Under the pieces are notes generated by a model. That model ran no database searches and was not told the DNA's origin. It worked only from the letters and a program-made list of their open reading frames with translations. From contig CBDEUM010000042.1 of assembly GCA_965242925.1 (NCBI GenBank), positions 33,807-97,806 on the forward strand: 64,000 nt of DNA. The letters are read 5' to 3'. A program made the position numbers and the translations under genes. The DNA comes from Roseibacillus sp. (lineage in GTDB: Bacteria; Verrucomicrobiota; Verrucomicrobiia; Verrucomicrobiales; Akkermansiaceae). Positions 1 to 64,000 of this stretch are shown piece by piece (position 1 is the first letter of the stretch; every line of letters begins with the position of its first letter).

Positions 1-1046
1 GCTCCCAGCAGGCGCACCGTCCCCCGCTTGAGCGGTTGACCGGCGGTAACCCTGAGGGAGAGCTCACTGGAGGGATAGAGAAGAAACTCGCCGGGCCGAT
101 GAGTGCTGGGCGGCAGTCTCATGTAAGCGGGATAATTCTGTATCCCCACCAGTTCCTCCACGGATGGTCGCGGAAAGGCGTGCACCGACTCCCGCCTGCT
201 TCGCCCGTCGTTGATCACGACCTGGAAGGTGAAGGATTCCTGCACGTTCTCCAGAGTGGCCGCATAGCGGTTCTCCCCGCCGCCTCGCTCCATGCGAACC
301 TTTTGCCGACGACCAGATGCATAGCGGATCCGAAGCAATCCCTCCTCCGGTTCATCCCCCTCCACCCGGGCTTCCACCTTCACGCTGTCACCAATCCCGA
401 TCCTGAGATCCCGCGAAGTCCAGACCACCCGTGTGGCGCGCGGAACGGGCAAATCGGAAAGGAAGGCCCGCTTCAGCAGATCCTCCGTGATCGTTCCCCC
501 GGCATAGTAGCCTCCACTCGCCAGACCCACCAGGAGCAGCAGGACCAGGAGGGCGCGTTTCAACGACCGGGTACTCACCACCTCGGTGAGTCTCATTGGC
601 CTGGCGAAGTCTTCGGTCTCTTCCACCATGCGCTCCACCATGTCCCGGGCTCCCTCCCCCGGCACGGTTGCCTTGCCCCGGGCAAACTGGACCGAGGCAA
701 TGAGGCGGCTCCGGAAACCCGGTTCGCTTTCCTCCACCATGAGGGCCAGGGTCTCCTCGTCCCGCTGCTGCGTCGACAGTGCTGCCAGGGCCCGGAGAAG
801 CAACCCCGCCGCCAGAACTCCCAGGCCGATGAGCACTCCCGTTCGCACGTCGAGAGGGAGATCCACCACCCAGTCCACCGCCAGGAACAGACCAAGTCCC
901 AGAAGGGTTCCGCTGATCGCCACCGCCATCCGCCGCCCGAATTCCACCCGCACCAGCTTCCAGCGCACCGCCGCCAGCTTCCGGCGGATTTTGGCCCCCA
1001 GCTCGTCGGGGAGAGCAGTCGATGATGATGACGGCGGATCGCTCAT
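1..1046 (-). CDS. Membrane protein of MoxR/vWA cluster (DUF4175-like), 3' end outside window
   Basis: Not in ORF track. ATG at 1046 abuts the upstream TAA. The frame MSDPPSSSSTALPDELGAKIRRKL... stays open to the window edge, with TM helices, an 'FRSRLIASVQF' motif and Ig-like beta segments. Confidence 0.75.
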   Translation of the reverse strand, partial: MSDPPSSSSTALPDELGAKIRRKLAAVRWKLVRVEFGRRMAVAISGTLLGLGLFLAVDWVVDLPLDVRTGVLIGLGVLAAGLLLRALAALSTQQRDEETLALMVEESEPGFRSRLIASVQFARGKATVPGEGARDMVERMVEETEDFARPMRLTEVVSTRSLKRALLVLLLLVGLASGGYYAGGTITEDLLKRAFLSDLPVPRATRVVWTSRDLRIGIGDSVKVEARVEGDEPEEGLLRIRYASGRRQKVRMERGGGENRYAATLENVQESFTFQVVINDGRSRRESVHAFPRPSVEELVGIQNYPAYMRLPPSTHRPGEFLLYPSSELSLRVTAGQPLKRGTVRLLG

Positions 1047-3332
1047 TTACTTCAATTCGGAAACCTTGCGGACAATCCATTCGATCGTGATGAACAGGAT
1101 GAGAAGTCCAAAGAACAGGGGAGAAGACCAGAGGTCTACTTCCTTGAAACTGGTAAGGCGGGCCGTGCGCCTGGTGAGGGCCGCTGGTAACTCGTCAAGT
1201 TGAGCAAGCGGCAGGTAGGCTCCACCGGTCTGCCTGGCCAGATCGCGAAGGAGTGGCTCGTTCAACGCCGCCCGGGCATACTCCCGGTTATCGTCAATTA
1301 CCGTGTAGTCGAGGGTTGCGACCCTGTCTCCGGGCAGGGCCAGACGGTAGTTGCCGGGAGGGCCCGCGGCCAACTCGGCCCGATAGATCCCGGGCTGGCC
1401 CGGGACGGCGCGCAGGATCACCTCCTGGCGCCGGTCCGAATTATCCCCCACCGCCAGCACGGCCTGAACCACTTCCTCCTCCCGGGGCTCCCAGCTGGCG
1501 GTAAAGAGCCGCGCGTAAATCCTGACCCGGTCGCCCTGCCGGAAACGCCGGCCATTGGCTTTCAGATTCACCCGGGGCGCTTCGGTGAGAAGCCGGGCTC
1601 CCGCCATGCGCTGGATGATCTGCCCCCAGAGAATCGTATGGTAACGGTCCCCCACATTGCGACGGAAGCGCCAGAAATTGTCGGTCCCGACGAAGAGGAC
1701 TTCTCCTGCCCCATAGCGATGCAGCGCCACCACCGGTGTGGTCCCCGACCCGGAAGCGGGATCGGGCCCGGTGAGCAGGACTTCTGCGGCCGGCTTTGCC
1801 CGCTCCACGCGTGCCGTCCAATAGATCGGCGGGAGGCGCCCCCAGAGCGCTTCGCTCACCCCGGAATCATCCCCAAGGCGCAACATCACACTTTCCCGGC
1901 CCGCCGGGGTGAGACTGAGCCGGAGAGGCCGCACCGCCGACGTCCTGGAGGACCCGATGGTTCTCCCCGCCAGTTCCACCGGAAGCAACTGCTCCAGTTC
2001 TGTCCGTCCGAACGCCGCAGGCATGAAGCGCTTGCCGGCAATCACGACCAGAGCCCCGCCCGCACTGGAGACATAGTCCCCCAGCAGGGAGAGTCGTCCC
2101 TCGGTGAGAAAGCGCGGATCTACGTCCCCCAGCAGGACGAGATCGAAATCGAAGAGGTCTTCCGCGCGCACCGGGAACTCCCCGAGGTACGGGCTTCCAG
2201 GCACGCGGGCGATCTCGCGGTCTCCCTCGAAGAGGAAACAGGATAGCTCCACCCGCTGTTCCCGCAACAACATCGCTTCCAGGTACTTGAACTCCCAGCG
2301 AGGCGCCTGGTCAAGGAGGAGAACCTTGAGTCGGCGGTCCACCACCCGCAGGGCAGCGCGCCCGGTGTTGTTTTCCGCCAGCACTTCCCCCGTGCCGTCA
2401 GCCTCGAATCTCGCTTCCAGGACGTATTCCCCCACCCGCTTGGGCACGAAAAGGGTGGCGATGTCCAGTGGACCGTCCTCCTCAATACTCACTTCCTCCT
2501 CCGCCACGTCCACTCCGCCCAGCGAGAAGATCACGCGACCGCTCCCTCCTTTCATTCCCTGCGTCCGCAACTTCACCGTCACAGGGACGGCATCGTCTGC
2601 CAGCAGAACCTCGCGCACCTCCACCCCTTCGATCGCGACATCGCGAGCCTCGAGATCGCCCACCCCGACGGCATAAACCGGAACTCCGGCTTCCTTCAAT
2701 TCCTGCGCGACTGCTCCCAGCGGCATCCCGCTGTTCTGGCCCCCGTCGGTGATCATCACCAATCCGGCCAGGGAGGTTCCGCGGTAACGCTCCATGGCCC
2801 TGCGGAAGGCATCTCCCAGCGCAGTCTTCTCCCCGGCTGGCGCAAGCGGGAGGGATGCCTCTTCCCGTTCCTGCAACGAATCAGCATCAAACGTGAGGCG
2901 AGGGACGTGCAGGTCCTTCTCCAGGGAATCGAGAAGCGACACGCCGGCCGGGGAGGAGAGGGCTTTCTCCACCTTCTGGAGCCTACTCATGCCATCCCCG
3001 TCCTTGAACGCCATGCTTCCGGTCCGGTCGAGAAGGAGCGGCAGGGTTCGCGGGACTTCCCGTGCCAGGGTGAGGACAAGAACCGGTTGCAGCAGGATGG
3101 CGAGAAGAAGCGCAAGGAAGGTCAATCGAAGGGCCGTGAGAAGAACCCGACGCCCTCCCGGCAGCTCCTGGGGGCTCCTGCGGTAAAGCCACCAGCACAA
3201 CACCGCCAGGATCACCATGAGCACGGCCGCTAGAAGGCCCCACTGCGCTGTCTCCCAGCGCAGGGACCACCCGGCAAGACCGTCCACATCGCCGACCTCT
3301 ACGCCGAGGGCCTTGAGAATCCAGTCGGTCAT
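1047..3332 (-). CDS. Membrane-anchored vWA plus glutamine-amidotransferase-like domain protein
   Basis: MIDAS-like DRTGSM, 'ITDGGQN', 'PRWEFKYL', N- and C-terminal TM helices. Start trimmed to MTDWILK. Confidence 0.8.
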   Translation of the reverse strand: MTDWILKALGVEVGDVDGLAGWSLRWETAQWGLLAAVLMVILAVLCWWLYRRSPQELPGGRRVLLTALRLTFLALLLAILLQPVLVLTLAREVPRTLPLLLDRTGSMAFKDGDGMSRLQKVEKALSSPAGVSLLDSLEKDLHVPRLTFDADSLQEREEASLPLAPAGEKTALGDAFRRAMERYRGTSLAGLVMITDGGQNSGMPLGAVAQELKEAGVPVYAVGVGDLEARDVAIEGVEVREVLLADDAVPVTVKLRTQGMKGGSGRVIFSLGGVDVAEEEVSIEEDGPLDIATLFVPKRVGEYVLEARFEADGTGEVLAENNTGRAALRVVDRRLKVLLLDQAPRWEFKYLEAMLLREQRVELSCFLFEGDREIARVPGSPYLGEFPVRAEDLFDFDLVLLGDVDPRFLTEGRLSLLGDYVSSAGGALVVIAGKRFMPAAFGRTELEQLLPVELAGRTIGSSRTSAVRPLRLSLTPAGRESVMLRLGDDSGVSEALWGRLPPIYWTARVERAKPAAEVLLTGPDPASGSGTTPVVALHRYGAGEVLFVGTDNFWRFRRNVGDRYHTILWGQIIQRMAGARLLTEAPRVNLKANGRRFRQGDRVRIYARLFTASWEPREEEVVQAVLAVGDNSDRRQEVILRAVPGQPGIYRAELAAGPPGNYRLALPGDRVATLDYTVIDDNREYARAALNEPLLRDLARQTGGAYLPLAQLDELPAALTRRTARLTSFKEVDLWSSPLFFGLLILFITIEWIVRKVSELK

Positions 3333-3357
3333 GGCGTTCCTTGTCTCCCCCTTTCCA

Positions 3358-5456
3358 TCATTTCGATCGGCTGAACCATTGCGCGAGGACGATTTCGATC
3401 GCGGCAAGGGCGATCACGACAAGGAGCAGCGGCCACCAGAGTTCTGATCCCTTGCGATGAGCGCCAAAGTCAGCCGCGCTGCTCCCCGCTCCCCATCCGA
3501 CTACCGTGGCTGAATCACCCAGGCGGGCCAGCTGTCCCGCCCCCAGGAGAGCGAGGCTTGACTCGCGCACGCTGGGACGCGCCGCGAACAGGACCGGATC
3601 GGGCTGCCCCTCGATGGTGGCCTGGTAGGCTCCCCCCCGGTGTATCCGGTCAAACTCCAGGACCGAACTCCCCTCCGCATCAGACAACGTGGTCAGGCGG
3701 CCGAGCGCTTCCGGATCCCCGACTTCGTAGACCGTGGCCTCCCTGCCCGCAAGATCCGCATCGAGGCGATGCCGCAGGGCCTCCCCGACCTCGATGTTCA
3801 GATTGCTCTCGCGGCTCTGCACGATGCCCCCGAGGAGCCGGTTGATGAAGGGCACGAAGACCGGCCGGATCGCAAAGTCGTTCCAGTCCAGATCCACCGT
3901 GCTGGTAAAAACGAAGACCTTGCCCAGCCCATGCTCGCTCTCCACCAGGGCGGGTTGCCCGTCATCGTAGCGCAGGACCAGGCGATGGTCCCGGTCCCCG
4001 GGTTCCAAGCCCAGCACCTGGCGAAACTTCACGCGGGCCAGGAGATCCCCGTCAAGACCGAGGGGGTTGGTCTCGGTCGGAATCATGATGCGGGGCCGGG
4101 GCGCCGCGTTCCCATCGCGGGAAACAAAGGAAACGGGGAGAAGCTGGTGCTTGCCGTGAAGCAGGGTGTTGTAGGATTCCGGCCGGAGGTTCGCGCCGGG
4201 AAACACCATCAACCCGCCACCGGCTTCCACGTAGCGCGCAAGGCGGTCCGCAAAGGGCAGGGGAACGTCGGCAACGTTGGCGAGAACGATTGCGTGGTAG
4301 CGATCCAGCACCTCTCCGGCCAGGTCCGACACCGAAACAACAGACGGCTTCACCGGATAACCGGACCGCATCTCTTCCGGGACCGGGGCCAGGGCGTGCC
4401 GAAGGAAGAAGGTTTCCGATTCACGGTCTTCCGTTCCGGGATCGCCATCAACCAGCAACACGCGCACATCATCCATGGCCTGCATCACCATTGTGCGCCG
4501 GTCATCAAAGGGAACGCCGTCATCCTCCAGGGCCACCGTCACCCGGTGGTAACTAGCACTGGGCAGGGTGGCATACAGCGTCGCGCTCTCACTGCCCCCG
4601 GGCTTCAGTTCCTCAATCATCCACGGCTCGCCCGCCGGTTGTCCGTCCACCAGGAGTTTCACCGGGACATTGAGCGCCGGAGAGGAGCCGTAGTTGGTAA
4701 TGTCCACGTCGATCCGGAGGGTTCATTCACGGCGGGAAGTGCGGCCGCCGGGATAAGACGGCTGATCCCCAGATTGGCAGGAGCCGGCGTCCCGACCATC
4801 ACAAGGTGAACCCTGATTCCCGCGGAGATATCGCGCAGGCGGGCCTCCAGGATGGCGAAGGCGCCCCACTCCTCCGCATGTCCGTCGGTAATGAGGTACA
4901 GTTCCTTTTCCGCGGCAGCCTGTCCCTCGAGCGAGCGCACAGCCTCCTCAAGGGCGAGGAGGAGGTCCGCATGGCGGTCGGTCTGCGCTACCTCGTCGAT
5001 GCGCGACGAGACCAGATTGTGGTCGTTGCTCGCTTCGTTGGGATGAAAGGCCCCCGAGATCACCACCGGGGACCCTCCAGGCAGACGATCGAGGATCGCA
5101 TGAGCAGCCTCACGCGCGAGATTGAGGCGGGTGCCCTCTCCTTCCCGCGATCCCATGCTGGCCGAGTTGTCCAGCACGATGGCGGCCGCAACCTTGGAAC
5201 CCGGCATCCCGGATAAACCCTCCATCACCGGCCGCGCCATCAGGAGAGCGAGGAGGGCGACCAGGGCACAACGCAGGAAGAGCAGAATCCAGTCCTCCAG
5301 TTTCATACGCCGCTGGTTCTGCTCCACGCTGATCTTGAGGAAGCGCATGGCCGCCCAGGGCACCCGCCGGAAGCGCCGCCGGTTGAGAAAGTGGATGATG
5401 ATGGGCACCGAGATCGCCGCGATCCCCCACAACAATGCCTGGTTCAGGAAGTTCAT
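3358..5456 (-). pseudogene. BatA N-terminal double-TM plus vWA domain protein, split by a 1-nt frameshift near 4719 (real or assembly error)
   Basis: MNFLNQALLWG...PIIIHFLNRRR...WAAMRFL (BatA) and DNSASM MIDAS in ORF 4659-5549 continue into ORF 3358-4707 if one C is added (GAACCC[C]TCCGGATCGACGTG gives EPLRIDVDITNYG). Confidence 0.8.
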
Positions 5457-5461
5457 CGGGA

Positions 5462-6361
5462 TCAACTGGAGGTGCTCTTCCTGAAGGCGAGGTAGTTGGC
5501 GAGGGCTTCGTCGAGAGATTGGTCCGTTCGCAGACTCACGAATTGGCATTTGTGGCGCTCACAGGCCGCGCGCAGGCGCTCCTGGAACGCTTCGAATGCG
5601 CGGTGGTAGCTCTTCCTGATCTCGCTGGGTCGCGTCCGGATGAGAGGAATATCCTCCAGTCCGTCGAATTCCACCATCCCGCTGAAGGGGAAGTCGATTT
5701 CGCAGGGATCCAGGACCTGCATCACGATCACTTCGTGTCCATTGAAACGGAGATGCTGGATTCCCTCGAGAACATCTTCCTCGTCATCGAAGAAGTCGCT
5801 GATCACGATCACGATCCCCTTGCGGCGCACCTGGTTGGCAATTCCATGGAGAACCGGGGCGATCCTCGTTCCCCCCACCGGATCGAACCCCGCCAGCCGG
5901 TCCATGATCTTGAAGAGATTGTCCCGGTTGTCACTGCGCGGGAGATACTCCCGAACCTCCTCGTCGAAGATCCCCAGGGCCACCGCGTCCCGCTGGTGGA
6001 GAATGAGGTAGGCCAGGCAGGCCGCCATCATCTTGCCATACTCCAGCTTGCTGATATCAGCAGAAGCGTACTTCATGCTCTCGCTGCCATCCAGGAGGAG
6101 ATGGGCCACGAAATTGGTCTCCTGCTCATACTGCTTGATGTAATAGCGTTCGGTCTTGGCCTGGACCTTCCAGTCCAGGTGCCGCACATCATCCCCGGGC
6201 GAGTACTCGCGATGCTGGGCGAATTCGATGGCGAACCCCCGGTAGGGTGATTTGTGTTCCCCCGCCATGTAGCCCTCCACGATGAAACGCGCGTTCATGC
6301 CGAGGGCCTCGGCCCGGGCAATGGTGCGGGGATCCAGGAGCTTGCGGGTTTCAGCGTCCAC
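5462..6361 (-). CDS. DUF58 domain protein (MoxR-associated)
   Basis: G.HKSPYRGFAIEFAQHREYSPGDDVRHLDWK signature. Confidence 0.92.
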   Translation of the reverse strand: MDAETRKLLDPRTIARAEALGMNARFIVEGYMAGEHKSPYRGFAIEFAQHREYSPGDDVRHLDWKVQAKTERYYIKQYEQETNFVAHLLLDGSESMKYASADISKLEYGKMMAACLAYLILHQRDAVALGIFDEEVREYLPRSDNRDNLFKIMDRLAGFDPVGGTRIAPVLHGIANQVRRKGIVIVISDFFDDEEDVLEGIQHLRFNGHEVIVMQVLDPCEIDFPFSGMVEFDGLEDIPLIRTRPSEIRKSYHRAFEAFQERLRAACERHKCQFVSLRTDQSLDEALANYLAFRKSTSS

Positions 6362-6423
6362 TTGGAGAGGTTGTTAACGGAATGTCCGCCGGTGCGCCAT
6401 GCACGCACCACATCCACGATCCA

Positions 6424-7437
6424 CTAATCCAGCTTCCTGTCCTTCGGAACGGACTCAAGGATCTTCGCCGTGATGTCGTCCGCAGTCACCCCTTCACTCT
6501 GAGCGCTGAAGTTCGGGATAATGCGGTGACGGAATATGGGCGGAGCAACCGCAGCGACATCTTCACAGCTCACATGGCTCTGGCCGTTGAGAAGAGCGTT
6601 GGCCTTGGCAGCGAGCACGAGGTTCAGCCCTGCGCGCGGTCCCGCCCCCCATGTGAGCCACTTGGAACAGAACTCAAGCGCCTCGTCGGAATCCGGTCGC
6701 GTGACGCGCACCAGTTTCTCCGCGTAGCGGAGGATGTGATCCGCCACCGGCATGTTGCGCACGGCGCGCTGCATCTCAAGAATCTCCTCCGCACCCAGCA
6801 CCGGGTCGGGACGCTGCCCTTCGTTTCCGGTGCAGGTTTTCAGGATCTGGAATTCCTCCTCCTCGTCAGGATAATCCACCTTGATCATGAACATGAAGCG
6901 GTCGAGCTGCGCTTCCGGGAGCGGATAGGTGCCCTCCTGCTCGATGGGGTTCTGGGTTGCCAGCACGAAGAAGGGCTCCGGGAGCGGATGGTCTTCTCCC
7001 CCCACCGTCACCTTGCGCTCCTGCATGGATTCCAGCATCGCGGCCTGGGTCTTGGGCGGGGTCCGGTTGATCTCATCGGCCAGGATGATATTGGCAAAAA
7101 TCGGGCCCGGCAGGAACTTGAACTCGCGCTCGTTGGTGGCCGGGTCGGAGTAGATCACTTCCGTCCCCGTGATATCCGAGGGCATCAGGTCGGGCGTAAA
7201 CTGAATGCGCTTGAAGGAAAGGCGGAGCGCTTCCGCCAGACTTGAGATAAGGAGGGTCTTGGCCAGTCCCGGAACACCGACGAGGAGGGCATGACTCCGG
7301 GTAAGGATCGCTATCATCACTTCCTTGACGACCTGGTCCTGACCGATGATGACTTTCGAAATCTCCGCCCGGACACGCCGGACGGCATCCTGCAGTTGGG
7401 CGGATTCCTGGGAGGCGGCTTCTGCGCTTGTGCTCAT
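6424..7437 (-). CDS. moxR: MoxR-family AAA+ ATPase
   Basis: GVPGLAKT, RIQFTPDLMPSDITG, ILADEINRTPPKTQAA, ATQNPIEQEGTYPLPEAQLDRF. Confidence 0.96.
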   Translation of the reverse strand: MSTSAEAASQESAQLQDAVRRVRAEISKVIIGQDQVVKEVMIAILTRSHALLVGVPGLAKTLLISSLAEALRLSFKRIQFTPDLMPSDITGTEVIYSDPATNEREFKFLPGPIFANIILADEINRTPPKTQAAMLESMQERKVTVGGEDHPLPEPFFVLATQNPIEQEGTYPLPEAQLDRFMFMIKVDYPDEEEEFQILKTCTGNEGQRPDPVLGAEEILEMQRAVRNMPVADHILRYAEKLVRVTRPDSDEALEFCSKWLTWGAGPRAGLNLVLAAKANALLNGQSHVSCEDVAAVAPPIFRHRIIPNFSAQSEGVTADDITAKILESVPKDRKLD

Positions 7438-7727
7438 GAGTGGGCGTATCTTACGGTCCAAAGGCTGACTCCATTTCAGGCGCGGGGCAATCGTGGCAAA
7501 CGATTTCCTGCCCATGCGGCGGGCCCTCACCCCGCCTCATCCGGGAATCTGCACCCGGGAGGCGGAATTCTTCCCCCATTTGCGGTCCGGTCCGGGACGG
7601 ATCAGGACGCCTGCCGCAAAGGGGCCAAAATGGCAGTTCACACTGCAACCCAGCATCCCGATCGGACGAACCCGTCCGGTTTCTCCGGGGCCTACCCCCG
7701 CAGCGCTGACGGCAGGGCCGCCCGAAT

Positions 7728-8705
7728 CTACCTGGACCGGGGAACGGCTTTCTCCGTCTCCCCCTCTTCCGCCTTCTTCCCGTCGTCCACAGGCTTCGGC
7801 ACGGCCTTTGGCACGTCCTTTGGCACGTCCCAGGCGGTCATCCACTCCTGCTTGCCCTTCCTGTATCCCCTCTTGAGGAGGCGGGCCTCCAGATCCGGGT
7901 TATGAGCCGCGCCGTAGAAGATGCCGATATTCCTGCGCCCCTTCTTCTTAACCTGCTTCCGGAGAACCCTGAGGCACTTGGCATTGCGGTCGCCAATGAT
8001 GACGCTGTTGCCGGCAAAGGCGGCAATCTGATCATCCCCCTGGCCGAGGCTCTTCATCATCTCAAGCTTGAGGCCGTTTGAATTCCCCGAGAGGAGCGCC
8101 GCGATCAATCGCGCGGGATTCGGTTGTTCCACGCCCTGGTTCTGCGCCTGCTGGGCCGCTGCCAGCGCAAAGTTGAAGAGCGATTCTCCATTCGCTTCCT
8201 GCTTCTGCTGGAATTGTTTCATGGTGAGATCGGCATGAACAAAGTTCTTGGGTGAATAGTCGATCTCCTGCATCTGGCTGGAGAGCTTGAGGAAGCGTGA
8301 CATCCCATCAACCATCCCCCGCAGGAAGTTGGTCTGAAAATCGCCTCCTCCCTCTTCCTGCTTGGGAATCCTGCCCTCCACCATGTCTTCGCCCCCCACC
8401 ATCTCAAAGAGCAGTGCGTCGTACTTCTCAAAGGACTTGTTGAGGTCCGCGTAGTACTTCTTGTCCCCGATGTGAACCGCTCCGATGAGATCAACTGTCA
8501 CTCCGTCCTTCCCGTATCGGGTCACCGAGGTCTGCAGGCGTGTGGCCTTGTCGTTTTCATCGATCCGGATGAACTCGGTGGCTTCCACAGCCTCCTTCTT
8601 CCCGGGCGCCTCCTCCCTGGCGGACTGATCTTCCTGGGCACCGGCGGTGGGAAGGAGCCAGGCGGCGACGAAGGTGAGGCAGAGGAAAGGACGGATTCTC
8701 TTCAT
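7728..8705 (-). CDS. Conserved secreted hypothetical protein (TraB/GumN-like)
   Basis: Signal peptide, 'VDLIGAVHIGD..YY', 'RN' and 'IFYGAAH' motifs. Confidence 0.7.
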   Translation of the reverse strand: MKRIRPFLCLTFVAAWLLPTAGAQEDQSAREEAPGKKEAVEATEFIRIDENDKATRLQTSVTRYGKDGVTVDLIGAVHIGDKKYYADLNKSFEKYDALLFEMVGGEDMVEGRIPKQEEGGGDFQTNFLRGMVDGMSRFLKLSSQMQEIDYSPKNFVHADLTMKQFQQKQEANGESLFNFALAAAQQAQNQGVEQPNPARLIAALLSGNSNGLKLEMMKSLGQGDDQIAAFAGNSVIIGDRNAKCLRVLRKQVKKKGRRNIGIFYGAAHNPDLEARLLKRGYRKGKQEWMTAWDVPKDVPKAVPKPVDDGKKAEEGETEKAVPRSR

Positions 8706-8835
8706 GGGAAACTACTGGGATTACACTCACAGCGCGACAAGCACAGGAATTTGTGCCCTCCAGACCCATAAAAGCACAAAATCCCCTCGTGCGCTTGCTG
8801 GTCAGCTATCCCGATCCGGGCTATAGATCCAGCAG

Positions 8836-10644
8836 ATGAGCGCTCAATCGCCGCTTCGCTACTGCTCCGATCTCTTCCGTTACCAGCGGAGAAGCTCCCG
8901 CGAAGTGATGATCGGCAAGGTCGGGGTGGGCGGCGGAAACCCGATCCGGATCCAGTCCATGATCACGGCCGACACCCGCGATACCGGGGCCTGCGTCAAG
9001 GAGGTCCTGGAGCTGGCGGAGGTGGGATGCGAGATTGTGCGCATCACCGCCCAGACCCGCAAGTATGCCGGGAACCTGGAGCACATCCGGGACGGGGTGC
9101 GGAGAGCCGGATGCGAGGTGCCCCTCGTCGCCGACATCCATTTCAAGCCCGACGCCGCCCTTGAGGCCGCCAAGTGGGTGGAGAAGGTGCGGGTCAACCC
9201 CGGGAACTACGCCGACAGGAAGAAGTTTGAAGTCCGTGAATACTCGGACTCGGACTACGCCGAAGAACTCACGCGGATCCGCCACAAGTTCGTTCCTCTC
9301 GTGAAGCTCTGCCAGGAACTGGGGCGTGCCATGCGCATTGGAACAAACCACGGTTCGCTTTCCGACCGCATCATGAACCGCTACGGGGACACGCCACTGG
9401 GCATGGTGGAGAGCGCCCTTGAGTTTGTCCGCATTGCCCGCGATCTCGATTACCACGAGATCATTTTCTCGATGAAGGCGTCCAATCCCAAGGTCATGAT
9501 CGAGGCCTACCGCCTCCTCATCGCACGACTGGAACAGGAGGGCGGAGACTGGAACTACCCGATCCACCTCGGCGTGACGGAAGCCGGAGATGGCGAGGAC
9601 GGTCGAATCAAGTCCGCCATCGGAATCGGCTCTCTCCTTGACGACGGGATCGGCGATACCATCCGCGTTTCCCTGACCGAGAATTCCGTCTCCGAAATCC
9701 CGGTGGCCCGGGCAATGGTGCGAACGCGGGAGGGTGACTCCGGTCGCGAGAAACCGCGGCAGGCTGCCGAGGCCCCCATTCACCCCTGCTGGGATCCCTT
9801 CTCCTACAAGCGCCGTCCCAGTGAAGTGATCGAGATCGGCGGCCACGAACTCGGCGGAAACCGCGAATTCCGGGTGGTGACCACCCGGAAGAAGTGGGAC
9901 GCCCTTGCTCACCAGCTCGGAGAACTCGGCGACTTCCAACCCGAAATCGTCCTGGAAGAGAGCGGAGTGGTGGAGATCGATCCGCGGAATAGTGCAGAGG
10001 TTGAGCAACTCGACTCCCGGACCACTCCCGCCCTGGTGACGGTCGGCAATGGGCTGGACCTGGCGGTCGTTCCCGCCTTCCGACTCCTTGCCTCCCGGGT
10101 GCAGGCCCGCCACCCGATTCTTCTCAAGGACGTCCTCTCCCCGTCTGAAGAAGGGGACGGAAACTTCCCCCTCGAAACCCTGCTGACCGCCGCGCGCAAC
10201 ATCGGATCCCTGCTTTGCGACGGAATCGGTGACGCCGTCCTCCTCCAGGGGGAAGAAGTCCCGGAACAGAGCCTGCGGGTAAGCTACAACATCCTGCAGG
10301 CGGCCGGCGCACGTATCTTCAAGACCGACTACGTGGCGTGCCCCAGTTGCGGACGCACGCTCTTCAATCTACAGGCTACCACCCGCAGAATCCGGGAAGC
10401 GACTGGCCACCTCAAGGGCCTGCGCATTGCGGTGATGGGCTGTATCGTGAACGGACCAGGCGAAATGGCCGATGCGGATTTCGGTTACGTGGGAGGGGCC
10501 CCGGGCAAGATAAACCTCTACGTGGGCAGGGACGCCGTGAAGTTCAACATCCCGGAAGAGGAAGCCGTGGAACGGCTCGTCGATCTCATCAACGAACACG
10601 GAAAGTGGATCGATCCACCTGCCTTGAAGCCGGTCAGGGTCTAG
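8836..10644 (+). CDS. ispG: (E)-4-hydroxy-3-methylbut-2-enyl-diphosphate synthase, long three-domain type
   Basis: IRIQSM, PLVADIHF, RVNPGN, RIGTNHGSL, HLGVTEAG, CPSCGRT, MGCIVNGPGE. Confidence 0.97.
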   Translation: MSAQSPLRYCSDLFRYQRRSSREVMIGKVGVGGGNPIRIQSMITADTRDTGACVKEVLELAEVGCEIVRITAQTRKYAGNLEHIRDGVRRAGCEVPLVADIHFKPDAALEAAKWVEKVRVNPGNYADRKKFEVREYSDSDYAEELTRIRHKFVPLVKLCQELGRAMRIGTNHGSLSDRIMNRYGDTPLGMVESALEFVRIARDLDYHEIIFSMKASNPKVMIEAYRLLIARLEQEGGDWNYPIHLGVTEAGDGEDGRIKSAIGIGSLLDDGIGDTIRVSLTENSVSEIPVARAMVRTREGDSGREKPRQAAEAPIHPCWDPFSYKRRPSEVIEIGGHELGGNREFRVVTTRKKWDALAHQLGELGDFQPEIVLEESGVVEIDPRNSAEVEQLDSRTTPALVTVGNGLDLAVVPAFRLLASRVQARHPILLKDVLSPSEEGDGNFPLETLLTAARNIGSLLCDGIGDAVLLQGEEVPEQSLRVSYNILQAAGARIFKTDYVACPSCGRTLFNLQATTRRIREATGHLKGLRIAVMGCIVNGPGEMADADFGYVGGAPGKINLYVGRDAVKFNIPEEEAVERLVDLINEHGKWIDPPALKPVRV

Positions 10645-10668
10645 TCTCGTTGTCGCCAAGACGGGCGG

Positions 10669-11019
10669 TTGCGCAAACGCCGGGCCCTTGGTAGCGTCCA
10701 CCTCAGCGAACTCAGCGTAACCATCACTTCGAAGATCAGGGCCGGAACGATCACGGAAAAGGAAGAAAAGGCCTCCACCGAACTGGCGGGGACTTGGAAC
10801 GTGCTGGTCTTCGATGACCCGGTAAACCTGATGGAATATGTGACCAAGGTTTTCCAGAAGGTCTTCGGTTACCCCCGCGAGCGGGCAGAAGATCTCATGA
10901 TGACGGTACACATCGCCGGCAAGGCCCTGGTGTGGTCCGGCGCGCGAGAGCCCGCGGAACTCTACGTCCAGCAACTGCACAGCTACCAGTTGCACGCCAG
11001 CCTCGAGAAAGCGCAGTAG
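10669..11019 (+). CDS. clpS: ATP-dependent Clp protease adaptor ClpS (start uncertain)
   Basis: WNVLVFDDPVNLMEYV...LMMTVH..GKALV. Confidence 0.9.
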   Translation: MRKRRALGSVHLSELSVTITSKIRAGTITEKEEKASTELAGTWNVLVFDDPVNLMEYVTKVFQKVFGYPRERAEDLMMTVHIAGKALVWSGAREPAELYVQQLHSYQLHASLEKAQ

Positions 11020-11021
11020 AA

Positions 11022-11495
11022 ATGAAAGTGATGCCCACACTGGAGAAAGGCCTGCGAATCGAGGTGGAAACTGCCACCGACTGGCTGGTGCTGGAACAGA
11101 TCGCCACCGACGCCCTGGAGGGCGGGATCGAGACCCTGCCTACCCGCCTGAGTGCGCTCATGGATGAAGAGTCCGAGTGGGACGAGATCGTCGTTCCCGA
11201 ACTGGAAGATTTCTTCACAGGCCAGCTCCGCGTGGTTCGCGACACCATCCACGCCGCCCAGCAGGAATCGACCGACCCGGCGGAGGGAATGTTTCTCATC
11301 ATGCGGGCCGAGGGCGCCCAATGGTATGGTGCACTGAATCAGGCCCGACTCGCGCTGGAAACCCACTACCGGTTCGGCCCCGGCGAGGAAGTGAACGAAG
11401 TGGAATCCTTTCCCCCGCCCAAGCGATCGGCCTTTATCCGCAGCCAGCTCTACTGCGCCCTGCAGAGTGTTCTGCTGGAGCACGTCCTAGATTGA
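11022..11495 (+). CDS. DUF2017-like protein
   Basis: Follows clpS, with a 'WYGALNQARLAL' motif. ATG at 11022. Confidence 0.75.
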   Translation: MKVMPTLEKGLRIEVETATDWLVLEQIATDALEGGIETLPTRLSALMDEESEWDEIVVPELEDFFTGQLRVVRDTIHAAQQESTDPAEGMFLIMRAEGAQWYGALNQARLALETHYRFGPGEEVNEVESFPPPKRSAFIRSQLYCALQSVLLEHVLD

Positions 11496-11668
11496 GACCC
11501 TGGTGAGCCCGCGGCAGCGGATTCCGGCAAAGTTGAGCGACGGGCGGGGCGGGGTGTCCTTGCTTCCTTGAAAGCGGGACGTCCCTTGCCGGAATCAAAG
11601 CTGCTCTGAACCCGGGAGAAACCGCAGCCGGGGAACCATTGCGTGTCCCCCGTGATCCCGCGGACTCA

Positions 11669-12253
11669 TCAGCAGGCCACGAGAGAATGCGCGGAGTAGC
11701 GATCCGGGCGATGAAAGTCGGGCTCACCACCACCCAGGCAGACCGCTGTCAGGAACTGCTGGATCGGAGAGTTGAGGATAAAAGTGGCGTTCATCCTGGT
11801 GTCGCTTCCGAAGTGGAGATGCTCCTTCAGCCACGCCAGGGGCAGATCCGCGCGAGCCTGCCATCCCTCCGGGCCACAGGTAGCGAGGGAAGTCGCTCCG
11901 GTCTCCCTCAGTTCCGCGAGCGGTCTTCGCGGCGAATCGAAAAGGCATGCCCAATGCGCACCATTGGGGGAGAGATTGAACTCCAGGTAATCTCCGGTAA
12001 CGGGATCTCTCAGAAAGAACTCGGCCACATCATATTCCCAGAGGTGCTCATGGAAGAGACCGGAGCGCGCCGCAGGGTGGCAGAGGGCCGCAGACTGGCG
12101 TGAGGAACGGAATACAAAAGCGTCACCCTCAAGGGCGAAACTGAAAAAGACCGGCGGATTCACCTCATTCCCAAACCAGTCCCGCGCGAGGCTGGTGAGG
12201 GGAGGAGGCCCGTTGCCGGAGACCTTATGGATGGTCATTTCGTTGGTGTTCAA
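11669..12253 (-). CDS. Hypothetical protein, DOMON/CBM9-like sugar-binding fold
   Basis: 'LWEYDVAEFFL', 'YLEFNLSPNGAHW', 'PDFHRP'. Confidence 0.65.
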   Translation of the reverse strand: MNTNEMTIHKVSGNGPPPLTSLARDWFGNEVNPPVFFSFALEGDAFVFRSSRQSAALCHPAARSGLFHEHLWEYDVAEFFLRDPVTGDYLEFNLSPNGAHWACLFDSPRRPLAELRETGATSLATCGPEGWQARADLPLAWLKEHLHFGSDTRMNATFILNSPIQQFLTAVCLGGGEPDFHRPDRYSAHSLVAC

Positions 12254-12355
12254 ACGATCTGTTTAAAGGAAATAAATATTTAAGAATTGTGAACAATTTG
12301 GCTCGCTCAAACTGGGCGACCGAACTACACTGAAACCGTCTTGGAGTCCCGATCC

Positions 12356-13183
12356 ATGTTGAATTTGCAACCAATCGAGTATGTCGGCAAATCTCCCCGC
12401 CATCAACCGCGGAAGAAAAAAGGCCCGAGAGGCTCCGGTTTCTTCGGAGGCTGGTTCCTTCTCATCCTGGTGATCGCAATCGGTTTCTTTTTCCTGCGGC
12501 CGATTATTCCCTTTCTGCAGTCGCAGCGAGCCCAGGCCTCTGCGGTAAACAAGAAGAAGGCGATTGCTGAACTCCGGAGCTCGGAAGAGTTCTCCAAGAA
12601 TCTTGCAGCTGCCGCCCTGGAACGCACCCGGGAAACGGTGGACTACGATCCCGCTTACTATGATCTGGCCTATCCGGGGGGCGATCTCCCTACGCACAAG
12701 GGTGTCTGTACCGACCTCGTCGTGCGAAGCTACCGGACCCTGGGGGTCGATCTTCAGCAGCTTGTGCACGAAGACATGTCCGCCCATTTCCGTCTTTATC
12801 CTCAGCTCTGGGAACGCAAAGGTCCGGACAGTAACATCGATCACCGCCGGGTGCCTAATCTTCAGCGTTACTTTTCACGGTTCGGGAAGATTCTCGAAAA
12901 ATCCCACTCGCTCGACGACTACGCAGTTGGCGACGTGGTGACCTGGAAACTCCCCTATGGTGCGGCGGAGCAGGCCGGCAGCCATATCGGCATCGTGGTT
13001 CCCGGTCCCGGCGCCCGCGGTAATGAGAAATGGGTTGTCCACAACATCGGCTCCGGACCCGAATGGGAAGACAAGCTCTTTGACTACGAGATCGTGGGCC
13101 ACTTCCGCTTCGCCCCGCTCCACGAGACGATGACCGCTTCCGCCAGCAGAAAGGCCGGGGCGCCCCTCCCGACTTCGCCCTGA
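12356..13183 (+). CDS. DUF1287 (YijF-like) protein with N-terminal TM anchor
   Basis: YDPAY..LAYPGGD, GVCTDLVVRSYR, DSNIDHRRVPNL, HIGIV, VHNIG. Confidence 0.88.
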   Translation: MLNLQPIEYVGKSPRHQPRKKKGPRGSGFFGGWFLLILVIAIGFFFLRPIIPFLQSQRAQASAVNKKKAIAELRSSEEFSKNLAAAALERTRETVDYDPAYYDLAYPGGDLPTHKGVCTDLVVRSYRTLGVDLQQLVHEDMSAHFRLYPQLWERKGPDSNIDHRRVPNLQRYFSRFGKILEKSHSLDDYAVGDVVTWKLPYGAAEQAGSHIGIVVPGPGARGNEKWVVHNIGSGPEWEDKLFDYEIVGHFRFAPLHETMTASASRKAGAPLPTSP

Positions 13184-13278
13184 GCGTCGTCCCTCCATCT
13201 TCCCGGGCCAAGCTGAACCAGGAAGGTCGTGGGATACCCGGGCTCTCTCTCCCCCCTTCCGCCTTCCGGAGGCTGCCG

Positions 13279-13466
13279 CGTGTGGCGGCCATGTGCGCAT
13301 TTGTTTCGTGCATCCCCCCTGCGGGTACAGAAACAGGGCAGCTTCACAAAGGAAGTGAGATCGCTAAGCCGTGTTGACTAGTAGTTGATTTATTTTGGCA
13401 GGACTTGGGATCTCACTCCTTCGATTGACTGCCTGTTACAGTCTCAACCGGGTCCGCCGCAGACGA
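13279..13466 (+). ncRNA. Candidate structured ncRNA (rod-like, possibly 6S-like)
   Basis: Nested helices in an intergenic gap, with G-U pairs that only work on the + strand. See findings. Confidence 0.4.
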
Positions 13467-13519
13467 TTTTCAGATCTCTGAGATTTTGCCTCCTCCGGCC
13501 GGGAAAGCCCGGCATTGCC

Positions 13520-16048
13520 TTAATTCTCAAATAAATGGTGTTTTGGATCACCGGAGGAGAGGAGGTAGGACAGGAGATCCAGGATATCGTTGTCAGTCAT
13601 GATGGAAAGGAGCCCAGGGGGCATCATCGAAATCCCGGAAGGCTCGATGGACAAGATCTCTTCCGCTCTGATCGCCCTGGTTTCGTTCGGTCTCATCATG
13701 TCCGTGGTGATGCGGTATACATCACCCCCCGTTCCATCCCTTTTCCTATTGAGGTTCATGATCCGCCCCACCACTTTCTCGCCATTCCTGAGGCTGAAGA
13801 CGCTGGCGCCGTACTGGTCACTGATCTCCCTGCCAGGGTCGACGATGGATTCGAGGAGGTCGTGTGGACTGAATTTGCCGGAGACCGCAGTGAGATCGGG
13901 ACCTACCGCCCCCCCCTCGTTGCGGAAGCGGTGACAGACATGACAACTGCCCACCCCGAACATCTTCCGACCGTTGGCAAAGTTGCGGCCCCCTTCCAAC
14001 CCTGCTCCCAGGAGTCCCTGCAGGTCTTCCATCTTCCAGGACCTGATGAATTTGCGGGGCTTGCTGCTGAACTGGGGCGAGTTCTCCCCGGCCTTGGTCT
14101 TAAGGATCCTCTCCAGTTCCGGGGTCTTTTTATCAGCAGGCAGAGAAGCCATGGCATCTCTCCTGATATCTGCGAGGTAGGCCCTGAAACGGGGTCCCCC
14201 GTGGTAATTATCAGCCCGGGCGAGCCACCGGAAATACTTCACTCGAAGGGCCGGGGTCCATCCCTCCTTCATAAACCGGAGATTCATGGCGTAGGTGATC
14301 TGCTCTTCCTGGCTGGTCGAATTCTCAAGAAGTGCAATGGCCTTGGGCACAACGGAGGGAGCCCCCAGGAAGGCCAGCAGCATAGTTAGCTCACGATTTT
14401 CCCCTGGCGAAGCTGCGGGGTAGATACCATCAAGCCACACGAGGAGCCGGCCCCCGATCTCCCCCTGCGGGGTTCCCCCCCGTGCCAGGGCCAGGATAAG
14501 AGCGCGCAGGAGGTTGAGTCGGTCCTGCTTCCCTCCGATTTTCAGGTAATCGAACTCGAGCACCTTGCCAATCACTTCTCCTCCCGAGCGCAATCCGTCG
14601 GCGCGGGCCAGGGCGATCAGCCCAAGCGCCGCACGGTTGCTGTCCTCCTCCCCGAGGACAAGAGCCTTCCACAGTTCCACCGGATGCTTCTCGAGCACCG
14701 CACGCGCGGCATGCCGCAAGCCACGGTCGCTTCCGTCCGCGATATTGGTCCAAAGCCTGGCGAGATCCTCCGGTGTCTGCAGCCTGGCACCCTTGCGCAG
14801 GAGCAATTCCATTTTCTGACGACTCGCCCTGGGAGAGTGCCGCGGCAGAGTGGATTGCTTGGGCAAACCAACGCCTTCCTTCCCACGATAGGTGACGCGA
14901 TAGAGTCCGGACTGCACCCGTCGCCCTCCGATGGTGAAATACATGGCCCGGTCCCTGGGGTTGATCAGGATGTCAGTGAGAGGAAGAGGGGTCGCACTGG
15001 CAAATTCCTCGAAGCTACCGCCATAGGTCGATCCCTTCTCACTGAGGTGCACGGCATAGAGCTTTCCGTAAGACCAGTCGCAGGCGAAGAGGGCCTCCTG
15101 GTACTTTCGCGGGAACTTCGCTCCATAGCCGAAACACACGCCGGTGGGTGATCCCGGCCCGATATCAACCGCCGCACCAAAGGTATCGCGGTAGTGTTCG
15201 GGGAACTTGGCTGATCCTGTTCGCCAGCCAAAGTCAGCCCCGCTGATGACATGGTTGATGCGGGTGGGCCTGTACCAGGGGGTATTCAGATCCCCCTCCA
15301 TGTCCGCGTCATAGGTAAAGAGTTCTCCCTCGCGGTTAAAGGCGGCATCATACTGATTGCGGAAGCCGGTCGCGATGATCTCCCAGCTCTCGCCTTCGGG
15401 ATCAATCTGCGCGATGTGGCCGACCGGGGCCTTCGCCCCCTTCATGAAGTGCTCCATGGGGGGCAGGAGCTGGTCTTCGCCCCAGAGTTCCGGTACCCGG
15501 GAATGGGTGTAGTCCCTGGGCAACTGGGTCTGGTTTCCCAGCACCACCATGAGGCTCCTGCCATCGGGGGTGGGAAGAATGGCGTGCGGACCATGCTCAC
15601 CACCGATGACATCCAGCTCCTTGATGCTCACTACCTTGTCGAACTTGTCATCATCGTCTGTATCGAGGAGACGGAAGACGCCCGAACCGGTCCTGCTGCT
15701 GCGCGAGTTAACCACCACATAAAGGCTGCCAAAGGCATGGCAGAGCCCCTGGGCGTGCCCAATGGGAAGATCGATGGTCTCGATGGTGGCCGGGTCGAGG
15801 GCCTTGTTGGCCGGAGGAGCGGGGAAGCGGTAGAGGCTGCCGTACTGATCGCTCACAATGAAGCGCCCCTTGTCGTCCTGGCACATGGCAACCCACGATC
15901 CCTGCTGGTCCCGCGGGACCGAGTAAAGGAGCTCGACCGCAAAGCCCTCCGGCACCTTGATCTTCTCTCCCGGGGTAGCCGTGCGCTGGGCCGGGAGAGG
16001 GGCCAGAGTCAGCACGTTCAATAGGGCGACGGAAGTGAACCGCTTCAT
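13520..16048 (-). CDS. PVC-type membrane-bound dehydrogenase-like protein with c-type heme domain
   Basis: Signal peptide, beta-propeller ('TGFRNQYD', 'GPGSPTG'), HEAT-like region, CHVCH heme motif, 'GPDLT', 'SMMPPGL'. Confidence 0.88.
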   Translation of the reverse strand: MKRFTSVALLNVLTLAPLPAQRTATPGEKIKVPEGFAVELLYSVPRDQQGSWVAMCQDDKGRFIVSDQYGSLYRFPAPPANKALDPATIETIDLPIGHAQGLCHAFGSLYVVVNSRSSRTGSGVFRLLDTDDDDKFDKVVSIKELDVIGGEHGPHAILPTPDGRSLMVVLGNQTQLPRDYTHSRVPELWGEDQLLPPMEHFMKGAKAPVGHIAQIDPEGESWEIIATGFRNQYDAAFNREGELFTYDADMEGDLNTPWYRPTRINHVISGADFGWRTGSAKFPEHYRDTFGAAVDIGPGSPTGVCFGYGAKFPRKYQEALFACDWSYGKLYAVHLSEKGSTYGGSFEEFASATPLPLTDILINPRDRAMYFTIGGRRVQSGLYRVTYRGKEGVGLPKQSTLPRHSPRASRQKMELLLRKGARLQTPEDLARLWTNIADGSDRGLRHAARAVLEKHPVELWKALVLGEEDSNRAALGLIALARADGLRSGGEVIGKVLEFDYLKIGGKQDRLNLLRALILALARGGTPQGEIGGRLLVWLDGIYPAASPGENRELTMLLAFLGAPSVVPKAIALLENSTSQEEQITYAMNLRFMKEGWTPALRVKYFRWLARADNYHGGPRFRAYLADIRRDAMASLPADKKTPELERILKTKAGENSPQFSSKPRKFIRSWKMEDLQGLLGAGLEGGRNFANGRKMFGVGSCHVCHRFRNEGGAVGPDLTAVSGKFSPHDLLESIVDPGREISDQYGASVFSLRNGEKVVGRIMNLNRKRDGTGGDVYRITTDMMRPNETRAIRAEEILSIEPSGISMMPPGLLSIMTDNDILDLLSYLLSSGDPKHHLFEN

Positions 16049-16336
16049 CGGAAATTCAAGTCTCAGACTCCAGATTTCCTGCTCCTGTTCCAGTTCAATC
16101 CGCAGCCAGATCTCCGCCAGTTCCTCATTTGTTCAAAAGGGAGGGATTTCGCCTTTCCGGAAGGTGGACAAAAAAACACCCGTCCAGCGGCCCTGCTGTC
16201 ACGATTTTCCGGAGCACCGGGTTTCTCGGACGCAGCCCTGCAAGCCCAACCGTAAGATCTCGAAAACCCTCTTCCCCATTTGCCCCTTGCCCAACTGTGT
16301 TCTGACCGTTCCCCTTGCCACCTGTCCCACCACCGC

Positions 16337-16945
16337 ATGGAAGAGCCGTCTCCAGCGATCACCAACGAGCTCCTCGAGCGCGTCAGGGCAGGTGACGAAT
16401 CGGCCAACCGGGACCTGGTGGAAATCCTCTATCCCACCGTGCGGGCCAATGTCCGCAACCACCTGCGGAGACAGGCTGATCACGACGACGTCTCCCAGGA
16501 AGTCTTCCTCAAGATCTTTCTCAAGATCGACCAGTACAAAGGGCCGCAACCCTTCGAGCACTGGGTTTCCCGCATCGCGGTGACCACCTGCTACGACTGG
16601 TTGCGCAAACACCGTGCCCGGCCCCTGGTGGCGTATTCGGATCTCACTGAGGCCGAAGTCGAGATCATCGAGAAGAGCCGCCCGGCCACCACCACCGGGA
16701 TTTCCGACACCCACCGGGAGCTCTTTTCGGGTCTCCTCGACAAACTGATCGCCACCCTCAACCCCCGGGAACAAATCGTGATCCGCCTCCTCGATCTGGA
16801 GGAACACTCTGTCCGGGAGATTTCTGAGCTCACCGGGTGGGGCGCCAGCAAGGTGAAAGTCACCGCCATGCGGGCCCGCCGAAAACTGGCCGAACAGCTC
16901 CAACGCCTGGAAACCAGCCACGAGCGGGAGGAGGGCGACCGCTGA
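16337..16945 (+). CDS. ECF-type RNA polymerase sigma-70 factor
   Basis: Region 2 'DDVSQEVFLKIF...FEHWVSRIAVTTCYDWLR'; region 4 'SVREISELTGWGASKVKVTAMRARRKL'. Confidence 0.93.
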   Translation: MEEPSPAITNELLERVRAGDESANRDLVEILYPTVRANVRNHLRRQADHDDVSQEVFLKIFLKIDQYKGPQPFEHWVSRIAVTTCYDWLRKHRARPLVAYSDLTEAEVEIIEKSRPATTTGISDTHRELFSGLLDKLIATLNPREQIVIRLLDLEEHSVREISELTGWGASKVKVTAMRARRKLAEQLQRLETSHEREEGDR

Positions 16946-16976
16946 ACTCCACCCAACTCCACCCAACTCCAAAACC

Positions 16977-17288
16977 ATGTCCGATCCTAACGAAGACAAC
17001 CACTGGAACCGCCTGGTCGATGCCGCCAGGGACGCAGGGGCCACCACAGACGATGCCCGGGAGCAAAAGGCTCCCTCCGCCTTCGTCTCCGGGGTGATCA
17101 CAATGCGGGAAGGACTATGGAAGTTTGCAACAACCGTACTCTGGCGCCGCTGGTCGCTGTTGGCGGCCCTTCTTGCAATTGCGCTCTACCTCATCTTCTA
17201 CTTTGTCATGAAATCAAATCCACCCGCCCGGGCTCCCACCCCGGCGCCGTCCCAAACTCTTCCCCAACCTCCCGACCCCGAACAATGA
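16977..17288 (+). CDS. Putative single-TM anti-sigma factor
   Basis: 103 aa, directly after the ECF gene, one TM (WSLLAALLAIALYLIFYFV) and a Pro-rich tail. Confidence 0.7.
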   Translation: MSDPNEDNHWNRLVDAARDAGATTDDAREQKAPSAFVSGVITMREGLWKFATTVLWRRWSLLAALLAIALYLIFYFVMKSNPPARAPTPAPSQTLPQPPDPEQ

Positions 17289-17848
17289 AGCCAACCTTCA
17301 AAGACTACCTGAACATTGTCTTGGCCCTTCTCGCCATTTTCCTCTGTGGCTACGGGATCGGATTCCTGTTGGGCGAACGCAAGGAGCAAGGCAATCAACC
17401 TCCCCCACCCGCTCCCTCCTCCCAGCCAGCCCCCATCGTCGATTGGGAGTCCTGGGAACGCTCCACATTCCAGACCATTGAGGGGGCCATTGGCGAACTG
17501 ACCCCGGAACAACGGCAATCCATCCGGCGCGAGGTCTCCGAGACCGCCAAGCGAATCAGAACCGCCCGGCAATCCGGTCGCAGGGAATTCCAGGCCCTCC
17601 ACCAACGTCTGAAGCAACATCTCACCCCGGAACAGCAAACCAGAGCTTCCGGGATCCTCCCCCAATTGAGGGAGAAATGGAATGAATTCACTTCGTTCAC
17701 CTCTCTAGGTGTAACCATGGGCAAATCGTCCTCGTCAGCCCTTATATGGAGGCTTTCTGCCCACTCGGTTAATCCCCCCCAGGGCCGGGAGGGCAGAGAG
17801 CTTCCCATTTTTCCGCCTTTTTTCATCAGCTCCTTCACAAATACTTAA
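17285..17848 (+). CDS. Membrane-anchored periplasmic helical protein (Spy/CpxP or heavy-metal-sensor-like); true stop may be about 17669
   Basis: ATG overlaps the upstream stop (ATGA). N-terminal TM, then two LTPEQ motifs. The last ~60 codons run over a promoter and a hairpin. Confidence 0.7.
   Translation: MKPTFKDYLNIVLALLAIFLCGYGIGFLLGERKEQGNQPPPPAPSSQPAPIVDWESWERSTFQTIEGAIGELTPEQRQSIRREVSETAKRIRTARQSGRREFQALHQRLKQHLTPEQQTRASGILPQLREKWNEFTSFTSLGVTMGKSSSSALIWRLSAHSVNPPQGREGRELPIFPPFFISSFTNT
17710..17736 (+). promoter_or_regulatory. ECF-type promoter copy 1 (TGTAACCAT-N14-CGTC)
   Basis: TGTAACCAT gggcaaatcgtcct CGTC; same motif and spacing at 18678 and 20642. Confidence 0.75.
17746..17823 (+). 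ncRNA. Candidate ECF-dependent sRNA or structured leader (long hairpin, C7 loop, U-tract)
   Basis: ATGG-AGGCTTTCTGCCC pairs with GGGCAGAGAGCTTCCCAT, CTCGGTT pairs with GGCCGGG, loop AATCCCCCCCAG, then TTTTCCGCCTTTTTT. Confidence 0.45.
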
Positions 17849-17905
17849 CGCAACCAGATCTCGACATGGAGGTTCCATTCAGGTGAAGATCAGTCCCCTA
17901 AGCGC

Positions 17906-18664
17906 ATGAGATTCGGTAACCTCATATTCGGTGTCGCCCTCCTTCTGCTGGCTGTCACCCTTGCCCTGACCATCACCTTCCGGAACGATCCCGAGGGTGC
18001 ATCGGCTGAACGGCTGCAAAACGACGCGACTTCCCCGGCACGCAGCATCGGAACCGCCGCGCCCCGGGGTTCCACCACTGCCCCCGTCGGTCGCCGCAAT
18101 CCTGTCAGATCGCCACGTAAAAAGCTCCCCGACGTGAACGAACTCGAGGTGGTCATGGACAACAGCCCGGCCACCCGGGACCTGAGCCCGACGCAACGCC
18201 AGGACATCGCCAAACGCGTCCCATGGGTTCAGCAAGCTGCCCTCTCCCGGCTTGGGAAGATGGCCGAGCGGCTGGACCTCTCCCCGATACAGCAGCACAA
18301 GGTCTTCCCACAACTGCTCCGGGCCACTACGGGCTATCACCCGGCCATGGTCATCACCTACCCTGCGGGAGCCTCCCTTCCCTCTGAGGAGCTTGCCGCC
18401 AACGAGAAGTCTCCCGATGAGGCCATCCACGACTCCCTCGATCCCGACCAGCAGGAAGACTTCCTTCAGCAGAAACTCGACGATCAGGCCTGGTGGGAGG
18501 AAATCGTTGCCCAGCTGGAGGACGATTTCGATGCCTCTGTTGCCGGCAACAACGGACCCGTGGCCGCCGGTCAGGCTCCCCCCGAGCAGGAAGCCGTTGC
18601 CGAGCCCCAACTCGAGCCCGAGCCACAGCAGGGCGTGAACCTCTTCGACCTCTTAAACGAATAA
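17906..18664 (+). CDS. Hypothetical membrane-anchored or secreted helical protein
   Basis: N-terminal hydrophobic helix, 'RLDLSPIQQ', 'LDPDQQE', acidic C-terminus. Confidence 0.7.
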   Translation: MRFGNLIFGVALLLLAVTLALTITFRNDPEGASAERLQNDATSPARSIGTAAPRGSTTAPVGRRNPVRSPRKKLPDVNELEVVMDNSPATRDLSPTQRQDIAKRVPWVQQAALSRLGKMAERLDLSPIQQHKVFPQLLRATTGYHPAMVITYPAGASLPSEELAANEKSPDEAIHDSLDPDQQEDFLQQKLDDQAWWEEIVAQLEDDFDASVAGNNGPVAAGQAPPEQEAVAEPQLEPEPQQGVNLFDLLNE

Positions 18665-18677
18665 AATCGACTTTGGG

Positions 18678-18704
18678 TGTAACCATTGTACCTCCAAGCT
18701 CGTC
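18678..18704 (+). promoter_or_regulatory. ECF-type promoter copy 2
   Basis: TGTAACCAT tgtacctccaagct CGTC, 44 nt before the EF-hand gene ATG. Confidence 0.8.
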
Positions 18705-18747
18705 GATCCCCTTAACCAGAGAACCTTTCCCGAAAGGCCCCAATAAA

Positions 18748-19437
18748 ATGAAGATGAAATACCTCCCTCTGATAACCATCGCTGTCGGCATCGGTTTCGC
18801 CAGTGCCGGACGTGAGCGAACCTTTGGTGACGGGAATCTTCCCGAAATCCTCGAACAGTTCGACCTCAACGACGACGGACAGATCGACGAAGAGGAGCGT
18901 CAGGCCGCCCGCGAAGCCCGCCGGGCTGCCCGGGCTGAACGCCGCGCTGCACACATCGCGGAATTTGACACAGATGCCGATGGCGAACTCTCCGACGAAG
19001 AGAGGGAAGGCGCCCGCGAAGCCCGCCGGGCCGCCCTTGAAGCCAAGCGCGAGGAAAAATTTGCTGAAATTGCAGGTGATGACGGATGCCTTGACTCCGA
19101 CGAATTTGCCGCCCTTCCCCCGCTCGAAGGCAGAGATCCGGAACGCTTGGCCGCCATCTTTGACCGACTGGATTCTGATGACGACGAATGCGTTGACCTT
19201 GAAGAATTCACCGCTCGCCTTCGTCATGGCCGTAAGCCGGGTGGACATCGTCCGCCGCAGCCGCCCACCCGTCCCGAGCCGCCCACCCGTCCCGAGCCAC
19301 CCACCCGTCCCGAGCCACCCACCCGTCCCGAGCCACCCAACCCGCCCGGGCCACCTGAGCGCCCCGACGACAACGATGACGATAATGATGAAGCTCCGGA
19401 TCCGCGCACGCCGCCCCGCTTTGGCGGCAGGGGGTAA
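18748..19437 (+). CDS. Secreted EF-hand protein 1 (4 loops) with Pro-rich tail
   Basis: Signal peptide MKMKYLPLITIAVGIGFASA; loops DLNDDGQIDEEE, DTDADGELSDEE, AGDDGCLDSDE, DSDDDECVDLEE. Confidence 0.88.
   Translation: MKMKYLPLITIAVGIGFASAGRERTFGDGNLPEILEQFDLNDDGQIDEEERQAAREARRAARAERRAAHIAEFDTDADGELSDEEREGAREARRAALEAKREEKFAEIAGDDGCLDSDEFAALPPLEGRDPERLAAIFDRLDSDDDECVDLEEFTARLRHGRKPGGHRPPQPPTRPEPPTRPEPPTRPEPPTRPEPPNPPGPPERPDDNDDDNDEAPDPRTPPRFGGRG
19261..19332 (+). repeat. 18-bp coding tandem repeat x4 (PPTRPE)
   Basis: CCRCCCACCCGTCCCGAG x4. Confidence 0.95.
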
Positions 19438-19470
19438 ATCTTTTCGGTTCTTTCCCATCCCCATCGCGAG

Positions 19471-19503
19471 GAGGCAACCTGAACCACGGGTTGCCTCTTT
19501 TTC
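19471..19503 (+). terminator. Intrinsic terminator
   Basis: GAGGCAACC-loop-GGTTGCCTC followed by TTTTT. Confidence 0.8.
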
Positions 19504-19532
19504 TTGAACAAGGACCGGTTCCTTCCGCCCCC

Positions 19533-20522
19533 ATGGCAAGACCCGTCTCCATTTTGTTATCCCTCCTGCTGCTCTCCGTGCTCGAAATTGCACGGGCCGA
19601 ACTGCTTTACTTCACCGATTTCGACGAGTTTCCCGAAGGTGATAACAAATGGGATGACTTTGATGGATGGCAGGCCAGCGACAATACCAGCGGAGCCCAA
19701 GCCATCGTAGCCGACCTCGTGGGGGGGGCCCTGGGAAACACTGCCACCCTGGGCTTCAACAGGCCCAACCGCGCCCTCACTACGGTGGCCAAATCGATCA
19801 ACTACGACCCCATCGCGACCGGCACGCCCCTCGTGTCCTTCAACCTCCTCTTCGGGATTGAGGACTCCACCGACTTCACCAACTACCGGCGCGACGATTT
19901 CTTCATCACCTTCTACAACAACCAGGGCGCGCCCCTGGCCGCCATCCGCATCTCCAATACCGACACCGACTACGGCTTCTGGTACCGCAATGGCAGCCCC
20001 CAGTCGTCAGGCTACGAGGAAATAGACACCGGCCTGGATTTTATCCAGGGCGAACTCCATGAGCTGACCGGAATCATCGACTTCGAATCCAACCGCTGGA
20101 CTGCGGAGATCGACGGCCTTCCGCTCTTTATCGACGTGGCCTTCAATGGCACCAATCAAGCGCTCTACTTCGGATTCATTGCTATCGAGTGGCAGATCGA
20201 CGAGGGATCTCCCGGCAGATACGGTGACAACTTCCTCCTGCTCTCCGATCTGCGCATTGAAACAGTGGAAGACCCGCCCCCGCCAGTTGTGATTGACTCC
20301 ATTGGCCACGATGCGAGAGGTGATATCCGGATTTCCTGGCAGGCCACTCCCGGGTTCAACTACGCCGTGGAATACTCCGATGACCTCCTGAACTGGCAGG
20401 GCGACCTCCCGTCCTCGACCTTCACTTCCCCTCCTGCCCTTCAGCCGTTCATCTTCACCGATACTACCGTCCTGCAGGCAGGAGGGCGCTATTATCGCGT
20501 CCGCCAAACCCGGGCCGAATAA
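19533..20522 (+). CDS. Secreted beta-rich hypothetical protein with Verrucomicrobia-type C-terminal domain
   Basis: Signal peptide; C-terminal 'ISWQATPGFNYAVEYSDDLLNW...FTD...RYYRV'. Confidence 0.75.
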   Translation: MARPVSILLSLLLLSVLEIARAELLYFTDFDEFPEGDNKWDDFDGWQASDNTSGAQAIVADLVGGALGNTATLGFNRPNRALTTVAKSINYDPIATGTPLVSFNLLFGIEDSTDFTNYRRDDFFITFYNNQGAPLAAIRISNTDTDYGFWYRNGSPQSSGYEEIDTGLDFIQGELHELTGIIDFESNRWTAEIDGLPLFIDVAFNGTNQALYFGFIAIEWQIDEGSPGRYGDNFLLLSDLRIETVEDPPPPVVIDSIGHDARGDIRISWQATPGFNYAVEYSDDLLNWQGDLPSSTFTSPPALQPFIFTDTTVLQAGGRYYRVRQTRAE

Positions 20523-20641
20523 GAACGGAAGGAGCCTCTCCAAATCCCCTAAAAGGGCCATCTCTCGTCCTGGCTCCAACCCCGAAACGGGTTATGCGCC
20601 AGCGGCAATTCTCCAAAACCCTGGCAAAATCCCTGACAAAA

Positions 20642-20668
20642 TGTAACCATCCCTCCGCCACTCCCGTC
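20642..20668 (+). promoter_or_regulatory. ECF-type promoter copy 3
   Basis: TGTAACCAT ccctccgccactcc CGTC, 64 nt before the second EF-hand gene. Confidence 0.8.
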
Positions 20669-20731
20669 TATCCCCTTGAAAGACACGGCAGCAGGCCCCG
20701 TCTCACTGAAACCTCAAGCACAAAAAGAACC

Positions 20732-21343
20732 ATGAAGATCAAATACCTCCCGATCCTCGCAATTGCCCTGGGCATAGGGATCGCAACCACCATCGCCGGA
20801 CATCGCACCTTCGGTGACGGCAAACTCCCCGAAATTCTTGAACAGTTTGACCTCAACGAGGACGGCGTGATTGACGAAGAAGAACGCCAGGCGGCCAAGG
20901 AAGCCCGCCGTGCCGCGCGTAGCGAACGCCGTGCCGAGCACATTGCGGAATTCGATACTGACGGCGACGGCGAACTCTCCGACGAAGAAAAGGAAGCCGC
21001 CAGAGACGCCCGGCGCGCTGCCCTCCAAGCCAAGCGAGAGGAAAAATTTGCCGAGATCGCAGGTGAAGACGGCAGTCTTGATCTTGACGAATTCGCTGCC
21101 CTGGCTCCCTTTGAAGGTGCGGATTCCGAGCGCGTGGCTGGCATCTTTGCCCGCCTGGATGATGACGAAGACGGCGCTGTCACTCTTGAGGAATTTGGCT
21201 CCCGCCTGCGTCATCATGGACGCCGACCCCGCCACCACGGCCCCCGCCACCACGGCCCCCGCCATCGTCCCCACCACCATCGCCGAGGCGGTGGCGAAGG
21301 CGACGAAGATGACGAAGGCGAAGGCGAAGGCGACGACGCCTGA
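20732..21343 (+). CDS. Secreted EF-hand protein 2 (paralog) with His/Arg-rich then acidic tail
   Basis: Signal peptide MKIKYLPILAIALGIGIATTIA; loops DLNEDGVIDEEE, DTDGDGELSDEE, AGEDGSLDLDE, DDDEDGAVTLEE; tail RHHGPRHHGPRHRPHHH. Confidence 0.88.
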   Translation: MKIKYLPILAIALGIGIATTIAGHRTFGDGKLPEILEQFDLNEDGVIDEEERQAAKEARRAARSERRAEHIAEFDTDGDGELSDEEKEAARDARRAALQAKREEKFAEIAGEDGSLDLDEFAALAPFEGADSERVAGIFARLDDDEDGAVTLEEFGSRLRHHGRRPRHHGPRHHGPRHRPHHHRRGGGEGDEDDEGEGEGDDA

Positions 21344-21380
21344 TTCCCGCAGACCGATAGTAGTTCCAGAAAATTTAATC

Positions 21381-21414
21381 AGAGGCGGCCCGACAGTGGG
21401 CTGCCTCTTTTTTT
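21381..21414 (+). terminator. Intrinsic terminator
   Basis: AGAGGCGGCCC-GACAGT-GGGCTGCCTCT followed by a T-run. Confidence 0.85.
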
Positions 21415-21566
21415 GGACGGCTCCCCCACGGTTTCCGCGCCTGCTTTCGCTGGCCTCCTCTACACTTGGAGGACAATCGGTCCCTCAAGCCTGCCAATAT
21501 TCGTGAACCTTCCTCCGCCCGAAGTGTGGCCTTTCCAATCGAAGGGAATTTAGCGAAGAACTGTGT

Positions 21567-22325
21567 GTGCGCCTTAAACTGACCATTGCCTACGACGGAT
21601 ACCCGTTCGGCGGCTGGCAGCTTCAACCCAATACCGATACCATCCAGGAACGCTTGGAAACCGCCCTGGCCGAAATCGCCAAGGAGCCCTTGCGCATCCA
21701 TGGCTCGGGCCGCACCGACTCAGGGGTGCATGCCGCTGGCCAGGTCGCTCACTTTGACCCTCCTGATGATCTCACCATGAATCCGGTCAACTGGGTGGCG
21801 GCCCTTAATACCAAGCTGCCAGCCACTATCCGGGTTTTGGAGTGCGAGGAAGTGCCGGATGCCTTTCACGCGCGCTTTTCGGCTCTCTCCAAGACCTACC
21901 ACTACGAACTCAGCACCGCTCCCATCCTGCCCCCTTTCCAGGCTGGCCGGGTCTGGCATCTCCCGCGCCAACTCGATCCCGCCACCCTTGAGGACTCCCT
22001 CGCCCTCTTCCGTGGTCGCCACGATTTCCGGGCCTTTGCCGCCAACCGGGGCAACGAAACGGCAGAAACCGACTTCCAGCGGACTCTCCGTGAGACTTCC
22101 CTCGCGCCGCTCCCGCAAGGCTACCTCCTCAGCTTCACCGGCGAAGGATTCCTCTACAAGATGGTCCGCCTCCTGACCGGAGCAGCTGTCCGGACCGCCC
22201 AGGGATCCTTCAGACTCGACGACCTCGCGGCCCTGATCGACCAGTCACCCGATCTTCCCCGGAGCAAGTCGCCGCTTTGTGCTCCGCCCGATGGTCTGAG
22301 CCTGCATGAGGTCCATTACGGATAA
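21567..22325 (+). CDS. truA: tRNA pseudouridine(38-40) synthase
   Basis: AYDG..FGGWQ, GSGRTDSGVHA.GQV, FHARFSA, HDFRAF, GFLYKMVR. Confidence 0.96.
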   Translation: MRLKLTIAYDGYPFGGWQLQPNTDTIQERLETALAEIAKEPLRIHGSGRTDSGVHAAGQVAHFDPPDDLTMNPVNWVAALNTKLPATIRVLECEEVPDAFHARFSALSKTYHYELSTAPILPPFQAGRVWHLPRQLDPATLEDSLALFRGRHDFRAFAANRGNETAETDFQRTLRETSLAPLPQGYLLSFTGEGFLYKMVRLLTGAAVRTAQGSFRLDDLAALIDQSPDLPRSKSPLCAPPDGLSLHEVHYG

Positions 22326-22576
22326 TTCTTCTCCCGGGCACTTTCGGGCTCTCTTCCTTGTTGGCATGCCGCCGAATCCAGGGGGTGCCGGACCGCTTGA
22401 TTGCGACGTGAAGCGCTAGCGGCAAATGCGCAAGTTCTCTGCTGTGACATTCCCGGCGCCGAGGTTACCGGCAACTGATAATCTGGAGTGCTGGCCATGA
22501 TGAAATGGCCCCTCTGAAGAGGGACCATTTGTTACGAGAACGGATCTGACTAAATCCGCAAATCGGTCCGCGAATC

Positions 22577-23788
22577 CTAGAAGTAGCTCCGGAATGCCAA
22601 CCACAGGGTGAGGGCGTCCACATCGCCTCCCGCCGTATCGAGGCGTTCCCATTCCACGCCGCTCATGATCTTGGCATTGTGGCCGCAGACGAAGTAGTTC
22701 AAACCTGCATAGAGGCTATGGTGCGCGTCCCCGCGCCCTCCGTTGACGTCAGCATCATGTTTGCGGCGAAGATAACGGGAGTTCGTTGCGATTCCCTCCG
22801 CTTCGTCGGATCCCTGATAGGAGTAGCGCACTACCGCCTCAAGCTTGTCCGCGATCAGGTCGCGGGATGCCATCGCAACAAATCCCCAGAAATCACCGCC
22901 TCGCTCGCCTGTTCCGTCATCACCGTTATCCCCGATCGTTCCCTGAAGGAGGAGGTTCCAGTCATTCCGCTCGGTCAGGTAGGCCAGGGCAAGGGCCCAG
23001 TCATAAAGGCCAACTTCGTTGTCCGCGGTGCCGTAGGCATCGTTGTGCAGGAAATCAGCGATCAGTTTGTCCCCGTTGCCGAGTTCAAGTGCACCACTGG
23101 CATACAAGGCGAGGCCTCCGGTATCGCGGGCAAGCTCCGGGGTGGACTCCGTGCTGAACACTCCGAATATTCCCGTGAAGTTTCCCTTGGCCTTCTTAGC
23201 CGTGATCCCTGTCAGGCGACTGGGATAAACCTTGTTAGCAACCGCAGAGCGCTCGACGGTCTTGATCTTTTTCGAGGACGTATGAACCTCATGACTCATG
23301 GTCACCTTGTGGCGGCCTACGCTGACATTGACTCCGTCGAGAGCACCTGCCCCGAGCAGAGCCCCCGCATCAAAGGAGACCAGGGCAACATCCAGGCTAT
23401 GATACCCATAATCGCGGGATCCTCCTTTAGGTCTGCTGTCCTTGATGAAATTGGCATTCGCCTTGACCTTGAAGTGCTTCAAGACCTGCAACTGGGCACC
23501 CAGGCGCAGGCGCCGCACCTCGTCGAAGGTCTCGGAGTCGTCAACACCACCGACCCCATCCACATCGGTGGAGGCGAATTGCACCTGGGCCCGGCCGAAA
23601 ATCTTCATGGCCTGGATCAGCATGGCGTCATCATTCGAGTAGAGCGGGGCACCCAAATCCTCGGTAAGAAGTCGGCACCAATCTCCGCCACCGTTGTCCT
23701 GGGGATTGTTGTCTCCAGCCAGCACTGCTCCCCCGGCAGCTGTCAGCCCAACCACGGTCATCGCTATTCGCTTATTCTTCTTCATCAT
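22577..23788 (-). CDS. Outer-membrane porin, OprO/OprP-like
   Basis: Signal peptide, 'RRLRLGA', 'TVERS', amphipathic strands, C-terminal F. Confidence 0.8.
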   Translation of the reverse strand: MMKKNKRIAMTVVGLTAAGGAVLAGDNNPQDNGGGDWCRLLTEDLGAPLYSNDDAMLIQAMKIFGRAQVQFASTDVDGVGGVDDSETFDEVRRLRLGAQLQVLKHFKVKANANFIKDSRPKGGSRDYGYHSLDVALVSFDAGALLGAGALDGVNVSVGRHKVTMSHEVHTSSKKIKTVERSAVANKVYPSRLTGITAKKAKGNFTGIFGVFSTESTPELARDTGGLALYASGALELGNGDKLIADFLHNDAYGTADNEVGLYDWALALAYLTERNDWNLLLQGTIGDNGDDGTGERGGDFWGFVAMASRDLIADKLEAVVRYSYQGSDEAEGIATNSRYLRRKHDADVNGGRGDAHHSLYAGLNYFVCGHNAKIMSGVEWERLDTAGGDVDALTLWLAFRSYF

Positions 23789-23850
23789 GCTCAATCGCTA
23801 ACGCGGCGCTAACTTAGTTGGCACGTTAAGATATGCTAAGCACAAATCGG

Positions 23851-23874
23851 AAATGTGACGATATCGTAACATTT
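23851..23874. promoter_or_regulatory. 24-bp near-perfect palindrome upstream of porin (putative operator)
   Basis: AAATGTGACGATATCGTAACATTT, one mismatched pair. Confidence 0.55.
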
Positions 23875-24033
23875 TTGACTATTCGCGCGTCGTGAGTCCC
23901 TTCCGCAAGCTGTCCCGGAGATACGCCCTGCCTGAGTCATGGACAGCGTCACTCAGCGCCGATAGATGCAACACACGGATATAAGCGGTTACAGGTCTCA
24001 TGTGACCCTCCCTTCACGGCCCTGAAGCAATCC

Positions 24034-26877
24034 CTACTTTACTTCAATCCGGTATGCCCCGGATTTGACCAGGTTGAGAGTAATACGTCCCTTCTTTTCC
24101 CTCTGGACGAATCCGCCCTCAAACCGGTGGTCTTCTCCGGGAGCCTTGCCGTCGATGCGAACGCTGGCCTCGGGGCCCGCTGGAAGCCGGACGGTAGCCG
24201 TGGTCTGGACAGGAATGTCACACTCGTAGAGGAGACTGCCATCCTCCCGGCGTTTCCAGTGAACGTCGATGGGCCCGCGACAGGAGCTGTAATGAGCCTT
24301 GACCCAGCTAATGGAAGCGGCCCCGGCCTGTCGCTCCGGAATCCAGGGCTCCAGGCGAATCCGTTGGAATCCGGGAATGGTCGTATCAATCCCGGCCACC
24401 TTGGACATCAGCCACCCGCTCACCGCACCAAAGCTCTGATCCAGTCCGGGATCCTGGGCCCGGCGTTTTTTCCCGGTTGGCCCCCAGGTGCTCCGCAACG
24501 TTGTTGCCCCCTGGTCGATCCCGTAACCCCAGGAGGGATACTTTGGGGTTTGCAGGAGCCTGAGAGCGACCTTGTGGTTGCCGGTCCAGGTCAGCACCGG
24601 CAGGAGAGATCTCGTTCCGAGGGCCCCGCTCGTCATGCCGCTGCTGGCAGGGCCTTCCTTTGCAGCCAGAAGGGCAAGGAGGTTTTCAATAACCTTGGTC
24701 TTTGACGCGTCGGTCAGCAATCCGAAGCGCAGCGCCATTACCTGAGCGGTCTGGGATTTCACCTTCAGGCTTCCATCCTCATTCACAAAATTCTTCCGGA
24801 ACTCTGCCTGCAGTTCGACGAAGGTCCTGTTATAGGTCAGATGATTGATGGGATTGCCCGCCACGCGGGACATTTCCGCCATGAGCCGGAAATCGAGGGC
24901 GAGCATGGCCAGGTCAATGAACCTTGAAGGAGTGGGGTCGTTGAGGTTCAGACGGTCACCTCGACTCGTTCCAAACACTCTCCCGCGTCCCATGCGATGC
25001 GCATCCTGGCGGGCCTGGAGATATTTTTTCATCGCCGTCCAGTTCTCTTTCACCACCTCTTCATCGCCATACATCCACCAATGATCAAAAACCGCCAGGA
25101 TCCCGGCATCAGAAAACCCTGCCCCGTAAGAGAGCCGATCCTCAGCAAAGGGGAAAGGGGCATGCCTGCGGTAGTAGCCCTGCCTGTCCCGGGCTCCCTG
25201 TAATTCCCTGAACCACTTCCGCAGGAAGGCTGCGTTGTCCGTGTGATAACAGGCGGATTTCGCAAAGAGCTGGACCGCTCCCAGGTCTCCCATGCGCTCG
25301 TTAACCAGCTCGGAGCTCGCGGGAAGGTCGATCCAGTTGGCACGTTGGGTCCAGACACAGTTTCGAAAAATCCGGTTCACCCGCTCGTCACTGCATTCAA
25401 ACCTGCTGGTAAGAGGCGTGTCGCTGTGGATGACCAGTCCCTGGAGAAGATCCGGCCCAGGCTTTCCGGGGAGTCCCTCCACCTCGGCAAAACGGAAGGT
25501 GTGAATCGTAAAACGCGGGGTCCAGCTCTCGGCAGTAGCACCCTTGCACACGTAGGTGTCGGTGGCGGTGGCATCCCGTTGACGATTCAGGGAAAGATCA
25601 CCGGCCTCCACCCCATAGCGAAGGGTGATCTTCCGGCCCTTCTCCATGCCCTTGACCTGCAGCCGGACATTGCCGGTGAAGTTCTGGCCGAAATCAAAGA
25701 GATAGCACCCGGGCCGGGAATTCGTGACGGTGACCGTGACGGGCTTTCTCTTCTCGACCACCCGGACAGGCGGTGCCGGGTAGCCTTCCAGGGTCCGTGG
25801 TTTCACGAAGCCGATTTCTGCCGTCCGCCGTCCGGTGCGATCCTGGAAAGGAGTCTTCACCGGCTTGCTGGAGGAGGCCTCTATCGCCTGTTCCCAAGCC
25901 TGATCATCGTAGCCGGTCGCCGACCAGCCCTTGAGTTCTTTGTTGGCGTCGTAGCCCTCACCCATGAGCAGATCCGCCTCAAACTCCGGCCCGGTGGTCA
26001 CTTTCCAGGTCAGGTCACTGGTCACGATGCTTCCGGTCCCGTCGGCGAACTCAAGGTGGAGCTGCGCCAGAAGGGCCGGCGTCTTGCCATAGATGTTGCG
26101 CCCGGTTCCGAAAGGACCAAACTTCTTCCGCTTTCCCGATCCGACGTAGCCGGCATACCAGCCGTCCGCCACAATCGCACCGAGACAGTTTTCTCCCTCC
26201 CGTATCTGCGAGGTGACATCGTAGCTGTGATAGTAGGTGCGCTGAGAATAGTCGCTCCACCCGGGCGCCAGATAGCCATCCCCTACCTTTTTCCCGTTAA
26301 GTTGGAGCTCGAAGATTCCCAATGCGCTTACATGAACCTGGGCGCGCACGATCTTCTTCTCCGCCGCAAAGGTCTTCCGATAGTAACGGGGCGGAGGAAG
26401 GTGGAGCTGAAGGGGATTTCGATGCAGAGGTTGTCCATCCTTGAAGGCAATCCACTTGGCCTTCCAGTTCCCGGCGCCAAGAAGGCCCATCGTGAAATGA
26501 CCGCTCTCGCTCCAGGGGGAGGCGACATCCTTCTCGTCCCAGACCTGAATCTTCCAGAAGACCCGCTGCCCGGACTGGAGGGGCTTTTCCCCCTTATAGA
26601 AAATGAGGTAGTTGCTGGAACTCCTTGTCTTACCCGTATCCCACAAGTCGCCCTCATGGCGGGCCAGGGTGGCCTCGGAGCTGGCTGCCAGGATACGGTA
26701 GGCCTGCTGGGATTTCCCTTTCCCCTCCGTCCTTAAAAGCCAGCTCAAGCGGGGGACCTCCGCGTGCAGACCGGTTGGGTTCACCCGGTGCTCACAGGTC
26801 AGATTCGTTACGACCAGATTCTCGCCAAGAAGCGGGAGGATCAGCAGGACGTTGAGGAGGAGGATTGGTGCTCTCAT
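24034..26877 (-). CDS. GH78 alpha-L-rhamnosidase-like protein with degenerate active site
   Basis: Typical GH78 architecture (PRLSW, LAPGWSDY, DFGQNFTG, PRFTIHTFR, QTAQ, YPSWGY.I.QGATT). Confidence 0.88.
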   Translation of the reverse strand: MRAPILLLNVLLILPLLGENLVVTNLTCEHRVNPTGLHAEVPRLSWLLRTEGKGKSQQAYRILAASSEATLARHEGDLWDTGKTRSSSNYLIFYKGEKPLQSGQRVFWKIQVWDEKDVASPWSESGHFTMGLLGAGNWKAKWIAFKDGQPLHRNPLQLHLPPPRYYRKTFAAEKKIVRAQVHVSALGIFELQLNGKKVGDGYLAPGWSDYSQRTYYHSYDVTSQIREGENCLGAIVADGWYAGYVGSGKRKKFGPFGTGRNIYGKTPALLAQLHLEFADGTGSIVTSDLTWKVTTGPEFEADLLMGEGYDANKELKGWSATGYDDQAWEQAIEASSSKPVKTPFQDRTGRRTAEIGFVKPRTLEGYPAPPVRVVEKRKPVTVTVTNSRPGCYLFDFGQNFTGNVRLQVKGMEKGRKITLRYGVEAGDLSLNRQRDATATDTYVCKGATAESWTPRFTIHTFRFAEVEGLPGKPGPDLLQGLVIHSDTPLTSRFECSDERVNRIFRNCVWTQRANWIDLPASSELVNERMGDLGAVQLFAKSACYHTDNAAFLRKWFRELQGARDRQGYYRRHAPFPFAEDRLSYGAGFSDAGILAVFDHWWMYGDEEVVKENWTAMKKYLQARQDAHRMGRGRVFGTSRGDRLNLNDPTPSRFIDLAMLALDFRLMAEMSRVAGNPINHLTYNRTFVELQAEFRKNFVNEDGSLKVKSQTAQVMALRFGLLTDASKTKVIENLLALLAAKEGPASSGMTSGALGTRSLLPVLTWTGNHKVALRLLQTPKYPSWGYGIDQGATTLRSTWGPTGKKRRAQDPGLDQSFGAVSGWLMSKVAGIDTTIPGFQRIRLEPWIPERQAGAASISWVKAHYSSCRGPIDVHWKRREDGSLLYECDIPVQTTATVRLPAGPEASVRIDGKAPGEDHRFEGGFVQREKKGRITLNLVKSGAYRIEVK

Positions 26878-26990
26878 GCTATGGAGGCAATGACGCCGGT
26901 GCGCGAGCTAGGGAACAGCAGGTTTCATTGATGGGCAAGAACGTCCTGCCTCCTGAGGCCCGGACCGGATTCTCCCGGTGCCGCCCCGGC

Positions 26991-27029
26991 AAAAAAAACC
27001 TGCCGGTCTTTCGACCGGCAGGTAAAAAA
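26991..27029. terminator. Intrinsic terminator of the PEP-CTERM gene
   Basis: A-run, ACCTGCCGGTC-TTTC-GACCGGCAGGT; gives a U-tract on the - strand. Confidence 0.85.
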
Positions 27030-27062
27030 CGACTAGTATCTGGTTCTGAGAACCTTCGCGCC

Positions 27063-27671
27063 TTAGCGCCTGCGGCGAATCAGGAGCGACAGCCCAGCGA
27101 GGCCAATAAGAAGGCTGCTGGAAGGCTCCGGGACGAGTGGGACAAGGGCAAGGGCCGCATTCTGGCTAGGAATAGGTCCTGGCTGGAGCGTGAAGGTATC
27201 AAAATCGCCAAGAAGAACCTCAGCGGTGTTATTGACGTTCACGGTCTGCACTGCAGGCTCGGAACCGGGAAAGTTCCCAACTCTGAGCACAGCTGCCTGG
27301 GTGGAGCTTGCCAGATCACCACCGTTCCCGAGAACGAGGTAAATAGGAGCTCCGGCCCATGCGGTGCCTGTAATGTCGCTTCCATTGTTGGAGATACTGT
27401 AGGTCCCGGCGAACGGTGCTGCGGTAATTGCTCCACTGGCACCGTCATAAACGGTGAAAAGGTCGGCAAGGCCGGCCGAAGTGAGAGTGTTGAGTGCGCT
27501 TGCATCGGAAATGCTTCCGATGGCAGCGAACCCGCCGTCAACAGCGGCCCCGGTATTGTCAACGACCGACTGGGTATTCACCGGCCCTGCGTTGTTTGTC
27601 ACCGTGACGCTGGCGCCAAAGGCGGAGACAGACGTCAGGGCGATAATAGATACTACGTGCTTCAGTTTCAT
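27063..27671 (-). CDS. PEP-CTERM sorting domain protein
   Basis: Signal peptide MKLKHVVSIIALTSVSAFG; C-terminal VPEPSSSLLIGLAGLSLLIRRRR. Confidence 0.93.
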   Translation of the reverse strand: MKLKHVVSIIALTSVSAFGASVTVTNNAGPVNTQSVVDNTGAAVDGGFAAIGSISDASALNTLTSAGLADLFTVYDGASGAITAAPFAGTYSISNNGSDITGTAWAGAPIYLVLGNGGDLASSTQAAVLRVGNFPGSEPAVQTVNVNNTAEVLLGDFDTFTLQPGPIPSQNAALALVPLVPEPSSSLLIGLAGLSLLIRRRR

Positions 27672-27759
27672 AGTGGTGTGTAATGAGTGATTGGTAAGGG
27701 AAGGGTTTCCGGTGAGCAGCGGGGGGCAACCCCTCAGTGCTCGCCAGGAAAGTCCCAAA

Positions 27760-28767
27760 TTAAAGATCCTCGTAATACGCCGGCGGGGTAACAGGTGCAT
27801 TGAAATCTGCACCAGTGCCATTCTGGCTGATGATGATGCCCGAGGTCAGTTCGACGTCCGTACCACTGGCGAAGGTGGCGGAGTTAAGCCATCCATCGAA
27901 CCCGGCGAGGGTCGAGTAGAAGTACTGGTCATATCCGCTGGCGTCTGCCTTGGGGAGATAAACCGTGTCAGCCTCGGTGGGGTCTGCGGCGGCGGAACCC
28001 GTCACGCTGTTGGCAAGACCACTGTTGCCGAGGGTGGAACCCACGGGGTAGGCGGTGCCAAGGTAGGTGAAGGCCTCGCTGACGGGGAGGTTCGTGCTCG
28101 TGGTCTTGACCATTCCGGTCACGACCAGCGAGATGTCCTGGGCTCCCTTCTCGTTGACGATGATTCCGTCAACATAGTTGAGGGGCAGGCCACTGGCATC
28201 AGCGAAGGTGGATGCATCCAACCAGCCGTCAAAGCCGGCGAGGGTGGAGTAGAAGACCTGGGTGAAGCCCGCTCCGTTCGGAACGTAGATGGTGCTTGCC
28301 TCGGTGGGGTCGGCGGCGGCGGAACCTGTGAGGCCCGCGGAGTTGTCGGCACCGAAGATGTCAGCAATCGTCTTGGCCGCGCGGATGGTGTAATCCGTTG
28401 CATCGGCAGCCGCGACACCGGCGAGACCGGTCAGGTCGTTGTTGCTCCAGCTGTCCACTTCAATGACGGTGCCTTCGGAAGCCGTGGCGCCGGTAATCTC
28501 GACGAGGTAACGGGCTCCTGCGGTGAGGACGTCGGTAAAGTTGACATCGGCATCGCTCAGGCTTGTCGCGGTCTGGGAATCAAATGTTCCAGAAACCACT
28601 TGGGGTTCATGGAGACGAATTCCGAGGACATTGAATTTGCCTGCGTTGATCGTGAGGGTTTCGTAACCGCCTGCGCCTGATACTGCCTCCTGCGAGAGGG
28701 CAGTGCCGGAGAGGAAGCTAAGCGAACCGGCAGCGAGTGCCGCTTTCTTTAGTGTCGTTGCTTTCAT
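27760..28767 (-). CDS. TIGR02597-like secreted surface protein with internal duplication
   Basis: Signal peptide, 'GYETLTI', two copies of TGSAAADPTEA.T.Y.P...FYSTLAGFDGWL, Ala/Thr/Gly/Ser-rich. Confidence 0.7.
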   Translation of the reverse strand: MKATTLKKAALAAGSLSFLSGTALSQEAVSGAGGYETLTINAGKFNVLGIRLHEPQVVSGTFDSQTATSLSDADVNFTDVLTAGARYLVEITGATASEGTVIEVDSWSNNDLTGLAGVAAADATDYTIRAAKTIADIFGADNSAGLTGSAAADPTEASTIYVPNGAGFTQVFYSTLAGFDGWLDASTFADASGLPLNYVDGIIVNEKGAQDISLVVTGMVKTTSTNLPVSEAFTYLGTAYPVGSTLGNSGLANSVTGSAAADPTEADTVYLPKADASGYDQYFYSTLAGFDGWLNSATFASGTDVELTSGIIISQNGTGADFNAPVTPPAYYEDL

Positions 28768-28844
28768 GGCTATTGGATGACTTTGATATAGGTCGTTTTT
28801 GTTTTTAGGGGTGTGTTCTCAGTTTCCGCAGGCAATCCACCTGC

Positions 28845-28883
28845 AAAATAGCTACCGTAGGGGTAGCCGGTCAATTTTTTTTT
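28845..28883 (-). promoter_or_regulatory. Putative sigma70 promoter with UP-like A-tract
   Basis: A9-TTGACC-N18-TATTTT followed by a 5' hairpin GCAGGTGGATTGCCTGC. Confidence 0.45.
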
Positions 28884-29107
28884 AAGAGATTGGGGAAAAA
28901 ACAAATTAGTGAATCCGAAGGATTTTGGCGTCCGTTAATGTCCTCTATTCCAGCCAATTACAACTTATCACGGTCTTAAAAATTTCTTTGGTAAATACCC
29001 CAAAAGGCAATTTGTCGAACCTGTCACCCCGGATTGAGGCCGGAATGCACCAATTCCGATGGTTTTCTGGCCCATGGAGTGCCTCCCCGAGACCTCTGCA
29101 AACAAGT

Positions 29108-30043
29108 TTACCAGCAGCTCATCTCACGGAATATTTCCAACCGTTCAAGGAGCTCCAACTCAGAGAGCTCTTCGATCCTCCGGGTTGAGAAGGCCTCACA
29201 GGTGAAGGAGGCCATCACGGTGCCCCGCACCACCGCTTCCCGAATCTGCTCGAAGCGGTAGTCGGTGGTCCCGAGGGAGGCGAGATATCCCGCCATGGCG
29301 CCAAGAAAGGTGTCGCCGGCACCGGTCGGGTCGGCCACCTCAGAGAGAGGGAAGGCCCCGCAGCGAAACAGGCCATGATTACATTCCGGGGGGGCGAAGA
29401 GAATGGCCCCGAACTCGCCCAGTTTGATAACCACGTATTCTGGACCCTTTGCTCGCAGGAGATTCCCTGCGGTCACCAGGTTGGTGGACCCGGCATACTC
29501 ACGGGCTTCGGTTTCGTTGATGACCAGAAGGTCAATTCTGGCGAGAACCTCCTCAAGTTCCTTGCGGGCGATCTCGATCCAGAGGTCCATGGTATCTGCC
29601 AGCACGAAGCGGCCGGGGCCCGTGCATTGAGCCAGCATTTCCAGCTGGTTGGCCGGCGCCATGTTGGCCAGCACCACTACCGGGGAAGCGGCCAACTCGG
29701 AAGAGAGGCTGACCTTCCAGTTCTGCAGGACATTGACCGCCACGTTGTGGGTGGTGCGGTCGTTCATGTTCTGGTGATACTCCCCACTCCACGTGAAAGA
29801 GGCGCCGTCGGACCGGTCCACTCCCCCGAGATTGACTCCATGCCGTTCGAGCATGGCGAGATGCTCAGGCGGATAGTCGCTGCCTACGACCCCGACAAGA
29901 TGAACCGGATCGGTAAAGTAACTGGCAGCCAGGGAAGCGTAGGAAGCCGATCCCCCAAGAAGATTTGTCGCTTCATCAGTGGGCGTCTTGACATTGTCGA
30001 TCGCAATGGAGCCACCGACCAGGAGAGGGAGGGTATCGGACAT
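29108..30043 (-). CDS. PfkB-family carbohydrate/nucleoside kinase
   Basis: GSIAID, LGGSASY, DPTGAGDTFLGA. Confidence 0.93.
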   Translation of the reverse strand: MSDTLPLLVGGSIAIDNVKTPTDEATNLLGGSASYASLAASYFTDPVHLVGVVGSDYPPEHLAMLERHGVNLGGVDRSDGASFTWSGEYHQNMNDRTTHNVAVNVLQNWKVSLSSELAASPVVVLANMAPANQLEMLAQCTGPGRFVLADTMDLWIEIARKELEEVLARIDLLVINETEAREYAGSTNLVTAGNLLRAKGPEYVVIKLGEFGAILFAPPECNHGLFRCGAFPLSEVADPTGAGDTFLGAMAGYLASLGTTDYRFEQIREAVVRGTVMASFTCEAFSTRRIEELSELELLERLEIFREMSCW

Positions 30044-30060
30044 GACCACGGAGTTCGGAC

Positions 30061-30759
30061 TCAATCCCGCGAAGATTCAAGCCCGATATTTCCCGCCGGA
30101 ACCCCGGGGGTTTGCTCCCCGAGTCGCTCCCGTAGCCCGCGACAGCACTCCGCAATATCGGGCGCCTGCAGGAGACCGGAAACGATGACCACGCGTCGCG
30201 CCCCGGAGGCCAGCACCTCATCGAGATTGCCGGGCTTGATCCCGCCGATGCAGAAAACCGGAATTTGCCCACCGACGGTCTCCTCGATCTCTGCAATGTC
30301 GTTGAGTCCGATGCCGGGGCGCCCTTCCTTGGTCGGTGTGGGGAACAGTGGACCGAACCCGATGTAGGAGGCGCCCTCCCTGAGGGCCGCCCACGCCTGA
30401 GAGGGGGTGTGGGTGGAGCGGCCCACCAGCGATCCCGCGGGCAGGCTGGCCACAGCTTCCGCCAGATCCCCGTCTTCCTGGCCGAGGTGCACACCATCGG
30501 CACCCGCCTCCAGCGCAACGTTCACGAAATCGTTCACGATGAGAGGCACCTCCCTTGCACGGCAGAGCGGGACGAGCCGTTGCGCGATCCTGAGGATGGC
30601 GGACTCCTCATGGTTCTTGGCGCGCAGCTGGAGGATATCGACCCCGCCTTGGAGGAGTGCCCCGGTCACCGACTCGCAGTCACCGGGCGAAATGTAACCA
30701 AGGTCCACAATGCCGTAGAGCCGGGCCTCGCTCTCTCTTCGCTGGCTCAGGCCATTCAT
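30061..30759 (-). CDS. thiE: Thiamine-phosphate synthase
   Basis: QLRAK, LIVND, GVHLGQED, GRSTH, PTPTK, CIGGI. Confidence 0.95.
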   Translation of the reverse strand: MNGLSQRRESEARLYGIVDLGYISPGDCESVTGALLQGGVDILQLRAKNHEESAILRIAQRLVPLCRAREVPLIVNDFVNVALEAGADGVHLGQEDGDLAEAVASLPAGSLVGRSTHTPSQAWAALREGASYIGFGPLFPTPTKEGRPGIGLNDIAEIEETVGGQIPVFCIGGIKPGNLDEVLASGARRVVIVSGLLQAPDIAECCRGLRERLGEQTPGVPAGNIGLESSRD

Positions 30760-32126
30760 TCGGTCCGGGCCTCACCGTCACGCGCCTTGAGATAGCGCTC
30801 CACCCACCCGATATCGTAGCGGCCCTCAATAAAGTCGGGGTGATCCACGATCACCTGCTGGAAGGGGATGGTGGTCTTGATCCCTCGAATCATGAACTCC
30901 GAGAGGGCGCGCCGCATCCGGGCAATGGCCACATCCCGGCGCGCACCCGTCACGATGAGTTTCGCGATCATGGAATCATAGTAGGGAGGCACCGTGTAGC
31001 CAGCGTAGACATGTGTGTCGACACGCACACCCTTGCCCCCCGGGGCGTACCACAGCGAGATGTTGCCCGGGCTCGGCGCGAAATTGTTGTAGGGATCCTC
31101 GGCGTTGATGCGGCACTCAATGCTGTGCCCGCGGGGTTGCGCGTTGCAAACATGGGAAGAGAGTGGTTCGCCGGCTGCCACGCGAATCTGTTCCTTGATG
31201 AGTTCGCACCCCATCACTTCCTCCGTGATGGGATGTTCCACCTGAATCCGCGTGTTCATCTCCATGAAGTAGAAATTCTCCGCAGCTTCATCGACGAGGT
31301 ACTCGATGGTCCCCGCGTTCTCGTAGCCGATGTTCTTTACCAGTTCGACCGAGGCTTCCCCCATGGCCTTGCGCATCTTCGGGGTAAGAAACGGACTGGG
31401 GCACTCCTCGATGATCTTCTGGTTGCGCCGCTGCATGGAACAGTCGCGCTCCCCGAGGTGCGCCACGTTCCCCTGGGAGTCTGCCACCACCTGGAATTCG
31501 ATGTGGTGGGGATTGAGCACGAGTTTCTCGAGATAGCAGTCCCCGTTGCCGAAAACGGCCTGGGCCTCGTTGCTCGCGGCCCGGTACTGGTCGAGGAACT
31601 CCTCCTCTTTCAGGGCCGGGCGCATTCCTTTCCCTCCCCCACCCGCGGTGGCCTTGATCATGACCGGAAATCCGATCTTCCGCGCCGCGGCGAGGGCGTC
31701 GCCTTCGCTCGCCATCAGTCCCTCAGTCCCGGGGGTGACCGGCACGCCATACTTGGTGGCGGTGGCACGGGCGGTGTTCTTGTCACCCATGGCACGAATC
31801 AACTCCGCGGAGGGCCCGATGAACTTGATCTTGCAGCTCTCACAGATCTCAGCGAAGCGCGGATTCTCCGAGAGAAACCCGTAGCCCGGGTGGATGGCGT
31901 CCGCCTGGGTCACTTCGGCGGCCGCAATAATGCGATCGGGCTTCAGGTAGCTGTCCTTGCTTGGCCCCGGCCCGATGCACACCGCCTCGTCGGACAACTG
32001 CACGTGCAGGGAATCGATGTCCGCCTCGGAGTAAACCGATACCGAGGCCACCCCCAGTTCCCGGCAGGCCCGGATGATGCGCAGCGCAATCTCGCCGCGG
32101 TTGGCTACGAGGACTTTGGAAAACAT
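30756..32126 (-). CDS. accC: Acetyl-CoA carboxylase, biotin carboxylase subunit
   Basis: VANRGEIA, HPGYGFLSEN, GERDCSMQRRNQK, EMNTRIQVEHP, YDSMIAKL. Confidence 0.97.
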   Translation of the reverse strand: MFSKVLVANRGEIALRIIRACRELGVASVSVYSEADIDSLHVQLSDEAVCIGPGPSKDSYLKPDRIIAAAEVTQADAIHPGYGFLSENPRFAEICESCKIKFIGPSAELIRAMGDKNTARATATKYGVPVTPGTEGLMASEGDALAAARKIGFPVMIKATAGGGGKGMRPALKEEEFLDQYRAASNEAQAVFGNGDCYLEKLVLNPHHIEFQVVADSQGNVAHLGERDCSMQRRNQKIIEECPSPFLTPKMRKAMGEASVELVKNIGYENAGTIEYLVDEAAENFYFMEMNTRIQVEHPITEEVMGCELIKEQIRVAAGEPLSSHVCNAQPRGHSIECRINAEDPYNNFAPSPGNISLWYAPGGKGVRVDTHVYAGYTVPPYYDSMIAKLIVTGARRDVAIARMRRALSEFMIRGIKTTIPFQQVIVDHPDFIEGRYDIGWVERYLKARDGEARTE

Positions 32127-32180
32127 CGCGAAAGGATGGTGGAATCGGGAAAACCCGCGGGAGGAAGATACGCGAACGGA

Positions 32181-32642
32181 TCAGGTCACGCGAAAAAGAA
32201 CGTCCCCATACTGGACCGGCGAGGCGTCCTCTACGCAGATCTCCGAGATCGTCCCGCTGACTTCCGCCTTAATCTCGTTCATCACCTTCATGGCCTCAAT
32301 GATGCAGAGGGTCTGCCCTTCGCTGATCCGGTCTCCCACCTTGACGAACTCGTCTGCCTCCGGCGTGGGTTTGCGGTAGAGGGTCCCCACCATGGGCGAC
32401 TCGATAACCTCCCCGCTCTCGATCGGTGCCTCGCCGTCCTCAGCAGCAGGTGCTACCGGAGCCCCCGGGACCGCAACCGGAGCGGCCGGGGCAATGGCGA
32501 GTCCCCCCAGAGCCTCGCGAATCGCTTCCACGTCCGTCCCCTTCTTCAATTTCAAATTGAAGTCCTCCTTCTCCAGATGGAAAAGGCTGAGCCCTTGCTC
32601 TTCCATGAGCTCCACGATTTTGCGAATTTCCTCCAGGTCCAC
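32181..32642 (-). CDS. accB: Acetyl-CoA carboxylase biotin carboxyl carrier protein
   Basis: SPMVGT, EAMKVMNEI. GTG start at 32642. Confidence 0.96.
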   Translation of the reverse strand: MDLEEIRKIVELMEEQGLSLFHLEKEDFNLKLKKGTDVEAIREALGGLAIAPAAPVAVPGAPVAPAAEDGEAPIESGEVIESPMVGTLYRKPTPEADEFVKVGDRISEGQTLCIIEAMKVMNEIKAEVSGTISEICVEDASPVQYGDVLFRVT

Positions 32643-32755
32643 AGCGCGCGCAGGTGAGTTGGCAGCAGAGTCAGGGTCCGCGCTGGGCGGGTCAAGCGCC
32701 AAGCAAGCGGTGATTGGGGATTGGGTGTCCGGGAATTGGGCCTTAGTTTGCCCCC

Positions 32756-33379
32756 GTGAAATCGACGTTGCGCCCTGCTGAACCGGGGGAGATCATCCCC
32801 GAGGATTATTTTCGGCGGCTCACTCCTGCCGAGTTGTTCACAACGGAAGCCCCGCTGGAGGTCGACCTGGGATGCGGAAACGGGTCTTTTTCCCTCGAAA
32901 TGGCGCAGCAGTTTCCGGACCGGAACTTCCTGGCGATCGAGCGCCTGCTGGGGCGGGTACGCAAGATCTGCAAGCGGGCTTCCGAAACCGGGCTCAAAAA
33001 CCTGCGCGTGCTCCGACTGGAAGCGCGCTACACCGTCGAATGGCTCCTCCCCCACGCCTCCGTCAGCCGGCTGCACCTGCTCTTTCCCGACCCCTGGCCC
33101 AAAGCCAAGCATCACCGCCGCCGTCTCGTGCAGCGCGACTTCCTCCACGCGCTGCGCAAGGTGCTCGTCCCGGGTGGGGAGTTCCTCTTCAAAACCGATC
33201 ACGAAGACTACTTCGAGTGGGCCAGGGAAGAGCTCGCGCTCTTCGATCACTTCGAATCCCTGCCCTGGGACGAACAGAACGACGAACTTTCCTTCTACCC
33301 CGAGACTGCCTTCGAGGAGCAATGGCGAGCCGAGGGCCGCGCCGTCCACCAGCTCCGCATGCGCAACCCGACCGCCTGA
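32756..33379 (+). CDS. trmB: tRNA (guanine-N7)-methyltransferase
   Basis: VDLGCGNG, FPDPWPKAKHHRRRL, FKTD. Confidence 0.94.
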   Translation: MKSTLRPAEPGEIIPEDYFRRLTPAELFTTEAPLEVDLGCGNGSFSLEMAQQFPDRNFLAIERLLGRVRKICKRASETGLKNLRVLRLEARYTVEWLLPHASVSRLHLLFPDPWPKAKHHRRRLVQRDFLHALRKVLVPGGEFLFKTDHEDYFEWAREELALFDHFESLPWDEQNDELSFYPETAFEEQWRAEGRAVHQLRMRNPTA

Positions 33380-33384
33380 GAGAC

Positions 33385-35652
33385 CTACTTCCGCAGGATC
33401 ATCCGCTTGCTCGTATTGCGGAAGCTCCGCAGCTCCAGTTCTCCGTCGCGGAACTCCACCATGACCGCCCCGGTTTCGCCCTGGCGCCAAAGGGTGATCC
33501 CCGCTCCCCTCACCGCCTCTGCCCAACGCTCGGGCACCCGTTCGGAAAGGGGATATCGATCCTCCGCCGCCACGATCACGGCGGGATCGACCGCCTGCAC
33601 AAATTCCATGATGCCCGAATAGTCGGAACGATGACGCCCCATGACCCAGAGATCGCAACTCAGATCCACCCCGCTCTCCAGCATTTCCTTCTCTGTATCG
33701 AATCCAGCATCTCCGGTAATGAGAATCCGCCAGCCGCGCCAGTGAAGACGCATTACCATGCAACGATCGTCCGCCCGACTGCCATGTTCCCGGTCGGCTA
33801 CGCGCAACACTTCCAGTTCCGCTCCGTCCCCCAGTGGATACCGTCTTCCCGCTTTCCCAAGGTGCACCCGACAACCTGACTCGTCGGCCCCCTGCACCAG
33901 CTCCCGAAAAGCCGGACTGGCAGCCTGCTCAACAGGGAGGAGGAGCTGCCGGGGGCCATAGTGGGGCAGGGCCAAGACCAGTCCTCCTGCGTGACCGGTC
34001 TCGGGATGGGTCAGGACCATCGACTGTGGAACCGCGCCCGCATCCTTCAGGGCAGGCTTCACCATCCTCCGAAACTGGTCCTGGGCGCCCCCGTCTATAA
34101 GCACTCCTTCGCCCGCTCCCACGTATATCGCAGCATCGCCGCCCCAGAGATCGAAGACCAGCATACCCCTGGTCCATCCTCCCCGTCCCTGCAGCTCAAA
34201 GTGGCTGCCCGGAATTTCCGTCACTTTTTCAGCAATCCGGTATGCCCCTTCCGCCAGCAGTGCATTGCCCCGGTTTGCTCCCGTCTGCAGCGGCTCGGCC
34301 ACCAGTCCAATCACCACTCCCACGAGGGCCACCGAGAGAATAAGGAAGACCAGCGGCACCAGGAGCATGCTGGCAAACACGGCGGCGGGGGTCACGATCC
34401 CGAAATGGTATCCGATCAGGGGCATTGAGCCGAGCCAGGCCGCCAGGGAGACCACCAGCAGGCCCACCACGTACTTGCGCAGCGCAAGGTTCCACTGCTG
34501 TCCCCGCGTGTAGAGTGCGTGGGGCAGGAACGGGTCCCCTTCGGTGACAGCCTGCAGGCACCGGGAAAAGAAGGGAGCGACCAGAATAATCATCCCGACC
34601 ACCACGTAGGACAGTTGGAAGCCGACTTGTGCAAGCTGGTGGGAATCCATGAGCAGAACGGCGGGCAGACTGGCAAGCAGGCTGTTAGCCAGCGAAGGCT
34701 GCCGCCTCACCGCAAAGCCAACCAGAAAGACCGAGGCCATGAAGACGGCGCGCACCGCAGGCGGTCGGAGGCCGGTCACGAAGACATAGCCCCACATGAT
34801 GGCGAACACGGCCCATAAGCCCCACCGCTGTGGCACCCGGAAGAAACGCATGAGTATCCAGGCCAAGGCCCCTACCAGTCCCACGTGCAATCCGCTCACC
34901 GCGAAGATGTGCATGGTTCCGCTCTTGCGGAAAGCGCCGTAGTAGTCGGCCCCTTCCGAGCGATCCCCGAGGACCAGCCCCCGAATAAGGATCGCCCCCG
35001 CCTCCTCTTCTCCGAGTCCGGACACGATGCGGGCCCGCAATTCGGTGCGCAGATCCCAGGCAAGGCGATGGAGTCTCAGACCCATGCGCGGACGGGCCAC
35101 GATCTCGTGGGTATCGGCACGAATCTCGCCCGCCAACCCGTGGCTCCGGAGCCAGTTCATCCCGTCAAACTCGGCCGGGTTTCGGGCGGCCGAAGGGAAA
35201 AAAGTCTGCCCCCGCAGAAGAAGCACATCCCCGGGCTTCACCTCGTTCGGCAGATCCCTTACCGCGACCAGTGTGTGGTGCAGGCTCCAGGGATTGCGCT
35301 CGCTGGCGCTGATCCGGAAAACTGCCCGGGGAAGAAAGCCGCCCCGGTCGCGCAAACTGAGAACGGTCCCTTCCACTTCCACCCGCGTGCGGCCATTGGC
35401 ATGGATCCAGTCCTCTCCACCCGACTGCCGCTGGAGTCGGTCATAATGGACACCCCACAAGAGGGCCCAGCCCACACACCCTGCCGTCACCATCCAGCGG
35501 CCCGCCACTGCGGAGACCAGCATCCCGAGCGCGGGCAGGGCAAGCCATGGCAGCGTCCACCCGGCTCCCGCACACAAGATTCCCAGGCAGCACCCAAGGG
35601 CCGGGATGAGGAGCGGCACCCGAGCCAGTAAATGCGCCGCGCCTTTGTTCAC
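33385..35652 (-). CDS. comEC: ComEC/Rec2 competence protein
   Basis: NPAEFD, HIFAVSGLHVG, RAVFMA, GFQLSY, C-terminal metallo-beta-lactamase-like domain. Confidence 0.92.
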   Translation of the reverse strand: MNKGAAHLLARVPLLIPALGCCLGILCAGAGWTLPWLALPALGMLVSAVAGRWMVTAGCVGWALLWGVHYDRLQRQSGGEDWIHANGRTRVEVEGTVLSLRDRGGFLPRAVFRISASERNPWSLHHTLVAVRDLPNEVKPGDVLLLRGQTFFPSAARNPAEFDGMNWLRSHGLAGEIRADTHEIVARPRMGLRLHRLAWDLRTELRARIVSGLGEEEAGAILIRGLVLGDRSEGADYYGAFRKSGTMHIFAVSGLHVGLVGALAWILMRFFRVPQRWGLWAVFAIMWGYVFVTGLRPPAVRAVFMASVFLVGFAVRRQPSLANSLLASLPAVLLMDSHQLAQVGFQLSYVVVGMIILVAPFFSRCLQAVTEGDPFLPHALYTRGQQWNLALRKYVVGLLVVSLAAWLGSMPLIGYHFGIVTPAAVFASMLLVPLVFLILSVALVGVVIGLVAEPLQTGANRGNALLAEGAYRIAEKVTEIPGSHFELQGRGGWTRGMLVFDLWGGDAAIYVGAGEGVLIDGGAQDQFRRMVKPALKDAGAVPQSMVLTHPETGHAGGLVLALPHYGPRQLLLPVEQAASPAFRELVQGADESGCRVHLGKAGRRYPLGDGAELEVLRVADREHGSRADDRCMVMRLHWRGWRILITGDAGFDTEKEMLESGVDLSCDLWVMGRHRSDYSGIMEFVQAVDPAVIVAAEDRYPLSERVPERWAEAVRGAGITLWRQGETGAVMVEFRDGELELRSFRNTSKRMILRK

Positions 35653-35664
35653 AGGCCGGAGCTG

Positions 35665-36378
35665 TTAGATCGCTCCCAGTTCGCGCAGGCGGTGCGTCGC
35701 ATTGGCAGAGTGCCGCGTCTCCGGGAAGAGCTCGACCACCTGCTCCAGGATGCTCACCGATCGCGGCTTGTCCTCCTTGTCAACCTCATAGAGCTCCGCC
35801 AGGCGGAACATGAAGAAGGCCATGTCGTTGACACGCCACTCGCGGCTCTCAAGGGCAGTGCGCAGGGTCTCGATGGAGGCATCGGAATCCTCCAGATTGT
35901 CATGCTGGATCTTGGCAATCTCGACCCAGGGAAAACGGTTCTCCGGTTGCGTCCGCGCCACCGCACGGTAGGCTGCGATCGCCGCTTCATAGTCACCCCT
36001 CGCGAGAAAGACCCGCGCATCGTGCATGGGATCGAACTCCACTTCCTCGGACGATCCGTAGAACATGTGGGTGAATCGATGAACCAGGGTGGGCAGCATA
36101 AAAAAGCCGAAGACGATGGCAGCATATGTTGCCACCACGAGGATGAGAGCGATTCCCACCAGGATCTTGGCACCTTGCGAAACTCCCTGCGGCTCCCAGC
36201 CCTCGATCCTTTCCTCTCCATACCTGTCCTCGATGGCCCGGCCCTCGGCCCTGGCGATTTCCAGTTCCTTCTCGGTCGGAAGCTCCTGCTTGATCGGCCC
36301 CATCCTGATCATGATCAGCCATGCCCCACAGATGAGGGCCACCAGGATGCAGAGATTTATGATGAACTTGCGATCCAT
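35665..36378 (-). CDS. Membrane protein with C-terminal TPR
   Basis: Two TM segments followed by TPR-like helices ('FPETRHSANA'). Confidence 0.75.
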   Translation of the reverse strand: MDRKFIINLCILVALICGAWLIMIRMGPIKQELPTEKELEIARAEGRAIEDRYGEERIEGWEPQGVSQGAKILVGIALILVVATYAAIVFGFFMLPTLVHRFTHMFYGSSEEVEFDPMHDARVFLARGDYEAAIAAYRAVARTQPENRFPWVEIAKIQHDNLEDSDASIETLRTALESREWRVNDMAFFMFRLAELYEVDKEDKPRSVSILEQVVELFPETRHSANATHRLRELGAI

Positions 36379-36467
36379 TGATACCGTAGCGCCACAAAAG
36401 AAAAACGCACCCGCCGCTGAATGACAACCTCTGAAGGCCCCTCCATTGCGAACAATGGGGATTCGTC

Positions 36468-36497
36468 AAAAAAGCCACGGCCTTACACCGTGGCTTT
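36468..36497 (-). terminator. Intrinsic terminator after lipoprotein C
   Basis: AAAGCCACGG-loop-CCGTGGCTTT, with a U-tract on the - strand. Confidence 0.75.
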
Positions 36498-36556
36498 GCC
36501 GGGAGCGAGACCGCGGACGCAACAGGAATGCTCTCCGTTGAAACCGCTGCTTCGCT

Positions 36557-36736
36557 TCACTTACTTTCCGCAGTCGATGGTGGGTCGCCGTAGTCGATGG
36601 TGGGCAGTTCCTTGAACTTGGGCAGCGAGCGCAGGGACGGGGCCTTGGCCTCCCCCGTGCAGCAACCGCAGGACGTCAGGGCCAAGGCGGCCAGTGCTAC
36701 TCCGGCGGGGGCGATCAGTTGAATGAGCTTCTTCAT
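36557..36736 (-). CDS. Small lipoprotein C (59 aa)
   Basis: MKKLIQLIAPAGVALAALALTS-CGCCTGEAKAPSLRSLPKFKELPTIDYGDPPSTAESK; lipobox LTSC. Confidence 0.8.
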   Translation of the reverse strand: MKKLIQLIAPAGVALAALALTSCGCCTGEAKAPSLRSLPKFKELPTIDYGDPPSTAESK

Positions 36737-36798
36737 CGTAAGTGTGTAATGCTGGGGCTGGGCGGGAATCTCAGGGGAGGCTCCCCGCATCTCAAGGT

Positions 36799-36840
36799 AA
36801 AAATCAAGCCCGGGGTCACAAATCCGTGGCCCCGGGCTTG
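36799..36840 (-). terminator. Intrinsic terminator after lipoprotein B
   Basis: CAAGCCCGGGGCCAC-GGATTT-GTGACCCCGGGCTTG then ATTTTT on the - strand. Confidence 0.75.
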
Positions 36841-36854
36841 CGTTTAAAGCATGC

Positions 36855-36980
36855 TTACTTTCCGGGCACCACCACGTTCGGCGGCGCCATGGGTGCAGGG
36901 GCACTCTGGTTCGATGCGCAGGATGCAAGCGCTAACCCGGTCAGGGCCACAAGGACTGCAATGATATTAGAGAGTTTCAT
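36855..36980 (-). CDS. Micro-lipoprotein B (41 aa), not in ORF track
   Basis: MKLSNIIAVLVALTGLALAS-CASNQSAPAPMAPPNVVVPGK*; lipobox LASC. Confidence 0.85.
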   Translation of the reverse strand: MKLSNIIAVLVALTGLALASCASNQSAPAPMAPPNVVVPGK

Positions 36981-37054
36981 AAGATAGAGAATTGTGTCTT
37001 TCAGGCGGGCTTCCGCGAGAATGCATTTGCCCGATGGTCAGGGTTCCTTAAGTA

Positions 37055-37168
37055 TTATTTCCCAGGTGCCACATAACTCGGCGGCCCGGGATCCGGGCTT
37101 GAGCAGGAAGAGAAGGCCAACGCCCCAAGGGCGGCCACCGCGATCGCGATTACTTTCAGGAATTTCAT
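37055..37168 (-). CDS. Micro-lipoprotein A (37 aa), not in ORF track
   Basis: MKFLKVIAIAVAALGALAFSS-CSSPDPGPPSYVAPGK*; lipobox FSSC. Confidence 0.85.
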   Translation of the reverse strand: MKFLKVIAIAVAALGALAFSSCSSPDPGPPSYVAPGK

Positions 37169-37228
37169 TGTCTCGCTAGGTATTGGTTCAGGCTAATTGT
37201 GAGCAGGCGATTGCGCCTGATCAACCGG

Positions 37229-37256
37229 AGCATACCCCACGCCAAATTGACCGCAA
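37229..37256 (-). promoter_or_regulatory. Putative sigma70 promoter for the micro-lipoprotein cluster
   Basis: TTGCGG-N16-TATGCT about 60 nt upstream of ATG 37168. Confidence 0.4.
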
Positions 37257-37423
37257 GCGTGAAAGCAACAGCTCATCCGGTCCCATTTTACGCTCCAAAG
37301 GCCGACCCTGTTTAATCTTTCCTCCTGGATTACCCCTGAAGCGATTTCATCCGTCTCCCACGTTTCGGACTAGACGATCGAGCACTTGACGATCGGGCAC
37401 TTTCGACTAATACCCAGCGCGCC

Positions 37424-38428
37424 ATGTCCAGTTCCCCTCACGTCGCCATCGCCGGCGCCACAGGCGCCGTCGGGGAGGAAATGTTGAAGTGCCTCGAACA
37501 ACGTGAGTTCCCCGTGGGGGAACTCACGCTCCTGGCTTCCGCGCGCTCGGCCGGGAGGAAACTTCGCTTCAGGGACCGCGAAATCGCGGTCCAGGAACTG
37601 AGCCATGACTCCTTCCAGGGGGTCGATATCGCCCTCTTCAGCGCCGGAGGCAGCCTCTCCCTGGAGTTCGGGCCCTCCGCCGCCGCTGCGGGCGCGGTGG
37701 TGATCGACAACTCCTCCGCCTTCCGGATGGATCCCGAAGTCCCCCTCGTGGTGCCCGAGATCAATCCCGAAGCCGCCAAGACCCGTCCAAAGGGCATCAT
37801 CGCCAACCCGAACTGCACCACCACTATTACCCTGATGGGTCTCAATCCGCTTCACCGCAAGTTCGGACTCAACTCCGTCATCGCATCGAGCTACCAGGCG
37901 GTTTCGGGCAGTGGCCAGGCGGGCATCGAGGAACTATCGGACCAGGTAAGGGCCCTCTCGGAAGGCCGGAACGACCTCACAAAGAGTGTCTACCCTCACC
38001 AGATCGCCTTCAATGTCATTCCCCATGTCGATCAGTTCATGGATGGGGGATATACTAGGGAGGAACTCAAGATGCTCAACGAGGGGCGCAAGATTCTTGA
38101 ACTGCCGGATCTGCAGGTGACCTGCACCTGCGTGCGCGTCCCGGTCTACCGCTCGCACTCGGTCTCGATCACCGCCCAGTTTGAGCATCCGGTCAGCGTG
38201 GAGCAGGCCCGCCTCGCCTACCAGGATTACCCGGGCATCCGCGTCGTGGATGATCCTGGAAACGCCCTGTATCCAACTCCGCTCGACACCACCGAGAAGG
38301 ACGACTGTCTGGTGGGCCGCATCCGTGAGGACATGGTGCTCGAAAATGCCCTCGCCCTCTGGGTGGTCGGGGACCAGGTCAGGAAAGGGGCCGCCTTGAA
38401 TGCAGTGCAGATCGCGGAATTGCTCTGA
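37424..38428 (+). CDS. asd: Aspartate-semialdehyde dehydrogenase
   Basis: GATGAVG, DNSSAFRM, ANPNCTT, YQAVSGSG, CVRVPV..SHS, RKGAALNAVQIAE. Confidence 0.97.
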   Translation: MSSSPHVAIAGATGAVGEEMLKCLEQREFPVGELTLLASARSAGRKLRFRDREIAVQELSHDSFQGVDIALFSAGGSLSLEFGPSAAAAGAVVIDNSSAFRMDPEVPLVVPEINPEAAKTRPKGIIANPNCTTTITLMGLNPLHRKFGLNSVIASSYQAVSGSGQAGIEELSDQVRALSEGRNDLTKSVYPHQIAFNVIPHVDQFMDGGYTREELKMLNEGRKILELPDLQVTCTCVRVPVYRSHSVSITAQFEHPVSVEQARLAYQDYPGIRVVDDPGNALYPTPLDTTEKDDCLVGRIREDMVLENALALWVVGDQVRKGAALNAVQIAELL

Positions 38429-38548
38429 GGGGAAACGCCGCCAACTGCCCCGCATAGACCGGGTCCTCCCCCTTGATTCCACCAGAATCCACCTGCCCAC
38501 GTGAATTGGGGGCTTGGGTAATTGGATCCTTGGGTATTTCCTAGGAGC

Positions 38549-39433
38549 GTGTCCGACCTCAAGGCCTACCTCCGGGAGCAGCAACGCATGATCGACGCGG
38601 CCCTGCAACGGTTCCTGCCCCGTGCCTCGGTCCGTCCCTCCACCATCCACCGCGCCATGCGCCATCCGGTCTTCGCGGGAGGCAAGCGTCTGCGGCCCAT
38701 CCTCTGCCTGGCCGCCGCCGAGGCCTGTGGCGGAGACTCCGAACACGCCCTTGCCCCGGCCTGCGCGGTCGAGCTGATCCACACCTATTCCCTCGTCCAT
38801 GACGATCTCCCCTGCATGGATGATGATGACCTGCGCCGGGGCAACCCTACCACCCACGTCGTCTTTGGGGAGAATATGGCGGTCCTGGCCGGTGACGCCC
38901 TTCTCACGGAAGCCTTTGCCATTATTGCCCAGACCCCGGAGTGCAAGAAATACCGAGCAGGAGACTATGTCACCGAACTGGCTTCTGCCTCAGACTCGCG
39001 CCGGCTGATCGGCGGGCAAGTCATGGACCTTGAAGGCGAAGGAAAAGCCCTCACCAAGGCTCAGCTCGTCCGGGTCCACGAGGCCAAAACCGCTGCTCTC
39101 CTCACCTCCTCCCTCCGCCTGGGCGGGATGAGCGCCAATGCAAGCTCCTCCAAGCTCCAGGCCCTCACGGACTTCGGAAAATCCCTGGGACTGGCGTTCC
39201 AGGTCATCGATGACCTCCTTGATGTCACCCAATCCACCGAGAAATTGGGGAAGACCGCCGGGAAGGACGCCGCGGTAGAGAAAGCCACCTACCCCGCCAT
39301 CCTCGGCCTGGAGAAGAGCAGGCGGGAGGCTCATCGCCTCACCCACAAGGCCCTGTCGGCCCTCCGGCCCTTCGGTCGCCGGGCCGTCCGCCTCGACCAG
39401 ATCGCACACCACCTTCTGGACCGGGATTACTAG
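38549..39433 (+). CDS. ispA: Farnesyl/geranylgeranyl diphosphate synthase
   Basis: GGKRLRP, HDDLPCMDDDDLRRG, FQVIDDLLD, GKTAGKD. GTG start preceded by AGGAG. Confidence 0.93.
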   Translation: MSDLKAYLREQQRMIDAALQRFLPRASVRPSTIHRAMRHPVFAGGKRLRPILCLAAAEACGGDSEHALAPACAVELIHTYSLVHDDLPCMDDDDLRRGNPTTHVVFGENMAVLAGDALLTEAFAIIAQTPECKKYRAGDYVTELASASDSRRLIGGQVMDLEGEGKALTKAQLVRVHEAKTAALLTSSLRLGGMSANASSSKLQALTDFGKSLGLAFQVIDDLLDVTQSTEKLGKTAGKDAAVEKATYPAILGLEKSRREAHRLTHKALSALRPFGRRAVRLDQIAHHLLDRDY

Positions 39434-39453
39434 GCGGATCCCGGAATCAGCCC

Positions 39454-41625
39454 CTAGAACCGGAAGGTCGCATCCGCCTTCACCGTCAGGTCCGATCGCT
39501 GCAGATCCAGTCCGCGATCATCTGTCAGGAGCGACTGATTCAGGACCAGATAAATCGTCGATCCCGGTCGATACTCCCAGCGGATCCGGGAGTTGAATCC
39601 CACCTCGTTGGAAAGGCTGTCATACTGCACCAGGGTGGACCACCCGAGATCGGGAGTCAGGTTCCAGTTGATTCCAAGGCTCCCCACGTGCGCATCGAAC
39701 GAGCCCTCCCCAAGATCCACCCGGTTATACTGATAGGTCCCGTTGATGCGGAAGTGCCGGCTGGGATTCCACTCCACCTCCACCGAACCCTGGACCCGCC
39801 ATCCGTCGTAGAACTCTCCGGCCTCCACCGAGAATTCTCCCCACACCGGACGCGAACTGGTGGCTTCGAATTCCAGGCGGGCCTTGGTCCAGGAGTACTC
39901 CCCCGCCGGCACCGTGATGTCTCCCAGCTCGAAGGCCTCGTCCGGACGGTCGATATTGTGCGAGATGCGCAGACTCAATTCATCCGTGCTGGCAAAATCC
40001 AGATTGAAAGGCACGACCCCAAACCGGGCGGAATCGAGCCCCCCGGACGTCCGGGATGTCACGCTGGCATCCGCTCCCCTGGCCAGCTGGCGGTACCAGC
40101 CTGATCCTCCCGGCCGGTGCTTCCGGCGAATCAGCCCGGACACGGTGCGGATCCCGGTCCGTCGCACGAACCCGAGGGCCGGATCGAATCCCGGACCGAC
40201 CTCCAGGTAACTGAGCGAGCCATCCCAACGGTCGTTGGGATAAGAAAGCCGCCCCCCGAAGGCATAATCCGTGCCCTGTCCCCCTCCCGCCGCCTCAGTA
40301 TAGTTCCCAAGGGCATAGAGATTGGCTCCCAGGATCTTGTCATCGAGGAATTCGTTGGTCCGAAAGGTGAAATCCACCCCTCCCACGTAGTTGTCACGAT
40401 TGGAGTTGGGATCTCCCCCGGTCGCGATGACCCCCACCCGGGACTGGGAGAACACCTGCTTAGTCACCCGGGCCGCGAAGACGTTCTGTTCATTCAGCCC
40501 GGGTGGACCCTCCAGGCGGGCATGCGTAAAGCCGACATCATAATCTCCCAGCCGCCCCGCCAGTTTGGTGGCCAGTTGAGTGGGAACGATCCGGCCGTCC
40601 GCCAATCCGATCCGCCGGGTGAAGTAGGGCAGAAGGGACGAACCCCTTCCCCTCCGTTGAAACCCCGGTCCAAAATCGTAGGTCCCGCTGTCCTCCAGGA
40701 AGAAGTCCCGCTTCTCCGGAAAGAAGAGCGGGAAGCGGGTGAAATTAACCACCCGTTGATCGACCTCCGTCTCCGCGAAGTCCGTATTGTAGCTGATCGT
40801 GGCCGAGAAGTTGGGAGTGACGCGGTAACGCAGATCCGCTCCCAGGTCGCCCCCCAGGCTGTCACTTTCCCCCTTGCGGCTCTCGTAGTGCCCCACCGAA
40901 TAGGGGGAGAACTCCAGCCCAAGCCCCTGCCTCATGCCTCGCAGCCCGGTAATGTCTCCGGCTTCGCTGGCATAGTGGGACTTGATTTCATCCTTCCACC
41001 CTGTCCAGCGAATGGCCTCGTTCTTTCTCCGGATCCGCCGCGACATGTTGAAGCCCCATACCGTGCCGTCCGGATCAAAGCTCACCGTCTTGAAGGGAAT
41101 GGCCAACTCGACAAACCATCCCTCGTCCGTGATGCGCGCTTTCGACATCCAGATCCCGTCCCAGGAAAAGTTCATCCCCGTGTTGTTGGTGATCAGACCG
41201 TCGGCCTGGGCCCCGGTCGGGTTGACCGCGAAGACGTAGCCGTTGCGCTGATCGTGAAAGGTGTCGAAGAAGAGGTAAACGAAGTCCGAGCCCGTGAAAA
41301 CCCTGTCACGGCGCATGGACCGCGCCATCACCACTCCCGGTTCGGAATCGTAACACCACACCCCGACGTAGAGATGATCACGGTCGTAAACCATCGCGAA
41401 CTCCGTGCGCTCGGTAGCAGGAGTCCCCCGACCGGGATCATACTGCCGAAACCCCTTCCCCTTCTCCGCCCGCTGCCAGGCGGCCTCTTCCAGGCGGCCG
41501 TCCACCTCGACACGTTCCTCCGCCCCCAGTTGCAAGGCAGTGATGCTGGGCTTCTTTTCGGCCTGGAGACCGCCGAACGATCCCAACCACGCACACGCTG
41601 CGAGCAATTTGTGGGCTCTCCTCAT
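39454..41625 (-). CDS. CBM9-like plus DUF5916 outer-membrane beta-barrel protein
   Basis: 'VDGRLEE.AW', 'NTDFAETEVD', 'RFPLFFPEKRDFFLE', 'RRIG', terminal FRF. Confidence 0.85.
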   Translation of the reverse strand: MRRAHKLLAACAWLGSFGGLQAEKKPSITALQLGAEERVEVDGRLEEAAWQRAEKGKGFRQYDPGRGTPATERTEFAMVYDRDHLYVGVWCYDSEPGVVMARSMRRDRVFTGSDFVYLFFDTFHDQRNGYVFAVNPTGAQADGLITNNTGMNFSWDGIWMSKARITDEGWFVELAIPFKTVSFDPDGTVWGFNMSRRIRRKNEAIRWTGWKDEIKSHYASEAGDITGLRGMRQGLGLEFSPYSVGHYESRKGESDSLGGDLGADLRYRVTPNFSATISYNTDFAETEVDQRVVNFTRFPLFFPEKRDFFLEDSGTYDFGPGFQRRGRGSSLLPYFTRRIGLADGRIVPTQLATKLAGRLGDYDVGFTHARLEGPPGLNEQNVFAARVTKQVFSQSRVGVIATGGDPNSNRDNYVGGVDFTFRTNEFLDDKILGANLYALGNYTEAAGGGQGTDYAFGGRLSYPNDRWDGSLSYLEVGPGFDPALGFVRRTGIRTVSGLIRRKHRPGGSGWYRQLARGADASVTSRTSGGLDSARFGVVPFNLDFASTDELSLRISHNIDRPDEAFELGDITVPAGEYSWTKARLEFEATSSRPVWGEFSVEAGEFYDGWRVQGSVEVEWNPSRHFRINGTYQYNRVDLGEGSFDAHVGSLGINWNLTPDLGWSTLVQYDSLSNEVGFNSRIRWEYRPGSTIYLVLNQSLLTDDRGLDLQRSDLTVKADATFRF

Positions 41626-41839
41626 TTCTTCGCGAGCAAGGATCAGCCGCATGACTTGCCCCGTGCAGGGCGAGACCACACCCCACTCCTTGCAACCCGT
41701 CAAGACTCACCGCCAGATCAGAGGAAATCGACCCCATCTCATCGCAGCACTCCCGGACCCCCGGAAGGCCTCCGCACAGCCCATGGGATTACCCAATAGT
41801 TCTTTCCCCCGTCTCCTTTTGAGTCCAGACTCCCCAGCC

Positions 41840-42427
41840 ATGAAATTCCTCATCAAAACTTTTGGACTCCTCGCAGCCCTCAGTCTTTTCCCTGCCGCCG
41901 CTCAGCAGGAGAAGGCCCCCGCGAAGAAAAAGGCTCCCTCCAAAGAGACCCCCGCCAAGGCACCGGCCGTCAAGACTGTCGATGGCGGCAAACTGGAAAA
42001 GAAAATCATCGGCAAATGGGCCCCCGATCCCGAGGCCATGATGAAGGAGATCCAGAAGGGCCTCGCCGACGATCCCTCCGCCGCCCTCCCTCTCCCTCTC
42101 CCCCTCCTCCAAGCCGTGATACAGAAAATGGCGGTGAGCGTGCAGAAGGGGGAAGTCACCATCCACTCCATGGGAAAAAAGCAGACCGCCACCTACAGGA
42201 TCACCAAGGTCGACAAGGCCGCGAACAAGCTCACCATGCAGATAACCGACGAGGAGGGTATTGCCCAAGGGGGGTCGGCCACCGTCGAGGAAAAGAAGGA
42301 CGGCAGCAAAACGCTCATTCTTGAGAAGGACGGCGAGAAGGTAGTCCTCAACAGCATCAGCGCCTCGGAATTCGAGAAGCGCAGGAATACGCGCGACAAG
42401 CCAGCTGTCTCTCCCAATTTCAGATAA
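41840..42427 (+). CDS. Secreted hypothetical protein (lipocalin-like), paralog of the 43852-44578 domain
   Basis: Signal peptide MKFLIKTFGLLAALSLFPAAA; IIGKWAPDPEAMMKEIQKGLADDP. Confidence 0.78.
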   Translation: MKFLIKTFGLLAALSLFPAAAQQEKAPAKKKAPSKETPAKAPAVKTVDGGKLEKKIIGKWAPDPEAMMKEIQKGLADDPSAALPLPLPLLQAVIQKMAVSVQKGEVTIHSMGKKQTATYRITKVDKAANKLTMQITDEEGIAQGGSATVEEKKDGSKTLILEKDGEKVVLNSISASEFEKRRNTRDKPAVSPNFR

Positions 42428-42439
42428 GCGATCCCCGGT

Positions 42440-43711
42440 TCAGGGGCGCTCGCCCAGGCAGAGCAGCTTCTCCTTCCGAACATCGTTCTGGAAGACCGCC
42501 ACCCGGGCATAGACCCGGCCCCCGCAGTAGACCGGGGTGGCAAAGACCTGTTCGCCGATCAGGGCCTTGTGGACGACCTTGAAACCCGCCGGGTCCGCCT
42601 TGAACTGGAAATACTCCCCATTCTCGTTGATGACATGAATGTGATCGCCCACCAGGACAGGCGAACTGGAGAACGTGCCTCCCAGCAGACCCTTCCACCT
42701 GCGCTCGCCCGTCCTGCAGTCCCAGCACATGGCCGCCCCGCCATCCATCACCGCAAAGAGGTGTCCCTTCGTCACCAGCATGGAGGGGACATAAACCCGG
42801 CTGATGTTACGCCAGGCCACTTTCCCGGAACCATCGCTCTCCACCGCATGGACGTGATTCTTGGGCCAGCCGCCACTGATGAAAACCCGCTCCCCATCCG
42901 TCACTGAGGAACTAACCGTCTCCTGGGTAGACCCCTTCGTTTCCCACCGCACTTTCCCGGTCAGGGGATCGATGCTCACGACCTTCTCGCAGCCGGAGAG
43001 GATCAATTGATCGCGGCCGCCGAGACGATGCACGATCGGGGAGGGGTAGTTGGGGATCCTCGGCCGGTCCACCTTCCACGCCACTTCGCCGCTCTTGCGG
43101 TCCAACCCGAAGATCGCACCGGCCTTCTTGTTGTCGGCGCATACCAGCAGGAGGGACTTGTAGACCATGGGGGAGGCTCCGTAGCCCTGGTGCACCACGT
43201 AGTCCGTCAGTCTCGTGGTCCAGACTTTCTCGCCCTCCAAGCTCACCGCAGTGGTGTGGGCCGCCCCCCCGTTCACGAAGGAGACGTAGAGTTTTTCCCC
43301 GTCAAAGGCGGGCGAGTTCGAAGCGTGCGTGGCCTTCCGGTTGATCTTGGGAGCAAAGGTCCCACTGTGAATCACGGTGCTCCAGACGGCAACCCCGGTC
43401 TCGCGCTCATAGGCCAGCAGCGACTGGGTCTGCTTCTTCTCATCAGCGGTGACCAGGTAGATCCGGTCGCCCACCACGATCGGGGATCCGTGTCCCCTTC
43501 CCGGGACGGGCGTTTCCCAGAGGGTGTGCTTGCCCGGATCGAGGGCCGTCGGCAGTTTCTGCGTCGGATCGGCGTGACCATTGCGGCTCGGTCCTCTCCA
43601 GCACGGCCAGTCCTCTTTGCCCGCGACCCACGGCGCCGCCTGCCCCGGCAGGGGGCCTCCCAGGGTGAGAACGGAGATCATCAGGGCGCGGGAGAACTTC
43701 ACGAGGCGCAA
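42440..43711 (-). CDS. PQQ-like beta-propeller repeat protein (PVC-expanded family)
   Basis: DWPCWRGP, PGRGHGSPIV, repeated 'D..TG...W' blades. Confidence 0.9.
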   Translation of the reverse strand: MRLVKFSRALMISVLTLGGPLPGQAAPWVAGKEDWPCWRGPSRNGHADPTQKLPTALDPGKHTLWETPVPGRGHGSPIVVGDRIYLVTADEKKQTQSLLAYERETGVAVWSTVIHSGTFAPKINRKATHASNSPAFDGEKLYVSFVNGGAAHTTAVSLEGEKVWTTRLTDYVVHQGYGASPMVYKSLLLVCADNKKAGAIFGLDRKSGEVAWKVDRPRIPNYPSPIVHRLGGRDQLILSGCEKVVSIDPLTGKVRWETKGSTQETVSSSVTDGERVFISGGWPKNHVHAVESDGSGKVAWRNISRVYVPSMLVTKGHLFAVMDGGAAMCWDCRTGERRWKGLLGGTFSSSPVLVGDHIHVINENGEYFQFKADPAGFKVVHKALIGEQVFATPVYCGGRVYARVAVFQNDVRKEKLLCLGERP

Positions 43712-43851
43712 ATTTGCCGTGAATCATAGCCCGACACCAGCAAAACGATCCCCCGCTCCAGTCTCGACTCCCGGGTTCAGGTTATCGTCAGTTTACCGGT
43801 TTGTACTGGTTGGTTCAGCCCGCCCTGCATCTCCCTATCCTCCCCGACAAC

Positions 43852-44578
43852 ATGAAAACACAATTTTGCCGAGGCCATTGGCAGGTTCAGCCCTCGCGGC
43901 ACTGGGCATCTCCCTGATGGCCATCAGCTGTGGACAACAAGAATGAGGAGGCCGACAGCGGTAGCGACCCGTCAAAGACGGACGAGAGCGACTCCGGAAG
44001 AGAAGCCCCCCGCGGAGGAACCCGCGCCAACCGGGGACCTGGAAAGCCATGTCATCGGCTACTGGGCTCCTGATGCAGAGGCCATGATGAAGGAATTAGC
44101 GGAGGGCCTCGCCGACGATCCCGATACACTAGCTGCCACCAAGGCCATGATGGAGCCCATGCTTGCCGCAATGGTGATCGAGATTCCTGAGAAGGGAACG
44201 GTGATCATGAATATGATGGGGACTTCCCAGCCCGTGTCCTACACCGTCAAATCCATCGATGAGGCAACGAAGACGCTCACCGTGGAGATTACCGACCCCG
44301 ATGGGGAAAAAGAATCGGGGTCCATCATCATCGGGGAAGACAAGCTCAGGATCCAGGGGGGGGATGACGGTCTCTCCCTGGTCCGCATCGACGAGGCCAC
44401 CTTCAAGAAACGCCAGAAGACCAAGGCGCCCAATATCCTCGACCTGCCCGAGGGCCTCGACCCGGACGCCCCGGGAGAAAAATCCCCGGCAAAGGAGGCC
44501 CCCGCAGTAGAGAACGCTCCCGCCACCGAGGAGGGCCCCGCCCCGGAGGAGAACCCCGATCCCGCGCCTGAAAACTAG
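43852..44578 (+). pseudogene. Lipoprotein with lipocalin-like domain, three apparent frameshifts in the first ~145 nt
   Basis: Aligns with paralog 44788 (MK.QF..LAGS..AALGISLM.ISCDN) only by switching frames near 43870, 43932 and 43990. The body IGYWAPDAEAMMKELAEGLADDP is intact. Confidence 0.7.
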
Positions 44579-44704
44579 GCTGGCCCATCTGATCCTTCCA
44601 AGGGTGATCCGGTGTTTCCGGATCGCCCTTTTTTGTCAACTGGTCCCGGCAACCTTTCCCATTTCTTCCCGCGCCTTTTGGAGCATCTTCCCTGACATGA
44701 TGAA
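44546..44704 (+). repeat. ~160-bp direct repeat, copy 1 (gene end, terminator, ATGATGAA)
   Basis: Near-identical to 45082-45241. Confidence 0.95.
44600..44634 (+). terminator. Intrinsic terminator (duplicated at about 45137-45171)
   Basis: AAGGGTGATCCGG-TGTTT-CCGGATCGCCCTT followed by TTTT. Confidence 0.85.
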
Positions 44705-44787
44705 CCAATCTCGATTCCCGGACTATTATGAGATTATCGGTTTGTGCTGGCTAAAACCGCTCAGCATTTGCTATTCTCCTAGGCAGC

Positions 44788-45114
44788 ATGAAAAAACAAT
44801 TCTTATTGGCAGGTTCAATCATTGCGGCACTGGGCATCTCCCTGATGACCATCAGCTGTGACAACAGCGATACGCCGGAGACGGATTCGAAGCCTGCGGC
44901 AGAGGAAGCCCCCGCTGCAGAGGAAGCCCCCGCTGCAGAGGAAGCCCCCGCTGCTGAGGAAGCCCCCGCTGCTGAGGAAGCCCCCGCTGCTGAGGAAGCC
45001 CCCGCTGCTGAGGAAGCCCCCGCTGCTGAGGAAGCCCCCGCTGCTGAGGAAGCCCCCGCTGCTGAGGAAGCCCCCGCCGCAGAGGAGAACCCCGAGCCCG
45101 CGCCTGAAAACTAG
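44788..45114 (+). CDS. Acidic Pro/Ala/Glu repeat lipoprotein
   Basis: Lipobox TISC, then (PAAEEA)10-PAAEEN-PEPAPEN. Confidence 0.85.
   Translation: MKKQFLLAGSIIAALGISLMTISCDNSDTPETDSKPAAEEAPAAEEAPAAEEAPAAEEAPAAEEAPAAEEAPAAEEAPAAEEAPAAEEAPAAEEAPAAEENPEPAPEN
44893..45090 (+). repeat. 18-bp coding tandem repeat x11 (PAAEEA)
   Basis: CCCGCTGCWGAGGAAGCC units. Confidence 0.97.
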
Positions 45115-45241
45115 GCTGGCCCCATCTGATCCTTCCAAGGGTGATCCGGTGCTTCCGGATCGCCCTTTTTTGTCAACTGGCTCCGGCAACCTTTTTCATT
45201 TCTTCCCGCGCCTTTTGGAGCATCTTCCCTGACATGATGAA
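45082..45241 (+). repeat. ~160-bp direct repeat, copy 2
   Basis: Near-identical to 44546-44704; ends at the real start of the DUF502 gene. Confidence 0.95.
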
Positions 45242-45884
45242 AACGCGGCGTTACATCCTGGCCGGGCTCCTCACCATCATTCCCCTCTGGGTCACCTGGC
45301 TGGTCCTGCGTTTCCTCTTCACCCTACTGACCAGGGCAGGCGCACCCACCATCCAGTGGGTGGCCGCCAGATGCCCCGAGCCGGTCAAGGCCGTCCTCGA
45401 GAGCCCCCTCTTCATCAACCTTCTCGCCATCCTGCTGGTGGTGGTGGTTCTCTATGGGATCGGGCGACTCACTACCGCAGTGGTGGGGCGCCGCATCCTC
45501 GGGTTCTTTGAGGCTGTGCTCGCCAGGATTCCCATCGTGAACGTCATCTACGGCGCGGTGAAAAAACTCGTCACCGTTCTGCGAGAAAAGCCCGGGGGCG
45601 GACTCCAGCGCGTGGTCCTCATCGACTTCCCTTCCCCCGAGATGAAAACCGTGGGCCTCGTCACCCGCGTGCTCACCGACACCAACACCGGGCGGGAACT
45701 CGCCGCAGTCTATGTTCCAACCACTCCGAATCCCACCTCCGGCTACCTCGAGATCGTCCCCCTCGAACGCATCACCTCCACCGACTGGACCCTCGACGAG
45801 GCCATGGCCTTTATCATGTCGGGAGGTGCGGTGGCCCCGGATTCCATGAATTACGACCACCCCGTCGCTCCCGACAAGGGGTAG
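45234..45884 (+). CDS. DUF502 membrane protein
   Basis: GLLTIIPLWVT, RIPIVNVIY, VYVPTTPNPTSGYL. Confidence 0.92.
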   Translation: MMKTRRYILAGLLTIIPLWVTWLVLRFLFTLLTRAGAPTIQWVAARCPEPVKAVLESPLFINLLAILLVVVVLYGIGRLTTAVVGRRILGFFEAVLARIPIVNVIYGAVKKLVTVLREKPGGGLQRVVLIDFPSPEMKTVGLVTRVLTDTNTGRELAAVYVPTTPNPTSGYLEIVPLERITSTDWTLDEAMAFIMSGGAVAPDSMNYDHPVAPDKG

Positions 45885-45962
45885 GGAATCATGAACCAGG
45901 TGGGATTCCCGGGGTCCTGACCCCAAAACGCCTTTTTCTTTCTGGTCCGGCCCTTGCAGAAG

Positions 45963-45980
45963 TTAAGTTAATTTGCTTAA
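45963..45980. promoter_or_regulatory. AT-rich inverted repeat overlapping a putative promoter (operator candidate)
   Basis: TTAAG-TTAATTTG-CTTAA directly downstream of TTGCAG (45954-45959). Confidence 0.45.
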
Positions 45981-46098
45981 ATAAAGGCAAATCCTAACTA
46001 AATAGCAGGCCGCTGTTCACCCGCCGCCGGATAGCTCCCGCCAAACTGCTGGTGGGCTCATGTTCATCCGCGGGGAACGCAACAACCCCTCCTTCAAG

Positions 46099-46764
46099 AT
46101 GACTCCCAGTGTCAGTGCCCCCCCCCAGGCCTCGGTGAAGCTCTCCCAAGGACTCGGAATCGGATACCGTTCTCTTCTGGCCGAGGTCACCGAGGATATC
46201 CCGCTCGAAAACGGCACCCACTATCTTCTCGCCCGCAACGGACGTGGGAAGACCACCCTGCTAAAGACCGTCGCCGGACTCATCCGGAAACTTTCCGGAA
46301 GTTTTGAAACCCATGGTCACTGCCAGTTCATCGGCGACGAATTCTTCTTCGACCGCGAGTTGAAATCACAGGCCGTCTTCAGAGCCCTCATTCCCGCCGC
46401 GCGACGCGAGGACGCCTTCCGCCTCGCCGACAAACTCGAACTCGATGTGAGCAGGGAATTCGGCAAGCTTTCCTTCGGCAACCGGAAGAAGGTCGGGCTG
46501 GTGGTGGCCGAGTTCCGGCTCCGCGAGAACGAACCCAATCTTCTGTTCTACGACGAGCCCTTCACCGGGCTTGACACTCCCGCCCGGGAGGCCATCAGCG
46601 AACGCTGGAAGGCCACCGGAGATCAGGCCGTGCGGATTGTCTCCTGCCACCCTGATTTCGATTCCATGGCCATGCCCAGCGCCCTCCTCATTACCGATGG
46701 GAAGATCTTCCGCGGCGGCGATGGCAACCTCACCTGGGCCGACTTCAAGGAACGCCTCAACTGA
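46099..46764 (+). CDS. ABC transporter ATP-binding protein (divergent)
   Basis: Walker A ARNGRGKT, signature LSFGN, Walker B LLFYDEP, H-loop SCH. Confidence 0.88.
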   Translation: MTPSVSAPPQASVKLSQGLGIGYRSLLAEVTEDIPLENGTHYLLARNGRGKTTLLKTVAGLIRKLSGSFETHGHCQFIGDEFFFDRELKSQAVFRALIPAARREDAFRLADKLELDVSREFGKLSFGNRKKVGLVVAEFRLRENEPNLLFYDEPFTGLDTPAREAISERWKATGDQAVRIVSCHPDFDSMAMPSALLITDGKIFRGGDGNLTWADFKERLN

Positions 46765-46781
46765 GCCACCTCCCGCTGATC

Positions 46782-47555
46782 ATGGACCTCTTCCGACTCA
46801 CGATCTCCACCCTCATGGCCCGCAGGATGTGGGTCGTGGTTCTTCTTGTGGCCGTCATCACTCCCATCGTCTTCCCGCTCTTCACCCCCCACGAAACCAA
46901 CACCACCCTCCTGGAACCGGCCCGGGCCCAGAGCGCCTGGACCTGCACCTGGCTCATCGGAATTCTCTGGACCCTCTCCCAGGCCGCCCGTTTCGGGGAG
47001 AGCAACTCCCGCAGCGGCATCGGATCCTATTTCCGGGCCCAGGGGGTGGGCTCCCTGCGCCAGATCTTTGCCATCTGGAGCGCCATCATGCTCTTCCTGC
47101 TCCCCGTGGTCCTGGTCGCGGTGGGCACCTGCCTCCTCTTCGCCATGCCCGCCCACCCCCAGGAGGCCTCCATGTGGGTATGGACCAACCTGCAATTCGC
47201 TGCCCTCTTCCTGCTCACCATCGGCCCCCTCGCCCTCCTTGGGGTGGGATTGGCCAGTCGCTTCGGAACCCTGATCGGCTACGTCGTGCCCACCGGACTG
47301 TGCCTCTACGGACTCTACGGGGTCACCTACCTCGGCATGACCATCCGCCTGCGCGATGACAACAAGGTCCTGGAGTGGCTTTACGCAATCTCGCCACAGT
47401 ATCACCTCGCTGATCTCACCCCCCGCCTCATCTTCAAGATGGGGCACCTGCCCTGGGCCGACTTCACCAGTTTCCTCCTCTACTTTCTGGCCATCACTCT
47501 GATCCTCGGCTGCTCTGCCACCCTGTTGTTCCGGACCGATCCCCTCCGCAACTGA
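46782..47555 (+). CDS. ABC-2-type permease-like membrane protein
   Basis: About six TM helices; directly follows the ATPase. Confidence 0.78.
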   Translation: MDLFRLTISTLMARRMWVVVLLVAVITPIVFPLFTPHETNTTLLEPARAQSAWTCTWLIGILWTLSQAARFGESNSRSGIGSYFRAQGVGSLRQIFAIWSAIMLFLLPVVLVAVGTCLLFAMPAHPQEASMWVWTNLQFAALFLLTIGPLALLGVGLASRFGTLIGYVVPTGLCLYGLYGVTYLGMTIRLRDDNKVLEWLYAISPQYHLADLTPRLIFKMGHLPWADFTSFLLYFLAITLILGCSATLLFRTDPLRN

Positions 47556-47566
47556 ACTGATTCCCC

Positions 47567-48610
47567 ATGAACCGGGCCAGGATCCATTGCCTCCAGATTC
47601 TCCTCCTCGCCGTCGGCCTGACGGCCTGGGGGCTGCAGACAGGCAGGCTCTACCGGGACGGCAAGTTTGCCAAGGAGCACAATGTGCTCCATCTCAAGCA
47701 AAGTCCCTTTGGGCGGACCCTGTCACTCGCCATGCGCGGACCGGTGGATGTCTACTGGCATCGCGGCGAGCCCCATGAGCACCCGCCGGGAGAGGAACAC
47801 AGCCACAATCACGCCCACGATCACAGTCACGACCCGGGTCTGGCGGCGGGAGAAGACCGCGAGCTCGACTATCTGGTCAGTCTGCTTGAGGAGGACGATC
47901 ACCAGTGCGAACACGAGGAGTGCAAACACGATCACTGCGATCATGCGGATGACACTCCCGTCGCAGTCAGAAAGGAATTTTCCGGAATGCGGCCCTATCT
48001 CCTCGACAGGATCGAGACAATGCGAACCGCATACAATTCACGGACCAACCGGACTGTCGAATCTCCCCGCCATAAGGCCTACATCATGGGAGAGATGGAA
48101 AAAAAACTGGCGGTCGGCTACGAACTGGACCCCAGCAACCTTGCCGCCTACGGAGCCTACTTTCTCTTCCAGAGCGAAGCGCTTGCCCGGGTGGAGGGAG
48201 AGTCCGGGGAGAGCCTCCTCATCCTCGATCGCCGGCGCGAGGCGCACACCCTTGCCCACCGGACGCTCCAATACTGCTGGGCCTTACCCGCAGAGGCCCC
48301 CGCCATGATCACCGGGGCCTCCGCCGCCCACGACTGTCTCCAGATGCTGACGGAGCATCCGGAACCGGACATGCAGCTCGCCCAACGCTATCTGCAACGT
48401 CTCGAAATAATGCTGGGGCAATACGAAGTCATCCGGCAGGCCATGATGGAAAACGGCACCTGGGAGGACTTCCCCACGCCGAGACGGATCGAAATGGAAA
48501 AGAGCCACTCTCTCATCAGGGCCCTGCAACGCGCCGACCTGCATTACTGGAACGGCCCCCTTACCAGGACCGCGCCCGGCAGCCGGCCTGATCCCGGCGC
48601 CGGCAGCTGA
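47567..48610 (+). CDS. Membrane-anchored protein with His/Cys/acid-rich insert
   Basis: N-terminal TM; HEHPPGEEHSHNHAHDHSHD...DHQCEHEECKHDHCDHADD; helical C-terminus. Confidence 0.78.
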   Translation: MNRARIHCLQILLLAVGLTAWGLQTGRLYRDGKFAKEHNVLHLKQSPFGRTLSLAMRGPVDVYWHRGEPHEHPPGEEHSHNHAHDHSHDPGLAAGEDRELDYLVSLLEEDDHQCEHEECKHDHCDHADDTPVAVRKEFSGMRPYLLDRIETMRTAYNSRTNRTVESPRHKAYIMGEMEKKLAVGYELDPSNLAAYGAYFLFQSEALARVEGESGESLLILDRRREAHTLAHRTLQYCWALPAEAPAMITGASAAHDCLQMLTEHPEPDMQLAQRYLQRLEIMLGQYEVIRQAMMENGTWEDFPTPRRIEMEKSHSLIRALQRADLHYWNGPLTRTAPGSRPDPGAGS

Positions 48611-48732
48611 GTACCACTTTTCTCCGACTTCCAACGGTCCTGCAAGGGGCATTGCCACGCAATTCCCTTTGCCGCCGGGATTCCGGAGAGGGCGGTTCCC
48701 TCGCAAGAATTGTCGCCCTTTCCGCTTTCTGG

Positions 48733-49743
48733 CTACGGCTTCCGGCCGCGCTGCTGACGCCAGCGTGGCAGATCCCTGGCGAGGAGGTCCTGCGCGTAAT
48801 GTCCGAGCCATGAGTAGCCGGTGCGCCGCTCGTGGGGGATCCCAGCGAGGCTCTTCTTCGGGACGCCGTCTCGGCCACAGAAGATGGGTTGGTTGGAGCT
48901 CAGGTCGTAAAAGCGGGCCCACAGCGGCGGGCCACCGGGATCCTTGACGACGGCGTAGTCGAAGCCGTTGGGCTTGCTCTTGTCGGCCAGCCGCTTCAAC
49001 CGAATCCCGGTTAACTGCGATTGCTTGAACCACGCGATGGCCGCATCGATGGCACGGATGACGTTCTCGTCCGGTTTCTCGATGCACATCAGGAAACGGA
49101 CGATGCCGACCGATTCGGATCCGCTGAGGGACGGGAGTTCGTAGGACCTGGCATGGCATGGACGAAAGGTGCGGCGGTCGTGCTGGGCGCACCAGGTCGT
49201 GGGGACGTTATCGACGACGACCTGGCACTTGAGGATGCAGGCAATGCCGCGCTCGACCGCTTCTGCACATTCGCGACGGGTGCGCCCGGGGACAAAGGAG
49301 AACGACGGATGTCCGTCCGCGATGTTCTTGAGCAGGTTCATCACCCCGATCATTGCATTGTCGTTGAAGGTGATCTGGGTGGCGTATCCGCGGCCACCCG
49401 GGAACCGCTGTGGCCAGCCTCCATTGTGCATCTGGCCGTCCAGCAGGTATTTGATTCCATTCAGGACCGCTTTCTCGAAGCGAGGATCAGCGGTGCGAGT
49501 GAAGGCTTCCGCCAGAAGATGGATTTCAGTGTGGGTGGCCCCATTGTCGATGGTGGCATCTTCCTGCGAGCGTTGCCTGCGGAGGTCTCGCTGCTGAATA
49601 CGGCTCAGCTTCCGGGTGCGGTCGTAGTTCTTCGGCCACCCGCCGGACTGCCGCTGGCAGGCCAGCATGGTTTCCGGGAGATCAGCATCCCTTGCGGAAG
49701 CAGGGATCCCCATGGTGAGCAGGGCAAGCAGGATTCGCATCAT
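48733..49743 (-). CDS. pelA: Pectate lyase, PL10 (PelA/Pel-15E family)
   Basis: SGGWPKN, TIDNGAT, NGGWPQ, ITFNDNAM, WCAQHD, ARSYE, WARFY, ERRTGYSW. Confidence 0.92.
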   Translation of the reverse strand: MMRILLALLTMGIPASARDADLPETMLACQRQSGGWPKNYDRTRKLSRIQQRDLRRQRSQEDATIDNGATHTEIHLLAEAFTRTADPRFEKAVLNGIKYLLDGQMHNGGWPQRFPGGRGYATQITFNDNAMIGVMNLLKNIADGHPSFSFVPGRTRRECAEAVERGIACILKCQVVVDNVPTTWCAQHDRRTFRPCHARSYELPSLSGSESVGIVRFLMCIEKPDENVIRAIDAAIAWFKQSQLTGIRLKRLADKSKPNGFDYAVVKDPGGPPLWARFYDLSSNQPIFCGRDGVPKKSLAGIPHERRTGYSWLGHYAQDLLARDLPRWRQQRGRKP

Positions 49744-49806
49744 GGCATGGAGCATGGGTCGAGCATTACCTGGGGCGCCCTGGAGGACGGACGATCCCTG
49801 TTCGGA

Positions 49807-51504
49807 TCAATCCCCGTTTGCCGGGACCACGTGGTAGAGGGTTTCGCCGTAGTGGGGCTTGAGGGGCCAGGTATCGGTGCGAAAGGGGAAGGCCGGCAGT
49901 TCCTTGCCATTCATGAGGGAGCCCAGGGGCAGGTTGGACCAGGCGTAGCGGACCGCGACGGGGTTGGGAACATCGGCGGACCAGACCTCCACGCCCGGTG
50001 GTGTGTTGCGGCCGCCGCTGACCCGGGCCTCCGCGTGGTGGAAAACCTGGTCGGCTCCGGCAATATAAAATCCCCGTGCATCGGCCCTGTCGAGCCGCAG
50101 ACCTTCCGCGCCTTCCTGCTCAAAGAGAATGCGGATTCTGCCTTCCGTGTTCTCCATCGATTTGTAGACCGGCCCGTGCCACTGCAGCGGTCCCCTGCGG
50201 ACCGCATCGGTGATGCCATGGACTTCGGAGAGGGCCCAGCGGGCGGCCCGGTCGCCAACCGGGTATTTCCGGCCCGGATGGATATTACTGTTGCTATTGG
50301 CATCGAAACTGACGATCAGGCCGGTGTTCGGAGTAGCGCGCCAGGTCTTGAATTGCACCTCCCGGACGACATTGGTGTGGTGGTTCATGTCGTAGGTCAT
50401 CGAGCGCCGCGTGCTCCAGCCGGCGATCTGGATCATGCCAAAGGGCAGTTCTTCGTTTCGAAAGAGCTTGCGCCAGTCGGCGATGACAGCCGGGAAGGTT
50501 TCGCGGAAGGGGATCCAGGTGTCCCCAAAGGAGTTGTTCTCGCCCTGGTAGAACAGCACACCGCGAATGCTGAGGCCGGCGATCGGCATGATCATCGCAT
50601 TGAGGGGCCCGGCCGGGATGCGGCCTTGAGCCGGATTGAGGTAGCTCCTCGGGTTGGGTTTGCCCGACGGATCCTTCTCGCCCTTTTCCCTGGCCACTCT
50701 GGCGAGCGCTTCCCACTTCTTCTGGTCGGCGGCGAAGCGCCTGGTGGCGCCCTCCTCGCCCTCTCCCTCAATCCAGGCACGGCACTTTTGTTCGTATTGT
50801 TCGAGGTAGGGTTTGGCGGCGGGGAGGGATTCGAGGGTTTGGCGGGTGACCCAATGCTGGGCCATCGTGCCACCCCAGGCCGCGTTGACGAGGCCGATGG
50901 GGACACCGAGGCGACGGTGGAGGCGATGGCCGAAGAAGTAGGCCACACCAGAGCAATCGCCGATCTCCTCCGGGCTACACCGCAGCCAGGTCCCGTCACT
51001 GTTCTCGGCCGGGAAATTATCGCGAGGTTCCGGGGTTCCCTCCGGTTTGATGCGAATGAAGCGGATTCCCGGGTAGTTTGCGGAAGGAATCTCGACATCG
51101 GCATCGCGCGTGCTCCGGAGCCGCCATTCCATGTTGCTTTGACCACCGCAGAGCCAGACGTCCCCGATGAGGACATTCTCGAAACTGAGCGTGCTGGCGG
51201 CGCTTTTCACGGTCAGAACCCGGCCCGAGGATTCGGCTGGCAGAGCGTTCAGGATCACCGACCACCTTCCGTCCGCACCCGGGGTGGCGGTGTGTGTTTG
51301 ACCGGCAAAGGCGACGGTGACGCCCTGTCCTTGTCCCGCCCAGCCCCAGAGACGGATCGGCTGATCCCTCTGCAGGACCATATGGTCGCCGAAAATGTTA
51401 GGCATCCCCAGTCCCTGCCCGGCCCGTGCGGTCGGACAAAGGAACAACAGGGCACCGCAGAGGGTGAGGAGGGTGGGGGTCCGGGGAATCTTATGGATCT
51501 TCAT
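49807..51504 (-). CDS. Sialate O-acetylesterase-family (SGNH) esterase
   Basis: MVLQRD, GDVWLCGGQSNME, FYQGENN, IHP, VRYAW. Confidence 0.92.
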   Translation of the reverse strand: MKIHKIPRTPTLLTLCGALLFLCPTARAGQGLGMPNIFGDHMVLQRDQPIRLWGWAGQGQGVTVAFAGQTHTATPGADGRWSVILNALPAESSGRVLTVKSAASTLSFENVLIGDVWLCGGQSNMEWRLRSTRDADVEIPSANYPGIRFIRIKPEGTPEPRDNFPAENSDGTWLRCSPEEIGDCSGVAYFFGHRLHRRLGVPIGLVNAAWGGTMAQHWVTRQTLESLPAAKPYLEQYEQKCRAWIEGEGEEGATRRFAADQKKWEALARVAREKGEKDPSGKPNPRSYLNPAQGRIPAGPLNAMIMPIAGLSIRGVLFYQGENNSFGDTWIPFRETFPAVIADWRKLFRNEELPFGMIQIAGWSTRRSMTYDMNHHTNVVREVQFKTWRATPNTGLIVSFDANSNSNIHPGRKYPVGDRAARWALSEVHGITDAVRRGPLQWHGPVYKSMENTEGRIRILFEQEGAEGLRLDRADARGFYIAGADQVFHHAEARVSGGRNTPPGVEVWSADVPNPVAVRYAWSNLPLGSLMNGKELPAFPFRTDTWPLKPHYGETLYHVVPANGD

Positions 51505-51822
51505 GGCTGGGAGCGGATTGGGAAAGGGAGGGCTTGGCTCCTGCTCGGCGTGCCGCCGTCGGAGGCGTTACGTCGCGGTCCCACGATGACATTTCAACGA
51601 ACCTTCCGCCATCCCATGATTACGGTTCCTGTTGCTCTCCTGATCGCCGCGGTCGCGTCGTCGGTTGCGGCCACGCTCGAATCATAGACGGTCCCGGTAG
51701 CTGACCGCCACTATTTCCCGCCCTCCAGCACACGGAAAGGGCGGGCATCAGGGGCCCCTTTCTGTTCAAGGGCATCAGCATCCGCTCTCGACATCTCCGC
51801 CTGCCCCCGCAATCTGCCCTCC

Positions 51823-52539
51823 GTGCCGACCCTCATCGAAGCTGCCGACCAGCTGCGCAGGACGCTCCGCCCGCTCGCCTTCTCCGCCCCGGTGACCCAC
51901 ACCTACAACCCCCTGGACTACGCCTGGGACCGGCACTGCGACTACCTCGAGCGCTTCGGGAAGGGCCGCAAACAAGTTCTCCTCCTCGGCATGAACCCCG
52001 GGCCCTTCGGGATGGCCCAGACCGGTGTTCCCTTTGGCGAAATCTCCTCCGTCCGCGACTGGATGGGGATCTCAGGCCCTGTAGGAACACCGGATTCCGA
52101 ACACCCCAGGCGCCCCATCACCGGATTTGACTGCGAACGCTCGGAAGTGAGTGGCCGACGTCTCTGGGGACTCTTCGCCGAGCGCTTTCCCGACCCGAAT
52201 GACTTCTTTGCCGATCACTTCGTGGCCAACTACTGCCCCCTGGTCTGGATGAAGGACACCGGGGCCAACCTGACCCCGGACAAGATTCCGGCCGAATCCA
52301 TGAAACCCGTCGATGAGGCCTGCCTCACCCATCTCCGTGCCATCGTCCAGCTCCTCAACCCTCAGTATCTCATCGGGGTCGGCGCCTACGCCGAAAAGCA
52401 CCTCGCAGGAACGGACGCGGATCTCGGGTCCGGGGCCACCATCGGCAGAATCCTCCACCCCAGTCCCGCCTCGCCTGCCGCCAACAAGGACTGGGCAGGA
52501 ACCGCCACCAGGCAGTTGCAGGAGCTGGGAATCTGGTAG
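51823..52539 (+). CDS. SMUG1-type (family 3) uracil-DNA glycosylase
   Basis: YNPLDYA, GMNPGPFGMAQTGVPFG, SEVSGRRLWG, NYCPL, HPSPASP. Confidence 0.93.
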   Translation: MPTLIEAADQLRRTLRPLAFSAPVTHTYNPLDYAWDRHCDYLERFGKGRKQVLLLGMNPGPFGMAQTGVPFGEISSVRDWMGISGPVGTPDSEHPRRPITGFDCERSEVSGRRLWGLFAERFPDPNDFFADHFVANYCPLVWMKDTGANLTPDKIPAESMKPVDEACLTHLRAIVQLLNPQYLIGVGAYAEKHLAGTDADLGSGATIGRILHPSPASPAANKDWAGTATRQLQELGIW

Positions 52540-52559
52540 CGCCTCCCGGCCTCCCGGAT

Positions 52560-54248
52560 CTACCGCAATAGATTCCAGGCACTTACCAGCGCCTTGAGAC
52601 CTGCCATTTCGATGGACGGGTCAACTCCTGCGCCCCAGACCGGTCGCCCGTCATCGTGCTTGAGCTGGACATAGGCGGCGGCATCGGAGCTGGATCCATC
52701 CCGCAGGGCATGGGACCGGTAGTCGGTGAGAACGAAATCCTTGTGACCGTTCTCCTCCAGCGCGTGCACAAAGGCATTGATGGGACCGTTGCCCTGGCCC
52801 ACGATGTGACGCTTCTCTCCGTTGAGAAGAACCTCCGCCCGACAACGCACCGTTCCCCGTTCTCCTGCCTGCTGATCGAGCTCGTAGTCGATCACATGCA
52901 GCGGCTCCCCCACGTTGGCAAAATACCTGAAGAAGGCGTCCTTCACCTCGCCGGGATTGAGTTCACGTCCCAGTTGATCGGCGAGATCGTAGACCTGTTT
53001 GCCGACCTGGGGGTGCATGGTCTTGGGAAGATCGAACCCGTATTCGCGGTCGAGGATATAGGCCACCCCGCCTTTCCCGGACTGTGAGTTGATCCGGATG
53101 ATCGCTTCATAGCTGCGGCCGATGTCCTCCGGGTCGATGGTCAGGTAGGGCACGCCCCACTTGACCACTTCCCCTTCCTCCCCGGCCGCCTCCTCGCGAC
53201 GCCGGTCAAAACCCTTCTTGATGGCATCCTGGTGGCTGCCCGAAAAGGCGGTAAACACCAGTTCCCCGGCGTAGGGCTGGCGATCTGGAACCTCCATCCG
53301 CGTGGTCCGCTCGTAGACTTCCCGAATGCGTGGAAGGTCAGTGAAATCGAGACCGGTTTCGATCCCGTGACTGTTCATGTTCAGCGCGGCAACCACGATG
53401 TCCAGATTCCCGGTCCGTTCTCCGTTGCCGAAAAGGGTGCCCTCCACCCGGTCGGCACCGGCCAGCAGGCCCAGTTCGGTGGCCGCGATCCCGGTGCCCC
53501 TGTCGTTATGGGTGTGCAGCGAAACGTAGACGCTTTCCCGGTTCTTCACGTTGCGGCAGAACCACTCGATCTGGTCGGCGTGAACGTTGGGGGTGGTCCA
53601 CTCCACGGTCGCGGGCAGGTTGAGGATGACCGGCTTCTCCGGGGTGGGCTCCCACACGTCCATGACCGCCTCGCAAACCTCCAGCGCAAACTCAAGCTCG
53701 GTGTCGGAGAACGACTCCGGCGAATACTCCAGGTTGATGTTGGTTCCCGGCACGGTGGGGATCAGTTCCTTCACCATACTGGCTCCATCCACCGCGATCT
53801 TCCTGATGTCCCCGCGACTGGCATCGTTGAAAGTCACCCGGCGCTGCAGCGGCGAAGTGGAGTTATACATGTGCACGATGGCATTCTTCACGCCATCGAG
53901 CGCCTCGAAGGTGCGACGGATCAGGTGCTCGCGGGCCTGCACCAGGACCTGCACCTGAACCTCATCCGGAATCCGTTTCTCCTCCACCAGCCGGCGCAGG
54001 AAATTGAACTCGGTATCGGAGGCCGAGGGAAACCCGACCTCGATCTGCCTGAACCCCACTCCCACGAGAAGCTCGAACATCTCCAGCTTCTCTTCCACGC
54101 TCATGGGGACGGGCAGAGCCTGGTTGCCATCCCGGAGATCAACCGAACACCAGATGGGTGCCTCGGTTATAGCGCGGTCCGGCCATTGCCGATCCGTAAG
54201 GCCGACCTCGGGGAAGAGCCGGTACTTTCGGATGTTCTGGGTGTTCAT
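52560..54248 (-). CDS. leuA: 2-isopropylmalate synthase (yeast/actinobacterial type)
   Basis: WCSVDLRDGNQAL, YSPESF, HTHNDRG, GNGERTGN, SGSHQDAIKKG, NSQSGKGG. Confidence 0.97.
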   Translation of the reverse strand: MNTQNIRKYRLFPEVGLTDRQWPDRAITEAPIWCSVDLRDGNQALPVPMSVEEKLEMFELLVGVGFRQIEVGFPSASDTEFNFLRRLVEEKRIPDEVQVQVLVQAREHLIRRTFEALDGVKNAIVHMYNSTSPLQRRVTFNDASRGDIRKIAVDGASMVKELIPTVPGTNINLEYSPESFSDTELEFALEVCEAVMDVWEPTPEKPVILNLPATVEWTTPNVHADQIEWFCRNVKNRESVYVSLHTHNDRGTGIAATELGLLAGADRVEGTLFGNGERTGNLDIVVAALNMNSHGIETGLDFTDLPRIREVYERTTRMEVPDRQPYAGELVFTAFSGSHQDAIKKGFDRRREEAAGEEGEVVKWGVPYLTIDPEDIGRSYEAIIRINSQSGKGGVAYILDREYGFDLPKTMHPQVGKQVYDLADQLGRELNPGEVKDAFFRYFANVGEPLHVIDYELDQQAGERGTVRCRAEVLLNGEKRHIVGQGNGPINAFVHALEENGHKDFVLTDYRSHALRDGSSSDAAAYVQLKHDDGRPVWGAGVDPSIEMAGLKALVSAWNLLR

Positions 54249-54360
54249 CGTTCGGTTCGTTGGTGTTGATCTTTTGTCGGAGCCTTGGCAAGCGCATTGG
54301 ACATAGTTCACCCCAAAAACCGGGAAAGAGAAGTTGGACCAACACACATATGAGCCCGGA

Positions 54361-54414
54361 CTAGCGTCCGAGTCGCAGCACGTGAAGGGCAGGTGCCGTG
54401 GTCCAATTGTTCAT
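54361..54414 (-). promoter_or_regulatory. Putative leuA leader peptide (MNNWTTAPALHVLRLGR) / attenuator
   Basis: 17-codon ORF 112 nt upstream of leuA with three Leu codons near the stop; leader sequence is complementary to two downstream segments. Confidence 0.55.
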
Positions 54415-54604
54415 CGGCCGGAGAACTCGCACGGGGCAGGGCCCCCTGTCGAGGGAAAAGGAGGCCCCCCTCCCTCCCCGTCCCGGGGAAATCAGGTTTC
54501 AGAAATTCCAGCCAAAGGGCGGGAAAACTCCCGCTTTCATGGTCTCTCGCCTTGCGCAACGGCCCGACATGCCGTTGCGTAAGGACCGCTCCCCCGTTTT
54601 GCTC

Positions 54605-55408
54605 ATGAACGATCCCGCCCGTCGCCGCGCTTCGGACCTCATCAGGGGTTTGGACCGCGTGCTGGTTGCCTTCTCAGGTGGGATCGACAGCACCCTCGTC
54701 CTGCGACTCGCCTGCCAGGAGCTCGGGGCCAACGTTGTGGCCGTCACCGCGATCTCACCCAGTCTGGCCCGCCGCGACCTGGAAGTATCCCAAGAAATCG
54801 CGCGGGAGATCGGAGTCCCCCACGAACTGATCAAGAGTGGTGAAACCGAGGATTCCCGCTACCGGCGTAACGACCCCCAGCGTTGCTACTTCTGCAAGAC
54901 CAACGTCTATCAATCCCTCATCGACTTCGCGGACCGGGAGGGCTTCCCCTGGATTCTCGACGGCACCAATGCTGACGATACCGGAGACCACCGGCCCGGC
55001 CTGCAGGCCGCCCGGGAACACGGCGTGCGCAGCCCCCTTCAGGAAGCCGGGATCGGGAAGGAGGAAATCCGGACCTGGGCCCGTGAACTGGGACTTTCCA
55101 ACTGGAACCGCCCCGCCAATGCCTGCCTCTCTTCCCGGGTTCCCTACGGCTCCGAGGTCACCCCGGAAAAACTGGCCCAGATCGAACAGGCCGAGGCCTC
55201 CCTGGTCAAACTGGGTTTTCACGAACTGCGGGTGCGCCATCACGGTCAGGTGGCCCGCATCGAGGTGAGCAAGGACGAGCTTCCGCTGGCGGTGGAGCAA
55301 GGGGACCGCATCACGGGCGCAATGAGGGAGGCGGGCTTCCTCTACGCCACCCTGGATCTCGCGGGATTCCGTTCCGGCAGCATGAATGACATCCTCAGAA
55401 AGAAATGA
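54605..55408 (+). CDS. larE: ATP-dependent sulfur transferase LarE
   Basis: AFSGGIDS, RCYFCK, DGTNADD.GDHRPG, ACLSSRVPYG. Confidence 0.93.
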   Translation: MNDPARRRASDLIRGLDRVLVAFSGGIDSTLVLRLACQELGANVVAVTAISPSLARRDLEVSQEIAREIGVPHELIKSGETEDSRYRRNDPQRCYFCKTNVYQSLIDFADREGFPWILDGTNADDTGDHRPGLQAAREHGVRSPLQEAGIGKEEIRTWARELGLSNWNRPANACLSSRVPYGSEVTPEKLAQIEQAEASLVKLGFHELRVRHHGQVARIEVSKDELPLAVEQGDRITGAMREAGFLYATLDLAGFRSGSMNDILRKK

Positions 55409-56163
55409 GTCCGGAGCACATCGAGAAACTGCTCAGGCAGGTCGCCTCCGGAGAGATTTCTACCGCGGAAGCCATGGAAAAGCTGCGGGAACTGCCCTTC
55501 ACGGAGCTCGCTCACACCACCGTTGATACCCACCGCGAACTACGCCAGGGAGCTCCCGAGGCCGTCTATGGCGCCGGCAAGAGCGCGGAACAACTGATTG
55601 AGATCCTCGACCGACTCTACCAGGCCCACGAGCGAGCCCTCGCCACCCGGGTCAACCGCCGCAAGGCACGAGCCGTACAGGAGGCCCTGCCCGAGGCCCA
55701 TTACAACAATCTCTCCCGGCTCCTCACCCTCGGCGAGCGCCCCGAAGCTCCCGCCCACCCCTACGCGGTGGTGGCCTGTGCGGGCACTTCCGATCTTCCC
55801 GTGGCCGAGGAGGCCTCCCAGACCCTTGAGTTTCTCGGCCACCGCGTGGAGCGCCTCACTGACGTGGGCGTAGCCGGCCTTCACCGTCTCCTCGACAAGC
55901 TGGAGAAACTCCACGGTGCCGGCGTGGTGCTGAGCGTGGCGGGGATGGAGGGCGCCCTTACCAGCGTGATCGGAGGACTGGTGGCCTGCCCGGTAATCGG
56001 AATTCCCACCAGCGTGGGCTACGGGGTCTCCCGCGGCGGGGAAACCGCCCTGCACGCCATGTTGTCCTCCTGCGCTTCCGGGGTGGCAGTGGTCAACATC
56101 GATAACGGCTTCGGAGCCGCCATGGTGGCCCGCGCGATCATGCGGACCGGCGGCTCCTCTTGA
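55405..56163 (+). CDS. larB: Nickel-pincer cofactor biosynthesis protein LarB
   Basis: AGTSDLPVAEEA, DVGVAGLHRL, AGMEGAL, PTSVGYG, VVNIDNGFGAA. Confidence 0.95.
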   Translation: MSPEHIEKLLRQVASGEISTAEAMEKLRELPFTELAHTTVDTHRELRQGAPEAVYGAGKSAEQLIEILDRLYQAHERALATRVNRRKARAVQEALPEAHYNNLSRLLTLGERPEAPAHPYAVVACAGTSDLPVAEEASQTLEFLGHRVERLTDVGVAGLHRLLDKLEKLHGAGVVLSVAGMEGALTSVIGGLVACPVIGIPTSVGYGVSRGGETALHAMLSSCASGVAVVNIDNGFGAAMVARAIMRTGGSS

Positions 56164-56217
56164 GACCGGGGCGGGTTGGGGCTTTCCTTTCCATCCATTC
56201 CCCGTTCCAATCCGTCC

Positions 56218-57438
56218 ATGCGTACGGCCTACTTCGACTGCATCGCGGGAGCAAGCGGAGACATGATGCTTGGAGCTCTGGTGGACGCAGGGCTCCCCGC
56301 CACCCAGCTGGAGGCAGAGCTCGCCAAGCTCCACCTCAAGGACTTTCACCTCCATATCAATCGCGTTTCGAAGAATGCCTTCAGCGCCGTCAAGGTGGAT
56401 GTCCATGTCCACGACGACGCCCCGGAACGCCACCTTGCCGATATTCGCGGGGTGGTGGAGGGAAGTCACCTTTCGGACCGGGTGAAGGAAACCGCCATCC
56501 GCATCTTCACCCGGATCTGCGAAGCGGAAGCCGCCATTCACGATTCCACGGTCGAGAAAGTGCACCTTCACGAAGTGGGCGGGGTCGATGCCATCGTCGA
56601 CGTCTGCGGCACCCTGGCCGGACTTGAAGCGCTGGGGATCGAACAGGTCCGGGTCTCACCCTTTCCCCTCGGTCGCGGGTTCGTGACGGGGGCCCACGGC
56701 CAGATTCCCCTGCCCGCCCCCGCCGCCCTTGCCCTCATGAAGGGGTGTCCGGTAACAGGCACCCGCATCGATGCCGAGCTGGTCACTCCCACCGGGGCGG
56801 CCGTCCTCTCGGAGGTGGCTGCCGGCTTCGGCCCCATCCCCGCCCTCACCCTCGATTCCATTGGCTACGGCGCGGGCAGCAACGACCATGAAATCCCCAA
56901 TGTCCTGCGGCTCATCATCGGGGAGGCGGTGGGCACCTCCGGGCTCCTTACCGAGACCCTCGTACAACTGGAAACCAATCTGGACGATGATTCACCAGAG
57001 CTCGTGGGCCACCTTGCCGGCCATCTGCTGGAAGCTGGAGCCCTGGACGTTTCCGTCATTCCGGCCCAGATGAAAAAGGGCCGCCCCGGAGTCCTTCTCC
57101 AGGTCCTCGCCAAGCCCCAGCACGCCGACGCCCTGAAGCACCTCCTCTTCCACGAAAGCTCCACCCTCGGGGTCCGCCGCCAGGAAGTGCAACGGGACTT
57201 CCTCCCCCGGCGCAGCGAGTCGGTAGACACCAAGTTCGGCAGGATTCGCGTCAAGATCGCCACCCTCCCCGGGGGACAATCCCGTGTCACCCCCGAATAT
57301 GAGGACTGCCGCCAGGCGGCCGCCGAGAGCGCGACCCCGCTCCGTGAGATCTACCGCCACGTCGAGCACGAGGCCGCCCACGCCCTGCATCTCCCCCACT
57401 CCCACGGGCATGATCACGATCATGGACATCACCACTAG
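56218..57438 (+). CDS. larC: Nickel insertase LarC (single ORF, His-rich C-terminal tail)
   Basis: GASGDMMLGAL, HLHEVGGVDAIVD, HGQIPLPAPA, ELVTPTGAA, ETNLDD, MKKGRPG, PEYED. Confidence 0.95.
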   Translation: MRTAYFDCIAGASGDMMLGALVDAGLPATQLEAELAKLHLKDFHLHINRVSKNAFSAVKVDVHVHDDAPERHLADIRGVVEGSHLSDRVKETAIRIFTRICEAEAAIHDSTVEKVHLHEVGGVDAIVDVCGTLAGLEALGIEQVRVSPFPLGRGFVTGAHGQIPLPAPAALALMKGCPVTGTRIDAELVTPTGAAVLSEVAAGFGPIPALTLDSIGYGAGSNDHEIPNVLRLIIGEAVGTSGLLTETLVQLETNLDDDSPELVGHLAGHLLEAGALDVSVIPAQMKKGRPGVLLQVLAKPQHADALKHLLFHESSTLGVRRQEVQRDFLPRRSESVDTKFGRIRVKIATLPGGQSRVTPEYEDCRQAAAESATPLREIYRHVEHEAAHALHLPHSHGHDHDHGHHH

Positions 57439-57518
57439 ATCCCGGAGCTGAGGTTCAAGCAGGCGGATCCCCTTCCATTTTCCCGTTTCATCCGGCCTGC
57501 CGCGGTGTAGCATCGGGC

Positions 57519-57887
57519 GTGCTTCAGATCGTCTTCAACGAGGTCAGCGCGGCCGAAATCTCCCTGCTCGATACCCTGGAGCAACTTGAACTCCTCGACG
57601 AGTTCAAGGTGAACGAGAACGATCTGGCCCATCTGGAGGATAATCGCTTCGGCAAGATCGAGAGGGATGGCAAGACGCTCTACCGGTTCCGTTCCCGCGA
57701 CTGGCGCTTTTACTTCGAAGTGATCGATGATCATGTGAGGGTCCATCGCGTCCTCCACAAGAACACCTTCCAGGACTTCCTCTTCCGGTCCAATCTGCCA
57801 TTCCGGGCAGAAGACGAAGAACTCGCGCAATCCAAGCAGTTCTGGCGGCTCATCGACGAGGGCCGCCAAGCCAGGCCCAGCAGTTGA
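57519..57887 (+). CDS. RelE/ParE-like small protein
   Basis: 'QIVFNE.S..E', 'LYRFRSRDWRFYF', 'VHRVLH' RelE-fold pattern. Confidence 0.6.
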   Translation: MLQIVFNEVSAAEISLLDTLEQLELLDEFKVNENDLAHLEDNRFGKIERDGKTLYRFRSRDWRFYFEVIDDHVRVHRVLHKNTFQDFLFRSNLPFRAEDEELAQSKQFWRLIDEGRQARPSS

Positions 57888-57981
57888 AGACGCATCCCTG
57901 TCCGGCCCCTGGCGCCGAAGGTCCCGGGCCGAGGGTTGAATCAGGTTCGATCGCTACAGGTTGCCCTGCCAGCGACCCGGG

Positions 57982-59046
57982 TCAGCCATCCACCTTGGGC
58001 TCTCCCTCCTTGGGCTCTCCCTCCTTGGGCTCTCCCTCCTTGGGCTCTCCCTCCTTGGGTTCTCCCTCCTTGGGCTTCTCTTCGGCATCAGCCTTCGGCT
58101 TGGGCTTGGCCTTCACCTTCGGCTTGTTGTCCTCCCGGTAACGCAGGAAAAAGGTGTAGTCGGAGGGCAGCGCCTTGCCGCTACCGAGGGATTTCTTCCA
58201 GAGATCGCACATGGCGAGCCCCTCCTGCAGGAGGAAATAGCCGGGGGAATTCGGATCCTCATCCTCCGTCCCCCAGAGCTGGATGGCCAGCTTCACCTCT
58301 TCATTGGCCTTGATGATGCGCAGGCAGGCCAGGGTCGCCGCCTGGGTGAGTTCTTCCGAGGCGGTGTAGTCCGCGGTGAACGCCCCGTTGAAGGCGATCA
58401 GGGCGTCGGTATCGCGGCCCAGCCCTTCGAGAGCGAGTCCGTGGCAGTATTTGATCTGGGCCACGTGCTCTCCAACCCACTTCTTCTTCTCCAGAACCTC
58501 CACGGCCAGGGCATCGAGGCGGGACCAGCTCTTGGTGCGCACCGCATCCCAGACGGCATAAACCTCCAGCTGGTTGCGCTGGTGTTCCCGTGCCAGGGTC
58601 CCGAACTGGTAGACGTCGAGCAACTTCTTGAGGCTCTCAAGGTCGAACATCTTACGGCAGGTCTCCAGCTCATAGAACCCTGCCAGGGTCCCGTAGTTCC
58701 CCTTGAGGTTGTCGAGCTTGTCGAAGGCTTCCTTGCACGCCGCGAATTTTTCGCGGGCGCCCCGGTAATCACGACTTTCATAAAGCTCCACGGCCTCCTT
58801 GAAGATGGGGGGCTCAAAGAAATAGACCGACTTCACCTCCGAACGCTTGATCCGGTTGCGGTTCAGACTCTGCGGGGTGGTCTTGTACTCGATCTGGGTG
58901 GAACTGGCGGCCGTGATCCACACTTTCATGATGTCGTCCTGCTTGCTCACCGGCTCGGTGTAGCCGATGAGGGACAAAGCATCCGCGGCGGGAAGCCTAA
59001 TCACGGAGACAAACAGGAAGATGATGCCGAGAATCAGTTTATTCAT
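57982..59046 (-). CDS. Secreted TPR-like protein with (EGEPK)5 tail
   Basis: Signal peptide and helical repeats. Confidence 0.78.
   Translation of the reverse strand: MNKLILGIIFLFVSVIRLPAADALSLIGYTEPVSKQDDIMKVWITAASSTQIEYKTTPQSLNRNRIKRSEVKSVYFFEPPIFKEAVELYESRDYRGAREKFAACKEAFDKLDNLKGNYGTLAGFYELETCRKMFDLESLKKLLDVYQFGTLAREHQRNQLEVYAVWDAVRTKSWSRLDALAVEVLEKKKWVGEHVAQIKYCHGLALEGLGRDTDALIAFNGAFTADYTASEELTQAATLACLRIIKANEEVKLAIQLWGTEDEDPNSPGYFLLQEGLAMCDLWKKSLGSGKALPSDYTFFLRYREDNKPKVKAKPKPKADAEEKPKEGEPKEGEPKEGEPKEGEPKEGEPKVDG
57994..58068 (-). repeat. 15-bp coding tandem repeat x5 (EGEPK)
   Basis: CTTGGGYTCTCCCTC x5 on the + strand. Confidence 0.95.
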
Positions 59047-59090
59047 GGTTTCATTCAGTTGAGTGTTCGATAGCGACGGCGGGCGGGAAT

Positions 59091-62000
59091 CTACCTCCTC
59101 TTCTTTTTCTCCTCCACGATCTTGGTGACCGAACTATCGTCCTCGTAGCGCTGGACGAGGTCCTTCACCTCCTCCCAGAGTTTCTTTTCCTCGTCCTTCA
59201 TCTGCGCGAGAAGGTGCTGCGTCGAATCACGGAACTTGTAGCCTATTTCATACGCCTGCTGGTGGTCCTCCGGCTTGTCCCGCTCCCAGACCAGTTCCAT
59301 CACCCGCTTCAGGGAGGGGGCGGAAACCCGGATAAGCCCGGTGTAGCCGGCCCACGTCTTGTTGTAGGAGGAGATGGCATCCTCCACCATTGCGCGTTTG
59401 TCGTAAGACTGGGACAGCATGAAGGAAACCTCCGCCGCATAACGGCGGTAACCTTCCGTCGTAAGGTATTGCTTCGAGCGGGTGGTCACGTCCTTCCAGT
59501 CCTTCTTCTCCCTCAGGATCTCAACGATGCGGTAGAGGGCTCTTTCCTGTTGCTTCTTCTGCGGGGCATTCTTGAAGACGTGCTCCAGGCTTTCCACTGC
59601 CTTCCCCTTCTCAGTCGGGCTGTCAGAGTTTCCGAGGATATCGGCCAGCCCGAAGTTGGCATTGAACCGGTAGGACTGGTCCTCGCGACCCACCACTTCG
59701 TTGTAGTAGGACAGGGCTGCCCGGGGCGTTCTCGTCTTTTCCCGCAGGTAGTCGCCGAGGCGCACGAGCACGTAGTTGGTGAGCTGGGAGGGCTGAAACT
59801 CTTCCTTTAGATCGCGGAAAAGAACGCTAACCATGGCATCCGCCAGACGCTTGTCGCTGGGGTTCTCCTCCTTGTTGGCCTTCTTGCTCTTCTCCTCAAA
59901 CACCGTAATGAGTGCAATCCGCAGGAGGGCCTGGGCTTCCTTGTTACCGGAGTCGATACCGGGGAAGTTGTAGTAGTGCTCCTTGAGCTCGTCCTCACTG
60001 TGGTTCTTCAGATAGGCCCGGGTATAGGAATTGATGGCCTCCTCCAACCCGAAGGCCCCGGCCACGGCAGCGAGTTCTGCAATCACTCCCTGCAAGCGCT
60101 CAAGAGCTTCCTCTTCCCGGCCCACCACCGTGAGGGGATGCACCCCGGCCACCGCGGTCTGCGCCTTGAAGGGCGAGGCCGACCCATGGTCCTTCCAGAA
60201 CTCGTCGTAGTAGGGAACCGCGTCCTTCACCCGCGGGTTCTCTTTCTTGCCCCGCTTCTCCGGCCCCAGAAGCCCCACCAGGTAGAACAGGGACTCGCCC
60301 ACCACGATGGTGTTTTCACGGCGCTTGGCGAGTTCCATGGCCTTCTTGTAGTAGGTCTCGGCCGGATCCCACTCTTCCTGCGTCTGGAAGACGTTGCCCT
60401 TGAGGTTGAAGGCCATGTCCATGATGTCGCTGTTGGGAAACTCGCTCTCGAGGCGGTTAAGCTTCACGAGGGCGGGGTCGAGCTCGTCCTCGGCAAAATG
60501 GCAGTTGGCCCGATCATACAGCGCAAAGGGCAGATAGATGTTCTTGCCCGGGTCCGGATACTTGGAGAGGAAGGAGTCGAGGAGTTCGGCCGCCTTGCCC
60601 CAGTATTGAAGCCGGGAAAGGTTTGACCCCTGGAAGTACAGCGACGCCATGCGGAACTGGCTTTTCTCGTACATCTCCACGTGCTCGTCGAGGTACTTGC
60701 GGGCCACGTCATACTTTCCGGTGTAGTAATAGCTTCCCCCCAGAACGTGCAGGCAGATGTCATGCTGCTTGGAGGGCGAGGCCAGCTTGGGCAGCATGAT
60801 CGTGGCCACCTCGATGCACTTCTCATACTCCCCTTCCATGAAGAGGCTGGTCAGCATCATGCTGCGCACCGACTCAACGTGCTTGCTGTCCGGAAACGTC
60901 TTCAGGAAGAGGCTCCCGTATTTCTCGGTCACCAGCACTTCCCCGATAATGGCGGAAGTTCGCACCAGGTTATAGAGATACTCCTCGCGTTTCTTCGATT
61001 TGTTGTAATAGAGCTCCAGTTGCTCGTAAGCCGCAAAGGCTCCACGTACGTTCTTGTGTTGCTCGTGAATGTAGGCCGTGGCCGCGGTGGCGATCACCTC
61101 GTGAGGATCCCCGGAGCTCCACTGTCCGGTCAGCTCTTCCAAGTCAGCTTCGAGCACCTCCTTGTAAATCTGGCGGTTGCTTTGCGGCGGATCCTGAAAC
61201 TGGCGATCGACAATCCCGATCTGGGCCAGACGGGCCTTGATGTCGTCGATAGAGGCCCTGGTGCTGGGCACCAGAGCATAAAGTTCAAAAGCGGAACGTT
61301 CCATCTCTGCCGCCAGGGCATCCGCCGCCAGTTTCATGAAGACCGGGGCAAAGCTATGCATCTTGAAGGGTTCCAGCTTGATATCCGCCCGGTTCTTCCC
61401 GAGGAAATCCATCAGGGCCTGCTCGTTCTCCTTCTCAATGACCGCTTCCACCATGGCCTGGAACCCCACCATGATGCCCTCGTCGGGAGTCGGGAAGGTC
61501 TCCTTGTTGTCGATCGCAATCTCGAGGTTCTCAATCCCTCCCGGAATCTGGAAGAGCTTGAAGTGCGCCATCGCCATGTTCACGTAAAAGGCCCCCTTCT
61601 GGTACGTGTCTCGCTTGGGATCACGCTCCTGAAGAAATTTCTTGTACATCTTGATCGCAACTTCCCACTCCTGCGCGCCGATGGCGGCGTCCCCCCACTT
61701 GAGAAGGGACTTCTTGTGATAATGGTTGAAGCTCCCCTGGGTGGCCCCGTCCAGACCCGCCCCCCCGGCATTCTTATTGGGGTACTTGGTGTAGCACATC
61801 TTGAAGGACTCCATGGCCGGCTCCCATTGCTTGAGCTTCAGCTCGCAGTAGCCCTTGTGATACCAGAACCAGCCGAACTTCGGACCAAAGAGAGTCTTGG
61901 CCCGCCCGTCGTACTGCGCCACCGCCTTGGCCAGAATTGCATGGGCCTTCGCCCATTCCTTGGCCCGCATAGCGGTAAGTGAATTAGACCAGGCGGTATC

Positions 62001-62096
62001 GACCCCTCCCTGGGCAAACGATTTTTCCGGCAGACAGACCGAGGCGCAAAGGGCTATAAGCCCGCACAGGATCCGGTTCTTGGTGAATTGAATCAT
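59091..62096 (-). CDS. Large secreted tetratricopeptide-repeat protein (~1001 aa)
   Basis: Signal peptide MIQFTKNRILCGLIALCASVCLPEKSFA; many TPR_6-like units ('FLKTFPDS', 'FLSKYPD', 'EFPNS'). Confidence 0.88.
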   Translation of the reverse strand: MIQFTKNRILCGLIALCASVCLPEKSFAQGGVDTAWSNSLTAMRAKEWAKAHAILAKAVAQYDGRAKTLFGPKFGWFWYHKGYCELKLKQWEPAMESFKMCYTKYPNKNAGGAGLDGATQGSFNHYHKKSLLKWGDAAIGAQEWEVAIKMYKKFLQERDPKRDTYQKGAFYVNMAMAHFKLFQIPGGIENLEIAIDNKETFPTPDEGIMVGFQAMVEAVIEKENEQALMDFLGKNRADIKLEPFKMHSFAPVFMKLAADALAAEMERSAFELYALVPSTRASIDDIKARLAQIGIVDRQFQDPPQSNRQIYKEVLEADLEELTGQWSSGDPHEVIATAATAYIHEQHKNVRGAFAAYEQLELYYNKSKKREEYLYNLVRTSAIIGEVLVTEKYGSLFLKTFPDSKHVESVRSMMLTSLFMEGEYEKCIEVATIMLPKLASPSKQHDICLHVLGGSYYYTGKYDVARKYLDEHVEMYEKSQFRMASLYFQGSNLSRLQYWGKAAELLDSFLSKYPDPGKNIYLPFALYDRANCHFAEDELDPALVKLNRLESEFPNSDIMDMAFNLKGNVFQTQEEWDPAETYYKKAMELAKRRENTIVVGESLFYLVGLLGPEKRGKKENPRVKDAVPYYDEFWKDHGSASPFKAQTAVAGVHPLTVVGREEEALERLQGVIAELAAVAGAFGLEEAINSYTRAYLKNHSEDELKEHYYNFPGIDSGNKEAQALLRIALITVFEEKSKKANKEENPSDKRLADAMVSVLFRDLKEEFQPSQLTNYVLVRLGDYLREKTRTPRAALSYYNEVVGREDQSYRFNANFGLADILGNSDSPTEKGKAVESLEHVFKNAPQKKQQERALYRIVEILREKKDWKDVTTRSKQYLTTEGYRRYAAEVSFMLSQSYDKRAMVEDAISSYNKTWAGYTGLIRVSAPSLKRVMELVWERDKPEDHQQAYEIGYKFRDSTQHLLAQMKDEEKKLWEEVKDLVQRYEDDSSVTKIVEEKKKRR

Positions 62097-62250
62097 GACG
62101 TATAGGATTTCTAGTCTGGATTGATCTTCTCTCAAAAACCGGGCCCTCCGGCAAGAACACCAACGGTCAAGACGGGTTTTTCTTAGATCCGGCCCGGGGA
62201 ATCCATCAGAAAATCGCTGCGCCAAGGCGGCGGCCGGACGAACCCATACC

Positions 62251-62736
62251 CTATTTGTGCTGCTCGTCCTGGACCACCAGATCAGTAAAGGTGACCGTGC
62301 TAACATTGTGTTTGGCGAGGTGGTTGAGCACGTCGGATACCACCTGCTGCTCGGCCTCGGCCTCCACGTAGATCTGAACCAGGGGCTTGTTGTTGCCCGC
62401 CTTGGCTGCCGCCGCATAAATTTCAAGGCGCTGGTCCAGACGTGGAAGCGTTCGCTCGCTACCCTGCGCTTCCGTATCGAGCAACTCCTCGGCCGCCCCC
62501 ACGTTGGCGTAGATGTGACCCTCGTTGCTGATCTTGATGAAGAAGGGCTGGATATCCGGCTGAGCCTCCGAGGGAGCAGCGGAGGGCAGGGCCATGCTGT
62601 TGTCCCGCTCCTTCTGCTTGATGGTGGTGGTCACCAGGAAATAGATGAGAAGCAGGAAGCAGACGTCAATGAGCGGAGAGATGCTCAGTTCAGGCTTGTC
62701 TTCCTCAAGGTTTGTGACGCGACGATGTCTGGCCAT
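62251..62736 (-). CDS. exbD: ExbD/TolR family protein
   Basis: ISPLIDVCFLLLIYFLVT. Confidence 0.92.
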   Translation of the reverse strand: MARHRRVTNLEEDKPELSISPLIDVCFLLLIYFLVTTTIKQKERDNSMALPSAAPSEAQPDIQPFFIKISNEGHIYANVGAAEELLDTEAQGSERTLPRLDQRLEIYAAAAKAGNNKPLVQIYVEAEAEQQVVSDVLNHLAKHNVSTVTFTDLVVQDEQHK

Positions 62737-62753
62737 GGGGGCTCCTTGCTACA

Positions 62754-63224
62754 CTAGTTGTTGCGGGACCAGAGACTCACGAAAATCACTTCGTTGATTC
62801 CCGCGGCCGCGGCTGCACGAATGACCCGGCGAACATAGGTGAAGTGCACCTTGCCATCCGCCCTCAGATGCAGGCGGGCCTTCTGGCCCTTGCCGTCCCA
62901 CCGTTCCTTCTCCTTCTTGATGAAATCCACCATGTCCTCGTCGTCCGCGAAGACCTTCTTGCCATCCGCCATCCGGAAGCGCCCTTCACCGGCGTGCTCA
63001 TCACTGTAGACGTTGACCACGATGCGGCCCATCTTGGTCTCCTGATTCTTCGAGTAGCGCGCGATCGGCACCTGCACCTTCTTGTCCATCTCAACGACGA
63101 TCAGGGTGGCGTTGACGATAAAGAAGATGAGCAGCAGGAAGACCATGTCGATCATGGGCGACATATCGACCTCCGTATCGTCATTCTGCTCCTCCTGGGC
63201 AGCACGCAGTTTCGTAGAAGACAT
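62754..63224 (-). CDS. exbD: ExbD/TolR family protein
   Basis: MSPMIDMVFLLLIFFIV, LRAD. Confidence 0.92.
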   Translation of the reverse strand: MSSTKLRAAQEEQNDDTEVDMSPMIDMVFLLLIFFIVNATLIVVEMDKKVQVPIARYSKNQETKMGRIVVNVYSDEHAGEGRFRMADGKKVFADDEDMVDFIKKEKERWDGKGQKARLHLRADGKVHFTYVRRVIRAAAAAGINEVIFVSLWSRNN

Positions 63225-63270
63225 CGTTAGGACTGATTGGTTGCCGGGGAACAGGGACGGCCCCGTCCCT

Positions 63271-64000
63271 TTAGACGGCAATCCCTTCCGGAATCTTAGC
63301 CAAATATGCGTCCTGGTTGACGGTCTGGATCGAGGCGTTGATCAACTCCTCGGAAGTGTGGTGAGATTCCGCCACCAGGTTGTTGAGCCTGTTCTTGAAG
63401 TAGAAGTAGGCAACCAGCGAGGGGATGGCAGTGAGCAGGCCCCAGAAGGTGGTGAGGAGAGCGATCTGGATATCGCCAGCCAGCTGGGCAGGGTCGGCAG
63501 CCCCAGTGGCACTCAGGGACCCGAAGGCGCCGACCATCCCGTAAACCGTTCCAAACAGTCCGAGCATGGGTGCTGCCTGCGCAATCAGGGCGATGTAGTT
63601 GATCCACACCATGTTCTTGCGGCTCTCATTGATGGTGAAATCCGCAATGGCATCCTCCACTCCATCACGTCCCAGATCCTCGGGCCTGGTGGCATCGATG
63701 TTGGGAAGGGAATAAGCGAGCATGCGTCCGACATAACTGGGATGGGAAGCGGCAAGCTCGATGGCGGAACGCACGCGGCAGTTCATCATGTGATCGAGGA
63801 GAGCCGCCTTGAGATCATCGGGGCAGAACTTCGGCTTGGTGAGGTTGATGAAATTGAAGACGCTCAGCGCCAGTAGAGCGATAATTGCAAGGCCGATCAA
63901 AATCATTGGCCAGCCTCCGTCGAGGACCCATTTCTCAAGGGCGTTCTTTTCTCCGCCGGCGTCCTCCGCGGCCATGAGGGCGGGAGCCGAGAGAAAAAAC
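63271..64000 (-). CDS. exbB: MotA/TolQ/ExbB proton channel protein, 5' end outside window
   Basis: APMLGLFGTVYGMVGAF, IALLTTFWGL..AIP. The frame stays open past 63975 (FFLSAPALMA, signal-peptide end). Confidence 0.92.
   Translation of the reverse strand, partial: FFLSAPALMAAEDAGGEKNALEKWVLDGGWPMILIGLAIIALLALSVFNFINLTKPKFCPDDLKAALLDHMMNCRVRSAIELAASHPSYVGRMLAYSLPNIDATRPEDLGRDGVEDAIADFTINESRKNMVWINYIALIAQAAPMLGLFGTVYGMVGAFGSLSATGAADPAQLAGDIQIALLTTFWGLLTAIPSLVAYFYFKNRLNNLVAESHHTSEELINASIQTVNQDAYLAKIPEGIAV

Follow-up and report, generated by a model that had tools for sequence, protein, structure and literature searches.

A Verrucomicrobiota-wide ECF sigma factor, probably membrane-held, with exported putative calcium binders and a hairpin RNA among its predicted targets

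What does an ECF sigma factor control when it is encoded beside a small membrane protein and two exported EF-hand proteins, and which signal would release it? The locus lies in a 64,000-nt stretch of DNA (the window) from a marine Roseibacillus-type Verrucomicrobium with a 4.58-Mb, 90%-complete genome; all features of the module are on the forward strand. A sequence-only reading had proposed a self-contained ECF module with secreted EF-hand outputs and no previous description in Verrucomicrobia. Our literature search likewise found no prior account, nor any ECF regulon in this group whose promoter had been defined. The module contains two further conserved genes that the earlier reading had not included, p4 (17906–18664) and p6 (19533–20522).

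The first gene (16337–16945, 202 aa) encodes an ECF sigma factor, as proposed: TIGR02937 scores 95 bits against a cut-off of 42.9, Pfam Sigma70_r2 and r4_2 exceed their cut-offs, and there is no sigma3 match. Among solved structures, its profile scores best against RpoE, AlgU and SigW. Matches occur in 19/19 other genomes of the genus and across Verrucomicrobiota, and the host has a single member of the family (E 1.8e-98; next-best 2.4e-27). Across the phylum, 45 of 79 orthologous sigma genes have the core GTAAC-N16/17-CGTC upstream (reverse strand, 0/79), nearly always at −35 to −100, with 23 occurrences in 15,800 shuffles. This own-operon promoter is decayed in the window copy: positions 16281–16307 read TGCCCC-N17-GACC, compared with TGTAAC-N17-CGTC between the same flanks in sister lineages, and align with intact sites at L036, L038 and L039. 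The loss encompasses a 13-row clade that contains the window (quick tree, support 81). Judged from these alignments, the autoregulatory box is decayed in this lineage, and the circuit here would therefore lack positive feedback. A long-branch paralogous sigma clade with a changed sigma4 helix has GTTAC-N16/17-CGTT instead (3/3).

Three copies of TGTAACCAT-N14-CGTC are located at 17710–17736 (box 1), 18678–18704 (box 2) and 20642–20668 (box 3); the identical spacing, unrelated spacers and trailing CCCTT described earlier were all verified. In box 1, TGTAAC is read as the −35 element and CGTC as the −10. No other exact copy exists in the genome, and 100 shuffles yield none, a comparison to be read with the fact that the pattern was defined from these very copies. 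The looser TGTAAC-N17-CGTC with one mismatch finds 4 matches where shuffles average 1.31, and 5/100 shuffles reach 4. A fairer test used a matrix trained on 55 sites from relatives only: in the genome scan the three boxes rank first (27.2, 26.2 and 23.7 bits, box 3 being the top-scoring site), and the shuffled genome has nothing above 22. Among genus loci, the strict core of box 1 is present in 13 of the 14 that reach this place, the remaining one being a single-mismatch variant; box 2 is strict in 11 of 13 loci with EF1, with one variant and one lacking it; box 3 is also conserved. Boxes 2 and 3 lie 44 and 64 nt before the ATGs at 18748 and 20732, as first reported.

The same motif precedes 29 of 35 EF-hand genes near sigma orthologues, and in one genome (G063) an unlinked EF-hand gene ~1.3 Mb from the sigma gene carries it as well. 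Because the GTAAC/CGTC box lies upstream of both sigma and EF-hand genes, it is very likely the promoter of this sigma factor, and we hold the wiring of the boxes to the module's own ECF with high confidence. The box is absent upstream of the genome's seven ECF-like genes and of its six other EF-hand-like ORFs. In three distant genomes it is not commoner than the control, and in two of these no EF gene lies behind any match; in Opitutales, local conservation is limited to the three-gene core. RNA runs from several studies yield contigs over p4, EF1 and EF2. Of those over EF2, two start upstream of box 3 (at 20619 and 20637), and read-through or DNA therefore has a share in the coverage there.

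Two conserved targets lie on other contigs, and the description of the module as self-contained is therefore not supported. One is a secreted M10 matrixin metalloprotease (HEHGHGLGLEH) with a box in 9/9 genus orthologues; its 39% paralogue has none. The other is a PA14/DUF1800-DUF1501 operon with a box before 8 of 10 assessable genes. These sites score 17–19 bits, within the shuffled-genome background; they were first noticed in motif lists, and their support is conservation among kin, which is not independent.

The second gene (16977–17288) encodes a 103-aa single-TM protein without a Pfam family that adjoins the sigma gene in 71/80 loci. In the predicted complex, its residues 1–58, which include an invariant Trp10, contact both sigma2 and sigma4, with a complex score of 0.64 (best control, 0.01); of the solved pairs 116 of 157 reach this mark, and of the mismatched pairs 2 of 215. 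At least 85% of contacts agree between runs, and the partner has a pLDDT of 72. A search of PDB chains gave no CnrY sequence match, and the model's pass may mirror resemblance to solved complexes of ECF and anti-sigma proteins, CnrH-CnrY among them. The modeling nevertheless agrees with the anti-sigma role suggested earlier, and we consider this protein likely to be the anti-sigma of this ECF.

The third gene, p3 (17285–17669; 73/80 loci), encodes a membrane-anchored helical protein with two LTxEQ motifs. That much of the original description stands; its 187-aa length does not. The frame runs to 17848 because the assembly has one extra base near 17645 that is missing from an RNA-run contig (X1), and genus orthologues have 124–130 aa. 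The proposed link to Spy/CpxP persists as a weak likeness: at E ≤ 0.05, 13 of 23 p3 members match Metal_resist and 7 match LTXXQ (best Pfam E 3.3e-5; Spy in the PDB, E 0.43), and the window copy falls below the gathering score. Only M1, G22, G26, L72, Q76 and Q117 are invariant. None of these columns is His, Met or Cys, the single His column holds His in 12 of 23 rows, and the alignment shows no evident ligand site, whatever the ion. The 252-aa single-TM protein p4 (36/80 loci) is a distant p3 paralogue (HHalign 95.5%, pairwise E 1.5e-8), and in both alignments the LTxxQ motifs come in pairs within a periplasmic domain that is helical. Its homologue clusters comprise hypothetical proteins from Verrucomicrobiota only, and its structure model has no match above Z 4.8.

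Between p3 and p4, a conserved RNA hairpin whose loop is rich in C (17748–17805) begins at about the predicted +1 of box 1. The structured RNA expected after this box is thus borne out: the z score is −4.46, double-sided changes occur in 8 of 20 pairs, and 91% of cells are paired, with 36 G-U against 2 A-C. No Rfam covariance model matches the hairpin at E ≤ 10, and among 101 family genomes its own model matches only in this genus. We slightly favor a separate small RNA. A 5′ leader that stabilizes or attenuates p4, or a terminator that insulates p4 from the sigma operon, is a possible but less probable reading. The missing conserved U-run after the stem in several relatives fits a leader or terminator, as do two genomes (G006 and G008) in which box 1 and a loop-shortened hairpin precede a CotH gene by ~120 nt and no second promoter block is present. 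Within the module, no consistent loop–target duplex was found, and an anti-Shine-Dalgarno role is weakened because the genes here have no clear Shine-Dalgarno sequence. Against a leader or terminator, the unpaired C-rich loop is kept in every intact copy, only 9 of 37 loci have a box in front of p4, and p4 has a conserved element of its own. This possible housekeeping (sigma70-type) promoter, TCGACA-N18-GAAGAT at 17861–17890, is conserved in the genus as TCGA(C/T)A in 14/14 loci with an 18-nt spacer to xAxxxT in 13/14, although the −10 pattern is permissive.

EF1 (18748–19437, 229 aa) and EF2 (20732–21343, 203 aa, with a His/acid-rich tail) are 74% identical exported proteins that match Pfam EF-hand, EF1 above the cut-off and with a signal peptide judged by eye. 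They are EF-hand paralogues as claimed, but instead of four intact hands each has three canonical or near-canonical 12-residue loops and one degenerate loop (in EF1, loops at residues 39, 74 and 142, with the degenerate one at 108). The pattern D-x-[DN]-x-[DNS]-G-x-[ILV]-x-x-x-E occurs three times per protein, and one EF1 loop has Glu at position 6. Both proteins are predicted to bind calcium. Membership among the lanmodulins is not supported: NCBIfam NF053806 gives 21 and 23.9 bits against a cut-off of 135, and Pro at loop position 2, typical of lanmodulins, occurs in 0 of 40 loops from 14 homologues and in none of the window's. Both genes have their own intrinsic terminators, as the earlier reading stated: 19468–19500 (z −3.75, then a T run) and 21381–21414 (12-bp stem and T run, z −4.34). 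Between them lies p6, found in 29/80 loci, nearly always straight after an EF gene, with its own box in just 1 of 30; it may be transcribed by read-through from the EF promoter. The model of this exported protein (pLDDT 86.9) matches sialidase BT_1020 (Z 19.0, rmsd 3.0 Å, 183 aligned) and predicts a ConA-like lectin/glucanase jelly-roll followed by a small C-terminal beta domain.

The order sigma, single-TM anti-sigma, Metal_resist protein and EF-hand gene is already described in proteobacterial ECF290s2 and Caulobacter SigV-CaBP. In supplementary text part 30 of Casas-Pastor et al. 2021 (PMC7826278), ECF290 s2 has a putative single-TM anti-sigma without a Pfam domain at +1, a membrane-bound Metal_resist protein at +2 (the corresponding window match is below the gathering score), a nearby EF-hand protein and CGT in the −10 element. 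That description is computational and covers Proteobacteria and Planctomycetes only; its −35 is a low-information ACGG rather than TGTAAC, and none of p4, the lectin, the remote protease/DUF1800 genes and the RNA is described in it. In Caulobacter vibrioides, SigV activates an adjacent Sec-exported EF-hand gene, as proposed here, but CaBP has 133 aa and is encoded upstream of sigV, the promoters have GGAA-type −35 elements and are also SigT-dependent, and the anti-sigma is proposed, not identified; we saw no regulon or RNA in the SigV-CaBP account, and no mention of Verrucomicrobia (PMC13171946). CnrH-CnrY-CnrX of Cupriavidus metallidurans (ECF291) joins a short TM anti-sigma, wrapped around its sigma, to a membrane-anchored helical periplasmic partner (PMC6851896), a layout predicted here as well; there, however, the anti-sigma is at −2 and the sensor at −1 (order YXH), and against the sigma profile CnrH reaches 59.5 bits, less than the 90 of RpoE. 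ECF03 (s10) and ECF111 resemble the window in a 1-TM anti-sigma at +1 and an LTXXQ or Metal_resist protein at +2, and ECF03 comprises 2.28% Verrucomicrobia; their predicted promoters, TTAAACC and TTGAACCT/GTCTAAA, differ, and their entries list no EF-hand output (PMC7826278). Conversely, ECF120 (TGTAACAAA/TCGTCAT) and ECF16 SigF (GTAACC-CGTA) have almost the same promoter core but other partners, DUF4252 proteins and a 6-TM DUF1109 anti-sigma; a common core does not imply a common group.

The circuit is probably a Verrucomicrobiota-wide, membrane-held ECF system that drives exported putative calcium binders and a hairpin RNA when calcium or protein folding fails. The sigma factor would be kept inactive at the inner membrane through a predicted CnrY-like anti-sigma and its Spy-like partner; p3, perhaps with p4, may pass the signal to the anti-sigma through a conformational change, as CnrX does; and the freed sigma would transcribe the exported-protein regulon and hairpin RNA from TGTAAC-N16/17-CGTC promoters. 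EF1 and EF2 may then buffer calcium in the periplasm or serve there as chaperones. The trigger would probably be failing periplasmic calcium or calcium-dependent protein folding, that is, calcium limitation or a related envelope stress; for calcium or envelope state as the signal the chances seem about even. Caulobacter offers a precedent: its cabp gene depends on SigV, and both EGTA and acid induce it (PMC13171946). Calcium is abundant in seawater, which speaks against plain calcium shortage as the everyday signal.

The same wiring could instead serve a general, Cpx/Spy-like envelope or unfolded-protein response, in which misfolded exported proteins titrate p3/p4, a protease and acidic chaperones form the output, and bound calcium has a structural role only. 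The paired LTxxQ motifs of p3 and p4 without metal ligands, the secreted protease in the regulon, the RpoE/AlgU/SigW-like sigma profile and the combination of 1-TM anti-sigma and LTXXQ proteins in ECF03s10 and ECF111 (PMC7826278) are consistent with it. Yet the EF-hand family is the most constant target, and behind the boxes examined neither a classical periplasmic chaperone nor a gene of the DegP type was recognized, so we regard this response as unlikely. A regulon for surface attachment or polysaccharide foraging, with lectin, PA14, protease and CotH-type surface proteins switched on upon contact with particles or algal gels, whose matrix is cross-linked by calcium, would accommodate the p6 fold, the PA14, CHRD, TSP3 and PPC domains of the remote targets, the CotH genes recruited behind box 1 in G006 and G008, and the mostly marine RNA runs that contain the stretch. 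It appears improbable: the periplasmic part of the anti-sigma is only a short Pro-rich tail that lacks a carbohydrate-binding domain, and neither a TonB-dependent receptor nor a glycoside hydrolase was recognized among the targets examined.

The CnrYXH-type transition-metal or lanthanide sensor proposed in the sequence-only reading is more improbable still. The three-part layout, the weak Metal_resist matches of p3 and the His-rich EF2 tail are in its favor, and certain lanmodulins lack the loop proline (PMC13128445), which leaves room for lanthanide binding by EF-hands. However, CnrX coordinates nickel through His42, His46, Glu63, His119 and Met123 (PMC6851896), and p3 has no conserved His/Met site; nor were efflux genes, the CnrCBA output of that system, seen among the conserved module neighbors. 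CnrX-type sensing is for these reasons not supported. For lanthanides, the low lanmodulin scores and the absence of the loop proline weigh against the proposal, as does the lack of a PQQ alcohol dehydrogenase above cut-off in the 90%-complete genome.

A more ambitious version of the calcium reading, which we regard as doubtful, sees a phylum-wide unclassified ECF group with a new anti-sigma family, in which a p3/p4 heteromer senses periplasmic calcium and controls a calcium-dependent surface programme, with Roseibacillus having lost autoregulation and gained the C-loop sRNA as a repressive arm. That programme would comprise EF-hands, lectin, matrixin, DUF1800/DUF1501 and CotH, and sensing might proceed via an apo EF-hand protein.

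The analysis supplies a sigma factor and its predicted anti-sigma, together with a promoter of high information content and five to six target units, and all of these lend themselves to heterologous reporters with no need for host cultures. It links two families of unknown function (DUF1800 and DUF1501) and two unnamed families (p4 and the anti-sigma) to one circuit. How periplasmic EF-hand proteins connect to ECF activation was left open by the Caulobacter study of SigV (PMC13171946), and the circuit provides a candidate for that connection. Within a single genus, it captures a regulon in evolution, with autoregulation lost, a structured RNA gained and a CotH gene captured.

That the bipartite promoter box is wired to the ECF sigma factor is very probable. 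The three boxes in the window, at 17710, 18678 and 20642, have the sequence claimed for them in the sequence-only reading, and the CCCTT 3′ of each box, the spacing from box to EF-hand start and both terminators are likewise as it described. The whole genome (4,581,007 bases) has three copies of the exact 13-base pattern, every one in the window. Because that pattern was derived from the three window copies, we built a matrix from relatives only (55 unique sites) and ran the proposed scan over the genome and one shuffled genome. The window boxes are the top three sites genome-wide (27.2, 26.2 and 23.7 bits); the shuffled genome contains no site above 22 bits, and sites of 16–20 bits are about equally frequent in genome and shuffle. 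Sites at C29:172112, C38:230629 and C39:30263 fall within long open frames, and those at C9:7847 and C12:24931 have no convincing gene downstream. A one-mismatch box at 23865–23891 (+), intergenic and ahead of a porin gene that runs on the opposite strand, scores 13.0 bits, which is background, has no homologue among the fetched loci and was dropped. A sigma70 scanner returned 0 promoter-like sites.

The box was then counted as GTAAC-N16/17-CGTC at most 300 nt upstream, with sigma genes included only where enough flank was present. In the best 80 of 501 sigma matches it precedes 45 of 79 sigma genes, against 0/79 on the reverse strand and 23 of 15,800 shuffles, counts that show conservation, not probabilities, because kin are not independent. 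The expectation that the motif stands ahead of orthologous EF-hand genes was borne out for 29 of the 35 neighbours in these loci; of the six without a box, three are third paralogues in fused form, and these truly begin further upstream, with a box ahead of them. Boxes precede 9/37 genes for p4, a 252-aa Spy-like protein, and 1/30 for the lectin-fold protein p6 in the same loci. A divergent, long-branch clade of sigma paralogues (L060, L061 and L062) has GTTAC-N16/17-CGTT upstream and an altered sigma4 helix, keeps the same anti-sigma family, and is a natural switch of promoter specificity. The source genome holds seven ECF-like genes, one of this sigma family, and none has a box upstream; the autoregulatory site of the window sigma can be aligned with those of relatives but is decayed. 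In a quick tree of 101 rows, made after excluding 9 loci that were duplicates or fragments and any frames that were short or contained X, the 13 genus rows without this site form one clade, with weak support (81), beside three that keep it.

Assembled contigs from 4 of 24 RNA runs cover parts of the window. Two of them begin close to predicted starts, at 18710 (predicted ~18712) and 20665 (predicted ~20676); because others begin elsewhere (18768, 18879, 20619 and 20637), we claim no transcription start. Contigs of run X1 cover 26 of 30 bins, flanking genes included, and this run may contain DNA; those of X2–X4 leave the hairpin described below and the genes for p3 and the predicted anti-sigma uncovered, a gap that is no evidence either way.

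The three-gene core of sigma, predicted anti-sigma and p3, a membrane protein with two LTxEQ motifs, stands as originally described, but the module is larger, and p4 and p6 also belong to it. Among the best 80 of 501 sigma matches, a set with many short contigs and some nine loci from genomes already present in the 61-genome sigma search, an anti-sigma candidate is found in 71 loci, p3 in 73, p4 in 36 and p6 in 29; an EF-hand gene, whose synteny with sigma was a suggested check, is found in 30 of the 80. The core is phylum-wide, and p4, EF and p6 genes were seen in this set only in Verrucomicrobiales-type loci. Sigma matches (E ≤ 1e-30) occur in 32 of 61 genomes and in all 19 other genomes of the genus. 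The nearest named records among the best 80 are Roseibacillus sp. or Akkermansiaceae, with relatives reaching Haloferula, Luteolibacter, Verrucomicrobium and Opitutaceae, and most of the RNA runs containing the stretch are marine. A short tandem repeat, AACTCCACCC, lies at 16945–16975, separating the stop codon of sigma from the start of the next gene, that of the predicted anti-sigma.

Residues 1–58 of the candidate anti-sigma, a 103-aa single-TM protein, are predicted to bind sigma residues 6–194, the complex model scoring 0.64 against 0.01 for the best control. Among solved complexes 116 of 157 attain the score mark, against 2 of 215 mismatched pairs; the model was run on analysis-specific alignments. 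At least 85% of contacts agree between runs (partner pLDDT 72); in the model, invariant Trp10 lies within the tightest sigma4 contacts and the second helix contacts sigma2. The arrangement resembles CnrY wrapped round CnrH, as presented in the accessible part of PMC6851896, so the passing score may owe something to solved complexes. By sequence, the anti-sigma profile did not find CnrY among PDB chains and gave no informative match in PDB or Atlas; it has 674 unnamed representatives at E ≤ 0.001.

The module is not self-contained, contrary to the sequence-only reading: a conserved, boxed M10 metalloprotease (C14:387864) and a PA14/DUF1800-DUF1501 operon (C33:72281) lie elsewhere in the source genome. 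When the motif was listed across 20 genus genomes, remote sites with variable spacers recurred; 40 regions round such sites were fetched, and orthologue sets were then set by protein searches independent of the motif. The exported metalloprotease (~1,030 aa) is present in 9 of the 20 genomes, with a strict box 94–129 nt upstream in 9/9 orthologues and none at a 39% paralogue. The PA14/DUF1800 gene (~1,520 aa), followed by DUF1501, has a box at 8 of its 10 assessable copies; a further place, at a contig end, was left out. Of the other two copies, one has a single-mismatch box and one has none. Six other EF-hand-like ORFs in the source genome have no box upstream. In three distant genomes the box is not enriched over control; one match there stands before an unlinked EF-hand gene and two stand before sigma itself.

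Other boxed genes were seen in the genus. In L177 (G016:C36) and L178 (G004:C6) a box stands ahead of an exported protein carrying seven bacterial TSP3 repeats, a possible further regulon member; matrixin was not found in these two genomes. A truncated exported protein behind a box in L192 (G014:C60:342) has no Pfam hit and presumably resembles YHYH. Another box in that genome (L191, C34:55714) follows a p6-like 3′ end, with no ORF of at least 90 aa behind it. A possible proteobacterial neighbourhood of DUF1800/DUF1501 with ECF/Metal_resist genes was not used because 0/5 plasmid loci had a sigma nearby. DUF1800 is mentioned in mineralising organisms, with no function given, in the available parts of two papers (PMC12981691, PMC7563939), which are not counted as support.

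The window p3 reads 187 aa, compared with 124–130 aa among the genus orthologues listed, because of one extra base near 17645 that is missing in one RNA-run contig. DUF1800 and DUF1501 are each frameshifted in the source genome (C33:72397–78100, L240) and intact in G008 and G012. Assembly indels are therefore likely, and the extra base in p3 may be one of them. p3 and p4 have paired LTxxQ motifs in common and align profile to profile at 95.5%; Pfam support for both is weak. Fold searches with a p4 model found no match (Foldseek best E 2.0, VIA best Z 4.8), which is not a demonstration of a new fold. A remote p4 paralogue (E 5.7e-13; G000:C13, minus strand, ORF 156589 on the reversed contig) has no box upstream. 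Modelling confidently predicts a ConA-like jelly-roll for p6. The exported EF-hand proteins end in repeats whose lengths differ among RNA-run contigs, PTRPEP in EF1 (19262–19360) and His-rich plus acidic in EF2 (21225–21343). A third EF-hand gene, missing from the window, lies at 6910–8109 in L033 and after p6 in L042 and L043; it is fused to an N-terminal beta-rich domain via long acidic repeats built of PE or GDDAGDND units, and the box ahead of it is a variant, GGTAAC/AGTAAC.

At about +1 of box 1 begins a long stem whose loop is C-rich (z −4.46). Across 15 sequences 91% of cells are paired, with double-sided changes at 8 of 20 pairs; the covariation exceeds all slid controls and all 500 shuffles, which related sequences can beat. 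G-U outnumber A-C cells by 36 to 2, which points to plus-strand RNA. A dispersed repeat was ruled out, the hairpin being single-copy in the genome. It has no Rfam match, and its model matches only this genus among 101 family genomes, two matched copies lying outside the training set.

We lean towards a free sRNA. A conserved TCGACA-N18-xAxxxT element ahead of p4 is, judging from its sequence, possibly p4's own promoter, which favours this reading. That the hairpin instead acts as a leader or insulator is a tentative alternative, with a small remaining chance for other roles. A leader is favoured by the absence of a conserved U-run and by G006 and G008, where box 1 and a loop-shortened hairpin lie ~120 nt ahead of a CotH-kinase/LTD gene. 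This gene replaces p4 behind the sigma operon in G006 (L032, C513:35–2852, minus); in G008 (L189, C20:1360–3857) it is a second copy, which carries the p3 tail. Between the loop and module translation starts, no consistent duplex was found in 14 loci.

EF-hands, DxDxDG/TSP3-like repeats, M10, PA14 and legume-type lectins are calcium-using families, and the targets are exported and mostly of such families. We found no conserved His/Met site in p3, no efflux genes in the module and no PQQ alcohol dehydrogenase above cut-off in the source genome. The EF-hands fall short of the lanmodulin model and have no Pro2, results not decisive against lanthanide binding according to the consulted section of PMC13128445. 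The nearest experimental case is Caulobacter cabp, which depends on SigV and is induced by EGTA as well as by acid in the portion of PMC13171946 available to us. The calcium-using exported targets, the cabp precedent and the metal-site negatives together favour a calcium or envelope circuit; by analogy, the chance that calcium or envelope state is the signal would be about even.

The layout has already been published for ECF290s2 and partly for ECF03s10, ECF111 and ECF291, as far as the accessible text of PMC7826278 goes, and sigmas of this family may already be assigned to an ECF group in its tables. In the open-licence literature we found no relevant description in Verrucomicrobia, in keeping with the initial statement that no such description was known. 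The observation is real and of the sigma/anti-sigma/Spy-like-partner kind; what is new is the verrucomicrobial variant, which adds an unclassified RNA and a regulon that is defined.
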